Part shown: positions 1-64,000 of the stretch, one piece after another
How the letters are laid out: every line of letters starts with the position of its first letter
Numbering within the stretch: position 1 is the first letter of the stretch
NCBI GenBank assembly: GCA_965218435.1
Contig: CBDCKW010000005.1
Span: 288,001 to 352,000, forward strand
Source: Truepera sp.
GTDB lineage: Bacteria; Deinococcota; Deinococci; Deinococcales; Trueperaceae
Direction: 5' to 3'
Length of the DNA stretch: 64,000 nucleotides
Made by a program: the position numbers and the translations under genes
The notes under the pieces: model-generated
Database searches by the model: none
What the model saw: the letters and a program-made list of their open reading frames with translations, nothing else
Told to the model about the DNA's origin: nothing

Positions 1-47
1 CTGGCAACCGAGGCGGTAAAGGCCCACAGGATAGAACACCGCCGTTA

Positions 48-458
48 ATGCGGATTGTCCTTGACACCAACGTTCTCATCTCAGCGCTGCTTACCCCGCA
101 AGGTCTGGCTTTTCAAGCTGTCAAACTCTGGCAGCAAAACCGTGATGACCCGGTAACCTCGATCTAGCAGATCAACGAACTTCGGGGTGTAACTAGGCGC
201 GAGCATGTAAAAAAGCACCTCCGCTCCGGCGCTGCTGGAACGCTCGTCGAAGCGTTACGGAGTAAGGCGTTCGTGATCGAATGTTTGCCGCGGGTAGACG
301 ATTCACCCGACCCCGACGACAACAACGTCCTAGCAACAGCGATTGCCGGGGGCGCGCATTATCTGGTGACAGGCGATAAGACCGACCTACAAACCTTGGA
401 GAAGGTGCAAAGCGTCCGCATCCTCACCGTGCGTGAATTTATGGAGATCATGGGCTAG
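48..458 (+). pseudogene. PIN-domain toxin (putative TA toxin) with in-frame stop
   Basis: ATG at 48 gives MRIVLDTNVLISALL. An in-frame TAG at 165-167 is followed in the same frame by DPDDNNVLATAIAGGAHYLVTGD (PIN motifs). Confidence 0.85.
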
Positions 459-562
459 CTGATAACTTAGACGAGCTGCTGCCCAGATTCCTTGAGAAAT
501 AATCGTTTTTCCGTCCTGCTGCTGATATGTAATGCTAGAGCGATAATGACACAGGGAGAGAC

Positions 563-1130
563 GTGGCCGCACCCGACAAGGTTTTAGAGCTGATCGAACG
601 CTTTGACTACAACCTCAGCTCGTACCGCTCCGGCAAATACAACGAAACGCAGGTCAGACGCGAGTTTATCGATCCGTTTTTTGAAGCAATGGGCTGGGAT
701 GTCGGCAACCGTCAGGGCTACGCCGAAGCCTACAAAGACGTGATTCACGAAGATGCGATCAAAATCTGCGGGCAGACCAAAGCGCCGGACTACTCGTTTC
801 GTATCGGCGGCACCCGTAAGTTTTTCCTCGAGGCCAAAAAGCCGTCGGTAAACATTAAAGACGACCTGCCGCTGGCCTTCCAAATATGCCGCTACGCTTG
901 GAGCGCCAAGCTACCCCTTTAGATCCTCACCGATTTTGAAGAGCTGGCCGTCTACGACTGCCGTATCCAGCCGAACCAGACGGACAAGGCAGCGACGGCG
1001 CGGGTGCAGTACATGACCTTTCGCGATTACGCCGAGCGCTGGGACGAGCTGGCCGGGGTGTTTTCCCGTGAAGTCATCCTTAAAGGCTCATTCGACAAAT
1101 ACGCTGCTGATACGAAAAAAAGGCACCGCC
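563..1130 (+). pseudogene. N-terminal fragment of a type IIG/IIL (Eco57I-like) restriction-modification enzyme
   Basis: YNETQVRREFIDPFF...KAPDYSFRIGGTRKFFLEAKKP nuclease motif. TAG at 920-922 is followed in frame by ILTDFEELAVYDCRIQP. Truncated near 1130. Confidence 0.8.
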
Positions 1131-1300
1131 AAAAGCGCTAGCTACGAAGCGACAACTTACTTACTTAGACAGGGACACAGCCGCGTCGGTTTTATAGGTC
1201 ATACCCTTGAGCCTACTAACTACCCTAGGTACCGCGGGTTCTTAAGCGCATACGATGGATACGGCCTCGAGCCTGATGTAGCACTGCTTTCTGTCTGCCG
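1130..1300 (+). pseudogene. Internal fragment of a LacI-type ligand-binding domain
   Basis: SYEATTYLLRQGHSRVGFIG...RYRGFLSA resembles the LacI sensor domain. It is fused directly to the RM fragment. Confidence 0.55.
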
Positions 1301-1319
1301 GGGCGACAGACTACGAAAG

Positions 1320-1664
1320 CGGATTTCAAGCAACTGCGCAGCTGCTTGTGGACTCGGCACTGCCGCTGCAGAAAGGCAAAAGACCTGTTTTCTTAAGGCA
1401 ACGGGCTCGAGCTGGCTTACCGTCTCGAAGGTGCAAAAACCGTTTAGCAAGAGGTGTGCCAACCCCCGCTTGACCCGGTAATCGGTATTGGTGCCTTCAA
1501 AAACTGAAAGCTCCTCGTCTAACTCGAAACGTTTTTCGCCTAGGTAGAGACCGAAAATACTGATAATCTCAGTTGCCAGCGTCAAGGTCTTTTTATCCAG
1601 CCAACCGTAGGGGCGTCAGCTCTTCGCCGGTATAGCGGTGCACGAGTAGTTCGGAGGTCAGCAC
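1320..1664 (-). pseudogene. DUF790-family N-terminal fragment, frameshifted
   Basis: GTG at 1664 gives MLTSELLVHRYTGEELTP, then a frameshift near 1600, then ...TDYRVKRGLAHLL...LEPVALRKQVF. Confidence 0.6.
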
Positions 1665-1766
1665 GCGGCTTAACGATAATAAGCCTCGCCATAGTCTCTA
1701 CAGTTCAACCCTTGGCAAGAAGCCTGTGTGGGGAGGTATGCCGAGCATAGTAGCAACCGGTGGTCT

Positions 1767-2663
1767 TCACGACTCTACTCTTGCTAAAAAGTCAGCCAGC
1801 ACCGCCATGTACCTTTCGGGCTCCTCAGCGTGCGCCATATGAGCACTGTTTTCAAAAACGACCCAGGTCGAGTCTTTAATGCCTTGATGAACCGTTTCAC
1901 CGATCAAAGGCGTGGCCTCATCGTAACGACCCGTGGTGATCAGGGAAGGCGTACTGATTTCACTCAAACGCGCTGTGACGTCCCAATTTTTGATTACACC
2001 TACTACATGAAACTCGCTGGGGCCGTTCATCGTGTGGTACACCTGGGGCCACTCGGCTAGTTTGGCAAAGCTGCGCTGCACGTAACCTGGGTTTGGCACC
2101 ACGCGGCAGACGTAGCGGTCGTAAAAGACTTGCATCGCCTGCTGATACGCTTCGCTTTCGGTCGTGCCTGCTTCTTCGTGTTGGGTAAGCGATTCCTGTA
2201 CCTCTTCTGGTAACTCAGCGCGTAACCGGTTGGCCTCTGCTAGCCACATAGGGATACTCGAGGGCGAGCTGGCAACCGTGATACTGGCAACGCCCTTGGG
2301 CTGCGTCAGCATGTACTGCATCGTCAGCATCCCACCCCACGATTGGCCTAGCAGATGAATCTTCTCTAAACCTAGAGCTTTACGGACTACGTCAACTTCT
2401 TCGACAAACAGATCAACAGTCCATAGCGATGGTTCGTCAACGTGGGTCGAATTGCCGCAGCCAAGCTGATCGTAAAAAATTACCTGGCGTCCGGTCGCGG
2501 CTAAGGCCTCTAACGACTCGAGATAGTCGTGCGGGACGCCGGGGCCGCCGTGTAAGCAGAGGAGCGGCAATTTCTTCTCGTCTGTTCTCTCACCGACGAT
2601 TTTGTACCAGGTCTTAAAACCGCGAAACTCGACGGTGCCTTCTTTTTCCGTATAGGTGCTCAT
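1767..2663 (-). CDS. Proline iminopeptidase-family alpha/beta hydrolase
   Basis: LHGGPG, YDQLGCG, GQSWGG nucleophile, SAHMAHAEEP. GGAGA RBS upstream. Confidence 0.9.
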   Translation of the reverse strand: MSTYTEKEGTVEFRGFKTWYKIVGERTDEKKLPLLCLHGGPGVPHDYLESLEALAATGRQVIFYDQLGCGNSTHVDEPSLWTVDLFVEEVDVVRKALGLEKIHLLGQSWGGMLTMQYMLTQPKGVASITVASSPSSIPMWLAEANRLRAELPEEVQESLTQHEEAGTTESEAYQQAMQVFYDRYVCRVVPNPGYVQRSFAKLAEWPQVYHTMNGPSEFHVVGVIKNWDVTARLSEISTPSLITTGRYDEATPLIGETVHQGIKDSTWVVFENSAHMAHAEEPERYMAVLADFLARVES

Positions 2664-2672
2664 GACGTCTCC

Positions 2673-3110
2673 TTATTTTTGTTTGGGATCGAACTGGGCG
2701 CGTAGCCCGTCACTAAACCAGTTGACGGCGATCACAGTAATCATAATCGCGAGTCCGGCGAACACGGCTACGTAGGGCGTCAGGAGTAGGTAAGCCCGGC
2801 CGTCAGCGAGCATCGAACCCCAGTCGGGATCGGGCGGTTGAATACCAAGCCCTAAAAAAGACAAGGCGGCGATATCTAAAATGGCAAACGCAATATCGTT
2901 ACTACCCTGCACCAAGATAGGCGACGCGATATTGGGCAGCAGGTGGCGGTACAAGATACGCCCGTCGCCCATGCCGCTACTCCTCGCTGCTTCGACGTAG
3001 TTCAGGTTGCTCTGCACCAGCGTTGCGCCGCGAACAACCCGTACAATCGCAGGAATGTAAACAATGCCTAAGGCGAGCACTGTGTTGCTCAGCCCACGGC
3101 TCGGCTCAGC
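2673..3110 (-). pseudogene. Peptide ABC permease (DppC-like), C-terminal half only
   Basis: YVEAARSSG EAA motif, HLLPN, LSFLGLGIQPPDPDWG. The N-terminal half is missing. Confidence 0.8.
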
Positions 3111-3134
3111 GACAAGGTAATCCCTGAAAGCGCA

Positions 3135-3653
3135 TTGCGTCACGAAACGGGCCGCCGCTGGAAGCCCTGGCTACACCTCAACTGTAATGGGTATCCCGCT
3201 TATGAGTGGGTCCGTGCCAACAGCGGCTATATCCCCAGAGGATTCGAGGCGTGGAGTTTGCCTTTTAGGTACTTCACCATCTTTAGCAGCACGTCGCCAG
3301 ATGCGGCACTCCTCGAGCACCTTAAAGGGGCCGTCAGCACTGCACTTGGGCAACGCGCTCACCTCCAACAAACAACGCAAGTTCAGATCCAAAGAGCACT
3401 GCAGCACATGGAGAGCAGTACCTTCCCGCTCGCGCAAGGGTTTCCCTTTTTGCTAAGCCACGAGCAACCTCCTGATCAAGCTGCCGAACAAAATTTTGCT
3501 CTTAGGCTCACGGTGATTACCGAAGTGCCCGACGAAACCGTGGCTGGTCCGTTGTGGCGTGATTGTGTCGAAGCGCAGCAGATCATCGTCGAAGCGGCTC
3601 TACAAACGTGTTTGAAGGTGGAGGCCGCAGCTTTACATCGCCACAAAACGTAA
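3135..3653 (+). CDS. Hypothetical protein, probably a 5'-truncated fragment
   Basis: 172-aa protein-like ORF with no RBS. It abuts the broken permease. Confidence 0.4.
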   Translation: MRHETGRRWKPWLHLNCNGYPAYEWVRANSGYIPRGFEAWSLPFRYFTIFSSTSPDAALLEHLKGAVSTALGQRAHLQQTTQVQIQRALQHMESSTFPLAQGFPFLLSHEQPPDQAAEQNFALRLTVITEVPDETVAGPLWRDCVEAQQIIVEAALQTCLKVEAAALHRHKT

Positions 3654-3842
3654 GAGCACAGGGTTATACGGCTGGTCGTCAATCAGGTAGAGAAGCTATC
3701 ACGTTTCTATGCTCGAGCTTAAGAGAACGCTTGGGCTTTCATTATGATCAGTCCAGGACCAACGCATGTAGATTTCTTTCAAGAGCTACCCGTGCTTTCA
3801 ACATAACTTTTGAAGGTAGCCTTTCTTGAATCTCTTGGGGTC

Positions 3843-4051
3843 TGAGTCTACGCCGCAAGCGGCGTAGACTCACAAGGTGAGCAAGTATATCCACAAGAGC
3901 CACAACGTAGATATTCTGATGTACCACATAGTTTTTCCGGCGAAGTACCGTCGCGCGGTGATAGACGATGAAGTTGACAACGTGCTCAAAGAAGTCTGCA
4001 TGGAGATTGAGAAGCGTTACGAGATCATATTTTTAGAGATAGGCACAGACA
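3843..4051 (+). mobile_element. tnpA: IS200/IS605 left end and truncated Y1 transposase
   Basis: Perfect hairpin TGAGTCTACGCCGC-AA-GCGGCGTAGACTCA at 3843-3872. ORF at 3877 reads MSKYIHKSHNV...YHIVFPAKYRR and is cut by IS982 just before the HUH motif. Confidence 0.85.
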
Positions 4052-4955
4052 ACCTCGACTGCTAGGGGGTAGCTCTATAGGGAGAAAAAAGCGAAGATAG
4101 CGCGATTTGGAAATCGCGCTATCTTCTAGAGCAGCATACCGTCAGCGAGTTGTTCACGGTCGTATACGTGCTGGTCGATGATTACCTCAGAGCCGGGGTG
4201 CAGCAAGGCAGATTTGTGCTGCCCGAGTCCAAGCAGCAAAAGGGTAGCTACGCAGAACTGATGAGCATTGCCTTGGTGGGCGATCTGCTTAACCAGGCCG
4301 ATGTGGGGCTGTGGTTCAACCTAGTCAAGAGCGAGTACAAGGGCTTGTTCCCGGTGTTGCCCGACGATACGCGCTACTACCGGGTACTCAAGAAGCTAGA
4401 ACGCCTCTGGGCCGAGCTAGCCCTGGTGCTCACCGCGCAGCACGCTACATGGGCTTACAGTATCGACTCCAAACCGCTGCCGGTGTGTAAGTTCAAGCGT
4501 CACCGACGGCCTCGGGCCATGACCGAAGCGACCGTAGGCTTCTCGACCCAAGGTGCCGTATACGGCTTCAAACTTCACGCCCTCACGACCTCGCAAGGGC
4601 TCATTGTCAAGTTCGCCAGCGCCCCGGCACACGAAGCCGCTGTCACCGTTGCTAGAGCCTTGCTCGGTAAAGCCGAACGGGGTGCAAGCTTAGGCGACAA
4701 AGCCTATCTCGGTTGTGGCGTCTACACCCCTCCCAAGGCCAACGCGCTCACGCCCGGCATCTGGACCCAGCTCATGGATGCGTCTCGAAAAACCATCGAA
4801 AGCGTCTTTTCCTCGCTCTCCCGCACCAAACATCTTGTCCTTGGTCAGCGCAACTCGTTTCATTCGCTCCGGGCACACGTCTGTCGCAAGATAGCAGCGC
4901 ATAACTTCGCCCTTATCTTCGCTTCCTAGACCCCTTATCCCCTAGCAGTCGAGGT
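4052..4955 (+). mobile_element. IS982-family element (transposase about 4150-4929)
   Basis: Terminal IRs ACCTCGACTGCTAGGGG / CCCCTAGCAGTCGAGGT. Motifs IDSKPLPVC, YGFKLH, GDKAY, RKTIESVFS. Flanks are unrelated, so no TSD. Confidence 0.88.
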
Positions 4956-5109
4956 ATCCTATGAATTGTGCGTTGCCGCCCCCCAATTCGTAGTTGGTAA
5001 AGCCTAAGTAGATACCTTGTACCAAAGGAAGTACCGAAAAAGCGACAATAGGAATAAACGCTGGTAAAAGCAACCAGAGCGGAATGCCCAACCCTTTAGA
5101 CCGAAACAT
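4956..5109 (-). pseudogene. Sugar ABC permease N-terminus truncated by IS982
   Basis: LLLPAFI...PLVQGIYLGFTNY...FIG, the typical CUT1 permease start. It overlaps the LacI stop codon. Confidence 0.75.
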
Positions 5110-6151
5110 AGCCCGTCTCTTGTGTTGCACCAGCGATATATCCTGTAGACGACTCGCGGATAACTAAGCGGGGCGTGATCACAATTTTCCGAGGCTCGAG
5201 GTCGGGTTCACCGAGCCGTTCTAAAAGCAGTTCGGCTGCGAGTCTGCCGCGCTCTCCGGCGAGCAGCGATACAGAACTCAACGTGGGATTGCTGACCCTA
5301 GTCAGATCGATATTATCCATACCTACGACTGCGATTTCTTGCGGTATCGTCTTGCCCAATTCTTGGAGTTTCCGAAGCGCACCAAGCGCGATAAGGTCGT
5401 TTGCACAGAAGAAAGCGTCGATGCTGGGTGCCCGGTCAAGTAACGTAGCCGCGGCGTCGTAACCACCTTGCACCGTAAACGCTGTGTCCATCACCAGGGT
5501 ACTGTCGAAATTTAGGTGCTGCCTCTCGAATTCGGCTTGATAGCCGCGAAGCCGAGCTTCCGCAGGAACGGTATGGGCGTCGCCGTTAATAAACGCGATT
5601 TGTCGCCGCCCCGTTTCAACGAGGTGAGCGAGGGCTAGGGCTGCCCCAGCAGCTGAATCTACGCGAACGCTGTCGACGGGTACGGCCTCCGGGATGCTGC
5701 CAATCACACATACCCGCTGCCGCGCGGCTTCGACCTGTTTGAGAAACGTACTCGTTACTTTGAGCGAGCAGATAATCAGTCCGTCAACGTAGCGGCGCTC
5801 GAGATTTTTGACGGCGAGCTGCTCCTCAAGCGAACTGCTTTCGGTGCTTACGACGCTCATGCGGTAGCTGCGTCCCCGGGCAACTTGTTGCACGGTCTTT
5901 GCCATTGCTACATAGACCGGGTTGGCAATATCGGGAATGACAAGCTCGATCTGGTCGGTCTTATTGCGTTTCAAGCTTTGCGCCGCATGGTTGGGTACAT
6001 AACCCAACGCCTTGACAGCGTCTTGAACCCGCTTGCGCAACTCAGGAGCGCAGTTGGGTGCGCCATTAAGCACTCTGGAAACAGACCCGACGGAGACGTC
6101 TGCTCGTTTGGCAACATCTACGATCGTGACCCTCACCTGTCTTCGGTTCAC
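5096..6151 (-). CDS. LacI-family transcriptional regulator
   Basis: VTIVDVAKRADVSVGSVSRVLN HTH and LGYVPN hinge. Likely GTG start at 6151 after GGAGAGG. Confidence 0.92.
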   Translation of the reverse strand: MNRRQVRVTIVDVAKRADVSVGSVSRVLNGAPNCAPELRKRVQDAVKALGYVPNHAAQSLKRNKTDQIELVIPDIANPVYVAMAKTVQQVARGRSYRMSVVSTESSSLEEQLAVKNLERRYVDGLIICSLKVTSTFLKQVEAARQRVCVIGSIPEAVPVDSVRVDSAAGAALALAHLVETGRRQIAFINGDAHTVPAEARLRGYQAEFERQHLNFDSTLVMDTAFTVQGGYDAAATLLDRAPSIDAFFCANDLIALGALRKLQELGKTIPQEIAVVGMDNIDLTRVSNPTLSSVSLLAGERGRLAAELLLERLGEPDLEPRKIVITPRLVIRESSTGYIAGATQETGYVSV

Positions 6152-6211
6152 TTGACGCTCCTCTCCGTGACACCAGCTCATGAAGCCTATAACTTATTTT
6201 TGATTCATCAA

Positions 6212-6336
6212 TCATAAAACGTTTCATCAAACAATGTCAATCTATTTTACAGTTATATATCGACAAGGAAAGCAAGTGACGCTGTTCTCAGCAGTCAGAC
6301 GGAACAGCGGCATAGGTTTATTAATGAAACGATTCA
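6212..6336. promoter_or_regulatory. Two LacI-type operator-like pseudo-palindromes
   Basis: ATAAAACGTTTCAT (about 6214-6227) and ATGAAACGATTCAC (about 6323-6336), both with a central CG, upstream of the LacI gene. Confidence 0.45.
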
Positions 6337-6536
6337 CCTCAAAAAGATTGTTTATAGACGCTACTCATCGGGCCCCTCTACCACAGCCTGAACCCTTGCG
6401 GTTGCGGCGGCACCTTTTAGTAAAGGTGCCTGTTTGAAGCGCAATGTGCGGAAAAAGTAGGGTGTAGCCCGGTTGGTCACCGATACCAGTGAGCCGAATA
6501 AGTCCTTAATCTTGGCGAGAACGAAAAGAATACACC

Positions 6537-6752
6537 TTGGTTCACCTCGAGACTGCACCACTAAACGTCAAATTCATTGCCGCTGCCGACAAATTGCACA
6601 AGGTCCAGAATATTGCACTCGATCTCGATACGTTAGGTGACGCGGTATGCAGGCGCTTTAACGCTACGAAAGAAGATCAAGCTTGGTACTACCGTGGCGT
6701 CTTGAACGTACTCACCACACGTGGCGAGACGCATCCTTGTCCGACCTTTTGA
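6537..6752 (+). pseudogene. C-terminal fragment of an HD-domain (RelA/SpoT-like hydrolase) protein
   Basis: KFIAAADKLH...GDAVCRRFNATKEDQAWYY. Confidence 0.6.
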
Positions 6753-7054
6753 GCAATACGGTAGAGCAAGTCTTCCGCTAAAATACATCACCGGTTCCAT
6801 TTTGCATTTCTCAACTTCGTATCTACGTACGGGAGGTTGCAAGCTGTAAAGGGTAGTGGATTCAAGCTCCGATATTCAATCGCTCTCTCGCCTGCTCCAA
6901 CATGTCACGCGCGATACGGTTGGGGCTGTAGCCCCCAGTCATATGGACAAAGGGTATTTCCCCGCGCTTTACACGTCTGCGCCAACTCTTGGTGAGTATG
7001 GTTCGACCAGCGAACGAGCAGTAAAACGACGGCCACCTCGTCGGTAACTTCTAG

Positions 7055-8102
7055 TAAATCATCTGCGAAATAGCGCCGAAGGAGTCAAAGGACTAAACTA
7101 GCAGGATGAAAGCGAGCCGCTTAAAGAGAAAGCCCAAGCATCTGTATAACTTCACAGGTTTAAGCGTCGAGCAGTTCAAGTTGCTTAGTAAAGCGGTCGA
7201 AGTACGCCTTGCCGAACCAAAAGGCACCCAGGGCAAATTACGTCAACGTGCAGTAGGCGGGGGACGCAAGGCAGAACTAGGGGTAGAGGATCAGGTTTTA
7301 GGGGTGCTGCTGTATTACCGTTTGTACCTGACCCAGCTGCTACTAGGCTACTTATTCAACTTGGATGATAGTAACGTCAGCCGTTTGATCAGCAAACTTC
7401 GACCTGTACTACTTGAGGTTCTCCCCTTACCAGCGCACGAGACAGTTCTTTTTGGTCAAGCTAAAAGAAAGCGTATCGCAAGCCTAGAAGAACTGCTTGA
7501 GCAGCATCCTGAGTTCAAGGAAGTCTTGGTTGATGCTACCGAGCAAGAAATCCAGAAACCCAAAGACAAGCAAGAACGCAGAGACAAGTATTCAGGTAAG
7601 AAAAAGCGACATACGCTCAAGACCCAAATCACTGCCACCAACACAAAGCTTATCCTTCATGTGACACGTTCTTTACCAGGCAAATTCAGCGACGTCAACG
7701 TCCTTAGAGGTACCGGGGTGTTACGAGCTTTACCTACGGCTACCGAGGTCCGAGTGGACAAAGGATATGACGGTATTGATAAGGATTTTCCCCATAGAAC
7801 CTTCCATCAGCCCAGCAAAGCTAGAAGAAACAAACCCCTGGACTTCATCCAGAAATGCCTCAACAAAGTTCAAAACAGCCTGCGTTTTCCTGTCGAGCAC
7901 ACACTGGCTCACTTGAAACGCTTTAAGCTCTTAGCGGGTATCTACCGAGGCCCAAAAGCTGTTTATGATGACACTTTCTTAGCTATCGCGGGGCTTCATA
8001 ACTTCAGAAAGTTAGATGCTCTGGCTTGGTAAGCCGACTTAAACCCTTTCTCTAAGCCTAGCTACTTTATTCTGATCGTGTACTTATTTCGCAGATGATT
8101 TA
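7055..8102 (+). mobile_element. IS5/ISL2-group (DDE_Tnp_4-like) element, transposase 7106-8032
   Basis: Perfect 18-bp inverted ends TAAATCATCTGCGAAATA, which may include a TA duplication. Motifs VDATE, YSGKKKRHTLK, VDKGY, VEH. Confidence 0.88.
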
Positions 8103-8231
8103 GTTCAAGTAAGCTCAAATTGGTATGCGGCGCAGTTTCTAGCTACCTAATCTGGCAGGCAAAAGCCGTCCCGAGCCGTCGTTTAAGCCAGCTCAACAGC
8201 TGCGCTGGTGGTCTCGAGCCTGGCGGTAGGC

Positions 8232-9035
8232 TCAAAGCTCAGACCCTCCTCCGCGAGAATGCACGCGCGTATAGTGCGCCTTAGCTTTGCCGAGGCGTCG
8301 CCAGAGGTCGGGGTCAATAGGGATAGGCCGGACACTCCCGCTAGCGAGCGAGTAGAACGCCCCGTGATAGGTCAGCGTCCCGTGCCGCAACAGCTGCCAG
8401 AGCAGATTTAGAATAGTTGTTGCAGCGAAGTCGTTGACCAGTAGGTCTTGCTTTGTAAGCGCCTCGAGCGTGCTACAGCTGGGCAGGTCGTCTTCGGGAA
8501 TACGCGTGTCGCAGAGTTCGGGAAAGAGTTCGTACGCGATGCGTAGGCGCTCTTGCTTCCGGCGATTGTAGTAGCCCAGGGGTTGTCCCAGCACGACCTG
8601 ACCGGTGCTGGCAAGATTCCCGGCAGAGACGTGGTAGACGACCCGGTGGAGCCCCCCTGCAATCGTTGCCCTGGCTGCGCGTGTATCTACGCAGTCAATT
8701 ACTAACCTTGGACTGTCGTAGCCGTTTCCGTAGCTGCTGTCGATCTCATGTGGGTAAGCTTTCCACGAAAGGTTGAGGCGGTTGATCAAGACCTCGGCTT
8801 TATTGAGACCCACATCTGATGGGTAGAAGCTCTGCCGGACGAGGTTACTTTCGCTTACGGTGTCGCCGTCGGCGAGGACGACCTCGAGGCCGGGATAGCC
8901 GAGCGCCCGGAGACCCTGGTGGATGTTCTTGAGGCCGACGACGACCTTCGAGCCTGTCCCGCCAGCACCCACAACGAGCGTTCGGATGGGCATTCTGGAG
9001 TCTTGAAAGTACGGGTGCAAGGTGTGGCTAAGCAT
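8232..9035 (-). CDS. PRTRC system ThiF (E1-like) protein
   Basis: VVGAGGTGS, DGDTVSESNLVRQ, IDCVD, and PSCS with the putative catalytic Cys. Overlaps gene B. Confidence 0.88.
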   Translation of the reverse strand: MLSHTLHPYFQDSRMPIRTLVVGAGGTGSKVVVGLKNIHQGLRALGYPGLEVVLADGDTVSESNLVRQSFYPSDVGLNKAEVLINRLNLSWKAYPHEIDSSYGNGYDSPRLVIDCVDTRAARATIAGGLHRVVYHVSAGNLASTGQVVLGQPLGYYNRRKQERLRIAYELFPELCDTRIPEDDLPSCSTLEALTKQDLLVNDFAATTILNLLWQLLRHGTLTYHGAFYSLASGSVRPIPIDPDLWRRLGKAKAHYTRVHSRGGGSEL

Positions 9036-9747
9036 GAAAGAGGTCTCCGAGTGTTTCAGTAAGGGGAACCAGCTGCTCAGTAGGGAAGTGGCCCTCTTCT
9101 CTGACCCGCTGCCAGAGTTCGCCCATCGTGCCGCCCCAGTTGCGGTAGAGCAAGTTCGATGAGCCGTGAGTAAAAGCCGAGGCGAAAAAACCGCTCGAGT
9201 ACCCTGCGGTGTCTTTCACACTCAGCGTGTCAGGTAGCGACGTTGACCCTAAACAGACGCCGCTAGTCGAAGTGTTCCAATAGGGCGCAGTGTAGAGCCT
9301 CGAGGCTGCGGTGGGGCGTTCATCGTTGTCTAAAGCCAGCACCCGCAGGCTTCTGTGACCTGCGATAAAGAGCAGGGGAGGCTGCGGAAAACTCGAGCCC
9401 GAAAGCTGCGTGAGCAGGGGGTCATTACATGCATAAAACATCACCCGCTCCCTAGCAGGCTCGAACCACACGAGGTTCTCGTTGTTGGCGGCCAGGACGT
9501 GCGGCGGCAGCAGCTCGAGGCCGGACACCGGACTGAGGGCTTGAGAAAGTTCACGGACGGCCTCGACGTTTGCGAGGGTGCCTGGCTCGAGCATAGGTGT
9601 CGCGCCGTCGTAACGCACTGTGTGGACCGACGCGAAGGTGTCTGCGGGTGCGCCGTAGGTGTCGCAGGCATTTTCGTAGATCAAAATGGCCTTTTTAAGC
9701 ATGACCTCGTTGTGATAGCCGAGTTGTACCTGCACGTCGATACTCAT
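9028..9747 (-). CDS. PRTRC system protein B (prokaryotic E2-like)
   Basis: PQPPLLF, ERPT..LYTAPYWN...GVCLGS, FFASAFTH. Sits between F and ThiF. Confidence 0.85.
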   Translation of the reverse strand: MSIDVQVQLGYHNEVMLKKAILIYENACDTYGAPADTFASVHTVRYDGATPMLEPGTLANVEAVRELSQALSPVSGLELLPPHVLAANNENLVWFEPARERVMFYACNDPLLTQLSGSSFPQPPLLFIAGHRSLRVLALDNDERPTAASRLYTAPYWNTSTSGVCLGSTSLPDTLSVKDTAGYSSGFFASAFTHGSSNLLYRNWGGTMGELWQRVREEGHFPTEQLVPLTETLGDLFHA

Positions 9748-12700
9748 GCCATCGCCTCCAGGGCGTAAAAGAGTGCGTTCGTCTGTTCGAGGATGAGCCT
9801 ACACACCGTTAGGGCGTCTTTTAGAGTCGTCAGCGTTTCGGGATCGTCAGGGTCGAAGCCAAGGGCGTAGGTTGGTTGAAAGTCCGTTCCCGCCTGCCAG
9901 ATCTGCTGCTCATCGGGTAAGGAGACGGCATCACTGCCGCCCCCTCCCCTCAGAACCGGACGTGCCTCTCTCAAGGCATCCGGCTCAAGCAGAAAATGAA
10001 GCATCAAAGGAGTAATTCTCTCGTAGCTCGGGGAAGATTATCTTTCACCGAGCCGTGGACTTGTTGGTGACAGGTTAGATGCAGTATCCGCTGTTTTGCA
10101 AAGTCATGCCGTGCTAAATTCTTTTGGTCAGTAATCAAGTGATGACGATGCAGTGGCTCACCGTTATTCAGCGAACCAAAACACACGGGGCAGATAAAGT
10201 CGTGTTGCTTAGCCACCTCATAGTGAAGACCTGAGAGACCGGAGTACTTTCGACTTCTCTTTGCCCAATAGTTTTTCTGCAAGGCGTCATCGGGTGCAGC
10301 AAGGTTGAATACCAACCGATGCCGCGTGATTTTGAACCAAGCGAGCTTCGCCAGATAAGTGTTGCCGTCGGGGTCGCCAAAGACCCACCGAGCTTTTCTT
10401 AAGTGATGATGCTGCCCAAAGTATTTAGCTACGCGCCAGCCAACCGATTTTGTCGGGTGTTGCCATCTTATCCACTTGACCAGCTTTTGGAAGAGCCAAG
10501 AGTCAAGCGAGGCAAACACCTTTGCTGACGAAACGGGTTGAAAATAACGCGCCCAACCACGTAAAACGGGGTTGAGATGGTGGATGAGCACCTGAGCATT
10601 GTGCCCCCTTAAGCGCACAAACATCTCGGTAAGCTTTTTCTTGAACCTTGCGATTGAAGCGTTGCTGGGTTTGACAAGCCCGACGACCTTTTCTGGGTTA
10701 TCTCTCCGCTGATAAAGCCGGAAATTACACCCAAGAAAGTCAAAACCTCCCGTGAGATGCCTGATCTGGGTTTTAGCCTCGTTGAACACGAGTCCCCGAT
10801 CTGCAAACCACGTTCTCAGCTTTGTGCGAGCTTGTTCTGCTTCCTCACGAGTCTTGCAGAAAACGATAAAGTCGTCTGCATATCTCACGAGACCATAGCG
10901 GTTCTTACTGGATGTCTGACCATTGGCATAACGAGCAATACCAAGGGTCGTTTCCATGCCGTGAAACGCTATGTTAGCCAGCAAGGGACTAATAACACCT
11001 CCCTGCGGAGTACCCGCAGGCGTATCGTGCTTGACGGTACCGTCCATGAAGCCTGCCTTTAGCCACTGTTTAATCAGTTCCTTGGCGGGAAACTGACCGA
11101 TGGCCTGCAACAGGTGGGTATGGTCGATATTGTCAAATGCCCCTTGGATGTCTGCATCCAGTATCCACTGCTTAGTAGCGCGTGCCCTGCAATAGCTATA
11201 GGTCATACTCAGGGCGTCGTGGGTACTTCGCCCTGGTCTAAAACCGTAGCTACTTGGCTCAAAGCGAGCCTCCCACTCAGGTTCCAACGCATTTTTGACG
11301 CGTGCTTGATGAGCCCGGTCGCCAATGGTTGGTATCCCAAGCGGGCGTTTAGCACCACTTTGCTTCGGGATATAAATCCTGCGCGCAGGTTTGACATGCC
11401 AAGGTTGGGACTCTAGCAATTTGTCTACTAGAGCGGCCTTGGCTTTCGAGGTTAAGGCAACCTCTTTATCCACCCCTGCGGTTTTTCCACCCGCATTGTC
11501 CACAGTGACGCGACGGACGCTAACAACAGTGTTGGCGTAACTCCGTAGCATCAGCTTTTGGAGAGAACGAACCTTTTTAAGGTTCCCTTCCTTTGATGCC
11601 CTAAAGATTCTCTGTCTCAAGTTGCGTACCTGCCGATTGGCGCTACGCCAGTCAATGACCTGCCAATCGGTCGGGCTTTTGGTTCCGTTTGCTAAGCTTG
11701 GCGCTTGCATCTAACTTGCACCTCAATTCGCAACTTTCACGTTGGTCTTTAGGATTTCCACCAGTCCCGCGTCAGCTCCCTTTCAGGATGGGTATGCCCG
11801 TCATACGGCCCTATCCGGTGGGTTATGAATTCCCCGTGCCTTTCGGCTACCGGCTTTCGCTTTTCGGGACTTCTTGTTCCCGCTGGAGGGTTGTGCCTCG
11901 CTTGCGCTTGGCCTACCACTTGTGTGGACTCCATCGGGGTTTCCACGTTCCGCACGTAAGAGATGTGATCGGTTGCGGATGCCTTTTGTACCCCGGGTTC
12001 TTGGTGCCCTTGCATGAGCGCTATGCACCCATGACGCCGCGCAGCTTGAACACAGAGCTACGCCTTGAACCATGATCGTTTTGCTGTCGTCCAGCGATCT
12101 TTCTACCTTACGAGGCTTACAAAGGTTCACTTTCGTTCATCCTTCCGATCTTCTCCTTGCCTGTGGCCTTTTGACGACTAACGGCTCTTGGGCTTTCATT
12201 CGGGCTTCGCACCCTGTCGTTACCAACAACGCACGCCGAATGTGGAGATAGGCTTCAGGCACTCGCCTAGTTCAACCCTATGAGGGTTGAACACTCTTAC
12301 TGTGCGACTTCGTGTCGCACATACTCGCCGTAGACCTCCCGCACCAGGTCGTGGTCGCCGCCAAGCGTGACGATAACGCCAAAAGGCAGTTCGCCCTCGA
12401 TCAGGTCGTCAATGTGCCGGTCGCGTTCAGGGAGCGCCCCTTGCAGTTCAGCAAGTTTTTCCAGCGCTGTGATGATGGGCAATGCCTGCTCGAGCTTCTC
12501 AGTGCAGAGACCCCTACACCTCTCGAGGCTTAAAGCGCCGTGTTCCTGGTAGCGGGGCTCGAGGCGCGCATCGACCTTTTGGCTGGTCAGGAAGTGTTCC
12601 TGGGCGTAGGCAACGACATCCTCGTGGGTAAAAGCTTCTTTCCTGTCGCTAAACTGGTACTCGAGTTCCTCCTCGGCTTCTTCCAGCAACATACTGTCGT

Positions 12701-13325
12701 CGTCCATTCCTTGCCAGTAGTGCCAGCGGATGATGTCTTTGGCGACTTCGGGTGTAAACGCCGGGGTCAGGTCGAGCGTGCGGTAGACGTGCCCGAGGAT
12801 GCTCGGGCCGAGCTGCGGCTCCAGCTTGTCGAACGCCGTCGCCGCCGCGTCAAAGGAGATGACCGGAACGCCGCCGACGAATACCAGCAGGTAGTGACGC
12901 CCTTGTTCCTCGAACTTTGCGACCCGAAATGCGAGGTCGAATCCCGGATAGCCGAGGCTGTTGCCGAGCGTTCGGGTGATGGCCTTCTCGATGAGTGCGT
13001 TCGGGCTGCTGTAGGGCGCGTCGTCGCACTCGTGGACGAGTCCGACCTCGAGTAGCCTCAGCGCGAGCTGAGCCGAGGCAGCCTGCTCATTGTCAAGGCT
13101 GTAGTGCGAGGGGACACCCTCCAGCCGGGGAAGCGCTAGTCCAGCATAGGCAGGGAGGATGAAGGTGGGCGTTTGGCGGGTTTTCCTGTCCGACTGCTCA
13201 GCCGGGCGAGAAGCTGACCGACGGCCTGCGCGTGCGGGTCCTTGAGGTAAGCCTGCACGAGGGGTGGGTTGTGCGTTTTGCCCGAGGTGCTCCGGGCGAG
13301 TTCCTCTCCGAGTGTAGACACGCAT
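9744..13325 (-). CDS. PRTRC system protein F, two exons (13325-12321 and 9911-9744), about 390 aa after splicing
   Basis: AAAGGAGG RBS and an LALPRLEGVP motif. Removing 9912-12320 joins ...EVYGEY|EQQIWQ... in frame. The stop overlaps the ATG of gene B. Confidence 0.8.
9912..12320 (-). mobile_element. Group II intron (IIB/CL-like), complete
   Basis: 5' end GTGCG at 12320. Domain V GAGCCGGATGC...GCACGTCCGGTTC, then domain VI ending TTACCCGAT at 9912. EBS1 GTGTTC (12048-12053) pairs with exon GAGTAT; EBS2 GTCGT (12174-12178) pairs with ACGGC. Confidence 0.93.
10004..11710 (-). CDS. ltrA: Group II intron reverse transcriptase/maturase with HNH endonuclease
   Basis: RPLGIPT, GTPQGG, RYADD, domain X LNPVLRGWARY, and a CPVC...HRHH...CHQQVH endonuclease domain. 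Confidence 0.95.
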   Translation of the reverse strand: MQAPSLANGTKSPTDWQVIDWRSANRQVRNLRQRIFRASKEGNLKKVRSLQKLMLRSYANTVVSVRRVTVDNAGGKTAGVDKEVALTSKAKAALVDKLLESQPWHVKPARRIYIPKQSGAKRPLGIPTIGDRAHQARVKNALEPEWEARFEPSSYGFRPGRSTHDALSMTYSYCRARATKQWILDADIQGAFDNIDHTHLLQAIGQFPAKELIKQWLKAGFMDGTVKHDTPAGTPQGGVISPLLANIAFHGMETTLGIARYANGQTSSKNRYGLVRYADDFIVFCKTREEAEQARTKLRTWFADRGLVFNEAKTQIRHLTGGFDFLGCNFRLYQRRDNPEKVVGLVKPSNASIARFKKKLTEMFVRLRGHNAQVLIHHLNPVLRGWARYFQPVSSAKVFASLDSWLFQKLVKWIRWQHPTKSVGWRVAKYFGQHHHLRKARWVFGDPDGNTYLAKLAWFKITRHRLVFNLAAPDDALQKNYWAKRSRKYSGLSGLHYEVAKQHDFICPVCFGSLNNGEPLHRHHLITDQKNLARHDFAKQRILHLTCHQQVHGSVKDNLPRATRELLL

Positions 13326-13348
13326 AAGCCTCCTTTGGCAGATAAATG

Positions 13349-13370
13349 CAGGGCAACTTCGGTTGCCCTG
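13349..13370. promoter_or_regulatory. Perfect 9-bp hairpin upstream of the PRTRC-F RBS
   Basis: CAGGGCAAC-TTCG-GTTGCCCTG between the RES stop and the F RBS. Function unknown. Confidence 0.45.
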
Positions 13371-13450
13371 GAAACTTATACCCAGGTTCTAAATGCACAT
13401 TACGGCTTGGCTGAGACTGACTTTAAGCTGCACCTCGAGCCGTGTGCCAA

Positions 13451-13936
13451 TCAACGTCCTTCATTGGCAAGTCGTGCGTCGAAGCGGAAAGACCGGGGAG
13501 CCTCGATGGTCAGCTCTGTGAACTGCGGGTGTTCGGGGTTGAGCAGATAGTTCCGTTCCTCGGGCACGATGACGCTGGGGACGGCTAAGGCGACGCTTGC
13601 CTGCGCCGCCAGCCACGCATCCCCAACTCGCCTCGCACCGTCGCTGACCGCCCTTACCTGCCAGTCTTCGGGCAAGTCCTGCTGGCGCAGCTCGAGAACG
13701 AGCCGTTCGGGAATCGCGAGCTTGAAAACCACGTACTCCCGCTCGAAGCGCCGCCTGTCGGCGTGAACCAGCGTTTCCAGCGCGGCGAGTGACAAACTCC
13801 CACTGACGTAGACAACGCGTCTACCCGGTGTGTTCCAGCGTCCGCCGAAACGCCGTGCGCCTTCACCGTTAAAGGCGTCGGCTCGGCTGCCATACCTGGA
13901 TCTGACGAGTCGCCAAGCCGTGAACACCTCAGCCAC
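13451..13936 (-). CDS. RES-domain toxin
   Basis: WRL...GEGARRFGGRWN, YVSGSLSLAALE, VPSVIVP.E.NYLLNP.H. Confidence 0.92.
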   Translation of the reverse strand: MAEVFTAWRLVRSRYGSRADAFNGEGARRFGGRWNTPGRRVVYVSGSLSLAALETLVHADRRRFEREYVVFKLAIPERLVLELRQQDLPEDWQVRAVSDGARRVGDAWLAAQASVALAVPSVIVPEERNYLLNPEHPQFTELTIEAPRSFRFDARLANEGR

Positions 13937-13956
13937 AAAGGTCGTTGAAACGCCGG

Positions 13957-14391
13957 TTAACTGTAAATGCCGTAGTCGATCCGCCCGAGCAGGTTCTCGA
14001 CCTCTCTTGCGCCGATCTCGGTATCGGCGTAGCCCAGCGGCGTGAGGTTGCCCAGGCTCAGATTTGGTGTTTTAAGCCACGCCGCTGCGTCACCGACGTC
14101 TTCAAATACCTGTGCGGCGCGCTCGAGCAAGTTGGCCAGGCGGAGTACGTGTTCGCTTTCGTCCGGGGCCAACCGGCCTGCACGCTTACGGCGGGTCAAC
14201 GTGGTTCCGCTGATTCCTGCCAGGTTTGCAAGCATCGCGTCGCTGACGCCCAGTGCCTCAGCGAGCGTGCGAAAGACCTGAATGGGCAACCCGCTCCTTA
14301 CGACCTCAATCAGGTCACGTGGGCGGTTCGTCAGACCTAACGTCTGTAAGACGCCCGTTGACCGAAACGGGGGGGGAACAAATGCATCCAT
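13957..14391 (-). CDS. Xre/MbcA/ParS antitoxin (DUF2384 type)
   Basis: HTH...TLTRRKRAGRL.PDES, WLKTPNLSLGNLTP, LLGRIDYGIYS. Directly upstream of the RES gene. Confidence 0.92.
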   Translation of the reverse strand: MDAFVPPPFRSTGVLQTLGLTNRPRDLIEVVRSGLPIQVFRTLAEALGVSDAMLANLAGISGTTLTRRKRAGRLAPDESEHVLRLANLLERAAQVFEDVGDAAAWLKTPNLSLGNLTPLGYADTEIGAREVENLLGRIDYGIYS

Positions 14392-14522
14392 ATGGTTAGT
14401 TTAGCATAGCCATGTGAACCGTAGCAAAAATTTTTGAAACCAAGAAGACGTTTGCAGGTCGTATATACGCATGTAAGGGTTGTTTATACTTTTAGGTGCG
14501 AGGATGGCAGGCTGTCGTGCTG

Positions 14523-14975
14523 TCATGGTCGTCGATACTCCCAGATGCTCACGGTGTCGGGCAATGTATCCAGCAGTTTGAGGACTTGGGCTCGAGGTAA
14601 ACCGCCCTGCCCGATACCAGGGAAGTTGAGGTAAACCTGTGCTGTAAGGTGGCGCTCGCACCAGCGTCGTAGCTTGGTGGCCGCCTCGCTGATAAGGCTG
14701 AGCTGGGCCGGGTCTTTCCAGTGCAATTTCGTCTGAAACGCCCCGAGTTTCGCCTCGGGCCAGCGCGGGCTCACGAGCAGCCCGTAGTGTTTACCCTGCT
14801 CGAGAACGGCTTTGCCGAGTGCTTGGCCGGGACCAGGGAAGCGGTCACGGGCTTCTTTAGCAATACCAGCTCCCATCACGAGCTTGCCTTGCAAGGTCAA
14901 GGTCGCATTGGCCGTAATGAGAAAGAGGTCGGCTTCGGAAAAGACCGACCACATATCGCCTTGGCGCAGCTTCAC
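14523..14975 (-). CDS. Macro-domain (ADP-ribose binding/processing) protein
   Basis: GTG after AAGGAGG. Motifs GDMW, ITAN...VMGAGIA, FQTK.HW, FPGIGQGGL. Confidence 0.8.
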   Translation of the reverse strand: MKLRQGDMWSVFSEADLFLITANATLTLQGKLVMGAGIAKEARDRFPGPGQALGKAVLEQGKHYGLLVSPRWPEAKLGAFQTKLHWKDPAQLSLISEAATKLRRWCERHLTAQVYLNFPGIGQGGLPRAQVLKLLDTLPDTVSIWEYRRP

Positions 14976-15155
14976 GTTGCACCTCCTTGAAGCTATGCTG
15001 CACCCTAAAGTGCAAAGCTGTTTTATGAGGTCGTAGCAAGGCGGCTTTGGAGCCGCTTGCAAGAGGGTATCGAGACGTTTCTACAGCGTTTTGGAAAAGA
15101 CTTTTCAGGCATGGCAGACCGACGTCCTTTTGGAAATCTTAGCCCCAGAGTAAAC

Positions 15156-17550
15156 GCTGGGTAAAGAAGTGGCATTACTGCCACTCCCTCCCCTAAGAAC
15201 CGGACGTGCGAGTTTCCCCGCATCCGGCTCAAGCTGTTCAAAGCCCCGGTGTTGGGGCCAGTTTCACAGCGTCGAATCGTCGGCTATGAATCTGACTATG
15301 GCAGTTGGGATGGATCATCAGCAAGTTGGATTGTCGATTATCACCGCCGCTGGCTCGTGGGATAATGTGATGGACATGCCATCCCTGTTCTCCCGTAAGC
15401 TTTTGGCGGCATACCGGACATGTTCCTCCTTGTTTTAGCCAAAGGGAACGCAACCTCTGTCGTCCGTCTAGTGAGGTCCTCATTTTGAAGGTCAAACGCT
15501 CTTCAAAGTAGGCTTCCCACCGGGGGTCGAACGGGTTGGCCTCCGTTTTGACCTTGATGTGTCGCTTAATGGGTACGTCGCCTGCGTTAAACAGTCTTGT
15601 CCATTGAGGCGTTCCATCGTTTAGGGTTTCCCCTGTTTTCGCCGCGAATACCCAGTTCCGGCTTCCCTTAGAGATGAAGTATTTATCCTTCAACCAGTGA
15701 GTGCCTTTGCCAGGATGACGGCGTTTTATCCAGCGCCATAGGGTTTGCCAAAGCTCTTTATTCACTGACTGAAACGTTTCGCTAGCAACAACATGTCTGT
15801 GATAGTTTGCCCATCCGCGTATCACCGGGTTGAGTTGTTTAATCACATGGCTTTGTTTTGCCGTTGGCTGACGTTTCACGATTTCTCTGACTTTATCCAA
15901 GAACGTCTTGACGCTCTCTTTTGACGGCTTAATGAGTAGCTTGCCGTCGTACTTGCGGATATTTTGCCCTAAGAAATCGAACCCCTCTTCGATATGGGTG
16001 ATTTTGGTTTTCTCTTGCGAGAGTTCCAAACCCCGAGCTGCCAGAAACTTGGTAATCAGGGGTTTAACTTCATTTTCTAACAACTCTTTTGAGTAGCCAG
16101 TCATAATGAAGTCGTCTGCATACCGAATCAGATTGACCTTCTAGGTGAATCGTTTTCCATCAACCGTTTTCCGTTTGAAGCCTTTGGTTAACAGGCATTC
16201 GAGGTCATCCAGGGTCATATTCATCAACGTTGGCGAGATGGGGCCGCCCTGCGGTGTCCCTGCCTCTGTTGGGTAGAGGGTCTTGTTGTCAATGAACCCA
16301 GCCTTCAGCCACTTGCGGAGCGTTACCTTGTCCGTGGGGATATGGTTCAGCATCCACTCGTGCTGAATCGTGTCGAAGCAGGCTTTGATGTCACCTTCCA
16401 GAATCCACTGAGCAGACGCTTTTGTTCCGAGGGAGTTAAAGCACCCTTCAATGGCGTCTGCCGTGCTTCGTTCTGGCCTGAACCCATACGAGTTCTTATC
16501 CGCTGTGGTCTCCGCGACGGGTTCGAGAGCCAGCAGGTAAAGTGCCTGCATCGCTCTATCCTTCATCGTGGGAATACCCAGCGGGCGCATCTTGCCATTG
16601 CTCTTAGGGATGTACACCCGCCTCAGCGGGCTTGGTTTGTAACCATGCCGTTTGAGGGACACGATGGCTTGAGATTTGGCCGCCGGGGTGGACCAGGTTG
16701 CCCCGTCTACACCCGGCGTGTTCTTGCCTTGATTCTCCGTCACTCGCCTGACAGCTAAAGCTTTGGCCGAGAACGAGTGGGTCAGCGTCCACTGCAAGGC
16801 TTTCACCTTGCCATGTCGGCCTTCCTGTGTCGCCTTTACAATACGCGCCTGGAGTTTCCTCACCGTTTGGTAGCACTTGGCCCAGTCGATGCTGTGCCAG
16901 TCCACGTTTGAGTGGGAGGATGCACACGCTTTAGCGTTCATTTGCCTTTCCTCCTTAAGAGATTCTTCAAGCTCCCTTGTAACGAACAACCATACGGAAG
17001 TCTGCCCGCTTTCGCGTGGGGTGATGTCGCGGCTGCTCAACCCCTATCTGCCCCATTACAGAGCAGCGTTCGCTTTCTCCGCGCTCCTCTACCCACAGCC
17101 CTATCGGCCCGCCTTGCGGCTTGCTTTCCTTTACAGGAGGACTATGGGCTTACCGTGTTTCATCTAAGTAACAACGATGGGTTAGACCCTGCCTCTTCAC
17201 CGGTGGCCGTTTTATCCGTGTAACCCCAGCCAAGAACAGGGTTAACTGAGCCACGTACCTTTTGGTTCAAGCCTGTCAGCGTCTTTGGCTTGTTCTTGAT
17301 GACGATGTTTATCAGCAGTTCACATGTGTTGGTCATACCATCGAGCCCAGTCCCCTGACCGCTTTACGCTAGCAGCCAACGCTTTTACCTCACGGTTCGT
17401 GCGTAATCTTTCGATTCGGGTACTCTTTTCTCGGCAGCTTCACACCAGAGCGTTACCACCCTCGCATGTGCCGATAGGCTACTGTTGACGGAACAACAGG
17501 TTTTGTCGTCAGAGACGCAAAACAATTACTTAGACGACTTCACGTCGCAC
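15156..17550 (-). mobile_element. Second group II intron (IIB/CL-like), intergenic
   Basis: 5' end GTGCG at 17550. Domain V GAGCCGGATGCGGGGAAACTCGCACGTCCGGTTC. The 3' end TTACCCAGC is atypical, so the boundary is uncertain by about 2 nt. EBS1 CCTGTT pairs at 5 of 6 positions with upstream GTCAGG. Confidence 0.88.
15238..16941 (-). pseudogene. ltrA: Group II intron RT/maturase/HNH with a single in-frame TAG
   Basis: ATG at 16941 after AAGGAGG. TAG at 16143-16141 is followed in frame by KVNLIRYADD and continues to the HNH domain (HHIIP...HPNCH). Confidence 0.92.
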
Positions 17551-17558
17551 CCTGACCT

Positions 17559-18107
17559 TCAAGCCGCACGGAGCACCTCCACCTCGGGCAGCTCGCCCGC
17601 TACCAAAGCTTCCCTGACGGCTTTCTCCAGGTTGACGACCGCGAGCTTGAGTTCGTAGGCGTGAAGCCGCTGCGAGCGGAGCTTCTTGACCATCTCCTCG
17701 GCTAGTGCGTGCTCCCACAACCACGTCTTCCACGAGTTGTGGAGCGGCAGGCGGAGCTGCCGAGACAACAGCGTGTAGAAGCACTCTGGCAGGTCCTCTT
17801 CGTGTTCGCAGATGACCAGCTCGCCTCGCAGCACGGTTTTCGAGAGCAGGAGGCCGTGGAAAGCGCCGGACGGGAGGCGTTCGGTCAGCAGCTTGCCGCC
17901 GTCTTGCGGGTTCATGCGGACGCTCCAGGTCCTTACCTCGTCGTGAAGGACAGTATTTTCACCTTTCATAAGCCGCGCCCAGATGGCCTTGACCGCCTCG
18001 CGTGAGCCGACCAGCGACAGGAGGTGAGCGTAGCCTTCTCTGCCGGTGCCGAACACGGCCTCGTCGACGTGGCACGCAAAGCCCTTAGTCTTTAGTAGCG
18101 GGACCAT
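17559..18107 (-). CDS. Hypothetical protein (182 aa), plasmid/ICE type
   Basis: Likely start MVPLLKTK. Reads LLSLVGSREAVKAIWARL...LPLHNSWKTWLW. The longer ORF call runs through other genes. Confidence 0.7.
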   Translation of the reverse strand: MVPLLKTKGFACHVDEAVFGTGREGYAHLLSLVGSREAVKAIWARLMKGENTVLHDEVRTWSVRMNPQDGGKLLTERLPSGAFHGLLLSKTVLRGELVICEHEEDLPECFYTLLSRQLRLPLHNSWKTWLWEHALAEEMVKKLRSQRLHAYELKLAVVNLEKAVREALVAGELPEVEVLRAA

Positions 18108-18111
18108 AACT

Positions 18112-18282
18112 TTACCGTTCGAGCCGGAGCGACAACCAGCGGGTCCCGTAACGTGCGGCGGCTCGCCTGTGGGCGGGCCGAGCGGCGGAGAGCGACGTGA
18201 AGCGCCGGGTGCGACCTGTTTTGCGGTAGGTGAGTACCCAGCCTTTTGCCTGTCCAGCCTTACCATCAGCGTGTTTGTCCAT
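18112..18282 (-). CDS. Small basic hypothetical protein (56 aa)
   Basis: AAAGGAAGG RBS, then MDKHADGKAGQAKGWVLTYRKTGRTRRF...RLER*. It is below the ORF-track cutoff. Confidence 0.5.
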   Translation of the reverse strand: MDKHADGKAGQAKGWVLTYRKTGRTRRFTSLSAARPAHRRAAARYGTRWLSLRLER

Positions 18283-18367
18283 ATGAGGCACCTTCCTTTC
18301 GAGAAGTTGCCCCCGTGCTGCTCGCGCGAGCGAGCGTCCTTTTTAAGTTGTGTACGGAGCTTGATGC

Positions 18368-18610
18368 TCAGGGCTGGTCGTGCGTCCGTTTGGTGCGTCT
18401 CACCCAGCGATAAACGAACCAAGAAGGAACCGACACGAACCAGAAGAACGTCAAAAACGTGTCGACAATGCTTTGCCTGAACACCGATGATATAGGTCTC
18501 GGCAGGCCGTAGGGTTTGAGCCGGAAACGGTCCTCTGCTCCCGCCCAGAGGGTTAGGAGAAACCCCGACCAGTAGACGACGAATAGTACGGTCTCCAGAA
18601 TGTTGTTCAC
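18368..18610 (-). CDS. Small membrane protein
   Basis: GAGAGGA RBS and two hydrophobic segments. Confidence 0.6.
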   Translation of the reverse strand: MNNILETVLFVVYWSGFLLTLWAGAEDRFRLKPYGLPRPISSVFRQSIVDTFLTFFWFVSVPSWFVYRWVRRTKRTHDQP

Positions 18611-18683
18611 ACCGATCCTCTCGGCGACTACAAGCGGTGTAACCGTCTCTCATTCTCGTCACCGTCGTACAAGCGGGGTCGCC

Positions 18684-19175
18684 TCAGTTGAGGTTTTGCT
18701 GCTCCGCTCGCCTTTTAAGTAGTCCGTCGATACGCCGGACGATGCTGTCGAGGGTTGCCTGCGCTTCCTTGGAATCTTGTAAGCTCACCTGCACGTCGTT
18801 CTCGCCGAACTCGAGCCGGGGCTCGCCGTTACCCAGCCGCTCACGCACGAAGGTCAAACCCTGCACGTAACCGCTGAGCTGCGCGACCTTGGTCTCGAGG
18901 GCCAGGTAGAGCGCCAGTTCATCTCGCTCGAACGCTCTACTACGCTCGGCCTTAAGGCGTTCGAGCGCGATCTGAGCGTCTTCGAGGCTCCGGTCGAGTT
19001 CAGGCAAGATGCCGTCCAGTTCGTCTAAATCGTCACGGTAGTCTTCACCTGGCAGCGCGCTGCCGAGGATAAACACCTCATCGTCCGCTTCATAATAGAC
19101 CTGGCGTTTGACATCGTGCTCGTCCTCGGTCTCGAACAGCCCGTCTCGGTCTTTATCTTTCATGAGCTTTAGCAT
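18684..19175 (-). CDS. Acidic coiled-coil hypothetical protein
   Basis: GAGGAG RBS, 163 aa. Confidence 0.7.
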   Translation of the reverse strand: MLKLMKDKDRDGLFETEDEHDVKRQVYYEADDEVFILGSALPGEDYRDDLDELDGILPELDRSLEDAQIALERLKAERSRAFERDELALYLALETKVAQLSGYVQGLTFVRERLGNGEPRLEFGENDVQVSLQDSKEAQATLDSIVRRIDGLLKRRAEQQNLN

Positions 19176-19290
19176 AACGTTGTCTCCTCGTTTGGGTGTA
19201 AGAAAGGGAGAAGAACCTAAACCAGGTTTAGGTTCAGGTTCTTCGTCGACACGTTATACGAGATAACGTGCCCGCCTGAGTGCTCAGGTC

Positions 19291-20592
19291 TTAGGCAGCG
19301 TTCACAGTCTGCTCGAGCTTCTCAAAGCCGTCTATGATGCTCGGAATCATCCGGGCATTCTTGGCTGCTTCAAGTCTCGCGTGGGCAAGAGCTGCGACAA
19401 CACCTTTCGGCGCTTTACTTTCACCTTGCTCGAGCTGCGTTTCAAGCAAGGTGACGATGGTCTCGGGAACGTCGGCTTCCGCTTCGTCCCTGACCTCGGC
19501 ATCATCGGCGGCGAGAAGCTCACTACGAGCTTTCACCTCAGCGGTGACTTTCTCGGTCGTTTTGCGACTTTCGAGCCACCTGTCCGATGGTGCTTCTGTG
19601 GGCCAGCGAGGACCCTGGGTACGTGGTGCCGGTTGTACCCTTACGCCTTTGCCAAGCACCTCTGCCCAGTAACCTGCACTCCCACCGCGACCACATTTCT
19701 GCGGCGGCAGCGGGGGCACGAAGTCACTTACCTTCGGCCCGCCTGCCAGCTCAGCTAACGCGTCCTGGTAACTTACTTCACCCGCTTCGGAGACAAGCTC
19801 GTCGGCACGTTCGGCGACCAGAGCGCGTTCTTCGATGTCGTCTTCATCACCAAAGTGGGGTGACGAAAGCGGATCGAGGTTGCGGCTGGTGTCTCTGACA
19901 AACCGCGCGTGCTCAAAGCTCGGGGCTGAAGCACCGAACAAAGAAACGCGGCGTATCGGATCACGGGCGTCGAGTTCGGCGGCTTCTTTCCAGGTGATGT
20001 CGGCCTTGTACCCAAGACGCTGTATCACCCCGAAGTCCCGACCGCTGTTCTGCATGAAGTCTTCTTCAAGGTCCCACGGCGCGACTTTGGTCAGCGTAAG
20101 TGACCTGGTCAGCGGGTGGGTGCGTTTGACGAGCGTGTGCCAGCCATTTCTGGAGGCGGACTGCTCATCCCACAGCTCTCGAAGAAGCTCTTTGAGAACG
20201 CGGCGGTGGTTTCTCTTGCAGCGGAGGTCTAAACGACCCGAAGCTGCTGCGGGGGCGACTTTGTTCACCACGAACTTGGCGAAGTTCGGATTGTTACGCA
20301 GCCGCTGCCCGAACTCTTTCCTGACCATCTGCTCACGCGAACGCCGGTTGACGTCGTCAGCAGAGGACGAGTAAAAAGAGAAGAGCACCACATCCGAATT
20401 CACGAGGCGGACGAGGAGCCTCATGGCGAGAGGGCGGACGTCATCGGGACAGACAAGTCGAACGTTTCCGTCCAACACATCTGCTGCTCTCTTACGAGCT
20501 TCCTGGGCAAACTTGGCGTCTGCCTGATAGCGCCCCAGAAACCCTTTGACACTCTGACCAAACACAAACGTATCCTCCTGCTGGTTTTGCAT
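19291..20592 (-). CDS. Hypothetical protein (about 433 aa)
   Basis: ATG at 20592 after GGGGAAGGGG. Long protein-like ORF with no family recognised. Confidence 0.7.
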   Translation of the reverse strand: MQNQQEDTFVFGQSVKGFLGRYQADAKFAQEARKRAADVLDGNVRLVCPDDVRPLAMRLLVRLVNSDVVLFSFYSSSADDVNRRSREQMVRKEFGQRLRNNPNFAKFVVNKVAPAAASGRLDLRCKRNHRRVLKELLRELWDEQSASRNGWHTLVKRTHPLTRSLTLTKVAPWDLEEDFMQNSGRDFGVIQRLGYKADITWKEAAELDARDPIRRVSLFGASAPSFEHARFVRDTSRNLDPLSSPHFGDEDDIEERALVAERADELVSEAGEVSYQDALAELAGGPKVSDFVPPLPPQKCGRGGSAGYWAEVLGKGVRVQPAPRTQGPRWPTEAPSDRWLESRKTTEKVTAEVKARSELLAADDAEVRDEAEADVPETIVTLLETQLEQGESKAPKGVVAALAHARLEAAKNARMIPSIIDGFEKLEQTVNAA

Positions 20593-20914
20593 GTCTTTCC
20601 CCTTCCCCTGCTTGAATTCAGACAAACCTGAGACTTGGCAGTTTGGCTTGTCTGTCGTGAGCCTAGCAAGCCCTGAATGTTCTTGTGCTGTTAAGGTTCT
20701 ATTACGCGAGGGACGCAAATACAGCACAGATGCCGAATACGGATTGCACCCCTCGAAAGTTGGTGCTACACTCCAGGAGCATTTCGGTCTTCTGGACCTA
20801 CTTGAATTACCAGGCGGCAGAGTTTTCTTGGCAGTTGCTCACCGCCTGGGCTTTTTTTGCCCCGACAATAAAAAAGCCTCGCGTGGGGGCTCGAGCACTA
20901 CAAGGGTGGTGAGG

Positions 20915-21385
20915 CTACGCGTCGAACAGCTCTCTAATCGGTAGTTGCCATCCCGGTACGACCTCGCCGCCGTCGAGGGTGTCGTCTACATCCAGCACCT
21001 TGACATCGGCGTCGGGGGTGTGAACCGAAACCTGCTGCCTGCGCGGATTGACGACGACCATGCCGGAACCCGCTTCCAGCCACTCGGCCACCTTGTCGCT
21101 TACCTCGGTATAGAGGTCGTTAGGGGAGACGACCTCCACGGCTAGGTCGGGCGCACCGGGCCAGTAGCCCTGCACCGGACCAACTTCGTCGAGTCGCTTC
21201 CGGCTGATGAAGGCGGCGTCGGGGGCGCGGACGGTGTCGGGATTGCTGGCGAGCTTGAAGCCAGTCTCGGCGGCATAAACCTCGCCGAGCTTGTTGGCCC
21301 TTAGTGAGTATCGAGGAGTGTCCCAAAGTTCATCGCTAAATTTCCGTGTTCATTTGTGGTGGGCTGCACTCGAGTGGTCGCGTCT
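20915..21385 (-). pseudogene. Uma2-family endonuclease pseudogene
   Basis: GEVYAAETGF...DTVRAPDAAF...APDLAVEVVSP. Frameshift near 21300 and an N-terminal deletion. Confidence 0.85.
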
Positions 21386-22022
21386 ACCTCCTTTTTTTTG
21401 GTTCTTACCGTATTAGGAAGCTAGAGCCTTAAAGGTAAGACTGCACGGCACGTGCGGTGTTTAACGGTACTTCACGCTCCTGTCGACCTCGGAGACGGTG
21501 TGCGCTTTGTTGCCTTCGCGCTTTATAACCGTTCTCGCCACACCCTTCGTTAGCCTAAGTGGCAGCCCTTCTTACCGAACCGCACGCGTCGAGAGTTAAA
21601 GGAATCTCCTTCAAGCCGTCTTCGTCCTAGCGGGAGTTCCCACAGTTCTAGCCCGGTTGCGTAGGCAGCTGAGCGGAAGGTTACTTCAGCAACCTCTTCG
21701 GCGGCGACCCCAGCAAGTTGGGCATCATGACGTCTTTGCAACACGCATGTCTGTGTGAAGCCACTTTCTTTGTAATCTATGAAAAACTTGCCGACGTGAC
21801 CGTTCTGGTTCACCGCCCCATCGTCCGCCCGACAATCTGCTGGATCGACTTCATTCCCTCTCTGACCACCGCGCCTAACACACCCCACATCATTACGCTC
21901 GCAGATACCCGGTTTCATACCGACTGGGCTGCCGTCCCCGAAGGCTACGCGATCCCACACGTCAAAGGCGTACCACTTCCCGGCACCAACGACTTGACGC
22001 TCGAAACCTTTACCGGCAGACC

Positions 22023-22496
22023 ATGAAGCGGCTCCTGGTGTTCTTGCTAGTCACGTCTTTTGCTACGGCCCAGGATGCGCCGACACCTTTCGACGAACCC
22101 GTCGTCGCGTCGGTCGCCGGAGCCGGGGCGATCATTCAGGCCGTCGTCGGAGCGAAAGAACATGTCTTTTATCTGACGCCTGAACTGAACAGTCGGGCAC
22201 TCAAGGGTGAACTTGCCCGCCTTGCCCGGAACGTCGAGGTCTACGTGGTCGTCACCGAGGGTCGTGTCGAGGGTGCCGAGGCACTGGTCGCTGCCGGTGT
22301 TCAGGTCAGGACACTGCCACGAACCGCCGAAGGGCTGTTGCTTATCGACTATACGAAGCTCTTCGTCGGCGGCATCCTCACCGGCCTCGGCCAGGAAGCG
22401 ACCTATGTCGACCTGGAAGCTTACGGCAACGACGTCGTCGTCCAGCAGCTCAGGGGGATCTGGCAGGCGGCCACCCCGTTGGGAGAGACCCCGTGA
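22023..22496 (+). CDS. Exported hypothetical protein
   Basis: Signal peptide MKRLLVFLLVTSFATAQ. Confidence 0.65.
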   Translation: MKRLLVFLLVTSFATAQDAPTPFDEPVVASVAGAGAIIQAVVGAKEHVFYLTPELNSRALKGELARLARNVEVYVVVTEGRVEGAEALVAAGVQVRTLPRTAEGLLLIDYTKLFVGGILTGLGQEATYVDLEAYGNDVVVQQLRGIWQAATPLGETP

Positions 22497-22559
22497 ACGA
22501 ACAAAAGCCCGACTCCCAGGTTCAGCGCGAAACCCTAAAGCTGGTTTTGGGAGCAAGCC

Positions 22560-23902
22560 ATGCGTAGAACCTCGAGCACGGTTCTATTAAGCGTCTTCAT
22601 GGTTCTCGGTACCGCCCGCGCCCAGTTCCCCGATATCCCCCCCGGTCACTACGCTGAAACAGCAATTACCCAGCTGACCAACCTGGGTATCGTCACCGGG
22701 TTTCCCGACGGGCTCTTCCGGGGAGTGAGGTGTGGCAACAGCTTGCGGACGTCGAAATGGCGCTTGAAGCATTCGAGCAACGCCAAGTCCAAACCGCGCA
22801 GACGACGGAGAAGCTGGGGCGGCTCGAGGCGCGGCTGGCGGAACCCGAAGACCTGCTGATCAGGGTCGACAGCCGTACCCAAACCATGTCGGCAACCCAG
22901 AGTGCAATAGGGGAGATGCGAGCGGAGTTGACCGGAGTTCAGGAGAGTTTGACAAAGCTTGCCCAGAACGGCAAAGGTCGCCTTGAAGGGGTAGAAAACC
23001 AGCTGAACGCTCTGGAAACGCAACTTGCTACCCTCTCGGCTTCGCTCAGGTTGTTCGAGCAAGAGCAGAACAAGCTTAATAATGTTGTCGCCGACAGGCT
23101 TGTCAAAAAGCAAACGAGCGAACCGCTGGCTTTACTTACAATGGGTGGCGGGGTCGCCGGCAACGAGCCCGACTTTCTCGTCGGCCTCACCGCCCGAACA
23201 GACGTAGGCCAGGCCAGCCTTAGCGCCGACCGCCGGGGCGTCGCTGCGTATGGCGAAGCCGCTGTCCTCCCTGCCCTGGCGCTTTTTGGACGCTATACGC
23301 AGCACGCCCTTGCGCCTCAGGGGATTTCCGATGTTCGTTACGCAGCCGCGTCGGGTATTACCGCATCGCTTTACGGAGGTTATGACGGGGGCGTCGTGGT
23401 CGGAATCGACCTGACCCATGACGGGCGCGGCGAGGGCGCGCTGCTTGCAGGCGTCGATCTCTCGCTAGCTGCACTTACGAATCTCGAGGGTGAGACGGGT
23501 TTCGGCAGCGACCTGTTGTTCCAGGCGGCGACCAGTTACACCTTTCTGAGAGGATCCTTCGAGGTAACGCCTACCGCCCTGTTTCGCACAAGACTTGGCA
23601 ACGACGCCTATACCGTATATGGGGGTCGGCTCGGCATTGCTTACCTGGCTGATGCGTTGACCGCAACTCTGTCCGCACGTTACGAGGTGGCCACGGATGA
23701 TACAACCAGCACTGGACTTCCAGAAGCCAGACTGCACGTCGTGTTTCCCAGCGGCGCATTTTTTACCCTGGCCCTGGGTTCCGACCTGCCCGAGTTGTCG
23801 GCTCCTCCAAGCTTCAACGTACTCTCGCCGCTCGAGGTCGAGACCAGTGACTTTGGAGTGCGTGCGGGAATAACCGTGTCGCTAGACGAGCTTCTGCGGT
23901 GA
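22560..23902 (+). pseudogene. SLH-domain / coiled-coil / beta-rich outer-envelope protein, frameshifted
   Basis: Signal peptide plus FPDIPPGHYA...LGIVTGFPDGLFRG (SLH). The frame changes near 22725 and continues as ORF 22730-23902. Confidence 0.75.
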
Positions 23903-24252
23903 GAATCATCTTGGTCTTCCTGGTACTACTTACAGGCTGTGTGTTCGAGCGCAGTACGGGTTCGGTGCTCCAGCTCGAGGTAAGCCGCTATCCGCAGCAG
24001 GTCGAGGTAGGAACGAGCTTCGAGGTAGTGATCGATGTCTTCGGTATTCGTGAGCCGCTCGAGGTTGCGGTGACACCGGTCGAAGGGTTGCGTATCGACG
24101 AGACGGTCGGGGGAACTTTCGTGATGCTTGAAGTTACGGTCGACGCTTCGGCGACGCCCGGTGTGACGTCGATTCCGATTACCTTGCGCTCGGGTGTTCG
24201 GGAAGGGGAGATCGTCGTTGGGTTTGAAGTTCTGCCTAAAACAAAGCCCTGA
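23899..24252 (+). CDS. Ig-like lipoprotein
   Basis: Lipobox LLTGC, beta-strand-rich sequence, GTGA overlap with the upstream stop. Confidence 0.7.
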   Translation: MRIILVFLVLLTGCVFERSTGSVLQLEVSRYPQQVEVGTSFEVVIDVFGIREPLEVAVTPVEGLRIDETVGGTFVMLEVTVDASATPGVTSIPITLRSGVREGEIVVGFEVLPKTKP

Positions 24253-24269
24253 TTGTCGTATTGCTCTAC

Positions 24270-24450
24270 TCGCTTGCATATGTCAGCGCCCTTGGGGATG
24301 AAGGTTAGAGATTATGTGCAGACCAATCGGAGCGAGATGAGATAAATTTCAGGCTCAGAGAAAAGGGCGGCAAGGCGCGTGAGGTGGTGGTGCATCATCT
24401 GGCGCGGGGGCATTTAGACGACTATCTCAAGGACGCAGGTATTGAAGGAA
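24270..24450 (+). pseudogene. Tyrosine recombinase internal fragment
   Basis: ...LGMKVRDY... and FRLREKGGKAREV..HH..LDDYL..AGI. Confidence 0.55.
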
Positions 24451-24699
24451 AAATAGTACGCATAGTACCAAGTTCGTTTGCAACGACCCTGGCACCAGGT
24501 TCAGGCCCGGCATCGAACACGAAGACGACGACAAGGGTTACAGCTATATGCGGGTCAGAGCTTGTTGCAGCCTTCACGCGAAAGTCTAAAACCACATAGG
24601 TCAAGGAACCTATAAGACAAGAACCATCCTCAAGGGCAATCTGATCCTGCTCGAGGTCGCTAAACTGCCAAAAGAAACCCACAAGCCTTGGGCTTTCTG

Positions 24700-25889
24700 A
24701 TTGTCTTAGTCCGTTTCCTTGGACAAAATTAATAGGGTTTAGAATTCTGCCAGGGAGAGATATCGTGTCAGAAGGTAAAATGGTAGTCAGGCAGTACCCG
24801 ATGGAGTTCAAGGTCGATGCGGCCAAACTAGTCGAGGAGAAGGGCTATACCGTTTCAGAAGCCGCTAATAGCCTGGAGATTTCTCAAGCGAACCTCACCA
24901 AGTGGCGTAAACAGTATCGTGAGGGACGTTTACTACCCGGCCACAGGAGAGCCAAACCAACTGCTGAGGAGGTCGAGTTGCGGCGCTTGCAGAGCGAGGT
25001 GAAGCGGCTTGAAATGGAGTTAGTAACTGTAAAAAAGGCTACCATTTATTTTACGAGGCACTCGACCTGGGGTGTGCCTTCATCGAGACGCACAAGGGTG
25101 AGTTCTCGGTTGGCATGCTTTGTGGGGTGTTTGGGGTACCAAGAAGTAGCTACTATTACGCCCTTCGGCGGCGGCAAGTGCCAAGTAAACGCGAAAAAGC
25201 TAATCTTGCACTGCTCGGGCAGATCAAAACGGTGTTTACCAAGCGCAAGTGGTGCTACGGCGATCCTCGGGTTCACGCCGAACTCAACAAGCAAGAAGTG
25301 CCCTGCTCGCTGGCCCGGTTAAGCCCGATCAGGTGTGGCAAGCCGATCTAACCTACATCCGGGTCGAGCACGGCTTCGTCTACCTAGCTTGTGTGCTGGA
25401 CGGCTTTACACGTGAAATCGTTGGCTGGGCGGTGTCGAAGTTCATGAACGCCGACTTGCCCTTGACCGCTCTCAACATCGCCCTGGCCGTACGTCGTCCT
25501 GCCCCCGGTCTTTTACATCACTCTGATCAGCGGACAGGCCCGGAAGGTGCCGTTTTGTCCAAGACAAGGGGTGCAATACGCCAGCCGAACATACGTTGAG
25601 CGATTACGAACCGCAGGTATCACCCCAAGTATGTCCAGGAAGGGAAACCCCTACGACAATGCCCGCCTCGAGAGCTTTTACAAAACGCTAAAAACCGAGG
25701 AGGTCGATCTGCAAAATTATCTCGGCCTAGAAGACGCCAGACAGAACCTCGACCGCTTCATTGGCAAGTGCTACAACCACGAGCGTCTGCACTCGAGTCT
25801 CGGCTATGTCCCACCCGCCGAGTTCGCCGCCAGGTATCATTCAGCATAGAAGTGACTTGACCTCTGGTACGGTCTTTTGGGTTCACTCC
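24700..25889 (+). mobile_element. Degenerate or chimeric IS3-family element
   Basis: OrfA QYPMEFKVDAAKL. OrfB WQADLTY, HHSDQ|GVQY, GNPYDNA..ESF, HSSLGY. Internal deletion near 25310 and a 37-nt insertion at 25531-25567. Confidence 0.85.
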
Positions 25890-26151
25890 AAAAGGTTACC
25901 TAACACCTCCTATGATGAGGTTAGGCACGGCGTACGCATGTCTGAACGGATTATGCCAATGGATCGGCAGCCTGATATCCGGCGATGCGCTGTGCCCTAC
26001 TCATGGCGGGGTGTGCAAATCAACTTATGGCTGTAGAAACTCGGCTGACGGAACCTGGGCAACACCCCAAGCTCGTTATACAGACAGAACCATTCAAGCT
26101 ATGAGAGGGTAGATAATGCCTAATTAACACTTCGCCTTAGCAGCTACCCCG

Positions 26152-27183
26152 TTACACAGACAATGCTTTCATCACGGCTCTCAGCGTCGCAGCAATCTCG
26201 CCTACCCCGCCTTCGTCCTTACCGAGTTCACCCTCACCGAGTAGCGCTGCTTGTAAAGTGGTGCCGGTAGCATTCCATCCCGTCACCAGCATTCCTGGCA
26301 GGCGCGCTGCAGCATCCTGATTTTCGGCCACCGTCCGGGCATAGGCCAAAAACGAGCGCGCGACCTCCGGGTTTCGCCACGAACACGGCCAGACGGTAAA
26401 CCCGCGTTCCAAAAAGAGATCTACTGAGGCGTAGGCGGGCAGGGGCTCGTAGTGCCAATCGCACAAGATAATGTCGTTGGGAATCCCATCTAGAGCGCGG
26501 TAGGTACCGTAAACATCACCCTCCCATTCGCTGTAGCCGAGGCTGCGGGCGTCAACGAGCCGGTCAGCCCACATGAGCATCTGGGCACCGCGCTTGCCGA
26601 CCAAATGCTCATGAAGCGCGCGGGTCGTCTGCGCGAATAGCTCGGCCCGGTCCTTGCCCCGGCAGCGCGGACAGTGCTCGTCAGCCAGCGTAAAAACTTC
26701 GTCCAGACCGACGTGCAGCGCGTCGGCCTCAAACGCCTCTAGCAGCTCATCGACCAGGTCCAAGACCAGCGGCAAGACTTCCGGATGCAGCGGGCACCAA
26801 CTCCGGCAATAGATCTCCGGCCACTTGGCCCCTTCGGGCACGTGCGGAGTCTCGTCGAACTCCGGGTAGGCGCGTAGAAGTGAATTGGGCGCGCCGCCCC
26901 AGCCCTGATGGCCCAGGCATTCAAAGAGCGGAATCAGCCGGATGCCGTGCTCGCGGCAGAGCCGAGCGAGGTCGCGGGCGTCGGATTTGGTGAGCGTCCC
27001 ACCGCTGACCTCCGGATGACTCTTGAAAGTGAACGAGGTGTTGCACTCGAGCACCAAAGTATTGACGCCTAGAGGCGCAAGGGCTTCCGAAATCACGCGT
27101 TTAAGCGCCCCCACCTCCTCGTGCTGTCCAAATCGGAGATGAAAGCCTTTGAGCTGAGCTGATTGGGGTGTGGCGGCTGTCAT
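26152..27183 (-). CDS. Family 20-like glycoside hydrolase
   Basis: IPLFECLGH, LHVGLDE catalytic DE, MLMWAD, DWHY. Confidence 0.85.
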   Translation of the reverse strand: MTAATPQSAQLKGFHLRFGQHEEVGALKRVISEALAPLGVNTLVLECNTSFTFKSHPEVSGGTLTKSDARDLARLCREHGIRLIPLFECLGHQGWGGAPNSLLRAYPEFDETPHVPEGAKWPEIYCRSWCPLHPEVLPLVLDLVDELLEAFEADALHVGLDEVFTLADEHCPRCRGKDRAELFAQTTRALHEHLVGKRGAQMLMWADRLVDARSLGYSEWEGDVYGTYRALDGIPNDIILCDWHYEPLPAYASVDLFLERGFTVWPCSWRNPEVARSFLAYARTVAENQDAAARLPGMLVTGWNATGTTLQAALLGEGELGKDEGGVGEIAATLRAVMKALSV

Positions 27184-27411
27184 AGTGCTCCCTTCTCTAG
27201 CGGATGTCATTTAGCTTGAGCTGAATCCACCCTAAAAATGCTTTCTGATACGCACTTTAGGTGATAAAGTTTTACTACGCACAGGTGAGCACGCAACGTG
27301 CTGCAGGCGTAGCCCTTAACCTATATGGCGTAAAACCTATGCGAATCCAACTTAGTCATTACGCAAACCGCCGTAAACATACTTAACGGCGGCGATGACG
27401 GCTCGGTCGGT

Positions 27412-28563
27412 TCACGCCGCCTCGCCCGGTACAAGGCCGACGGCGCGGCGCGCGCCACACGACTCGCGGATTTTGAGTTCAGTCGGCAAGATGACCTGGC
27501 TGGACAGACGCAGCTTGCCTTCGGCGCGGTCAATGAGCAAATGCGCGGCTCTAAACCCAAGATCATAACGAGGCTGACGCACGCTCGTAAGCGCTACGCT
27601 CAGTTGACTGACAATCGGCAGGTCATCGAAACTGACCAAGGCTAGATCGTCGGGTATGGCGCAGCCCGCGAGCTTGGCGGCGCGGACGAACAAGATCGCG
27701 GTACGGTCGTTGACAACGAACGCCGCCGTAGGCTGTTCGCGTTGCCTGAAAAAGCTCAGGTAGGCCCTGGCTTCGTCCTCCGAACCGGGCGTGCCGCCGT
27801 AAAACCATTCTTTTACAAAAGGGACGCGGTAGTCCGAGAGCGCCTTGCGGTAGCCCTGCCACCGCTCCCAAACCGAGCTGACCGACAGGGTGTCGACGCC
27901 CGCGTTGTAGTGCACGAAGGCGACCCTGCGGTGCCCCAGCAAGATCAGGTGTTCGGTAGCTCGGTAAGCGCCGCCGACATTGTCGACCCCGACGAAATCG
28001 GTCTCAATGTCGCGGTGGCGACGGTCGACGAGCACGAATGGCGTTGGCAACTGCTCCAGTAGCGGCACCGTCGTCTCCGGCGTGTGGGCGAAGACGACTA
28101 GCCCCGCACAACCCGCCTGGACGAGCCGCTCGACTTCATAGCGTTCTTGCGCCCCACTTTCGTGAGAGTAACCGAAGCCGACCCCGTAGTCGCGGGAAAG
28201 GCAAGCCGCACGGACGCCGCGCATGATATCGGTAAAAAAAACTTCGTGCCCGTCGCCGTAGGGCAAGATAGCGCCGATGTGGCGGCCCTCACCCGCTGCC
28301 GGTCGTGAGGCGCCGGGCAGGGCCGGTGAGTCTTTGACAAAGGTGCCACGACCGGGCGCACGTTCGATGAGGTGGGCTTCGGTAAGCGCCTTCAGCGCCT
28401 GCCGCACGGTGCCCCGGCTGACTCCGAAGGTAGCCCCGATAACCGTCTCGGGCGGGAGCTGTGTGCCTGGCGTCAGCGCACCCTCAGCCATTTGATCCCT
28501 AAAATGTTCAAACAACTGTTGATGTAGAGTACGCGTGTGCTTGACCGGATCACGTTTCGACAT
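27412..28563 (-). CDS. GntR-HTH / LacI-sensor hybrid regulator (AraR-like)
   Basis: LPPE...FGVSRGTVRQAL...GRGTFV followed by a LacI-type sensor domain. Confidence 0.9.
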   Translation of the reverse strand: MSKRDPVKHTRTLHQQLFEHFRDQMAEGALTPGTQLPPETVIGATFGVSRGTVRQALKALTEAHLIERAPGRGTFVKDSPALPGASRPAAGEGRHIGAILPYGDGHEVFFTDIMRGVRAACLSRDYGVGFGYSHESGAQERYEVERLVQAGCAGLVVFAHTPETTVPLLEQLPTPFVLVDRRHRDIETDFVGVDNVGGAYRATEHLILLGHRRVAFVHYNAGVDTLSVSSVWERWQGYRKALSDYRVPFVKEWFYGGTPGSEDEARAYLSFFRQREQPTAAFVVNDRTAILFVRAAKLAGCAIPDDLALVSFDDLPIVSQLSVALTSVRQPRYDLGFRAAHLLIDRAEGKLRLSSQVILPTELKIRESCGARRAVGLVPGEAA

Positions 28564-28620
28564 GTTGGCTCCCGCAAATACTTAAAGGCTTGTCCACTGA
28601 GCTAAGATTAATCCGGCCTC

Positions 28621-28684
28621 TTGACAAGTTATATCATGCACGCTACTTTGTCTATACCAATAATAGATTTTGTTTGTACCAATA
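28621..28684 (+). promoter_or_regulatory. Sigma70 promoter with a tandem operator
   Basis: TTGACA-17 nt-TACTTT. Direct repeats TTTGTCTATACCAATA and TTTGTTTGTACCAATA lie 22 bp apart and overlap the -10 and +1. Confidence 0.65.
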
Positions 28685-28826
28685 GCTCGTTAGGCGGGCC
28701 AAATGGAGAGGGAGGACCCTATACGACCATCCGATTAGTTCAGTTTCAAAGCACACCCGTAGCTACCCACCGTCAGGTATCTCATGCTCATTTGAGCTGC
28801 TGAATACACCCTTAGAGGAGAGCCGT

Positions 28827-30407
28827 ATGAAGTACATCGTTTGGTTTATGCTCGCTGTAGCACCCTTGTTTCAGGCTGGCGCGCAGTCCGCGACACTTCG
28901 GCTGGCCGACTGGCCGCTCGCTGGGATGCCGACGGCTGAAGAGCAGGCGACGAGTCCTTCGTCAAAAGCGTATGCCGAGGTGCTCACCAGCTGGTTAGAG
29001 GCCAACCCCGACGTGTCGCTCGAGACCATCTCGTTCAGCCAATGGGATCAGCAGGCGCTCGTCACCGGGATTTCGGGCGGCGCGGTCTCGACGTATTATC
29101 CCGGTCAGGTGCTGGGGGGCTGGAACCCGGTGGCGATGCACACCGCCTTTAAGCAGGGGTTGGCCGCCGACGTAACTGAGCTGGTCGAAAAGTACGGCGT
29201 GTTAGACGAGATCAGCCCCGAAGCTCGAGTGTTCTACGAGAACGAGCGGCTCGAGGGACGCTTCTACGGGCTTCCGGTTGATTTCACCGTTTCTCAGGGC
29301 ATCTACTACCGTAAGGATTTGGTCGAGCAGCTAGGCCTCGAGGAGCCCCATCCCGGCTGGACCTGGGAGGAGTTTCTTACGTTGGCCGCCGGATTGACCT
29401 CCGCCGACGAGGGCCGTGTCGGCGCGACGATTCAGGACTGGTTACCGCTAGAGCACGTCAACTCAGCGGGCAAGATAGTTGAGGAGGTACCCGCCCCCGA
29501 AACGAACTGGAACACCGCCTGGGTGCGGTCGCCGAGCTTTGACAGAGGAGTCGAGATTTTAGAGGGTTGGCGCAAGGCCATCTACGACGACAAAACCGTG
29601 CGGATCAGTCAAAACGCGGGCGATGAGGAACGCGCCACGCAGTTTATCAACGGTCAGGCCGGGATGTGGGCGGCAACGCCGAACTGGTACACCCGCTCGA
29701 GCACAGATGAGTTCGCCATGTCGAACCTCGCCGACCGGCTCGGCCGACCCGTCGAAGAGGTCGTAGGCTGGGTTGAGTTCCCCCGTGCGGAGAGCGGCGT
29801 CCCGACCCAAGGCCCGCTGGTCTTTTTGGCGTCGGTGGACCCGAACCTGAGTGAAACCGGTACTGACAAGGCCGTTGCCTTCTTTAATTACATGGTCTAC
29901 GGCGAGGGAGCCGACCGGCAGAAGCAGCTCATCTTTGAGGCGACCCGAGACGCCCGCTACGTCTATCCCGACCCTTACGGTCCCGATCAGGTCGAGGGCA
30001 TCCCCGTCTCCAAAGCTGACGTCTGGGGCGAAGGGTTTGTCGAGAACGTGGAGGCCGCCGCCTCGAACCCCATAGCACCGAACAAAAACGATTATGTTCC
30101 GGCTGAAGCCAATCCCGGTCCCAGTACCCAAGCACTCACCGACGCCTACAACACAGTGATTTACACCGAGGGTGAGCTGGACATCGCCGCCGAATATCAG
30201 CGCGCTTTAGACGTGGTGAACCAGACCGCGCAGGGCTACACCTCGAGCGTCCCCGACGAGGAGCTGCGCGCCGGAATGGCCGAATACTACGACGCGCTGT
30301 TGGCGTTCTACCAGGAGAACTACCCGGTGTACTACGAAAGCGTGCAGAAGCCACTTTACGACGAGTACATAGCTCCTGCCCTCGGCGACACCACCGCCAG
30401 CCGCTAA
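28827..30407 (+). CDS. Sugar ABC transporter solute-binding protein
   Basis: Signal peptide, GRFYGLP, IYYRKDL, WTWEEF. Confidence 0.88.
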   Translation: MKYIVWFMLAVAPLFQAGAQSATLRLADWPLAGMPTAEEQATSPSSKAYAEVLTSWLEANPDVSLETISFSQWDQQALVTGISGGAVSTYYPGQVLGGWNPVAMHTAFKQGLAADVTELVEKYGVLDEISPEARVFYENERLEGRFYGLPVDFTVSQGIYYRKDLVEQLGLEEPHPGWTWEEFLTLAAGLTSADEGRVGATIQDWLPLEHVNSAGKIVEEVPAPETNWNTAWVRSPSFDRGVEILEGWRKAIYDDKTVRISQNAGDEERATQFINGQAGMWAATPNWYTRSSTDEFAMSNLADRLGRPVEEVVGWVEFPRAESGVPTQGPLVFLASVDPNLSETGTDKAVAFFNYMVYGEGADRQKQLIFEATRDARYVYPDPYGPDQVEGIPVSKADVWGEGFVENVEAAASNPIAPNKNDYVPAEANPGPSTQALTDAYNTVIYTEGELDIAAEYQRALDVVNQTAQGYTSSVPDEELRAGMAEYYDALLAFYQENYPVYYESVQKPLYDEYIAPALGDTTASR

Positions 30408-30467
30408 TTTGGTCCGTCCTGCAAGAGGGTGGGGTATGAGCCCTACCCTGAACCACGAGGAGCCCGT

Positions 30468-31415
30468 GTGAAGTCACCCATTGCCGGAAGCCCTGACCTG
30501 CCGAGCGAAAACCAGACCAGCGTGGTGCCTGCGGCTCCGGCGAAGCAGGCACCACGCACCTTAAGCCGCCGCAACCGTTTCGAGAGCGCCCTCTTTACCC
30601 TGCCCGCCTTTTTATTTCAGCTCTCTTGGGGCTGGTACCCGCTACTGATCGCTTTTTTGATCACTTTTACAAACGCCCCTATGATCGGTTCCCCGCAGTT
30701 CGTCGGCTTGCAGAACTACCAGCGCGTCTGGAACGACCCGCTCGTCGCCGACGCCTTTCGGGTCACGCTCATCTATGCAGTGCTCTCTATCTTGCTGACG
30801 TTCGTCATCCCGATCATTGTGGCCGTCTTCTTGATGGAGATGCCCAGACGCCACCTGCGCTGGATGATGACGCTCTGGTTTTTGCCGCTTTCGGGAATCG
30901 CCAGTGCTGTGCTCTGGCGCTACTTTTACGACCGCGACATCGGTATTATTCAGCAACTTTTCACCGCTCTCGGCCTGCCCCGGCAGCAACTCCTGTTCGA
31001 CCCCAACCTGGTCCTCTTCTGGCTGATCGTGCCGGGGTTTTTGCTCTTCGGGCCAGGGCTCATCTATATGGCGACGCTCCAGAGCGTGCCGCAGAGCTAC
31101 TACGAAGCGGCTGAGGTCGAGGGCGCGCGGTTTTGGCGCAAGGTTTGGACCATCTCGCTGCCGCGTCTGCGCCCCATCATCGCTATGATGCTCACCTTCG
31201 CCATCATCGGCTCTTTGCAGACCTTTGAGTGGCCGCTCCTGATGACCGGTGGCGGTCCCGGTGGAGCCAGCCGCACGGTGGTCATCTACATCTACGACAA
31301 GCTCAAGATGCTCAACTACGCGGACGCCACCACACTGTCGGTCTATCTTTTTTTGGTCATCATGGCGCTGGTGGTTGCCTATAACACCTTTTTCAAGGCG
31401 GACCCCGACAAGTGA
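30468..31415 (+). CDS. Carbohydrate ABC permease
   Basis: FVGLQNY, YYEAAEVEGA, ISLPRLRP. Confidence 0.92.
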   Translation: MKSPIAGSPDLPSENQTSVVPAAPAKQAPRTLSRRNRFESALFTLPAFLFQLSWGWYPLLIAFLITFTNAPMIGSPQFVGLQNYQRVWNDPLVADAFRVTLIYAVLSILLTFVIPIIVAVFLMEMPRRHLRWMMTLWFLPLSGIASAVLWRYFYDRDIGIIQQLFTALGLPRQQLLFDPNLVLFWLIVPGFLLFGPGLIYMATLQSVPQSYYEAAEVEGARFWRKVWTISLPRLRPIIAMMLTFAIIGSLQTFEWPLLMTGGGPGGASRTVVIYIYDKLKMLNYADATTLSVYLFLVIMALVVAYNTFFKADPDK

Positions 31416-31485
31416 GGGTGCTCGGGGCTTCGACGAAGGGCACCGTTTCGTGCTGAACTATCTACCAAGCCTTAAGGAGGGTTAA

Positions 31486-32502
31486 GTGGCGCTATTCCCC
31501 ACGGTTGGCCGCAAGCAGCCCCGGTTACGCATCAGTTGGTGGCTGCTGGTGGCGTTCTTGCTGCTCGGCATCCTCTTACACCTATTTCCCTTCTACTTCA
31601 TGATCATCACCTCGTTCAAGGCGGCGCGTGAGGTGTTCGCCACGCCGCCGACTTGGTGGCCGGAGAACTTCACCACTGCCGCCTGGGAGTTGGTCTACCG
31701 GATCGCTACCGGGCAGGTCGCCGCCGTCTTGCCCTATCCGTTCTGGGTCTACCTTAAAAACTCGTTTATCCTGACCTTCGGCACGCTGCTTATCTCGTTG
31801 CCGGTCACCTCGCTGGCAGCCTACGCCAACAGCAAACTTCAGCGCGGTAGGGTCGCGCGCTGGTCGTTTCTATTTTTTATCGGCACCATCATGGTACCCG
31901 CCGTGGTGACGCTCATCCCGTCGTTCTTGCTGACGCGCAACTTTCCTTTCGCCCTGTCAACAGTACCCCTGATTCCCGGAACCGAAACACCTTTTCCAAC
32001 GGTAAGCATCTGGGACACCTTCTGGGCGGTGATCTTGCCGGGGGTATTCGGTGCGTTCAACTACCTGCTCTTCAAGGGCTTTTTCGACACCATTCCCGAT
32101 TCGGTCATTCAGGCGGCCCGGGTTGACGGCGGCAGCGAACTGAACATCTTCAGGCGGATCGTGTTGCCGATGAGCGTGCCGGTCTACGCCGTCGCTGCCT
32201 GGGGCCAATTCAGCGGCGTCTGGGACTCCTTTCTGTGGCCAATTCTGGTGTTACAGAGCCCGGAAAAGATTCCGACTTCAATCGCCATCTACGGGCTGAT
32301 GGAGCGCCTCACCCTGTCAGGGGCGACGAACGCCGGCCAAGCTTTGGGTCAGTCACAGGCGATGGAGGAGCTTCTCGCCGCCGGGCTGTCATGGAACGGG
32401 CTGATGGTGCTGGGGATTTTGCAAACGCTGCCAATATTTATCATGTTCATCGTCTGCCGTGAATACTTACTCAGGGGCATTCGCATCCGGGGGCTTAAAT
32501 AA
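31486..32502 (+). CDS. Carbohydrate ABC permease
   Basis: TSFK, IPDSVIQAARVDGG, WDSFLWP. Confidence 0.92.
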   Translation: MALFPTVGRKQPRLRISWWLLVAFLLLGILLHLFPFYFMIITSFKAAREVFATPPTWWPENFTTAAWELVYRIATGQVAAVLPYPFWVYLKNSFILTFGTLLISLPVTSLAAYANSKLQRGRVARWSFLFFIGTIMVPAVVTLIPSFLLTRNFPFALSTVPLIPGTETPFPTVSIWDTFWAVILPGVFGAFNYLLFKGFFDTIPDSVIQAARVDGGSELNIFRRIVLPMSVPVYAVAAWGQFSGVWDSFLWPILVLQSPEKIPTSIAIYGLMERLTLSGATNAGQALGQSQAMEELLAAGLSWNGLMVLGILQTLPIFIMFIVCREYLLRGIRIRGLK

Positions 32503-33620
32503 TGGCTGAGATCGAACTCAGAAACGTGACTAAATACTACGACGACCCCGACTCGGCCTCGTTCGTCGGCGACAAGAGACCGGCGCTGGGGCGTGTCAGC
32601 TTGACGATCCGGGAGGGCGAGACGCTCAGCGTGGTGGGGCCGTCGGGCTGCGGCAAGAGCACGCTCTTAAAGGTGGTGGCGGGGCTCGAGTTTCCCGACC
32701 GGGGCCAAGTGCTTTACGACGGACATGACTTTACCGACATTAGACCGAGAGACCGGGGGGTGGGGATGGTCTTTCAGGACTACGCCCTCTACCCGACCAA
32801 AAAGGGCGAGGGTAACCTCAAGTACTTTTTCGAGGTTCATGAGCGCAGCGAGGGCGAGATGCTACAAAAGGTCAAGGAGACCGCCGAACTGATGGGTGTC
32901 GGCTTTGAGCTGCTCCTCGGGCGGATTCCCGATACCCTCTCGGGCGGCGAAAAGCAGCGCGTCGCCATCGCGCGGTGCATCGTGCGCGACCCAAGCCTGT
33001 TCCTAATGGATGAGCCCATCTGCAACTTAGACGCCAAGCTGCGTGAACGCACCCGCGTCGAGATCAAAAAGCTGTTGCGCAAGTTTGCCGTCACTACGGT
33101 CTATATCACCCACGATCAGCAGGAGGCCGTGTTTATGGGCGACCGCATCGCGGTCATGCGCCAGGGCGCGCTAGAACAACTCGGCACCTACGACGACCTC
33201 TACTACGGACCGGTCAACGCTTTCGTAGCGACCTTCATCGGCGCGCCCGCCATGAGTTTGCTGCCCGCCACCGTCGAACGCGGCTCTTTACGCGTGGGCG
33301 AAGCACGGTGGGCACTGCCCCTAGAGCTTGCCGGGGTGCTGCCCGAAGGGTCGGTGCAGCTCGGGGTACGTCCCGAAGGGTGGCGGCTAGAGGCCGAGGG
33401 AGGTGCGCCGCTCGAGGTTCGTCACGTCGAGCGTCTCCCTACCGAAGGCTCGAGCTTCGTCAGCGGGACGCTGCTGGGGCAGCGAGTCACGGTACTGGCC
33501 CCGCTCGACACTCCTGAGCAGGCGAGCCTGCCGCTCCTACCGGACTGGGAACAGGCGTACTTCTTCTCGCCGGACGACGGGCGCGCGGTGCACACCCCGC
33601 AACCGCTCGAGCTTTTTTAG
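32502..33620 (+). CDS. ABC ATPase (MalK-like) 1
   Basis: GPSGCGKS, LSGGEKQR, MDEP, THD. Confidence 0.93.
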   Translation: MAEIELRNVTKYYDDPDSASFVGDKRPALGRVSLTIREGETLSVVGPSGCGKSTLLKVVAGLEFPDRGQVLYDGHDFTDIRPRDRGVGMVFQDYALYPTKKGEGNLKYFFEVHERSEGEMLQKVKETAELMGVGFELLLGRIPDTLSGGEKQRVAIARCIVRDPSLFLMDEPICNLDAKLRERTRVEIKKLLRKFAVTTVYITHDQQEAVFMGDRIAVMRQGALEQLGTYDDLYYGPVNAFVATFIGAPAMSLLPATVERGSLRVGEARWALPLELAGVLPEGSVQLGVRPEGWRLEAEGGAPLEVRHVERLPTEGSSFVSGTLLGQRVTVLAPLDTPEQASLPLLPDWEQAYFFSPDDGRAVHTPQPLELF

Positions 33621-33629
33621 GGGGTTGGA

Positions 33630-34751
33630 GTGAGCGCCCTAACAGTTCGAAACCTCAGCAAACGCTTTGACGAGAAGGCGGCGGTTGACGGAGTCAGCTT
33701 TACGCTTGACGACGGAGAATTTTTGGCTGTCGTGGGACCATCCGGCTGCGGCAAGACCACCACCTTACGGATGCTCGTGGGGCTCGAGACCATCACCGGC
33801 GGTGAAGTACGCTTCGGCGAGCGGCGCGTCAACGACGTTCGCCCCCGCGACCGCAACGTGGCGATGGTTTTTCAAGACTATGCCATTTTCCCGCACCTGA
33901 CGGTCTATGACAACATCGCCTACGGGCTGCGCTCGCGGGGTGCGCCGCGCTCGCTCGTGCAGGAGCGTGTACCGAGAGCGGCGGCAGCGTTTCGCATTGA
34001 AGGGCTTCTCAAACGCAAACCCCGGCAGCTCTCGGGCGGCGAGCGCCAGCGCGTTGCGCTCTCGCGGGCGATGGTCCGGGACGCCGAGGTTTACCTCTAC
34101 GACGAACCCTTGTCGAATTTAGACGCGCAGCTCCGGCACGGCGCGCGCGAGGACATCCTCACGCTGCACCGGGAGAAGGGCAAACCGACCGTTTACGTCA
34201 CTCACGATCAGTCCGAGGCAATGGCTCTAGGCGACCGCATCGCGGTGATGCGCGCCGGAAGGCTCGAGCAGCTCGGCAGTGGCGCGGAGCTGTACGAGCG
34301 CCCGCAAAACCTGTTCGTGGCTCACTTTATCGGCACCCCCTCGATGAACGTGTTCGACGTGCGGTTGGAGAGCGAGGCGGGCGCTCTCTACGCTCGTGGC
34401 GAAGCGTTCTCCCTGCGCCTGCCTCCTGAGATTGCCGACAAAGTAGCCTCGTACCGGGGCCGGACGGTCAAGCTCGGGGTGCGCCCGGAGGCGTTCGCGG
34501 TACCGAAGATGGCAACGTTCGAGGTAGACGAGGGCAACACGGTGGGAGGGCTCGTCGAGGTCATCGAACCCTCGGCGGGGGGCTGCACGGTTTATTTGAG
34601 TACTGTAGGGGAGACGCCCAAAGATTTCGTCGCCACCCTCAAGGTGCGCTTGCCGAGCCGCTACCTTGGGCAGGAGGTGCCGCTGGCGGTCAACCCCAAA
34701 CGGCTGCACCTGTTCGACCCCGAGACGGAGCGTTCACTGCTCTATGGTTGA
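33630..34751 (+). CDS. ABC ATPase (MalK-like) 2
   Basis: GPSGCGKT, LSGGERQR, YDEP, THD. Confidence 0.93.
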   Translation: MSALTVRNLSKRFDEKAAVDGVSFTLDDGEFLAVVGPSGCGKTTTLRMLVGLETITGGEVRFGERRVNDVRPRDRNVAMVFQDYAIFPHLTVYDNIAYGLRSRGAPRSLVQERVPRAAAAFRIEGLLKRKPRQLSGGERQRVALSRAMVRDAEVYLYDEPLSNLDAQLRHGAREDILTLHREKGKPTVYVTHDQSEAMALGDRIAVMRAGRLEQLGSGAELYERPQNLFVAHFIGTPSMNVFDVRLESEAGALYARGEAFSLRLPPEIADKVASYRGRTVKLGVRPEAFAVPKMATFEVDEGNTVGGLVEVIEPSAGGCTVYLSTVGETPKDFVATLKVRLPSRYLGQEVPLAVNPKRLHLFDPETERSLLYG

Positions 34752-35418
34752 CCGTGTAAGGGAGGCCCCGAGCGACCAGACCGGCTTTTTCTGGGGTGCG
34801 TTCAGCGACCTGCGCGAGAGCCTCGAGCGCCTGGTACTGCTCAATTTGGTCTGGTCGTCCCAACTCGTGCCGGGCCTTTTAGGGTTAGCCTTTCAGGAGT
34901 GGCCGCTGGCGCTGCGGGGCGTGCTGGTATTTTACAGCGCGGTCGTGGCCGTCCCGGCGACGCTGGTCGTCTACGCCCTCGTTGCAGGGCTGCTCGAGGG
35001 CGACGACATCCGTTACGAGACGGTTCGGGACGCCTTCGCCCGCACCAGCCGCGCGAGCTTCCAGAGCCTGGCTCCGCTCCTGTTGGGGTCAGCCGCCGTC
35101 GTCTGGCTGGCGCTGCAGCCGCTACCCTACGCTGCCGCAGTCGGGGTGCGGCTCCTGCTCCTGCTCACCCTCATGACGGCGCTCTACTGGGGGCCGCTCT
35201 TGGCTGCCGACCCACGCCTGTCGCCACCTGCGCTCGTGCGCGCCTCGAGCCGCCTGGTCCTAGCTTATCCCTGGCTGAGCCTGCAACTGGCCGCCGCCAC
35301 GCTGCTGGGTGTCGTTGTGGCGGTCATCTCCGTCGGAGGATTTTTTCTCGTGTCCATAACGCTGCTGGCGCTCTTTCAGACGCGCGCGTGGCGCGACCTG
35401 GAGGAGAAGCGTGGCTGA
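34744..35418 (+). CDS. Integral membrane protein (YesL/DUF624-like)
   Basis: LVLLNLVW...PAT pattern and about 5 TM segments. Translationally coupled within the ABC operon. Confidence 0.7.
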   Translation: MVDRVREAPSDQTGFFWGAFSDLRESLERLVLLNLVWSSQLVPGLLGLAFQEWPLALRGVLVFYSAVVAVPATLVVYALVAGLLEGDDIRYETVRDAFARTSRASFQSLAPLLLGSAAVVWLALQPLPYAAAVGVRLLLLLTLMTALYWGPLLAADPRLSPPALVRASSRLVLAYPWLSLQLAAATLLGVVVAVISVGGFFLVSITLLALFQTRAWRDLEEKRG

Positions 35419-36508
35419 ACTGCGGGTGCACGACGTTTCCAAACGCTTGGGCGGTTATCTGGCTGTCGATGGTGTCTCGTTTACGGTGCGGGAGGGAGAG
35501 TTCTTCGTCTTACTGGGGCCGTCCGGCGGGGGCAAGAGCACTGTGCTGCGCCTTATCTGTGGGCTCGAGCAGCCCGACTCGGGCACCATCACGCTGGCTG
35601 AACGCGACGTCACGGCGCTCCCGCCGCGGCAGCGCAACCTCGGCATGGTTTTTCAGGATTACGGGCTTTACCCCAACATGGACGTTTTCGACAACATCGC
35701 TTACGGCTTGCAAGCTCGGGGTCTGGCGCGAGCTGAGGTCGAGCGCCGCGTGGGTGAAGCCGCGCAGAACTTAGGTTTGGGCGAGATGCTGCGGCGTTCG
35801 GTCGTTGACCTTTCCGGCGGCGAACAGCAGCGCGTCGCGCTCTCACGGGCGCTGGCTAAAGACGCGGACGCCTACCTCTACGACGAGCCCTTATCGAATT
35901 TGGACCCCAAACTCCGCTTCAAGGCGCGTCACGACATCATCAAGGTCCACCGCGCCAAGCGGCGTCCGAGCGTGTACGTCACCCACGACCAGGACGAAGC
36001 CTTTGCGATGGGCGACCGCATCGCGGTGATGGGGCCGGGAGGCCGCTTGCAGCAGGTCGGCAGCGGCGACGACCTGCTGGAGCGGCCGGCCAACCTGTTT
36101 GTGGCGGGATTTATCGGCAACCCACCCATGAACCTGCTGGAAGGGCGGCTCGAGCCGGGTCAGCGTGCGCGGGTCGTAGGCGAGGGATTCGAGCTTGAAG
36201 TTCCTCCACGTCTTGCGAGGGCGGTAGCGGCTCTGTCGGCGGAAAAGCTCGTCGTTGGCATTCGTCCCGACGGGCTGACGCCGGCTACAGGTCCAGGCGG
36301 CGTCAAGGGATATGTAAGCAAAGTCGAACCACTTATCGGCGAAACCGAGGTTGTGCTTATGTTGCCCTTAGGCAAACGGGTGTTGGTTCTTTTGCCTGAG
36401 CAGCTCGAGCCGCCGAAGACGGGTGATCTGTTGCGCGTGAGCGCCGATCCTACACGCCTCAGTCTCTTCGAGGTACAGCAGGGTCAGGCTCTATATACAC
36501 CGCCATGA
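35411..36508 (+). CDS. ABC ATPase (MalK-like) 3
   Basis: GPSGGGKS, LSGGEQQR, YDEP, THD. Confidence 0.93.
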   Translation: MAELRVHDVSKRLGGYLAVDGVSFTVREGEFFVLLGPSGGGKSTVLRLICGLEQPDSGTITLAERDVTALPPRQRNLGMVFQDYGLYPNMDVFDNIAYGLQARGLARAEVERRVGEAAQNLGLGEMLRRSVVDLSGGEQQRVALSRALAKDADAYLYDEPLSNLDPKLRFKARHDIIKVHRAKRRPSVYVTHDQDEAFAMGDRIAVMGPGGRLQQVGSGDDLLERPANLFVAGFIGNPPMNLLEGRLEPGQRARVVGEGFELEVPPRLARAVAALSAEKLVVGIRPDGLTPATGPGGVKGYVSKVEPLIGETEVVLMLPLGKRVLVLLPEQLEPPKTGDLLRVSADPTRLSLFEVQQGQALYTPP

Positions 36509-36540
36509 ACACGTAGAGAGTGGAGTTACCCCGATTTAGT

Positions 36541-38289
36541 GGCTCTCCCGCATTAAGCGTGGTCAAGCTGCCAAGAATGTGCGCTGTCTAAGAAGGTCGA
36601 AGTTCGCGCGACCGTACATCATGCGCTTGATGAATTTGAGGCGCGTGACCTGCCCTTCGGTTTGGGCATTGCTCCAAGGTAGCGCCAGCGCCGAACGCAC
36701 CGCTCGATAGTCTTGTCGGATTCCTGCGGCAAAGGTGCGTAGGGCGTTCACGCTGCTCTCTGCGCACGCCTCGAGCCAAGGATCGAGTACCTCGGGTTGC
36801 TTGTGCCGCACCATGTCTACAAACGTTCTGATTGCCTTGTAAACGTGAGCTACCTCTGTGTCTTGGAGTGCGCGAGCAAGTGTTGGTGCATCGCTCCCCT
36901 GCAATGCAGAAGGGTCTTTGACGAAAAGCCAGGCGAGCTGTTTACTTGACGGAAGCTTAGAGGTGGCTCCGTCAGTGTTTACAACAGCCGTTCTCTTTTC
37001 CGCTCTTATCCCCTCCAAATATCGTCCCGGCGTAGTGGGAGCGGGCGTTAGCCGCTTGTCGCGCATCCACTTCAACACCTGCCGCTTCGAGCCAGAGAAG
37101 CCCTGCTGCCGTATTTCGCGCCAAAGCTGGGAGGCGTTTTCACAGCCCGCTTGGTGACGCATGTTCAGATAACTCAGGTAGGGGTCGAGGATGCTGGGAC
37201 CCGGTTGTCTTAGGTGTTCGGGGAAGTCTTCGGAATAGGCGTAGTTTCGCACCGTTTTGATGTCCATAGAAACCCCTCGACTGATAACCGAAAGATTTTT
37301 TCCCTCGTCATAGTGCCGTTTCACCTCTTGATAACGCGCTAAGCGCCTTTTTCGATTCTCCCGGCTAGCTACGGCCTCAGCTCTAGTACGCCGGTAGGCA
37401 CGTGTGCGCCGTGACGCAACGTTTTCTAAAGCAACAGTGGGGCATTTGGGAGTTGCTTGAGCCGTTCGTAAACGCTGGGGAGATAACGTTCCAGCATCTG
37501 TCGCACGTTGAGAAGCAAGTGCCAACGATCTGCCACTTGCTCAGCTTGGGGCGCTCCTTCGCCTGCGGCTTTGGCATACTCGGCGGAGCGGTCGCGCGCG
37601 AGAATCTCGACGCCGGGATGGTCACGAAGCCAGGCTGAGACCGTTTCGCTCGTTCTGTCAGGTAAAAGGTCAACGACTTTGTGTTTTTCCAAATCCACCA
37701 GAATCGTGCCATACGTGCGCCCCTTACGCATGGCCCAGTCGTCTACGCCGAGCACACGGGGCGTCGCTGCAGCTACAACCGGGTTTTTGCGAACCAGGCG
37801 CAGCACGGTGTCTGGGCTTAAAGGCATGGCTAAACGTGACAACAACCGTGCGCCAGCCTCACCGCCCAGCGCGACCCCGACGGAACGCTGCGCCTCCAAA
37901 AGCCGGTAGGTGCGCCGGGCACGACAATCGAGAAGGTCAGGGAACTGCTCGGTGAACGTCCGCTTTTCACAGGCGGAGTTATGGCAGTAAAAGCGTCTGA
38001 CGCTCAGCTGGAGCTGGACAAGGTACCCGCCCAAAGGCAGATCGGCGGGAGCGCGAAGGCAGAAACTATGGACGCGGCAACTTAGCTGCTGACAGTTTAC
38101 ACAGGCGGCGTGCTTCCCTTTTTTACGGGCCTGGATAACGAGCGTTTGCTGCGTTAATTCGTATCGTTCAGTGATGCAGTTCGGTAAAGGTAAAAGAGGC
38201 TTCACCGCCCATCTTGTACCGACGGATTGCCCAGTAGCAAGCGTGTTTAGACAAAAACTCTATCCGACCACGCTTAATGCGGGAGAGCC
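36541..38289 (-). mobile_element. ISL3-family element with a frameshifted transposase (38205-36563)
   Basis: Perfect 24-bp IR GGCTCTCCCGCATTAAGCGTGGTC and 8-bp TSD GATTTAGT. Motifs GVDDWA, ADRWHL, KRMMYGRA. The frame shifts by -1 near 37445. Confidence 0.95.
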
Positions 38290-38529
38290 GATTTAGTGGA
38301 TACCGGCGCGCTTGACGTAGCGTGAGGAAGACTAACAGCTTTATGCTTGATGAGGAGCAAGGACTTTAGTCTAAGCTGAACCTATGCACTTTGAGTACAT
38401 AGTCGTTTAGTTCTTTAGCAGGTCAGTATCAATCCTGCTCGCTTGCGACAAAGCTTCAACCGGTGAGGTTATTCTCACCATAGCCGTACCCGGTAGCCCA
38501 CAGCGGTTCGTCTTGCGCTACCGTTTTAG

Positions 38530-38710
38530 TTATAACTCAGTCTACCGGTAAACGGATGGTCCCCGAACAGCACGTCGGCGATTCCTGCCCCTTCGCTACC
38601 GGGCAACTAGGCAGCGACGAACGCGTCCCAGCTCTCCAACTCCTCGGTGATAATTAGGGGCCGACCTGAGAGGAGGATGACGAGCAGCTTGTTGCAGTGC
38701 TTACGGGTTC
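38530..38710 (-). pseudogene. GH3 beta-glucosidase C-terminal remnant
   Basis: LLSGRPLII...DAFVAA*LPGSEGAGIADVLFGD.PFTGRL, with the W codon changed to TAG. Confidence 0.7.
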
Positions 38711-38938
38711 GGCGGATAAGCCCTAGGCCTCACTTAAATGCAGGTCGCTGCGGTCGAGAGGCGCATTATCGGCATTCTCGCCGACCGCGTAGAGACCGCG
38801 GCTCCCTTCCTGGTAGGGCACATCCTGTCAGGACCACAGCACGGGCGGCGTCGTACAACTAGACGAGAAAAGGTTACCGAGGTTGCCGAGTTCTTGCTGA
38901 AGTCGTGTTTGGGAGGCTGAAGCGGCTAGCGGACGCCA

Positions 38939-39976
38939 CTAGCGTTTCGGATGCGTTGCGAAGAACTCCCAGATCAGTTGGGACGCGTCGATCTCCTGAG
39001 TCGCGGTCTCATCGTCACTTCCGGGCCAGCTATGGGTACCGCCGGTGATCGTGTAGAGCGTTACCTCGGTGTCAGCGCCGCAACCTGTATAGCTGAATTT
39101 TGCCACGTTCTCGCTTACCTGCTGCTCGGCGGGACCGCTGCGGCAGCCGTTTAGTCTCGCCCATGTCTGCGCCGCGAGCGGCACGGTGTAACCCCATCTT
39201 GGGTCGTCGCTGCCCTCGTAGGGGTTGGTGGTGTCGGCGTCGCCGTGGAAGGTAATCACGGGTACCGGTCGCCGTGGCCGACAGCTTTGCACCTCGGGAA
39301 CGTTCGGGTCCGCCAGCGAAGGACGCCCGGCGCGCAGTCCTGAAACGGGCGCGACCGCTGCGATCTTCCCAGGCACCGCGCAGGCGAAGGCCGACGCCAT
39401 CCTTCCTCCGCCCGAATGACCCGTCATGTAGACGCGCCTATCGTCGACGCAGCTGCGGGCGCTGACCTCGTCAATGACCTTTGAAAGGTAAGCAACGTCG
39501 TCGCGTGCATCGGGCGGCGGGTAGGCACCCGCCGTCGTGGGTACACCGGGCACGTTCCAGAGCCAGATGCGGTCCGGGTTCGGCGTCGCTGCCGGGATGT
39601 CGCCGTTCGGCGCGACCACGATAAACCTCTCCGCGTCGGCGACCGGGTCGAGGTTGCTGTATTCGGATTGCGTCTCGGCGTTGCCGTTGCTAAAGTGCAG
39701 ATTGACAACCAGCGGCACCCTCTCCCGGGCGTTCAAACCGTCCGGTACATGCACGCGTACAGGGTACTGGGCACCCTGAAACCGCACCTGAATTGTCTGC
39801 GTTCCGGGCGCTAGGGTGCGGTTGCAGGAGCGTCCGGGGTTGCTCGCTGTTTCGGGAGCTGTGCTGCCAAGTGCGCCGGGTGTCGGAGGTGCGTTTGTCC
39901 CGGTTGCTACTGCGGTGACCAGGCCGAGCGCGCCGAACAAAACACAAAGACGTGCGGTAAATGACGAAATAGGCAT
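38939..39976 (-). CDS. Secreted PHB-depolymerase/LpqC-like esterase
   Basis: Signal peptide, DDVAY, GHSGGG, FHGDAD, HSWPG. Confidence 0.85.
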   Translation of the reverse strand: MPISSFTARLCVLFGALGLVTAVATGTNAPPTPGALGSTAPETASNPGRSCNRTLAPGTQTIQVRFQGAQYPVRVHVPDGLNARERVPLVVNLHFSNGNAETQSEYSNLDPVADAERFIVVAPNGDIPAATPNPDRIWLWNVPGVPTTAGAYPPPDARDDVAYLSKVIDEVSARSCVDDRRVYMTGHSGGGRMASAFACAVPGKIAAVAPVSGLRAGRPSLADPNVPEVQSCRPRRPVPVITFHGDADTTNPYEGSDDPRWGYTVPLAAQTWARLNGCRSGPAEQQVSENVAKFSYTGCGADTEVTLYTITGGTHSWPGSDDETATQEIDASQLIWEFFATHPKR

Positions 39977-40355
39977 AAGCGACTCCTTTGTCGGCGGGTG
40001 GGCAAGCCACGAAGAGATTGGCCGCCCGCTACTTCACGTAGTGTCACAGTGTTCCCTGAGCTAAGTTCAGAGCTTAAATAAGAACCGTTAGCTGAGCCAA
40101 ATTGGGAAGCAAGGGTATCGAGAGCTTCTTGGGCTGTTGGGTGTAGGCGATGCGTCCAACTAGTAGGCCGACGGTGAAGTTAGCCAAGCTATGGTAGCGG
40201 GTGTGCTCGATAGTCGTTTGTGTATATCCTTTCGTAAATACCAAATGAGATGTTTAGTGCCAAGGTGCTCGAGAACAGTAACGTTGCTTGTCCCGCTATG
40301 AGAGCGAGCTTGCCGGGAATCAAGGCGGTTGCCCGCTACGCATCGTCACGTCCCT

Positions 40356-43160
40356 CTATTCACCGCCGTACACCGTCGCCTCGACAATCGACCACCAGTT
40401 CCCGGCGCTGCCTGTCTGGACGATGCGGACGTAGCGGGCTTCTTGTGACGCTACTGGGATACGCGTGATCGTCGCGCCTGTCCCCGTCGCCACGGGCGCA
40501 CCCCAATTCTGCCCGTCGGTGGACAGGTAAAGTTCGAAGCGCCGGGGGTAATCGCCACTGCCCGTTCCAGCGTCTAGCTCGAGCCCCGTGAGCGTGTAGG
40601 GTTGACTCAGATCAAGCTCGAAAGTTTGCCCGGAGGTCTGCCCCTGCCCGGTAGCCCAGCGCGTACCGAGGTCTCCGTCAATAGCGTTCGCGGGCGGGTC
40701 GTAAGGAGCGTTAAAGACGGACGCGCTCGCCGTAAAATCGCTGCTGTCCAGGGGCGTACCGAGATTAGGCTCGGGTTCGGGCTCCGGCTCGGGCGGGGTA
40801 TCGCTGATGGTGTAGGCGTCTAGTTCGACAATCGACCACCAGCTCCCGGAGTTGCCGGTTTGTACGATGCGGACGTAACGCGCCTCTTGCGGGCTGAAGG
40901 CGATGCGGGTGACGCTCGCCCCCGTTCCCTTGGCGACGGGTTCGCCCCAACTACTGCCGTCCAGCGACAAGTAGACTTCGTAACCACGCGGATAGTCGCC
41001 GCTGCCCGCGCCTGCGTTCAGGTCCAGCCCGGTGAGCAGGTAGGGCTGCGCCATGTCGATCTCGAAAAACTGACCGCTCGTTTGCCCTTCGCCTGTTGTC
41101 CAGCGTGTACCGAGGTCGCCGTCGATAGCATTTTGCGGCGGGTCGTAAGGCTCATTAAAAACTGAGGCGTTGACCTGCCAGTTGGCGCGGTTTATCTTGC
41201 GCTCGAGGTCGGGCGGCGAGTCTCCACCCTCATTTTGACTGAAGGTAAACCAGTTGAGTTTGGCAACGTCCGTACCTCCGCGAAACACCACGTACAGGTC
41301 GAAGGTACCGGGGCTGATAGACAGGGGCGCAACAACGGTCTTCCAAGACGGCCCGCCGCTGATGGTCGCGCTGCCTAGTAGTTGGCCGTCTACGCCACCT
41401 TCCCGGAACTCGATCTGTCCGCCGCTCGCTCCCGCCGCCACGCGCAGTTCGGCGCTCCGCGCCGCCTCCGCAAAGGTGACATTTTTGAAAATGAGATAGT
41501 CCCCGTCGCGGCTACTCGTCGCCACCAGCGTGTCGTCGTCCTGACGCTCGAAGCGCAGGCCCGACATCAGGCTGTAGTCCTCGGCCTCGATACGCTGCAC
41601 CGTGTCGACGCTGCGGCTCTTATGGCTGGGTCCGTCCCACACGAAGGTCGCTACCGATTCGCCCGGCAGCGTATACACGAATGCCCGACCGCCCTCACGG
41701 ACTTTGAAGGTTTTGGGCGTTTTGTTGACGTTGAGCGCGATCAGCGAACGGTAACCCCTCGGGTCGACGAAGGCGACGGTCTCGAGGTCGTTATAAACCG
41801 AGGTCGAACGGATACGCTGCGCCCCCGGTCCCGCCGCTTTGCCGCCGTGCCCAAGGGCATAAAACTCTTCATTATAGGTAACCTTGCCCGTTGAGCGGTC
41901 TATGGTGATGACGCCCCGGCAATCCTCACAGCCGCCGTTTGTGGGGCCGTGGTTTTCGTCAAGGGCTAAGTTCCAGAGCAGCACCGTTTTTGCCCAGCTG
42001 CGCGTCGCGCCGATAATCAAGTTTTGCACGTTGTAAACGAGGTTTTCGTTAAAGTTGGGCGCACCCTCGTAGCCTGAACATTCGGTAAAGTAGATATCTT
42101 TATCGGGATGGGCGTTTTTGACCGTGTCCTGGGCTGAAACGTCGCCGCCGTAACAGTGAAAGGCACTCCCCTGCACGTAGGCTTTAGCAGCACTGTCGCC
42201 AAGAACCTCAAGAGGATAGTCGATCAAGTCCCAGTTGTGGTCGAACGCCAAAATCCCCACGTCCAGCCCCTCGAGGGTCGGCCCGAGATGGTTTTTGACA
42301 AAGTCCGCCTGCTCGGAGGCAGACATGAGCATACTGGGGTACGTTTCGGGGCCGAACAGCGGCTCGTTTTGCACCGTCACCAAGTCAACGTTGACACCTT
42401 CGGCAGCGTAGGCTTGCAAGAACTTCTTAAAGTAGTCGGCGTAGCTGCCGTAATACTCGGGCTTTAGGCTGCCCGCAGGTAGCTGTCCGTTATCTTTCAT
42501 CCAGGCGGGGGCACTCCAGGGCGTCGCCATCAAGGTCAGGTCGCCCGCGTAACGCGCCATCTCCCGTACCAGCGGCAAGATATACGCTTCGTCGTGCGCG
42601 ACGCTGAACTGACTTTGGTCCGGGTCGGTTTTACCCTCGGGCAGGTCGTTGTAGGTGTAACTGCTGAGCGCAAAATCCGACGCGCCCATCGGCAGGCGGA
42701 TCGCGCGTAAACCCGCTCCGTTTAGACGCCAGAACAGGGTTTTGAAAACGCGGTTGCGCTCGCCGGGGTTCAACTCATTCGCCAAAAGCCACGCTGACGA
42801 ATCAGTCAGCGCCGCGCCGAAGCCCTCGATCTCCTGGTACGTCTGGTTGGCGTCGACGTCAATGGTTACGTCGGCAGCAGCGTCAACTGCCGCCGACATC
42901 TTGAGGGGACGCTCGCGGCTCAGCAAGTGCTGCCGGTCGCCGGTAGTCAGCCACACGGCAACTTTGCTGCCGCGCCCCAAGCCGAGCGTCTCGAGCCCCG
43001 CTGACTCCGTATGTTCACCTCCTTGGGTCTCTCCCGCTTGGGCCAGGGGTACTACGTTCTGCCGGCAAGCCGCTAGCGTCAAGGTAAAAACCATAAAGAG
43101 CAGGAGCAGCCCCCAGCACTGTTTGGACCGGTATGACATAAGAACGGGCACTGTTTTCAC
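40356..43160 (-). CDS. GH30 lipoprotein with CBM6 and two F5/8 (CBM32-like) modules
   Basis: LAAC lipobox, GFGAALTDS, TPWSAPAWMK, QNEP, YFTE, IEAEDY, and a duplicated NAIDGDLGTRW.TG.GQ module. Confidence 0.9.
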   Translation of the reverse strand: MKTVPVLMSYRSKQCWGLLLLFMVFTLTLAACRQNVVPLAQAGETQGGEHTESAGLETLGLGRGSKVAVWLTTGDRQHLLSRERPLKMSAAVDAAADVTIDVDANQTYQEIEGFGAALTDSSAWLLANELNPGERNRVFKTLFWRLNGAGLRAIRLPMGASDFALSSYTYNDLPEGKTDPDQSQFSVAHDEAYILPLVREMARYAGDLTLMATPWSAPAWMKDNGQLPAGSLKPEYYGSYADYFKKFLQAYAAEGVNVDLVTVQNEPLFGPETYPSMLMSASEQADFVKNHLGPTLEGLDVGILAFDHNWDLIDYPLEVLGDSAAKAYVQGSAFHCYGGDVSAQDTVKNAHPDKDIYFTECSGYEGAPNFNENLVYNVQNLIIGATRSWAKTVLLWNLALDENHGPTNGGCEDCRGVITIDRSTGKVTYNEEFYALGHGGKAAGPGAQRIRSTSVYNDLETVAFVDPRGYRSLIALNVNKTPKTFKVREGGRAFVYTLPGESVATFVWDGPSHKSRSVDTVQRIEAEDYSLMSGLRFERQDDDTLVATSSRDGDYLIFKNVTFAEAARSAELRVAAGASGGQIEFREGGVDGQLLGSATISGGPSWKTVVAPLSISPGTFDLYVVFRGGTDVAKLNWFTFSQNEGGDSPPDLERKINRANWQVNASVFNEPYDPPQNAIDGDLGTRWTTGEGQTSGQFFEIDMAQPYLLTGLDLNAGAGSGDYPRGYEVYLSLDGSSWGEPVAKGTGASVTRIAFSPQEARYVRIVQTGNSGSWWSIVELDAYTISDTPPEPEPEPEPNLGTPLDSSDFTASASVFNAPYDPPANAIDGDLGTRWATGQGQTSGQTFELDLSQPYTLTGLELDAGTGSGDYPRRFELYLSTDGQNWGAPVATGTGATITRIPVASQEARYVRIVQTGSAGNWWSIVEATVYGGE

Positions 43161-43190
43161 CGCCGTTTCCTCTAAATTTTTTCTACGCCG

Positions 43191-43212
43191 TTTATTTTAC
43201 GTCATAAAAAAA
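43191..43212. promoter_or_regulatory. ROK (NagC/XylR)-type operator-like site
   Basis: TTTATTTTACGTCATAAAAAAA between the divergent GH30 and ROK genes. Confidence 0.45.
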
Positions 43213-43415
43213 GGGGCGTCAAGTCGGCTCGAATCAAAATTTCTAACCGGTACTTATTTGCCCTCCAAGGGTTCCGTCCCTCTCCTCGACCTGACGACTG
43301 ACTTTGCGGCTCAAACCGCCCATTACGCTTGGGGGGTGCAGACCGGCAGTATAAGCAGTGAGGGTCGGTGCAGGAGCTGAATGCTTATCGGTAACTGCGG
43401 TGCGCTATACTCGGG

Positions 43416-44690
43416 GTGATGCCCAAACGTACAACCCGTGACCTGCGCTACCTAAACCGCCGCAGGGTACTCGAGACGCTCTACTTCGGCGGCCCCGTCA
43501 CGCGGCTTGAACTCAGCGCACGGCTAGGTTTGAGCCCGGCGACGGTAACGAACGTCGTGTCCGACCTCTTGGGAGAGGGGCTTGTTTTAGAGACTGGAAC
43601 GCTGGGCTCAAACGGCGGCAGACCCAGCGTGGCTCTGGGTGTCAACCCTCGGTACGGTTCCTTTATCGGCGTGGGCGTCGGTGAGACGCACATCCACTGC
43701 GACCTCTTCGACTTTACGCTGACCCCCCGCGACCACGTACGTTTCGACCTGACCGGCGTCGATCCCGACCCCGATTTGGTGAGGCGCTCTATCGGCGAGG
43801 GCGTTCGTACCTTGCTGGGGCGGAGCGGTTTGGCTCCCGCCGAGGTGAAGGGCGTCGGGATCGGAGTTCCCGGCATCGTCGATAGTGAGGGCCGGGTGTC
43901 CGTCTTCGCTCAGGCGTGGCACTGGGACCAGGTACCTCTTCAAGTGCAGCTCGAGGACGACCTGCGGCTGCCCATTTATCTCGATAACGGCGCGCAGTCG
44001 ATGGCGCTGGCAGAGATGTGGTTTGGCGCGGGACGGGGTGTGGAAAACCTGGTGGTCGTGCTGTTAGGAACAGGGGTCGGGGCAGGCATCATCTTGGGGG
44101 GCAAGCTCTACCGCAGCCTCAGCAACAGCGCAGGCGAGTTCGGGCATACCTGCGTCAGCGTGGGCGGCTGGGCTTGCCGCTGCGGAGGGCGCGGCTGCGT
44201 CGAAGCCTACGTCGGGGCACCCGGTATCATCCGGCGTTGGCAGGGTGAGAGCCATGATATGGATCAGGTCGCGTCGGTAGAGGCGCTACGCGCAGCCTAC
44301 GAAGCCGGTGACGCTAAAGCACAGGCTACCGTGTATGAGGTGGCCGAGTATCTAGGGGTGGGACTGGCGAACCTAGTCAACCTGATCAACCCGCGGCGCA
44401 TCGTTTTGGGGGGCTGGGTCGGTGAGCTTTTGGGGGAGCCGTTGCTACCCGAAGTGCGCCGCGCCGTGTCCCGACAGGCGTTACGGGTACCGCTGGCCCA
44501 CCTGAACATCGTTTTGAGCGATCTCAAGCGGGAGGCCGTCAGCAAAGGAGCGGCGGCGTTGGTGCTCGAAGATTTTTTACGTCAGGTTCCGGTTTCGTTA
44601 GACGAGTGGCCTTCCCCTGGGCGTGGCAAAGACGTTATTGCCGAAGAACTGCGGGAGATGCCCGGCAAAGACTTTCCGATTGCCAAATGA
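43416..44690 (+). CDS. ROK-family transcriptional regulator
   Basis: HTH, GGRP, GIGVPG, GEFGH, CRCGGRGCVE. Confidence 0.92.
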   Translation: MMPKRTTRDLRYLNRRRVLETLYFGGPVTRLELSARLGLSPATVTNVVSDLLGEGLVLETGTLGSNGGRPSVALGVNPRYGSFIGVGVGETHIHCDLFDFTLTPRDHVRFDLTGVDPDPDLVRRSIGEGVRTLLGRSGLAPAEVKGVGIGVPGIVDSEGRVSVFAQAWHWDQVPLQVQLEDDLRLPIYLDNGAQSMALAEMWFGAGRGVENLVVVLLGTGVGAGIILGGKLYRSLSNSAGEFGHTCVSVGGWACRCGGRGCVEAYVGAPGIIRRWQGESHDMDQVASVEALRAAYEAGDAKAQATVYEVAEYLGVGLANLVNLINPRRIVLGGWVGELLGEPLLPEVRRAVSRQALRVPLAHLNIVLSDLKREAVSKGAAALVLEDFLRQVPVSLDEWPSPGRGKDVIAEELREMPGKDFPIAK

Positions 44691-44926
44691 CGAGCAGCCT
44701 CGGCATGGTGAGCATGTCGTAGCCCGAGTTTACTGACCGTCCTTCTGTCCGCTGACGCCTGCTAGTGCAGCTGGAGTGGGCGGAAATGGCGGTTGAGGGA
44801 CTTGAACACGGGAAGCACCGGGCATGGCGGGAGGATTCCGTCAACTTATTTTGGCTAGAGCGGTGGCAAACTATGAAAGTTTACGCCATTTCGACATGCG
44901 GCTATCCTAACGAGGTGAATAAAAGT

Positions 44927-45517
44927 CTACTCCGCGAGGGGCCGCAATCCACCCAGCAAAATACCGACGTAACGCTCAACTTCTGCGTGAATTCCAGCGC
45001 GGTTGTCCATACCCAAACGGACAGCCACTTCAAAACCACAAAGTAACCGCCGCAGATCGTCAGCGTCAATGTCGGGTCGGATAGCCCCAGCTTGACGGGC
45101 ATTCTCGAGCAGCCGGTTTAGAGCCACAAGGGTCGCCTTTTTTAGCTCTAAAGTCTCGACACAGGCGTTTTTAGGCGAGCGTAGCACAGCGGCGAGTCCA
45201 GCGTCCTCGAGCTGATAGGTCAGCGCAGCGTGAAGAAGACGCTTCAAGCCTACAGCGGAATCTTCGTCCGCCGCAGCTTGCGCCTCAGCGAGAAGCTGTT
45301 CAAAGCTGCCTAGTGCCAAGGACTCGAGCAGCACCTGCCGGTTGGGAAAATGCCGATAGACCGTCCCGACGCCAACGCCCGCGCGTTTGGCGATGGTATT
45401 CATCGGTAAGGTGTCATCGCCGGTCTCGAGCAGCTCACGGGCCACCTCGAGGACTCGGGTGCGGTTGCGAGCCGCGTCTGCACGCAGGTCATCGGCAGGA
45501 AGGGCTTGCTGCTCCAC
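44927..45517 (-). CDS. TetR-family regulator
   Basis: RADAARNR, IAKRAGVGVGTVYRHFP. Confidence 0.92.
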   Translation of the reverse strand: MEQQALPADDLRADAARNRTRVLEVARELLETGDDTLPMNTIAKRAGVGVGTVYRHFPNRQVLLESLALGSFEQLLAEAQAAADEDSAVGLKRLLHAALTYQLEDAGLAAVLRSPKNACVETLELKKATLVALNRLLENARQAGAIRPDIDADDLRRLLCGFEVAVRLGMDNRAGIHAEVERYVGILLGGLRPLAE

Positions 45518-45561
45518 CTGTCTAGCTTAACAACTGGACATTCCCTCCATTTGTCTTGCGG

Positions 45562-45621
45562 AAAGCCGGATATGGCATCCGCTTAATGCTAGGCTCTTCT
45601 AACGGATGTTTTATCCGCTTA
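45562..45621. promoter_or_regulatory. Two TetR operator-like palindromes
   Basis: CGGATATGGCATCCG and CGGATGTTTTATCCG in the divergent TetR/SDR intergenic region. Confidence 0.55.
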
Positions 45622-45649
45622 TTTCTTAGATACGCTGAAGGAGCAGCAG

Positions 45650-46570
45650 ATGAGCAAAGCTAGTCGCAGCACGCCTTTACCTCACACCCCTAGCCACACC
45701 GCGCTCGTTACAGGCGGTACCTCCGGCATTGGTCGCGCGACCGCGTTGGAACTCGCCCGTCAGGGTCTAACCGTCGTCATTACTGGCCATGATGTGGCGC
45801 GGACTCGAGCCGCAGTTGCCTTAATTCAGCAAGAGAGCGGCAACCATAGCGTCTCTTATCTGCTGGCCGACTTCTTCCGACCCACTAAGGTGCAGGCATT
45901 GGCCCAAACGTTTTTAGCCACGCACGACCGGCTGGACATCCTGATCAACAATGCGGGCGGTACCTTCTCCGAACGCAAGCTCACGCCGGACGGGTTTGAA
46001 CGTACCTGGGCGCTCAACCATTTAGCTTATATGGGGTTGACCTTGGCTTTGTTACCGCTCCTCGAGGCCAGTGCCCCCGCCCGCATCGTCAACGTCGCTT
46101 CGGGGTTGTACGCCCGCACGCTCGAGTTCGACAACCTGCAAGGCGAGCGGCGCTACAGCATGGGCGGCGCTTACCTGCGTTCTAAACTCGCCAACCAACT
46201 TTTTACTTATGCGTTGGCTCGTCGCCTAGTCGGTACCGGCGTTACGGTCAACGCCGTTAATCCGGGCGTGATCAAGACGGGTTTGGCACGTGAAACTAGA
46301 GGTATGGATAAATTCATGAACCTGCTGATCACACCGCTCCAAAAAACGCCTGAGCAGGGCGCGTTTCCGTCTGTTTACATGGCGACCTCACCCGAGGTTG
46401 AAGGGGTGAGTGGACGGTTCTTCGACAAGAACAAATTCGTTGCGACCAAACCCGTAACTCACAATGAAGCTTTGCAAGAGCAGCTCTGGCAGGTCAGTTT
46501 GCAGCAACTCGGTCTGAATTCGGACGAGGCGGCCCTAAGCTCACGCTGCGTTCTAAGGCCTTCTACCTGA
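45650..46570 (+). CDS. Short-chain dehydrogenase/reductase
   Basis: TGGTSGIG, NNAG, YLRSK. Confidence 0.92.
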   Translation: MSKASRSTPLPHTPSHTALVTGGTSGIGRATALELARQGLTVVITGHDVARTRAAVALIQQESGNHSVSYLLADFFRPTKVQALAQTFLATHDRLDILINNAGGTFSERKLTPDGFERTWALNHLAYMGLTLALLPLLEASAPARIVNVASGLYARTLEFDNLQGERRYSMGGAYLRSKLANQLFTYALARRLVGTGVTVNAVNPGVIKTGLARETRGMDKFMNLLITPLQKTPEQGAFPSVYMATSPEVEGVSGRFFDKNKFVATKPVTHNEALQEQLWQVSLQQLGLNSDEAALSSRCVLRPST

Positions 46571-46622
46571 GCGGCAGCCAGCTTAGTTTTTCTTACCGCT
46601 TGCCCGAACTGGAGCATCGAGC

Positions 46623-47627
46623 ATGAATACAAAGGTCATTGTTGATAAACCGGGCGCAATAGACGTGCTGAACCTAGTAGATGAGCTCGAGCCCGTTCCC
46701 AACAAGGGTGAGGTCAAAGTGCGGATTCTCGCCAGCGGCGTCGCTTTCGGCGACGTTATGCTGCGTCTGGGTATCGGTACCCCCGCCTCGGCTTATCCAC
46801 TTACCCCCGGCTACGATGTGGTCGGCGTGGTCGAAGCCGTAGGGCCGGGTGCCGTAAAGTACAACGTCGGCGACCGAGTTGCCGGTCTCCCCGGCAAAGA
46901 CGGCTACCAACAGTTTATCTGTCTGCCCGAGCACGAGCTGATACCGGTTCCGCAGGGCCTCGAGCCGGACGAGGTGGTCAGCGTCATCCTCAACTACACC
47001 ACGGCGTACCAACTCTTGACGAGAGTAGCCCACCTAAAAGCAGGCGACAAGGCGCTGATTCATGGCGCGGCAGGTGGTGTTGGGACGGCAATGCTGCAAC
47101 TCGCGCAGCTTATGGGCATCAACATGTACGGCACAGCGAGCACCGGCAAACTGGAACTGGTCGAGCAGTTAGGCGGTGTGCCTCTTGACTACCAGCGTAC
47201 AGACTTCGTTAAGGAACTTTTAGAGATGCAACCAACCGGGGTACAGGCGGTTTTTGACCCTATCGGCGGCGCACAGCTGTCACGGTCGTACAAGGTGCTG
47301 GCCAAAAAGGGAACGCTGGTGATGTTTAACGTGGCCGCAGCGTCCCAGGGAAGGAATCCGACCCTGGCGCTGGTAGCGTCGGTTGCTCGGTTGTTCTGGC
47401 TCAAGCTTCGACCTGATACCCGACACGCCGAGACCTACCTGATAGAAGCGGCCAAAAGAAAGCGTCCTGAGCAGTTTCACAGTGACGTCGGCGCTCTTTT
47501 AGACTTACTTAAAGAGGACAAAATTAAACCGCAAATCGCGCAGGTACTGCCGCTGAGCGAGGTCAGAAAGGCACACGAGTTACTCCAAAACGCGAAAGTA
47601 ACCGGCAAGATTGTCCTGCGCCCTTGA
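46623..47627 (+). CDS. MDR/quinone-oxidoreductase-family dehydrogenase
   Basis: TPGYD, HGAAGGVG, GKIVL. Confidence 0.9.
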   Translation: MNTKVIVDKPGAIDVLNLVDELEPVPNKGEVKVRILASGVAFGDVMLRLGIGTPASAYPLTPGYDVVGVVEAVGPGAVKYNVGDRVAGLPGKDGYQQFICLPEHELIPVPQGLEPDEVVSVILNYTTAYQLLTRVAHLKAGDKALIHGAAGGVGTAMLQLAQLMGINMYGTASTGKLELVEQLGGVPLDYQRTDFVKELLEMQPTGVQAVFDPIGGAQLSRSYKVLAKKGTLVMFNVAAASQGRNPTLALVASVARLFWLKLRPDTRHAETYLIEAAKRKRPEQFHSDVGALLDLLKEDKIKPQIAQVLPLSEVRKAHELLQNAKVTGKIVLRP

Positions 47628-47707
47628 ACCGGTCAAAGCAGGAGCCAAGATAAAAACTCGGCTCCATAAGTTGGAAAGCGTCCTAAGGTGACAGCACTAG
47701 TCCGTAC

Positions 47708-49084
47708 CTAATCTTTCACTAACGGGCCGAGCTGTTTAGCAAACGGGTAACCGTCTTGGGCGTCCCAATCGAGTCGCCAGTCAAACACCCCTTTGACCTG
47801 CGGGTAGCGGGCATCGAGCTGCTTAAAGGTATCAACTACCGCGTCAAGCTTCCAATAATTGTTAAGTTCGTTGTTAACCCCAAAACCGACCACCACGTTT
47901 TCCGGCCCCAGTAGGTCCATCCAGAGCTTGATATTTTCTAAAAGGTAGGCGGGGTCGCTCAAGTCGGGGCCGTCGTAATACTGCGGCGCGCAGTAGTCGA
48001 GCGCACCGGCGTCAAGCATAGCTTTACAAAACGTCTGGTCGCGCCCGTTCCACGGTGCGGGCGGCGCGGTGATTAAAAAGCCGGGGTAACGGCGCTTGAG
48101 TTCTTTGGCAACCCAGATCATCTCAGGCGTGTTGGGGTCGGCTTCGGCCTCGAAGGTATTAAAGTCCAGGCCGTCAAAGCCGCCCCACGCGTTGTAAAGC
48201 TTCACGACGCTGTTAACAAAGTTTTGCGACACGTTGCGGTCGGTAAAGCGGATCGCTTGCCCCGCCCCACCTGCTGAAAGGATAAACTTGCGCCCCTGCC
48301 GACGGGAGAGCTGCATATCTGCGGCCCAGTTGGTCCAGGCACCGTTTCCATCGGGGGGCGCGGCAAACTTCAGCGTACCGGCAGGCTCGCCCCCGGCTTG
48401 GGTAGCCGAAAACAGATAGATCAGGTTGTAATTGGGGTCAATGTCTTTAAGGCGTGGGACGCTCTCGGCAAAGGTTGCGTAGTAGGCCGCAACGACCTTG
48501 TCACTATTACTGCTGGGTGGGTTGGGTGCAGTGGGGTCACATGCAGCCAGTGCCCAGAAGTAGGTGCTGATCGGGGGGATGGTGCCTTCGGTGCCTCGGT
48601 CGGTCACTCTGATAACCCGGTAGGTGCGGCTGTCGGGCGGGTAGACAACAAAGTCGCCCAGATTATAGTTGACGCCTGCGGTCCAGGTCCTAAGGTTGCA
48701 CGGGTTGGCGTTGCCCACACGTGTAACCTTAACCGAGCTGAGTAGATCGTTAAAGTCGTTGTCGGTTAAACAGCTGTCATCCTTAGCTAAGCTGAGGCTT
48801 CGGCCTTGGTAATCGGTATCGACAAAAATTTCGACCTTGTAGCCGTCTCTAACCCGGATTGACGATACCTTATCGTTCGGCATCCCGAGCGCAGTGAGGT
48901 CGTTGACCGTATAGTTGCCTTCTGCTAAATTGACGCTCCCACCGGCAAAGGGGCAGTCAATATAGAGCGTGGCAGCGTTGACGGCAGCAGTGTCAAGTGT
49001 TGGGTCGGTCTTGTCAAGCGCGTTACACGCACTCATGAGCAGCGCCGCTCCGACGGGAAGCAGTAAGGCTGTTAGTTTAGACAT
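47708..49084 (-). CDS. GH18-like lipoprotein with beta/gamma-crystallin-like and CBM5/12-like modules
   Basis: MSAC lipobox, NDKVSSIRV and ND.LSSVKV crystallin repeats, WTAGVNYNLGD, LSAGG, FDGLDFNTFE, PQYY. Confidence 0.8.
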   Translation of the reverse strand: MSKLTALLLPVGAALLMSACNALDKTDPTLDTAAVNAATLYIDCPFAGGSVNLAEGNYTVNDLTALGMPNDKVSSIRVRDGYKVEIFVDTDYQGRSLSLAKDDSCLTDNDFNDLLSSVKVTRVGNANPCNLRTWTAGVNYNLGDFVVYPPDSRTYRVIRVTDRGTEGTIPPISTYFWALAACDPTAPNPPSSNSDKVVAAYYATFAESVPRLKDIDPNYNLIYLFSATQAGGEPAGTLKFAAPPDGNGAWTNWAADMQLSRRQGRKFILSAGGAGQAIRFTDRNVSQNFVNSVVKLYNAWGGFDGLDFNTFEAEADPNTPEMIWVAKELKRRYPGFLITAPPAPWNGRDQTFCKAMLDAGALDYCAPQYYDGPDLSDPAYLLENIKLWMDLLGPENVVVGFGVNNELNNYWKLDAVVDTFKQLDARYPQVKGVFDWRLDWDAQDGYPFAKQLGPLVKD

Positions 49085-49520
49085 GGCGTCTCCTCCTTGA
49101 AATGTGTTTGAACCAAATCCTGGCTAGGTTTTTACGGCCCGCGATACTGGGCAACCCAACGTCTTAAACGCTGTGTGGACGAGCGGCTCGCGTTACATTT
49201 ATGGCAGCCCCGCAGATGTGCCCCGGCGAGCCGTAAAAAGTCCGAGGCTCCACGAATTACCCGCGCTTCGCGGGTCCATTTGGGAACGCCTGAACCGTTA
49301 CGAAGCGCTCCCAAAACAGCTGAAACCTATGTCAAACGTTCGACGTCATGAACCACCTGGACAACGACCGCTCCCCCTTACCCATTGTTCATTGGCGGTA
49401 ACTCTAGCGATAACGTTCTTACGTTGTCAAGCTGCCAATACTGAAATTGGTCTGATCAAAGAACAAATCTCTTACAAAAGTTGATCCGGTTACGCTAACG
49501 TGGCTCTTTTGACATTTCGA

Positions 49521-51263
49521 TACCGCTGGTTTACTCAAGCGGCCTGCTGCAGCACACGCTCGAACGGTGCGAGCCGGGTTACTGACCTAGGCTTATCCAT
49601 AAGCCAATCAGCCACGCGCAGAAGGTTCATCGCTGACGCAGTCGCTAAATGCTGTAGGCGGGTCTTGGCGAGTCCGAAATAGCGTGAGCGTCGCATCCCG
49701 AATGCCCTAACCCCCACCGACATGGTTCCTTCAATGCCTGCCCGTTTGGCGTACAGCTTTTTGAACTCGGCTGTCCGTACCCATGCCCGCCACGCCACGA
49801 GTGCTTCATGGCGCTCCTGAGCTTGAAGCGTCACCGTACGCCTTGGAGCCGTCGTGCAATCTTTCTTAAAGGCGCAAGTTCGGCAGTCACCGATGCCAAA
49901 TTTGATCTTGATCACCGACCTACCGCGCCGATCTTGCGCGTCCGTCCAGCTCAGACTCGAGTTGCCTGCTGGACACGTCACGATTTTTGCATCCCAATCG
50001 ACCTTAAAGTGCTCTGCCGCGAATCCCTTACCGGCCCAGGCTTGCCAATGCTGGTCATGACGTGCAGGACCGATGAGTTGGACACCATGATCTTGCCTTT
50101 CACTGACAAGCAGATTAGCGCTCAGATAACCCATATCTACCAAATGCTCTTCTGGTAGTAGCTCACGGGCATCTAGAGCATCGTGAACAGCTTGGGTGAG
50201 GTCGAAGTCTTGCGTCGTAGCCAAGCTTGTTTCAACGTTTGTGATTACTAAAGGCCGATCCTCGTCGCACATCTCGGTTAGATGGACTTTATAGCCTACC
50301 CAGCTTACCGAGCGCTTTTGGCTATAGCGTGCGTCCTCATCGAAGGGCGAGCCGATAAACATTCGACCGGGAGGGATCTCCTCGTTACTGCGAAAGCGTA
50401 ACGTACCCGTGTCCGTCCAGGTAAAGTTTTGTACCCACACCCGCCACAATGTTTTGATTGCTGGTACGTCTTGCAGCCATGCCGGGGCCGTTGAGGCAAA
50501 TACGGTTTTCAATAAAGCCAAGCCGTCGGCAGCAATAGCCGCTTCGAGTGCTTCGCGTTCGGCCTTTTTAGCGGGTGTCAGGTCGTGTTCGAAGTTCACG
50601 CGGTTGGCATAGCGTGTTGACCATTCGGGATTGGCGTGTTCGATAAACCACTCAGGGGCAACCGTAGCGAGGACGTCGAGGGTGTGACGAAACGTCTGTG
50701 CGGTACAGGTGAGTCGGTTCAAAGCACGGACAGCGGCCAGTACGTAGGTCGAGTCGGTTCGCTGCTTCCCACGCGTCCGTAAGAGATTATGCGCACGAAA
50801 CCTCTCCAGGAGTTTCTCGAACAGTAGCGCTTCCGCTTTGCCTTCAATGAGTCGTGTGCGAAACTCGCACAACACGCTCGCATCGAAACCCGCATCATTT
50901 AGCGGCAGCGCCAGCAGGTACTTCAAGTCGATTCGCGACCGCACAGCATCGGCCATACGTTCATCACTTAACTTCTCGGCAAATTGCAAGATGGTGATGA
51001 GCGCAAGGCGAACAGGGTCTACGGCTGGACGTCCTTCAGCGTGGAACAGGGCCTGGAAGTCATTCCCTGAAAAGAAGTCGCCGAAGGTGTCACGGAGCAA
51101 AATGTAGCGGTTACCTTTGCGAAAAACAGCTTTGGCGACGCGGGTGGTGTCCTCAGGAACCTGGCTGATCGAACCGACTTTCAAGCTCATGGTTGGCCTC
51201 CACACTCAGCCTAGAGCATCCATGTGCTTATGCAAAATAGCGGTCGGGAGTAAACCAGCGGTA
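49521..51263 (-). mobile_element. IS1182-family element with intact transposase (about 51190-49535)
   Basis: IR TACCGCTGGTTTACTC with TCGA duplicated on both sides. Motifs DASVLCEFR, RTDST, GYKVH, RAGIEG. Confidence 0.9.
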
Positions 51264-51267
51264 TCGA

Positions 51268-52564
51268 GATTCCGGAAGAGCCGCTAAAACGGAGACCAAG
51301 TTAAGCCTCTGCTGCACAATGGGAGGCGAGATGAAAGAACGCAGGGTCTACACCGCAGAATTCAAGCGCGAAGCGGTCCGGCTGAGCGACCAAGCCGGCG
51401 TCAGCGTGGTTCAGGTTGCCCAGGAGCTGGGCGTATCCGACTACAGCCTCTACAAGTGGCGCAAACAGGCGAGGGCGAGCGGCGAGTTGGCCTTTCCGGG
51501 GAACGGCAAGGTCGCTTTGACCGCTGAGCAGCAGGAGAACGTACGCTTGAAGCGGGAGCTCGAGCGGGTAACGCAGGAGCGTGACATCTTAAAAAAAGCG
51601 GTCAAGTTCTTTGCCGGGGAAAGCAAGTGAAATATGCCTTCATCAAGGAACACCGCGGCTCTTGGGCTGTCAGCTTGATGACCGGGGTGTTGGCGGTGTC
51701 GGTCAGCGGTTTCTACGACTGGTTGCGGCGGGGGCAGAGCAAGCGAGCCAAGGAAGACGAAACGCTGAGCGAGAAGATCGTGATGTTCCACTGTGGGGAA
51801 CTAGGCCCACGAGGGCCGGGCTTTGCCCGTTCTAGAGCCGCTTTACCTACGGTTCGCCGCGCATCCACAAGGACCTACGAGCTGCCGGACACAACGTCGG
51901 GCGCAAGCGTGTGGCCCGTCTGATGCGCTCAGCCAGCATCAGGGGCAAAACGAAACGGAAGTTCAAGACCACCACAACCTCCCAGCACGCGCGCCCTGAG
52001 GCGGTAAATCTCGTCGAGCAGAACTTCGATGTGGCAACCCCCAACACCCTCTGGGCCAGCGATATCACCTACCTGCCCACAGCCGAGGGCTGGTTGTACC
52101 TGGCCGTGACGCTCGACCTCTTCAGCCGCAAAGTCGTTGGCTGGGCCTTCTCCGACAGACTCACCGATGACCTCACCCTCTCGGCGCTGACGATGGCGAC
52201 GCGGCAGCGGCCCGATACGGCGACACTGACGCATCATTCGGACGGCGGGTCGCAATACGCCAGCCGCGCCTTTAGAGCCGAACTGAGGGCCAACCACATC
52301 ATGCAGAGTATGTCGGGTAAGGGCAACTGCTACGACAATGCCGTCGTCGAATCGTTCTTCGCCACCCTGAAAACCGAGGAGGTCGAGGGTGCACACTACG
52401 AAACCCGCCAACAGGCTAAAACCAGCATCTTCAGCTACCTCGAGGGCTTCTATAACACTAAGCGCAGGCACTCTTCCCTGGGGTTTCTATCTCCTAACGA
52501 CTTCGAACGAGTACACTTCGCTAGAGCTGCTTAACTACGACTCCGCGAAAATGGCTCAATATCA
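51268..52564 (+). mobile_element. IS3-family element with orfB disrupted by a 38-nt insertion
   Basis: OrfA YTAEFKREAV and OrfB WASDITY, HHSDGGSQY, DNAVVESFF. Right end ...CAATATCA. The probable left IR (TGACATT at 49510) is split by IS1182. Confidence 0.9.
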
Positions 52565-52650
52565 AAGGCAGATGTACGGGCGTGCTAGCTTCGATCTCCT
52601 GAGAAAAAAGGTTCTGTTGGCAACCTAATCACACCTTTTGCGGCAGAGCC
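52565..52650 (+). mobile_element. ISL3 right-end remnant
   Basis: RQMYGRASFDLLRKKVLL* followed by IR ...GCGGCAGAGCC. Confidence 0.8.
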
Positions 52651-52972
52651 AAAGTTACAGACCAAGCCCAAAGCATCACTGTATGAAGCCTTTGAACCCA
52701 AAGAGGCGCACCGACTTGCCGCAAAGCTCGAGTTACACCACACGTCTAAGCATGGCAGTTGGCTAAACGCCGTTGAAATTGAGTTTGCCGCGCTCAGCAA
52801 GCAGTGTCTGGACAGGCGTATCGCTGACCTGGCTTTACTCACCCAAGAGGTACGTGCCTGGACGCTCGAACGCAATCTGCTGGGCACGAAAGTCAACTGG
52901 CAATTCACGACCACTGATGCGCGTATCAATTTGGCTCGGCTTTATCCTGTAAACCTTTGTTGACGGACTACT
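52651..52972 (+). mobile_element. IS630-family C-terminal remnant
   Basis: SLYEAF...HTSKHGSWLNAVEIE...VNWQFTT.DAR..L.RLYP. Confidence 0.8.
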
Positions 52973-53024
52973 AATGGCTATCCTTGACACCTCTATAGCA
53001 AGTATTGCTACAAAACTTAAGCAC

Positions 53025-53279
53025 TTAGGGCTGAAGGTAGAACACCATACCCGCATGATAGAGCACGCCGTCCCTAAAGTCTCCGTCCGCCGTAAAACCC
53101 GTATCGTCCCAGTACTCGATATGGTCGCCGGTGACTTCGTAGCGCCCCTGATATGCACTTTCTTTAGCGCCGCGCGCCTCGTCATAACGACCGTTCGGCA
53201 AAAGCTCGTGACGTATCCGGCCATCCGCCGTTACCCACATTCCGACATAAGGATGCGTCACCGCAGCTCCCGTCATCAC
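53025..53279 (-). CDS. Atu4866-domain protein
   Basis: HPYVGMWVTADGRIRHELLPNGRYDEARG...YWDDTGFTADG. Confidence 0.85.
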   Translation of the reverse strand: MMTGAAVTHPYVGMWVTADGRIRHELLPNGRYDEARGAKESAYQGRYEVTGDHIEYWDDTGFTADGDFRDGVLYHAGMVFYLQP

Positions 53280-53857
53280 GGCGCGTTCTGCCTCTCGAAC
53301 AGCGGGGCAATCTCTTCGGGTTGAACGGTCCAGGCATAGTTGAGTTCATGGTGGATTTTCCATTCATTGCCGTTGCACGTCCAACCGAGCTGCGACCGGC
53401 CATCAAAAGCGATGACCTGACCGTCAAGGCGGTTGATCTGACCGACAAAACCCAATGTCGTAGAGGCGACCGTACCGCTGACAAGTTCGTCATCACCACC
53501 TGTCAGGGCGTGCCGGACCGAACGCGCGGCGTTTTGCAGGTCTTCCCAGTTCGCACCGTACGTTGCGCTATCGGTGAAGAGCTGCGTATCGCCCGGTGCG
53601 AAGTTGTCGTAGAACACGCCCGTAGGGTGCTCGAGATCGTAGTAACGCGCCATCTTCTTTGCAAAGGCGAACTCAGGATCACCCTCCCGGCGCTCCCAGC
53701 CTTCCATGATCCAGTCGGTGTGAAGCGCAAGTGGGGCGTTCGGTCCGGCTTGGGCACAAACATTTTCTTGCGCTAGCGCAGGACGAGACGTTCCTAGAAC
53801 GGTCAGCGCGACCACTGACAAGGTAGCTATTACCAACCTGATCCTTCTGTAAATCAT
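53276..53857 (-). CDS. Exported NTF2/SnoaL-like protein
   Basis: Signal peptide and a WKIHHE C-terminal motif. Confidence 0.7.
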   Translation of the reverse strand: MIYRRIRLVIATLSVVALTVLGTSRPALAQENVCAQAGPNAPLALHTDWIMEGWERREGDPEFAFAKKMARYYDLEHPTGVFYDNFAPGDTQLFTDSATYGANWEDLQNAARSVRHALTGGDDELVSGTVASTTLGFVGQINRLDGQVIAFDGRSQLGWTCNGNEWKIHHELNYAWTVQPEEIAPLFERQNAP

Positions 53858-54016
53858 AGGTGTTTTCCTCCGTGTCAGGTGAAATCCCTGACAACCACTA
53901 TGATCGCGTCAGGGAGCCCAAAACGGATAGACCAAAGCCGCAGAATTATTGCACAATCTTCCAGCAGTGCCCGGTTTGAAACAGGCGCAAACAGCTGAGG
54001 GCGCTAAAGTAACCCT

Positions 54017-54970
54017 ATGATCGAAGCGATACCCAAGGAGCTTTTTAAGGTTACGAACCCTCCTGTGCTAAACCGACAAAACGAGCTGGCCCGTTTGCTT
54101 GATGAGCAAGTGACTGAAGACGGCGTTTATCCGACCACTATCCCCCGAGTTTCACTGATCCGTATGTCCAGACCGACCGAACCCCTCTACACGCTGCACA
54201 CACCTGCACTTTGCATCGTCGCTCAGGGTCAAAAGCAGGTGCTGCTGGGCGACGAGGTTTACCGCTATGACCATAACCAATACCTAATCGCCTCTGCTGA
54301 GTTGCCAGTGATCGGTCAAGTCACCCAAGCTTCGCCGGAAGCGCCTTACTTGTGTTTCCAGCTCGACTTTGACGCTACGATGCTCAGCGAACTGATGCTC
54401 GAGGCTAAATTAGCAGCGCCGAGTGACCAACCAGATTCAGGGTTGACCTTAGCTTCGGCGGCTGCTGCCCCGGACCTTCTTAGTGCGGCAGTTAGGCTTC
54501 TGCGCTTGCTCAAAACGCCCCAAGACCTCCCCTTCCTGGCACCCCTTACCGAACGCGAACTGCTCTACCGTTTGCTCACCGGTGAACAAGCCCAAAAGTT
54601 GCGGCAGATTGCCCTGGCTAGCAGTAAGTTGCAAAGAGTCAACCGGGCGATCAGCTGGCTTAAAGAACACTACCGTGAACCGTTCCGTGTCGAGACGCTC
54701 GCCGCGGAAGCTCATATGAGCCCCTCAGCGCTGCATCAACATTTCAAAGCGGTCACTTCAATGAGTCCCCTGCGGTATCAAAAGCAGTTGCGTTTGCAAG
54801 AGGCGCGGCGGCTGATTTTGGGAACGTCAGTAGACGTAGCTAGTGCTGGTTTTAGCGTGGGTTATGACAGTCCTTCGCAGTTCAGCCGTGAATATCGCCG
54901 TTTATTTGGTGCGCCGCCGCTGCGCGATACGGCTGAGCTAAAAGCGTTACAGATGCAACCGAAGACCTAA
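54017..54970 (+). CDS. AraC-family regulator (AraC_N type)
   Basis: LCIVAQGQK, MSPLRYQKQLRLQEAR, VGYDSPSQFSREY. Confidence 0.92.
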   Translation: MIEAIPKELFKVTNPPVLNRQNELARLLDEQVTEDGVYPTTIPRVSLIRMSRPTEPLYTLHTPALCIVAQGQKQVLLGDEVYRYDHNQYLIASAELPVIGQVTQASPEAPYLCFQLDFDATMLSELMLEAKLAAPSDQPDSGLTLASAAAAPDLLSAAVRLLRLLKTPQDLPFLAPLTERELLYRLLTGEQAQKLRQIALASSKLQRVNRAISWLKEHYREPFRVETLAAEAHMSPSALHQHFKAVTSMSPLRYQKQLRLQEARRLILGTSVDVASAGFSVGYDSPSQFSREYRRLFGAPPLRDTAELKALQMQPKT

Positions 54971-55139
54971 TTGAGGAAACTCGATTAACGTGGACAACAT
55001 GCCTGACGCACCCGCTCAGTTCGAACAGCTCCGGCCCTTCAGCTCCACTCGAGACCGCAACCTCTAAGCCATAGAACGCCTGCGACAAACCGGCCTCTAT
55101 GAAAGAGCTTTTGTTTACTGCGGTGCTGGCTATGATTGT

Positions 55140-56475
55140 ACCCCTTGAATCCGAGTCGGGCCTCCATACGCACTCGCGGTGCAGTTTGGGATCCGTAGGG
55201 GTGGGAGCTGCTACCCAACAAGCGACCTGAGGGGGTCGGCCGAATAGTGACGCAGTCTCCCGGATACGACGTCGTAGTAGGGCAAGAAGATACTTTAGCT
55301 AGAAGCCATCTCAAAAACGAACTTACGGCTGCATAACTGTTAAAACAGCGGAATGGAACTCACCGATGAACAGTGGACGATACTCGAGCCACTTATTCCC
55401 GAGCCAATTCGACGCAAAGATGGCAAAGGTCGTCCTAGACGAGAGCCACGAGAAGTGCTTGAAGGTATCTGCTGGATTTTACGAACGGGCGCACAATGGG
55501 CTGATTTACCTGAACGTTATCCGCCGTACCAAACGTGTCATCGGCGCTTTCAAGAATGGGAGAGAAACGGCGTACTTCAAGGGGTTTTGGAGACCTTAGC
55601 GCAAGATTTAGAAGAACGCGGCGAACTTGACTTAAGCGAGTGTTTCATAGACGGCACCTTTGTCGCTGCTAAAAAGGGGGGTCAGCAATTGGTAAGACTA
55701 AACGGGGCAGAAGAGCCTTCAGCAGGGCGTATCATGCCGTCATCAACACCCATTGCGTCTATGACCAGATGCTACCTGCTGCTAACGGCTCTCTGGTAGC
55801 AAAGTCATGGCGGTATCAGACGCTGCTGGTACTTGCCTCGCCTTGCACGTTACATCTGCTTCACCACATGAAGTCAAGCTGGTACACGCGACTCTCGCAT
55901 CTCGACACGTCAGCGGCAAGCCTAAAAAGTTAATCGGTGATAAGGCGTATGACAGCGACCCGCTCGATGCTGAGCTAGCCGAAACGGGCGTTGAGATGAT
56001 TGCGCCCCATAGAAGAAACCGTAAAAAAGTAAAGACGCAAGACGGACGCAAACTAAGACGCTACAAAAGGCGCTGGAAGATTGAACGGCTCTTTGCCCAC
56101 CTTGGCAACTTTCGCCGCTTAGTCGTTCGTTATGAACACTATTCCCAAAACTTCTTGGCTTTCCTGCAGCTCGGTTGCATTAAATTACTGCTTAGGCGTT
56201 TTTGAGATGGCTTCTAGTCGGGACTAACAGGCGGTTGCTGTTATAGAACAGGTCGTAGACCTCACCGGTTGTCCATAACCGGTAGCGTAAGACGGCGAGT
56301 TTCCGGGCTACGGCTCAGTACACCCACTAGGGCGGGTCCCGTGACCCTGATACGATGACAGCGCGATTCCTACTTTTAGGACCTCCTTTATCGAGGAGCT
56401 TAAGTCCGAAACGCTTGAGGTCGCAGTCTGGCCCATAGCGCGCCAGCTGATACTGCACGGCTTGCTCGAGTAGCG
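55140..56475 (-). mobile_element. IS110-family remnant: transposase C-terminus plus long downstream non-coding end, interrupted by IS5
   Basis: LLEQAVQY..ARYGPDCDLKRFGLKL...RAVI|AVARKLAVL.YRLWTTGEVY. After removing IS5 the gene stops and is followed by a structured end of about 150 nt. Confidence 0.75.
55299..56217 (+). mobile_element. IS5-family (IS427-like) element with two-ORF frameshift transposase
   Basis: Ends CTAGAAGCCATCTCAAAAACG / CGTTTTTGAGATGGCTTCTAG. LTDEQW, an AAAAAGGGGGG slip site, GDKAYD, RWKIER. Carries an insertion at 55709-55794. Confidence 0.92.
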
Positions 56476-56689
56476 GCGTTAGCTCGACCCTGTCGCTCCG
56501 CCCCTGCCGGACCCCGCCGGCCCACGTTACCCATTCGGCCCTACTAGGACAAGCTTCACATCTCTCACGTGGTGGCACTTCGTCGCTCTACCCGTCACGT
56601 AGACGCTGACCGTGACCCGCTCGAAACAAAACCCCCAAACAACCACAAAATACATCTTATTAAGACGTACAGCCCTGCCCCGCCACCCC

Positions 56690-56922
56690 TTGAAGAGAGT
56701 TTTGTTGGGCGTATTCTCGATGTCGACCGGAGCGTCGTGAGGACTTGGGGACGTATCCAGGCAGAGGCGAAACGGCAGGGCCGTACCCCACCAGCGATCG
56801 ACGCACTAATTGCAGCCACGGCCATCACCCATGAGCTAGTGCTGGTCACTCGGAATATTGAGGACGTGGCCGCACTCCCCGTCGAGACGTTGAATCCTTG
56901 GATGTTTGGAGACAGTGAATGA
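56690..56922 (+). pseudogene. VapC/PIN toxin C-terminal fragment
   Basis: GRILDVD...IDALIAATA..H.LVLVTRN..D...NPW. Confidence 0.8.
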
Positions 56923-57485
56923 GCGACATCGGGGAGAGGATGATTCGTGAGTTGCAGGCGATTTGTAAGGTACCCGAGGCTTCTCAAACGCTAGGATTTA
57001 GTAAGAAAGCGCAACCGGTTTATGTGTTCGTCAAGCATTCACCAGAGAGCCTCTGGTACAACCGGGATAAAGCAGTAGGGGAGAACGTACCGATTCTCGA
57101 GCGTGACCTGACCGGCTACCTGGTCAACCTCTGGCGGTATGAAAGACAAGACGACGCGACGGGTGAAGGAGTACCCAAACTCAACATCCAGGTCAGGGCC
57201 GATCAAGACTATGTGATTCAGTCGGGCTTCTCGACGAACTTCGCCCGCACTTTTCTCGCTGGCGTGTTGGAGCTCGAGCCTGGAGCCCTTAAAGAGCCGC
57301 TGACGCTGATCGTCGAGGACAACGCGGGCTCGAAAGCCAGACCTACCGTTTTTTGCCGGGTTGAGTCTAAAGGCCAGCGGATGACGCCGACGCTAAACCG
57401 CGAGACCAAGGCTGAAACACTTTACGATAAGGTTGTCCAGAAATTTGGCTTTGACAATCCGTATGCGGTGGGGGAGAACGACTAA
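56919..57485 (+). CDS. Hypothetical protein
   Basis: 188-aa ORF with GGAGA RBS and an ATGA overlap with the upstream stop. Confidence 0.7.
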   Translation: MSDIGERMIRELQAICKVPEASQTLGFSKKAQPVYVFVKHSPESLWYNRDKAVGENVPILERDLTGYLVNLWRYERQDDATGEGVPKLNIQVRADQDYVIQSGFSTNFARTFLAGVLELEPGALKEPLTLIVEDNAGSKARPTVFCRVESKGQRMTPTLNRETKAETLYDKVVQKFGFDNPYAVGEND

Positions 57486-57818
57486 CTATGTCAGGTTTGC
57501 GTTCTATGAGGTAGACCAAGTGGCTGGGATGTAGCCCGGTTACCTGACTGTACAGGATTACATTACCTTCCGAGATTCGCTGTTCTCTTCGGCGCGGCTG
57601 AAGTTGACGCAAGCAGGAAGCGTAACTCACGAGAGCGGCGTAAAGACAGGATGGAGGACAAGCTCGAGGCGCTCGTGCGCTTCTTTTGCCCTGAACCGAC
57701 AGGAGCTTTACGTAAAAAACTAGTGCCTACGCTTCAACCTGTTTAGGCGTCATTCTAAAAGCGGCATCTATATCCAAGAATGGAGTATAGTTACTTCAGA
57801 ATAGGAGTGCCTACCAAT

Positions 57819-58274
57819 ATGACGCTCGATGCCCCCATTTTTACTCCAACCCGCCGACCGAATACCTTACCTGGCCTACGAATACTTGGCCTTAGCGCCC
57901 GAAACGAAGTTCAGCTCGTTGAGATGCTTGGAGGTGGAATAGAGGCAGAACGCGCCGAGCAGCTGGCACAGTATCTAGACGTAAGCCTGACGGAACTACT
58001 CGAGCTGACCGGTATCAAAAGTAGTACCTACCACGACCGGAAGAAAAAGAGGAAACCTTTGTCTGCTGAGGAGTCAGAACGCCTCTACCGCCTAGCTAAG
58101 CTCGCTGAAGCAGCCGAAGCGTACTTTGAAGACAAATCTGCCGCGCGGCGCTGGTTAGAACACCCGAAAGTCGCCCTTGGAGGTAAATCTCCTCTGGTGT
58201 TTGGGCGTACGGCCGAGGGGTCGGCTTACGTACTGGCGTTACTTGGGCGGATGGCATATGGGGTCATTTCCTGA
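57819..58274 (+). CDS. Xre/MbcA/ParS antitoxin
   Basis: LSAEESERLYR, WLEHPKVALGGKSP, LLGRMAYGVIS. Confidence 0.9.
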   Translation: MTLDAPIFTPTRRPNTLPGLRILGLSARNEVQLVEMLGGGIEAERAEQLAQYLDVSLTELLELTGIKSSTYHDRKKKRKPLSAEESERLYRLAKLAEAAEAYFEDKSAARRWLEHPKVALGGKSPLVFGRTAEGSAYVLALLGRMAYGVIS

Positions 58275-58771
58275 GCGTTGTCCCCACCTACCGGATCAGC
58301 GATGCACGTTACAGAGACAGCACCCTCTCTGGCATGGGGGCTTACCTTTATGGGGGCCGCTGGAACAGTCTGGGGCAGTATGTGGTCTACGCCAGTGGTA
58401 ACCTCAGCCTGGCGATGCTCGAGGTGCTCGTTCATATCGACGACGCCGAGGCGTTCGCTAGGCAAGCGCATGTCTACCAGCGTTTGAGTTTTGACAGAAC
58501 CCAAGTTGCGGTGATCGATGAAGCCGCCTTACCTGAGGACTGGAACGCTCGTCCGGAAAGCATTGAGACCCGAGGTATCGGTGATGAGTGGCTGGCGCGA
58601 CAGGAAACTCCAGTCTTGGCGGTGCCGAGCGTCGTAGTTCCCGCCGAACTACGTTTTGAGCAGGAATACTTGAACTACCTCTTTAATTCACGGCACCCTG
58701 ATTTCGGTGCCTCCATAAAGGTCGGCGAGCTTCGAACTCTAGACTGGGATCCACGGTTTAAGCGGGAATAA
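58271..58771 (+). CDS. RES-domain toxin, probable CTG start
   Basis: In-frame YRISDARY...LSGMGAYLYGGRWNS lies upstream of the first ATG. CTGA overlaps the antitoxin stop. Confidence 0.85.
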   Translation: MSVVPTYRISDARYRDSTLSGMGAYLYGGRWNSLGQYVVYASGNLSLAMLEVLVHIDDAEAFARQAHVYQRLSFDRTQVAVIDEAALPEDWNARPESIETRGIGDEWLARQETPVLAVPSVVVPAELRFEQEYLNYLFNSRHPDFGASIKVGELRTLDWDPRFKRE

Positions 58772-58959
58772 CACGATCTACAAATTCAATCAGACCTTTA
58801 GCGGTTTGTGCTGACCTGCTTATTTCTCGGATTCAACAGCTCCTTAAAATACGGTTCGATTCCTGAAACGAAAGCTACCTTGAATTGCCCATAAGTGAAT
58901 CCGCGTCGGCACATACGGCTGACTAGATATGCGGCGGTCGCCAGCTTGCTTTAGCCGAA

Positions 58960-59067
58960 GAGACAGGGGAGCAATCCCACAGGGGCGTCGTGCTCTACAC
59001 TGGCGATCAGACCGTCCCGTTCGTGAAGGACCTCTACGCCTTGCCTATCGCCAGTTTATGGGGATAA
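58960..59067 (+). pseudogene. C-terminal remnant of an AAA ATPase/DUF4143 protein
   Basis: GVVLYTGDQTVPF..DLYALPIASLW*. Confidence 0.55.
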
Positions 59068-59097
59068 ATGGGTTGCTCTCACAAACTGTATACCTTA

Positions 59098-59440
59098 TTA
59101 GAGTACCTGTTTTCTATCTAAAGAGAAAAAGTCTAGTAAAACCCCGACAACAGCTTTCGCTTCTGGCTCGAGCCGCTTCAGAGTCGTTACAGCGGTAGCA
59201 TAGCCGTAGTTCTCAAACTTCTTTGCCGATGCGAAAAGGTTTCGGCTGACCTCTTTACTGGCGAAGTAGTCTGCCAGGCTCACAACGGGGTACCGGTTAA
59301 GTTGTTCAGCGATCTCTTGTGCAAGCGCCGCGCTCTCACTGCTCGGAGGGCCGTCGACCCTCTTTGAGGCCACGAGCCCCAAAGCCATGTTGACGATTTC
59401 GTTGGCTCGCTCTTTCACTGACGCGCCGTACTTTACAACC
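59098..59440 (-). pseudogene. Unknown gene C-terminal fragment abutting IS6
   Basis: Protein-like ORF whose 5' end runs into the IS6 remnant. Confidence 0.4.
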
Positions 59441-60263
59441 ATCGCTGGCCGAGCGACGTCATCGCGATGGCGGTGCGCTGGTATTTCTGCTACCGGCTGT
59501 CAGGTGCTAACGTCCGCGACCTGCTGGCCGAGCGCGGCATGGACGTAAGCAAGCAGACGGTGGCGGGCTGGGTACAGAAGTTCGCTGTTTTCCTGGCAGA
59601 AGCTGGCCGACGCTACGCCAGACCGCTCGGCAGGTGCTGGTTCGTGGACGAAACGTACGTGTGAGTGGGTAAGGCGTAGGCGTATTTGTACCGCGCCGTG
59701 GACGAGGCGGGACGGTCGTAGACGTATAGAACGGGCAACCTTTGGCCGGGCCGTTGGCCCTAGTTCGCTGCTGCGCGAGAAACGTGACTTAGAGAGTGCC
59801 GAAGCGTTCTTCGTGCAAGCGATTAAACGGCGTGGCGTCGTTCCGGATGAGGTCGTCACCGACAAGCACCGGGCGTACCTTCGAGCTGTACGCCGGCACG
59901 CGCTGAACGCTAAGCGCCGCCGCACAGGGCTACACCGCAGGCGAGCGCTGACTACCAAACCAATCGAGCGCTCGCATGTTCCCATCAAAGACCGAGTAAA
60001 GCCGATGCGCTGTTTGGGCTTGGTCGCAACCGGGCAACGTTTACTGGAGGGCGCTGAGCTGGCTCAAGCCGTGAGGTGTGGCGATATCCGTCCACCCGGC
60101 CGAGGTGATCCAAGCTTGGTGCACGAGAGTGCAAGGCTCGAAGTGACGACGTTTTCTTGGCTTTCGTCGGAGTTGCGAACCGTAGCCTGAGCCGCGTAGG
60201 GAATGAACCTCGTCTTAAGAGCAGTTCAGCGTCCTCGTTACCCCAGCACAACTTTACAGTCTC
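59440..60263 (+). mobile_element. IS6-family pseudogene
   Basis: AVRWY, W.VDETYV, YLYRAVD, VTDK, IERSH..IK. Contains stops, a 1-nt deletion and a 41-nt insertion. Confidence 0.88.
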
Positions 60264-60284
60264 ATACGCCTGGGTCAGGTCTGT

Positions 60285-60905
60285 TCAAAAGGCCAAATCG
60301 CTCTTACGAAACTTTTCCTCTAAGAACCTGCCGTTGATCAGCAGCCGGTCGGTATCGTTTTGGTGAAGGTCAACGACAATATCTTTAAGCGTCGTGTCTA
60401 ACAGCTCGAGCTGTCCTAAAAGCAGCTGCTGCGCCGTTTTGCCGTCTTTGACGGTGTGTAATCTGGCAAAAGCGGGCGGTAAGTTGAGGTAGGTCTCGAG
60501 CGTCTCCGGCAGGTATTCGAGCGCGGTTTGCTTAACGATGTAAGCATGGTGCGTATATGCGCCGTCACGAGTGAGCGTCGGCAACACCTCCAAGACTGAA
60601 CTTTGAATGCTCAAAACGTGCCCCAACACTTCTTTAGGTACTCGGTTTTTGACGTTAGCGACGAGCCCCTCCAGCTCTCCTTTTATCTCCGCCGCGTCAA
60701 GCTGGCTTTTAAGGTGCAGGTCAACCGGCTGGTTTTTAGGTGTCACAAGGTAGCCGACGGCGTAAAGCCCCACCACGATAAAAAACCAAAACGCCCCAAT
60801 CACCCCGGTAAAAAAGAGCAGCAGTCCGACGAGCCCAAGCGCCGCGCCGACGATATTGGGCGTGCTATAGAGGAAAAAGAGCAGGCGTTTCTGCCCTTTA
60901 CTCAT
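60285..60905 (-). CDS. Membrane-anchored helical protein (XpaC-like partner of TelA)
   Basis: Two N-terminal TM segments, YLPETLETYL.LP, RFLEEKF. Confidence 0.75.
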   Translation of the reverse strand: MSKGQKRLLFFLYSTPNIVGAALGLVGLLLFFTGVIGAFWFFIVVGLYAVGYLVTPKNQPVDLHLKSQLDAAEIKGELEGLVANVKNRVPKEVLGHVLSIQSSVLEVLPTLTRDGAYTHHAYIVKQTALEYLPETLETYLNLPPAFARLHTVKDGKTAQQLLLGQLELLDTTLKDIVVDLHQNDTDRLLINGRFLEEKFRKSDLAF

Positions 60906-60928
60906 AGAGCACGCTCACGAACGGCAGC

Positions 60929-62482
60929 TCACTGATACCCGCGAATCTGCTTAAAGACGGCGCTCAAGCTCTCTCCGCGACCGTCGAAGAGCCGCCCGCC
61001 CGTCGCGTCAGCTACCGCGGCCAAAGTGCTTTGGTCGGCCTCACCGAACAAGATGGGAAAGGTTTTAACGTCGTGCACCGTTTTGGGTAGTGAACGGTAG
61101 AAGCGCAGGAAGTCGTTTTCGGTCGCGCCTTCGTTGTTCTCGCCGTCCGTCATCAAGACGACCGAGTAGTAGCGGTTCGGGTCCTCTTGAGAGGCGCGCT
61201 CAGCGAGGGTGTACGCCTCTTCTAACGCAGAGAAGATCGCTGTACCCCCGTCTGCGTAGAGTTCGCCTACGTAGTTTTGAATGTCTTTAATTTGAGCGTT
61301 TCGGGTCGCTTCACCCGAGATCGAAAACTCTTTTACATCGTCCACGCCACTGCTGAAGGTCACAAACGTCAAGCGTTCACGGTCGGAAAACCGGGCGAAC
61401 TGTCCCGACAGGCTTTCGTCTAGACCGGTCAGGTTAGAGAGCGCGGTCTGAAGCTGCTCCAACCGCTCCCCTTCCATCGAACCCGATACGTCCAGCACAA
61501 AAAATGCTGACGAAGGTTTGCGTACCTCATCTAAGTAGGCGAACAAGATACTTTCGACCGCCTTACGCGTACCGGGAAACGGCAACTCGACCAAGATGTT
61601 TTGCGGAAACGCGCCACTGAGTGCAATCCCCGGTACGGCAGGGCGGCGCAACGTCTCGTTCATGATGCGCGTCTGCACCTCGGGCGAACGCAAATACGCG
61701 ATGAGTTTGTCATACGCAGTCCTTTTGTCCTCGTTGAGCAAAATCAGCGGGTAATCGGCGGTGACGATACCTTCTTTCGGATAGAGCAGGTAGAGCGGTT
61801 CACGGAGCCCACCGCTATCGTTGAGTTCCATCAACACCGACTCGTAGTTGATCATCCCGTCCAACTGGTCTTGCTCGCGGACATAGCTCTCGGCCAGCCA
61901 GCCCGAACTCCCCGAGGTCAGCGCCTGACCTTTGAAAAAACCTTGTAGTGCAGTCCGGTTGACGTCGCTGACCTCTACTGCGTCGGGCGATCCCGACAGC
62001 GCGGCGACGACGCCCATCAGCGCCGTAAAGCCTGAGTTCGACGACGCGGGGTTGGTCATCGCGTAGCGCAGGTCGCCCGCGTCGGCCCGCGCCGCAATAT
62101 CACGCCAGGTCAGGTCGGGGTTATCCACCCAACCCCATGCCCGCGCTTTGCTTTCTTTAACGCCTAGCACGACCGGCGAGAGCATGATCTTTTCTTGGGC
62201 TTTGATCTGTTCGGGCTCCAACAAGGTCAGATACTTAGCATGTGAAAACCAGGCGAGGTCGACCTTTTCACCCGAGGCGAGGCGGTCAACCCCGTCGAGC
62301 GTACCGGTGTAGTTCATCTCCAGAGTGACGCCGGTCTCGCGTTCGATGTCGGGAAAAAGCGGTTCTAAATCTTTAAGTTCGGACCCCGCCATCACGGTGA
62401 GCGTTTCCTGCGGCCCGTTCCGGCAACCCGCTAACGCCGGGATCAGCAGCGCGATGAGCGCCAAAGTACGGCGGAGCGTCAC
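60929..62482 (-). CDS. Solute-binding / vWA-domain lipoprotein
   Basis: LAGC lipobox, MTNPASSNSG, MIDAS DVSGSM, GGT, LMTDGE. Confidence 0.9.
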   Translation of the reverse strand: MTLRRTLALIALLIPALAGCRNGPQETLTVMAGSELKDLEPLFPDIERETGVTLEMNYTGTLDGVDRLASGEKVDLAWFSHAKYLTLLEPEQIKAQEKIMLSPVVLGVKESKARAWGWVDNPDLTWRDIAARADAGDLRYAMTNPASSNSGFTALMGVVAALSGSPDAVEVSDVNRTALQGFFKGQALTSGSSGWLAESYVREQDQLDGMINYESVLMELNDSGGLREPLYLLYPKEGIVTADYPLILLNEDKRTAYDKLIAYLRSPEVQTRIMNETLRRPAVPGIALSGAFPQNILVELPFPGTRKAVESILFAYLDEVRKPSSAFFVLDVSGSMEGERLEQLQTALSNLTGLDESLSGQFARFSDRERLTFVTFSSGVDDVKEFSISGEATRNAQIKDIQNYVGELYADGGTAIFSALEEAYTLAERASQEDPNRYYSVVLMTDGENNEGATENDFLRFYRSLPKTVHDVKTFPILFGEADQSTLAAVADATGGRLFDGRGESLSAVFKQIRGYQ

Positions 62483-63699
62483 AAGCCCGCTGCACCCGGC
62501 GGCAGGCTCAGGCTATCGGTGACGGGCGCAATCTCCTCACGGCGTACCCGGTCGAGGTAGGTTTCAGCCCGCGCAAGTTCTCCCGACAACGTATCCACCG
62601 TTTTTTGCATCGTCCCGAGCGCCTGCACCTTATAGTCCGAGATCATATCGAGCGCCGCGTAGGTGTTGGCAAAGGCTTTTTCGAGCTGTGCCAAATCGAC
62701 CGACGCGCTCGAGGCGTTTTCGTACACGCCTTGGGACTGGTCTCTGAGCATCGCCGAAGTTGATTCGATGAGGTTCCCCGTGGTGGTGTTAAGCGCGGTA
62801 ATCTGGTCTAAAACGAGCTTTTGGTTGGTGAGCGCCTGCGCGACCATCACCGCAGTTCGGAGCGCCGAGACGGTCGTCGTCGTGGCGCGGTCTACACCTT
62901 TGATCAGCTCTAAATTGTTTTTCCGTACCAGATCGAGGGCCAGATACCCTTGAATGCTCACCGCGAGTTGCGTCAACAGATCAGTGACTTTTTGGCGGGT
63001 GTAGAAAAGCATCTCTTCTTTGACGATGCGCGCCTTTTCCGGGTCGCGCTGCTCTAAGTCACTCACCTGCGCTGAGAGTGCCGCATCAACCTTTTTACCC
63101 AGATGCACATAACTCTGCAGCCGCTGCATGGTGTTCCATAAGTTGACTTTCTCCTGCTCGATGGCGGCGTTGTCGCGCCGGAGTTCGTCCTGGCCCCGGT
63201 AGAGGCTCTCCAAAATCGCATTGATGTGGTTTTGCGCCGAGCGGTACTTCATAAAGTAGTCTTTCGCGCGGTTGCCGAACGGCAAGAGCCCCAGCAGTTT
63301 GCGTGGGCTCAGGTCACCTTGGCGTGACGGGTCAAGGTCTTCGACGGTCGTGCGCAGGTCGGTCAGCGAACGGGCAATCGGCGCTTTATCGCCGAATAGT
63401 CCGTCGTCAAGAGCCGCCACGGGACGCTCGAGCATCCGGTTCGACACGCTTGCAGCAGCGCGGATATCGGCGTTTCCGAGCGCGTGAACGCTGTCTACTT
63501 TGCTCTTAAAGTCCGGGCTCTGCGCGTCCAAAGTCATGACCGATTCGACGAACTCCCGAACTTTTGCGTCGATGTCTTGGATGGTCTTTTCGTCTAATTT
63601 GACCATCGTCGCCGCGTCGTCCGGGGCGACCGGCAGCGCGGGCTCGGGTGGGGTGAGGGGTTCTGGCTGAACGTCCGGGGGGGTCAGGTCTTGGGCCAT
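62479..63699 (-). CDS. Toxic anion resistance protein (TelA family)
   Basis: Helical protein with NNLELIKGVDRATTTTVSAL...AL..QK. Confidence 0.88.
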   Translation of the reverse strand: MAQDLTPPDVQPEPLTPPEPALPVAPDDAATMVKLDEKTIQDIDAKVREFVESVMTLDAQSPDFKSKVDSVHALGNADIRAAASVSNRMLERPVAALDDGLFGDKAPIARSLTDLRTTVEDLDPSRQGDLSPRKLLGLLPFGNRAKDYFMKYRSAQNHINAILESLYRGQDELRRDNAAIEQEKVNLWNTMQRLQSYVHLGKKVDAALSAQVSDLEQRDPEKARIVKEEMLFYTRQKVTDLLTQLAVSIQGYLALDLVRKNNLELIKGVDRATTTTVSALRTAVMVAQALTNQKLVLDQITALNTTTGNLIESTSAMLRDQSQGVYENASSASVDLAQLEKAFANTYAALDMISDYKVQALGTMQKTVDTLSGELARAETYLDRVRREEIAPVTDSLSLPPGAAGL

Positions 63700-63716
63700 G
63701 AGGTGCTCCTTTATAG

Positions 63717-64000
63717 CTAGGGGGCGTTCTGAGCGCGGGCGTACCCTCGTGCAATCTGCCCAATCATCTTTTCTAAAATCTCATACGAGGGCGGGTCAAT
63801 GACGTTGACGAGCGTCTCGGGAACGCTCAGTCCGTGCTCGCTGACAAACTGCTTAAAGGCGGCGCTGTCATTGTTGCGAAAGCCGTAGGCAATCTCGAGC
63901 CGTCCCAACTCAGGGTCGGTGCTTAAGAGCCGCCCGAGCTTCTCCCCAGCTTCGCTCATCGCGAGCAGCACGTGTTTGGTATAGAGCGTCGGTTCGGGAT
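63717..64000 (-). CDS. Substrate-binding-like protein of the TelA/vWA operon (partial; start lies outside the window)
   Basis: KHVLLA.S..GEKLG.LL.TDP.L......GFR...DPPSYEILE. Confidence 0.7.
   Translation of the reverse strand, partial: PEPTLYTKHVLLAMSEAGEKLGRLLSTDPELGRLEIAYGFRNNDSAAFKQFVSEHGLSVPETLVNVIDPPSYEILEKMIGQIARGYARAQNAP

Follow-up and report, generated by a model that had tools for sequence, protein, structure and literature searches.

Three transposase genes of unrelated insertion sequence (IS) families in a Truepera sp. contig are each interrupted by a very short insert, which raises the question of what these inserts are and how the ISs that carry them persist. The window analyzed here is the whole stretch of 64,000 nucleotides that contains them. 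The inserts, termed a, b and c, had been described in an original prediction, and on re-reading their coordinates and sequences were identical in all three cases. They and their hosts are given below; scores refer to a covariance model, R1, built from six seeds.

51319..52534, plus strand: IS3-family element, otherwise intact (from the ORF listing), host of insert a
51319-51630, plus strand: orfA of this element
51627-51797 plus 51836-52534, plus strand: orfB of this element
51798-51835, plus strand: insert a, 38 nt, sense to the IS3 orfB; R1 score 55.2 bits; GAAC/GTTC closing stem, TA linker, 5-bp hairpin, 4-bp hairpin and TAG tail
56195..56587, minus strand: remnant of an IS110-like transposase C-terminus, host of insert b
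56315-56353, minus strand: insert b, 39 nt, sense to the IS110-like remnant; R1 score 47.2 bits; GTAT/GTAC closing stem with a wobble pair, CA linker, two hairpins and TGA tail
59467..60190, plus strand: IS6-family remnant, host of insert c; decayed, carrying stops and a frameshift on the upstream side of the insert
59726-59766, minus strand: insert c, 41 nt, antisense to its IS6 host gene; variant form in which the second hairpin region is longer

Inserts a and c cut recognizable protein domains. Pfam rve, HTH_21, rve_2 and rve_3 match 51836-52531 of the IS3 host, with HTH_21 starting from profile position 17 at the junction, and positions 35-136 of DDE_Tnp_IS240 match 59768-60187 of the IS6 remnant, so that profile position 35 falls at the junction of insert c. 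The remnant that hosts insert b (56195..56587) gave no Pfam match at E<0.01; we take it to be IS110-like from a C-terminal motif and from the original prediction. When the 39 nt of insert b are removed, its frame is restored across the joint, with NRAVI running directly into AVARKL.

Inserts a to c belong to a real family of 36-41-nt units. R1 finds 14 distinct loci in this genome at E<1e-5, and the element is present in four of the five congeners searched, as well as in named Meiothermus, Thermaceae and Truepera MAG records. Insert c scores 24.4 bits (E 2.2e-6, in a scan among loci) and is absent from the list of the whole-genome R1 scan; a second copy of it, 90% identical, lies in a different host at G000:C9:2163600-2163640. 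Near-identical units occur in unrelated hosts, and units insert into one another. For example, insert a and an insert in an ISAs1-like gene are one compensatory pair apart although their hosts are unrelated, and an identical 37-nt unit occupies three different sites in three genomes. In the congener G001, where the element is intergenic, one nested insertion and one tandem pair were found, and Thermaceae MAGs carry intergenic tandem arrays of 36-nt units. A loose structure descriptor, tried on the same question, gave 1261 matches that were mostly noise and was replaced by the covariance model. The original prediction did not recognize the family; Rfam 15 likewise gave no match at E<=1 over 51500-60000 of the window, and literature searches turned up no account of an element of this kind from Deinococcota.

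In the unit, two G+C-rich hairpins abut one another and a 4-bp stem closes them, which makes a three-way junction that either DNA strand can form. Across 27 distinct members (alignment A4), 98.6% of the pair cells hold standard pairs, while slid controls were 22-51% paired. Five cells are G-U, too few to bear out the original claim of wobbles that work on one strand only. Changes on both sides were seen in 9 of the 13 pairs, none of 500 shuffles was as good, and one closing-stem pair occurs as A-U, U-A and C-G. The members share a (T/C)A linker and CTAG-like ends. Folded as single sequences, inserts b and c are unremarkable (z about -0.6). The proposal of a very small, non-autonomous family selected on structure thus finds support in the covariation, and the covariance-model check suggested for it turned out positive, both in the pairs and in the genomic loci.

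Insertion of the unit is precise. Exactly the 38 nt of insert a are missing from two paralogs of its IS3 host in this genome (84% and 77% identity), with an ambiguity of one G at the boundary. For insert b, 17/20 diverged letters connect 56314/56311 with 56371 in the X1 and X3 contigs, a net loss of exactly 39 nt. An ATAG-type insert and the insert at C9:880570 bring the empty sites at the DNA level to four, and two more exist at the protein level (P0001 with P0002, and P0121-P0127). No target duplication was seen at the four DNA-level sites, where at most one base is ambiguous; this agrees with the earlier description of the inserts as free of target duplication and is unlike a DDE-type MITE, with its terminal inverted repeats and target site duplication. 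There is no target consensus either, for the last four flanking bases differ at every listed site. Alignment with paralogs, as originally proposed, thus defined empty sites for a and b; for insert c one was sought and none was found, and because of this and the decay of the host IS6, its boundary is uncertain by 1-2 nt.

The hosts belong to the IS3, IS6, IS4/ISAs1-like, IS5/IS982-like and IS630 families. Of the 11 independent events in this genome, about 8-10 fall within IS-derived DNA, while repeats account for 3.7% of its sequence. The excess of IS over intergenic locations is about 10 to 1, which is greater than tolerance alone predicts. That all copies lie in IS genes, as first stated, is true of the window (three of three) but not of the family, since the element is intergenic in G001 and in the Thermaceae MAGs. 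A bias toward ISs is therefore real in this genome, whereas strict IS targeting is not established; the intergenic, tandem or nested units of one congener and of the Thermaceae are REP-like in behavior. It is very improbable that the bias reflects a host device against ISs, that is, a cellular system that silences transposase genes by writing a hairpin cassette into them. The concentration of events in IS-derived DNA is what such a device would leave, but the intergenic copies speak against it, an associated gene was not found, and the interrupted ISs still multiply.

With respect to the host gene, about four events are sense and seven antisense, in line with the claim that insertion occurs in both directions; such a mixture is consistent with a process at the DNA level. 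An antisense unit might also split a gene, providing a stop followed by an in-frame GTG or TTG restart so that the transposase is made as two polypeptides. In four of five antisense events a GTG or TTG of the insert is indeed in frame with the downstream part, and the upstream reading frame ends within the insert or close by. However, no start codon is present in the three sense-oriented inserts, the catalytic domains are cut at varied positions, and the coincidence of frame is marginal (an estimated p of about 0.05), so that gene splitting seems a far-fetched reading.

Some interrupted ISs still look active, judged from their sequences, which was unexpected. The congener G005 carries 20 identical insert-bearing copies of an IS630 and no intact copy. 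All eight of the copies examined sit in different flanks, and the next most similar IS630 transposase of G005 shows 53% identity. An IS4-like IS in G005 (five matches, two of them read) is likewise interrupted, at what is presumably the region of the Y-R-E-K motif. In the IS982-like transposases, the same codon is interrupted by an identical 40-nt insert in lineages A and B, even though the two differ at 61% of synonymous sites (dS 1.27, omega 0.08); the halves flanking the insert each have an omega of 0.06-0.09, and P0010, a protein of a third lineage from another organism, continues into this insert peptide as well. Both the 20-copy IS630 without an intact copy and the shared insert at dS 1.27 were unexpected. 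The transposase tree is a shallow polytomy in which insert-free forms stand among insert-bearing ones, and insert-free close relatives exist at 94% (P0001) and 89% (P0121) identity. A set of 80 metagenomic sequences related to the IS982-like transposase at 57-80% identity gave no strong and one weak model match. A motif-gap script parsed 23 of the 80 and saw an insert in none of them. A protein search for longer proteins also returned none and counts as weak evidence.

These observations bear on the simplest account, in which the units merely kill IS genes, at no cost or to the benefit of the host, and the copies spread by a helper transposase and by segmental duplication with no excision at all. 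Inserts b and c do occupy IS remnants that are decayed and single-copy; the frame is broken by most insert lengths (37-41 nt, some of them inferred), the exceptions being insert b and the IS4-like insert, whose 39 nt are a multiple of three; and some duplicate copies lie within large duplicated segments (C5:2496 equals C5:245027). Plain inactivation nevertheless leaves three things hard to accommodate, namely the 20 identical IS630 copies that are dispersed in a genome without an intact one, the identical insert in lineages as far apart as A and B, and the insert-free forms among insert-bearing ones in a shallow clade, and we regard it as unlikely.

The reading that we favor, with roughly even confidence, is a family of mobile elements of Deinococcota that are miniature (36-41 nt), REP-like and as yet undescribed, hitchhike in ISs and probably excise precisely. 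The folded single strand of the unit would be moved in trans by a structure-recognizing enzyme, and the unit could also leave precisely. In this genus it would survive mainly within IS transposase genes, where it is tolerated, and be copied and transferred along with its host IS. The interrupted ISs may keep transposing through rare precise excision of the unit or through transposase supplied in trans. The size of the IS excess in this genome weighs against this reading, and simple hitchhiking does not account for the identical 40-nt insert in lineages at dS 1.27. Selection that held the cassette constant would explain that insert, and this suggests a second, more tentative reading by analogy. 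Ciliate internal eliminated sequences (IESs), which are bounded by TA, and mini-introns of the XBP1/HAC1 type are eukaryotic sequences with known enzymes, whose exact removal restores the frame. The present inserts resemble them as very short intervening sequences whose exact removal restores the frame, although removal is hypothetical here. It is possible, though clearly the lesser prospect, that the inserts are a bacterial counterpart: a structure-specific activity, of the host or otherwise independent of the IS, might cut the 38-41-nt cassette from DNA or RNA, so that the transposase genes are functional, their output is throttled and the cassette is held by selection.

A related version, in which interrupted transposase genes are functional because an intron-like cassette is removed precisely at expression, by an RNA or a programmed DNA step, and is kept by selection, appears doubtful. 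It would draw on the shared insert of lineages A and B with its conserved flanks, on the insert peptide in P0010, on the insert-bearing state of all 20 IS630 copies in G005, whose nearest other transposase is so distant, and on the interruption of a second IS in the same genome. Yet the insert-free close relatives mean that a recent insertion can explain the low omega. The presence of both orientations implies that an RNA structure would be mirrored, a ribozyme-like conserved core and an Rfam match are absent, take-off and landing codons are unmatched, and the element is also intergenic. If the interrupted ISs are truly functional, bacteria would be able to remove very short intervening sequences precisely, which would add a new layer of control on transposition and might provide a tool for scarless, structure-defined excision of DNA or RNA. 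Either way, annotation pipelines call such transposases pseudogenes although their ISs may be active.

For the favored hitchhiking element, the enzyme was sought in RAYT, IS200-end and longer-element searches, which identified no mobilizing enzyme. The original prediction had pointed to RAYT/REP-like or Y1/PATE-like mobilizers and to a search for a RAYT or TnpA gene flanked by the motif; neither was upheld. RAYT (NF047646) exceeded its cut-off in none of five element-bearing genomes, while the E. coli control was positive. This genome is rich in Y1 transposases (22 matches), but all nine of the proteins tested were IS200-type, and the 19 Y1 loci scanned in G000 showed no association with the motif, the two in range being chance neighbors of an element copy. 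Nor did a search of G000 reveal a longer element, up to 6 kb, with the 5' and 3' motifs of the unit at its ends. Across 61 genomes, Y1 transposases occur in 6 of 7 that bear the element and 15 of 54 others, a comparison confounded by kinship and IS load. A hitchhiking unit of this kind would rank with the smallest structured mobile DNAs so far known from bacteria, and its lack of a recognized transposase would suggest that Deinococcota have a structure-specific activity for moving DNA that is still to be discovered.

IS200/IS605-derived miniature elements of the PATE type are moved by Y1 HUH transposases, and the present element resembles them in its precise insertion without target duplication and in its dependence on hairpins. 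It differs from them in lacking a fixed tetra- or pentanucleotide target. Known IS200/IS605 left plus right ends are far longer than the unit, and the left- and right-end hairpins of three G000 IS200 families are unlike those of the unit, so that a resident IS200 was rejected as its source. Tiny G+C-rich mobile inserts inside coding genes are also known from fungal mitochondria as double-hairpin elements, GC clusters and byps; in some yeasts, byps are skipped at translation, which requires matching take-off and landing codons. Unlike byps, which inhabit eukaryotic organelles, the present element has no such codons. In none of the nine cases read do the three bases that precede the insert match the three at its end, so translational bypass of the T4 gene 60 or byp kind was rejected, and a frameshift reading does not fit the junctions.

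REP/REPIN-RAYT systems, as treated in Nunvar 2010 (PMC2817692), Bertels and Rainey 2011 (PMC3116915) and Di Nocera 2013 (PMC3733652), offer a close comparison. Like REPs and REPINs, the units are short, G+C-rich and palindromic and are repeated in the genome; they form clustered intergenic arrays (in the Thermaceae MAGs), and some copies are inside genes. A mostly extragenic location, as in REPs, describes those arrays and G001, while in this genome the events lie chiefly in IS-derived DNA. According to PMC3733652, the REP palindrome has a conserved GTAG (or CGTC) tetranucleotide at one end, whereas none of the 27 members of A4 has either tag. The unit is also unlike a REP in the lack of a RAYT above cut-off, a gene that REPs usually flank, in the five element-bearing genomes, in its closed three-way junction, in its low copy number here, mostly within transposase genes, and in its clean, frame-breaking insertions with exact empty sites. 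Its two hairpin loops, ACTA and TAGT, are reverse-complementary, which recalls inverted REP pairs.

All three inserts of the window were found, with exactly the coordinates and sequences originally described:

51798-51835, + strand: insert a, 38 nt, within an IS3 gene
56315-56353, - strand: insert b, 39 nt, within an IS110-like remnant assigned by motif
59726-59766, - strand: insert c, 41 nt, within an IS6 gene

Removal of each insert had been said to restore a conserved transposase motif; empty sites were recovered for a and b. Two paralogs of the IS3 host in this genome, 84% and 77% identical, lack precisely the 38 nt of insert a, one G being ambiguous. At insert b, contigs from two sequencing runs join 56314/56311 to 56371, with 17/20 diverged letters between, so that the net loss is exactly the 39 nt of the insert. 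No empty site was found for insert c, whose host IS6 is decayed; at its junction, the Pfam IS6 domain picks up again at profile position 35, and a 90%-identical copy of the insert occurs in a different host. As RNA folded from its sequence alone, insert a is clearly structured (z -3.0), and b and c, each folded alone, are unexceptional (z about -0.6). Thus, the case for the inserts is carried not by single-sequence folding, but by the empty sites.

The unit consists of a 4-bp closing stem (GAAC/GTTC, GTAC/GTAC, GCAC/GTGC, ATAG/CTAT or GTAT/GTAC), a 2-nt linker (mostly TA or CA), a first hairpin of 5 bp with mostly ACNA loops, an abutting second hairpin of 4-5 bp with TTT, TAT, TAGT or ACT loops, and a tail of 2-3 nt. 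ACTA and TAGT, both common as loops, are each other's reverse complement, so that the loop of one hairpin is that of the other read on the opposite strand. A covariance model had been suggested; one with 13 pairs, built from 6 seeds (R1), was used alongside BLAST, and together they gave, at E<1e-5, 14 separate loci across the 4.8-Mb genome. R1 matches (E<=0.001) occurred in 14 of 61 related genomes, including four of five congeners and members of a few further genera within the family. When 185,579 species' genomes were scanned for an exact pattern, one subfamily (26 stretches) was confined to records of Meiothermus sp., a Thermaceae bacterium and uncultured Truepera sp. Across 27 distinct members, whose relatedness is a caveat to the statistics, 98.6% of pair cells held standard pairs and in 9 of the 13 pairs both partners had changed; one pair of the closing stem is U-A in 15 cases, A-U in 7 and C-G in 4. 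None of 500 shuffles equalled the observed pairing values, and slid controls gave 22-51% pairing, which bears out the claim that pairing is kept by compensatory changes. The model strand contains five wobble cells and one or more A-C cells, and thus favors neither strand as the selected one.

Precise empty sites were seen at four insertions (insert a, an ATAG-type insert, C9:880570 and insert b), all free of target duplication, as originally described, and the bases flanking units share no consensus. At the protein level, P0001 and P0002, database relatives of the IS982-like host, run continuously through ...EASHHDLTP..., and P0121-P0127, relatives of an IS630 host, through ...PTRWSSHGRLNL.... 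Insert a and the unit in an ISAs1-like gene are the same except in the closing stem, where A-T is exchanged for T-A, a compensatory change, and three genomes share one 37-nt sequence, letter for letter, each at a site unrelated to the others. In the congener G001, a second unit is nested within the hairpin-2 loop of another, and a different subfamily forms a tandem pair; Thermaceae MAGs carry 36-nt direct tandem arrays of the unit in intergenic DNA. These exact empty sites, nesting, arrays, identical units at unrelated sites and mixed orientations fit a REP-like miniature mobile element, which would be moved in trans via a folded single strand. At G000:C5:2496-2565 (= C5:245027-245096), a full and a partial unit lie in opposite orientation, 7 nt apart, beside an IS6 remnant; long stretches of this contig are duplicated, ~242.5 kb apart.

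Eleven independent events were distinguished in the genome, and in most of them long frames return once the unit is removed. Besides those of inserts a to c, the hosts are:

an IS4/ISAs1-like gene
two DDE_Tnp_1 genes (for one of them the match is weak, E 0.0036)
an IS982/IS5-like gene, in which the insert separates profile positions 61 and 71-73 of DDE_Tnp_1_3

A further host is a fragment classed as IS4-like by a motif. Two further events lie within IS-rich debris, and that at C9:2015314 is upstream of an ABC-transporter ATPase gene. Repeats of 200-6000 bp occupy 3.7% of the genome, which sets a minimum for its IS content, and thus the IS excess among events is not due to chance. Among 20 loci examined in relatives, 10 are clearly inside transposase genes (IS630, IS5, IS982-like, IS21-like and others), three, all in G001, are outside them (flanks of a valyl-tRNA synthetase gene, a hicAB junction), and seven have no host assignment. 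Insertion in both orientations was confirmed, with ~4 sense and ~7 antisense events. The claim that all copies reside in IS genes holds for the three of the window, and in the genome as an excess in IS-derived DNA, but not for the intergenic G001 copies and Thermaceae arrays, nor for the event near the ABC-transporter gene. Tolerance of insertions, together with hitchhiking, offers the best explanation of the enrichment in IS genes. Where ISs are few, the unit is intergenic.

Some interrupted ISs have multiplied. A 1.1-kb IS630-family element is present 20 times in the congener G005; its copies are 100% identical, and each has a 38-nt unit inside the DDE domain (profile position 34/35). The flanks differ in 8/8 copies examined. 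No IS630 copy lacking the insert is present in that genome, where the nearest other IS630 transposase is 53% identical. In a second, IS4-like element there (five R1 matches, two read), the region of the C-terminal catalytic motif is interrupted by a 39-nt unit. The persistence of such interrupted yet multiplying ISs suggests that the unit may be excised precisely or removed at expression. If the gene were instead split, with a stop and a restart at the unit, antisense events alone would be accommodated: this reading fits four of five antisense but none of three sense events. The G005 IS630 transposase also occupies two frames overlapping at an A-run (L061:2641-2665; CAGAAAAAAGGC), consistent with programmed -1 frameshifting or transcriptional slippage, and its relatives in the protein database are likewise annotated as halves of ~160-180 aa.

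Two IS982-like lineages of the window's genome, A and B, are 78% identical in DNA and carry an identical 40-nt unit at the same codon; a third paralog lacks exactly these 40 nt. A and B differ by a dS of 1.27 and a dN of 0.10 (omega 0.09 on the upstream side of the insert, 0.06 on the downstream side), and in each both halves are complete, intact reading frames. P0010, from another organism, reads into the peptide encoded by the same insert. The insert-free P0001 shares 94-95% identity with A and with P0010, and falls in the same shallow, polytomous clade as the insert-bearing forms. This can be read in two ways: as an old insert, held constant in a gene that stayed functional despite the interruption, or as repeated same-site entry or precise loss. 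Both imply behaviour beyond that of a dead insertion. Close insert-free relatives show, however, that the insertions may be recent, and a low omega would follow from recent insertion by itself. Inside its conserved KFFGWRLHL motif, P0010 also contains 14 additional in-frame residues (GQVSIADVGRYTLN-like), perhaps from a further small insertion that translation reads through.

No mobiliser was found. An HUH/Y1 (REP/PATE-like) enzyme, an IS110-type recombinase or an RT had been proposed, and the search did not favor the first of these. The genome has 22 Y1 transposase matches, and all nine proteins tested are IS200-type; RAYT exceeded the cut-off in none of five element-bearing genomes. The unit bears no likeness to the hairpins at the ends of three IS200 families resident in the genome, and none of the 19 Y1 genes scanned showed an association with its motif. 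A Y1 gene is present in 6/7 genomes with strong element matches vs 15/54 others, a comparison confounded by kinship and IS load. No longer element with the unit's ends was found, and Rfam gave no match. The unit did not qualify as a member of REP/RAYT, IS200/IS605 derivatives, DDE MITEs, bypass elements or known RNA families, and is therefore classed here as a new variant among small structured repeats. An IS200-type Y1 fragment (profile positions 4-48) lies at 3913-4047 of the window (G000:C5:291913-292047). A 585-bp IS200-type element has six equal-scoring matches (G000:C5:105466-105825 and five C9 copies), and the four copies aligned are 100% identical, with one in-frame TAG in the Y1 transposase frame.

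The window also contains a different micro-insertion at 55710-55794, a single-copy, 85-nt imperfect hairpin (-32.8 kcal/mol; ends AGAGCC/GGCTCT) inside an IS5-family transposase gene (55353-56205). It is replaced by 2 nt in the paralog G000:C9:1014182-1015016, and is skipped by contigs from sequencing runs X3 and X6.
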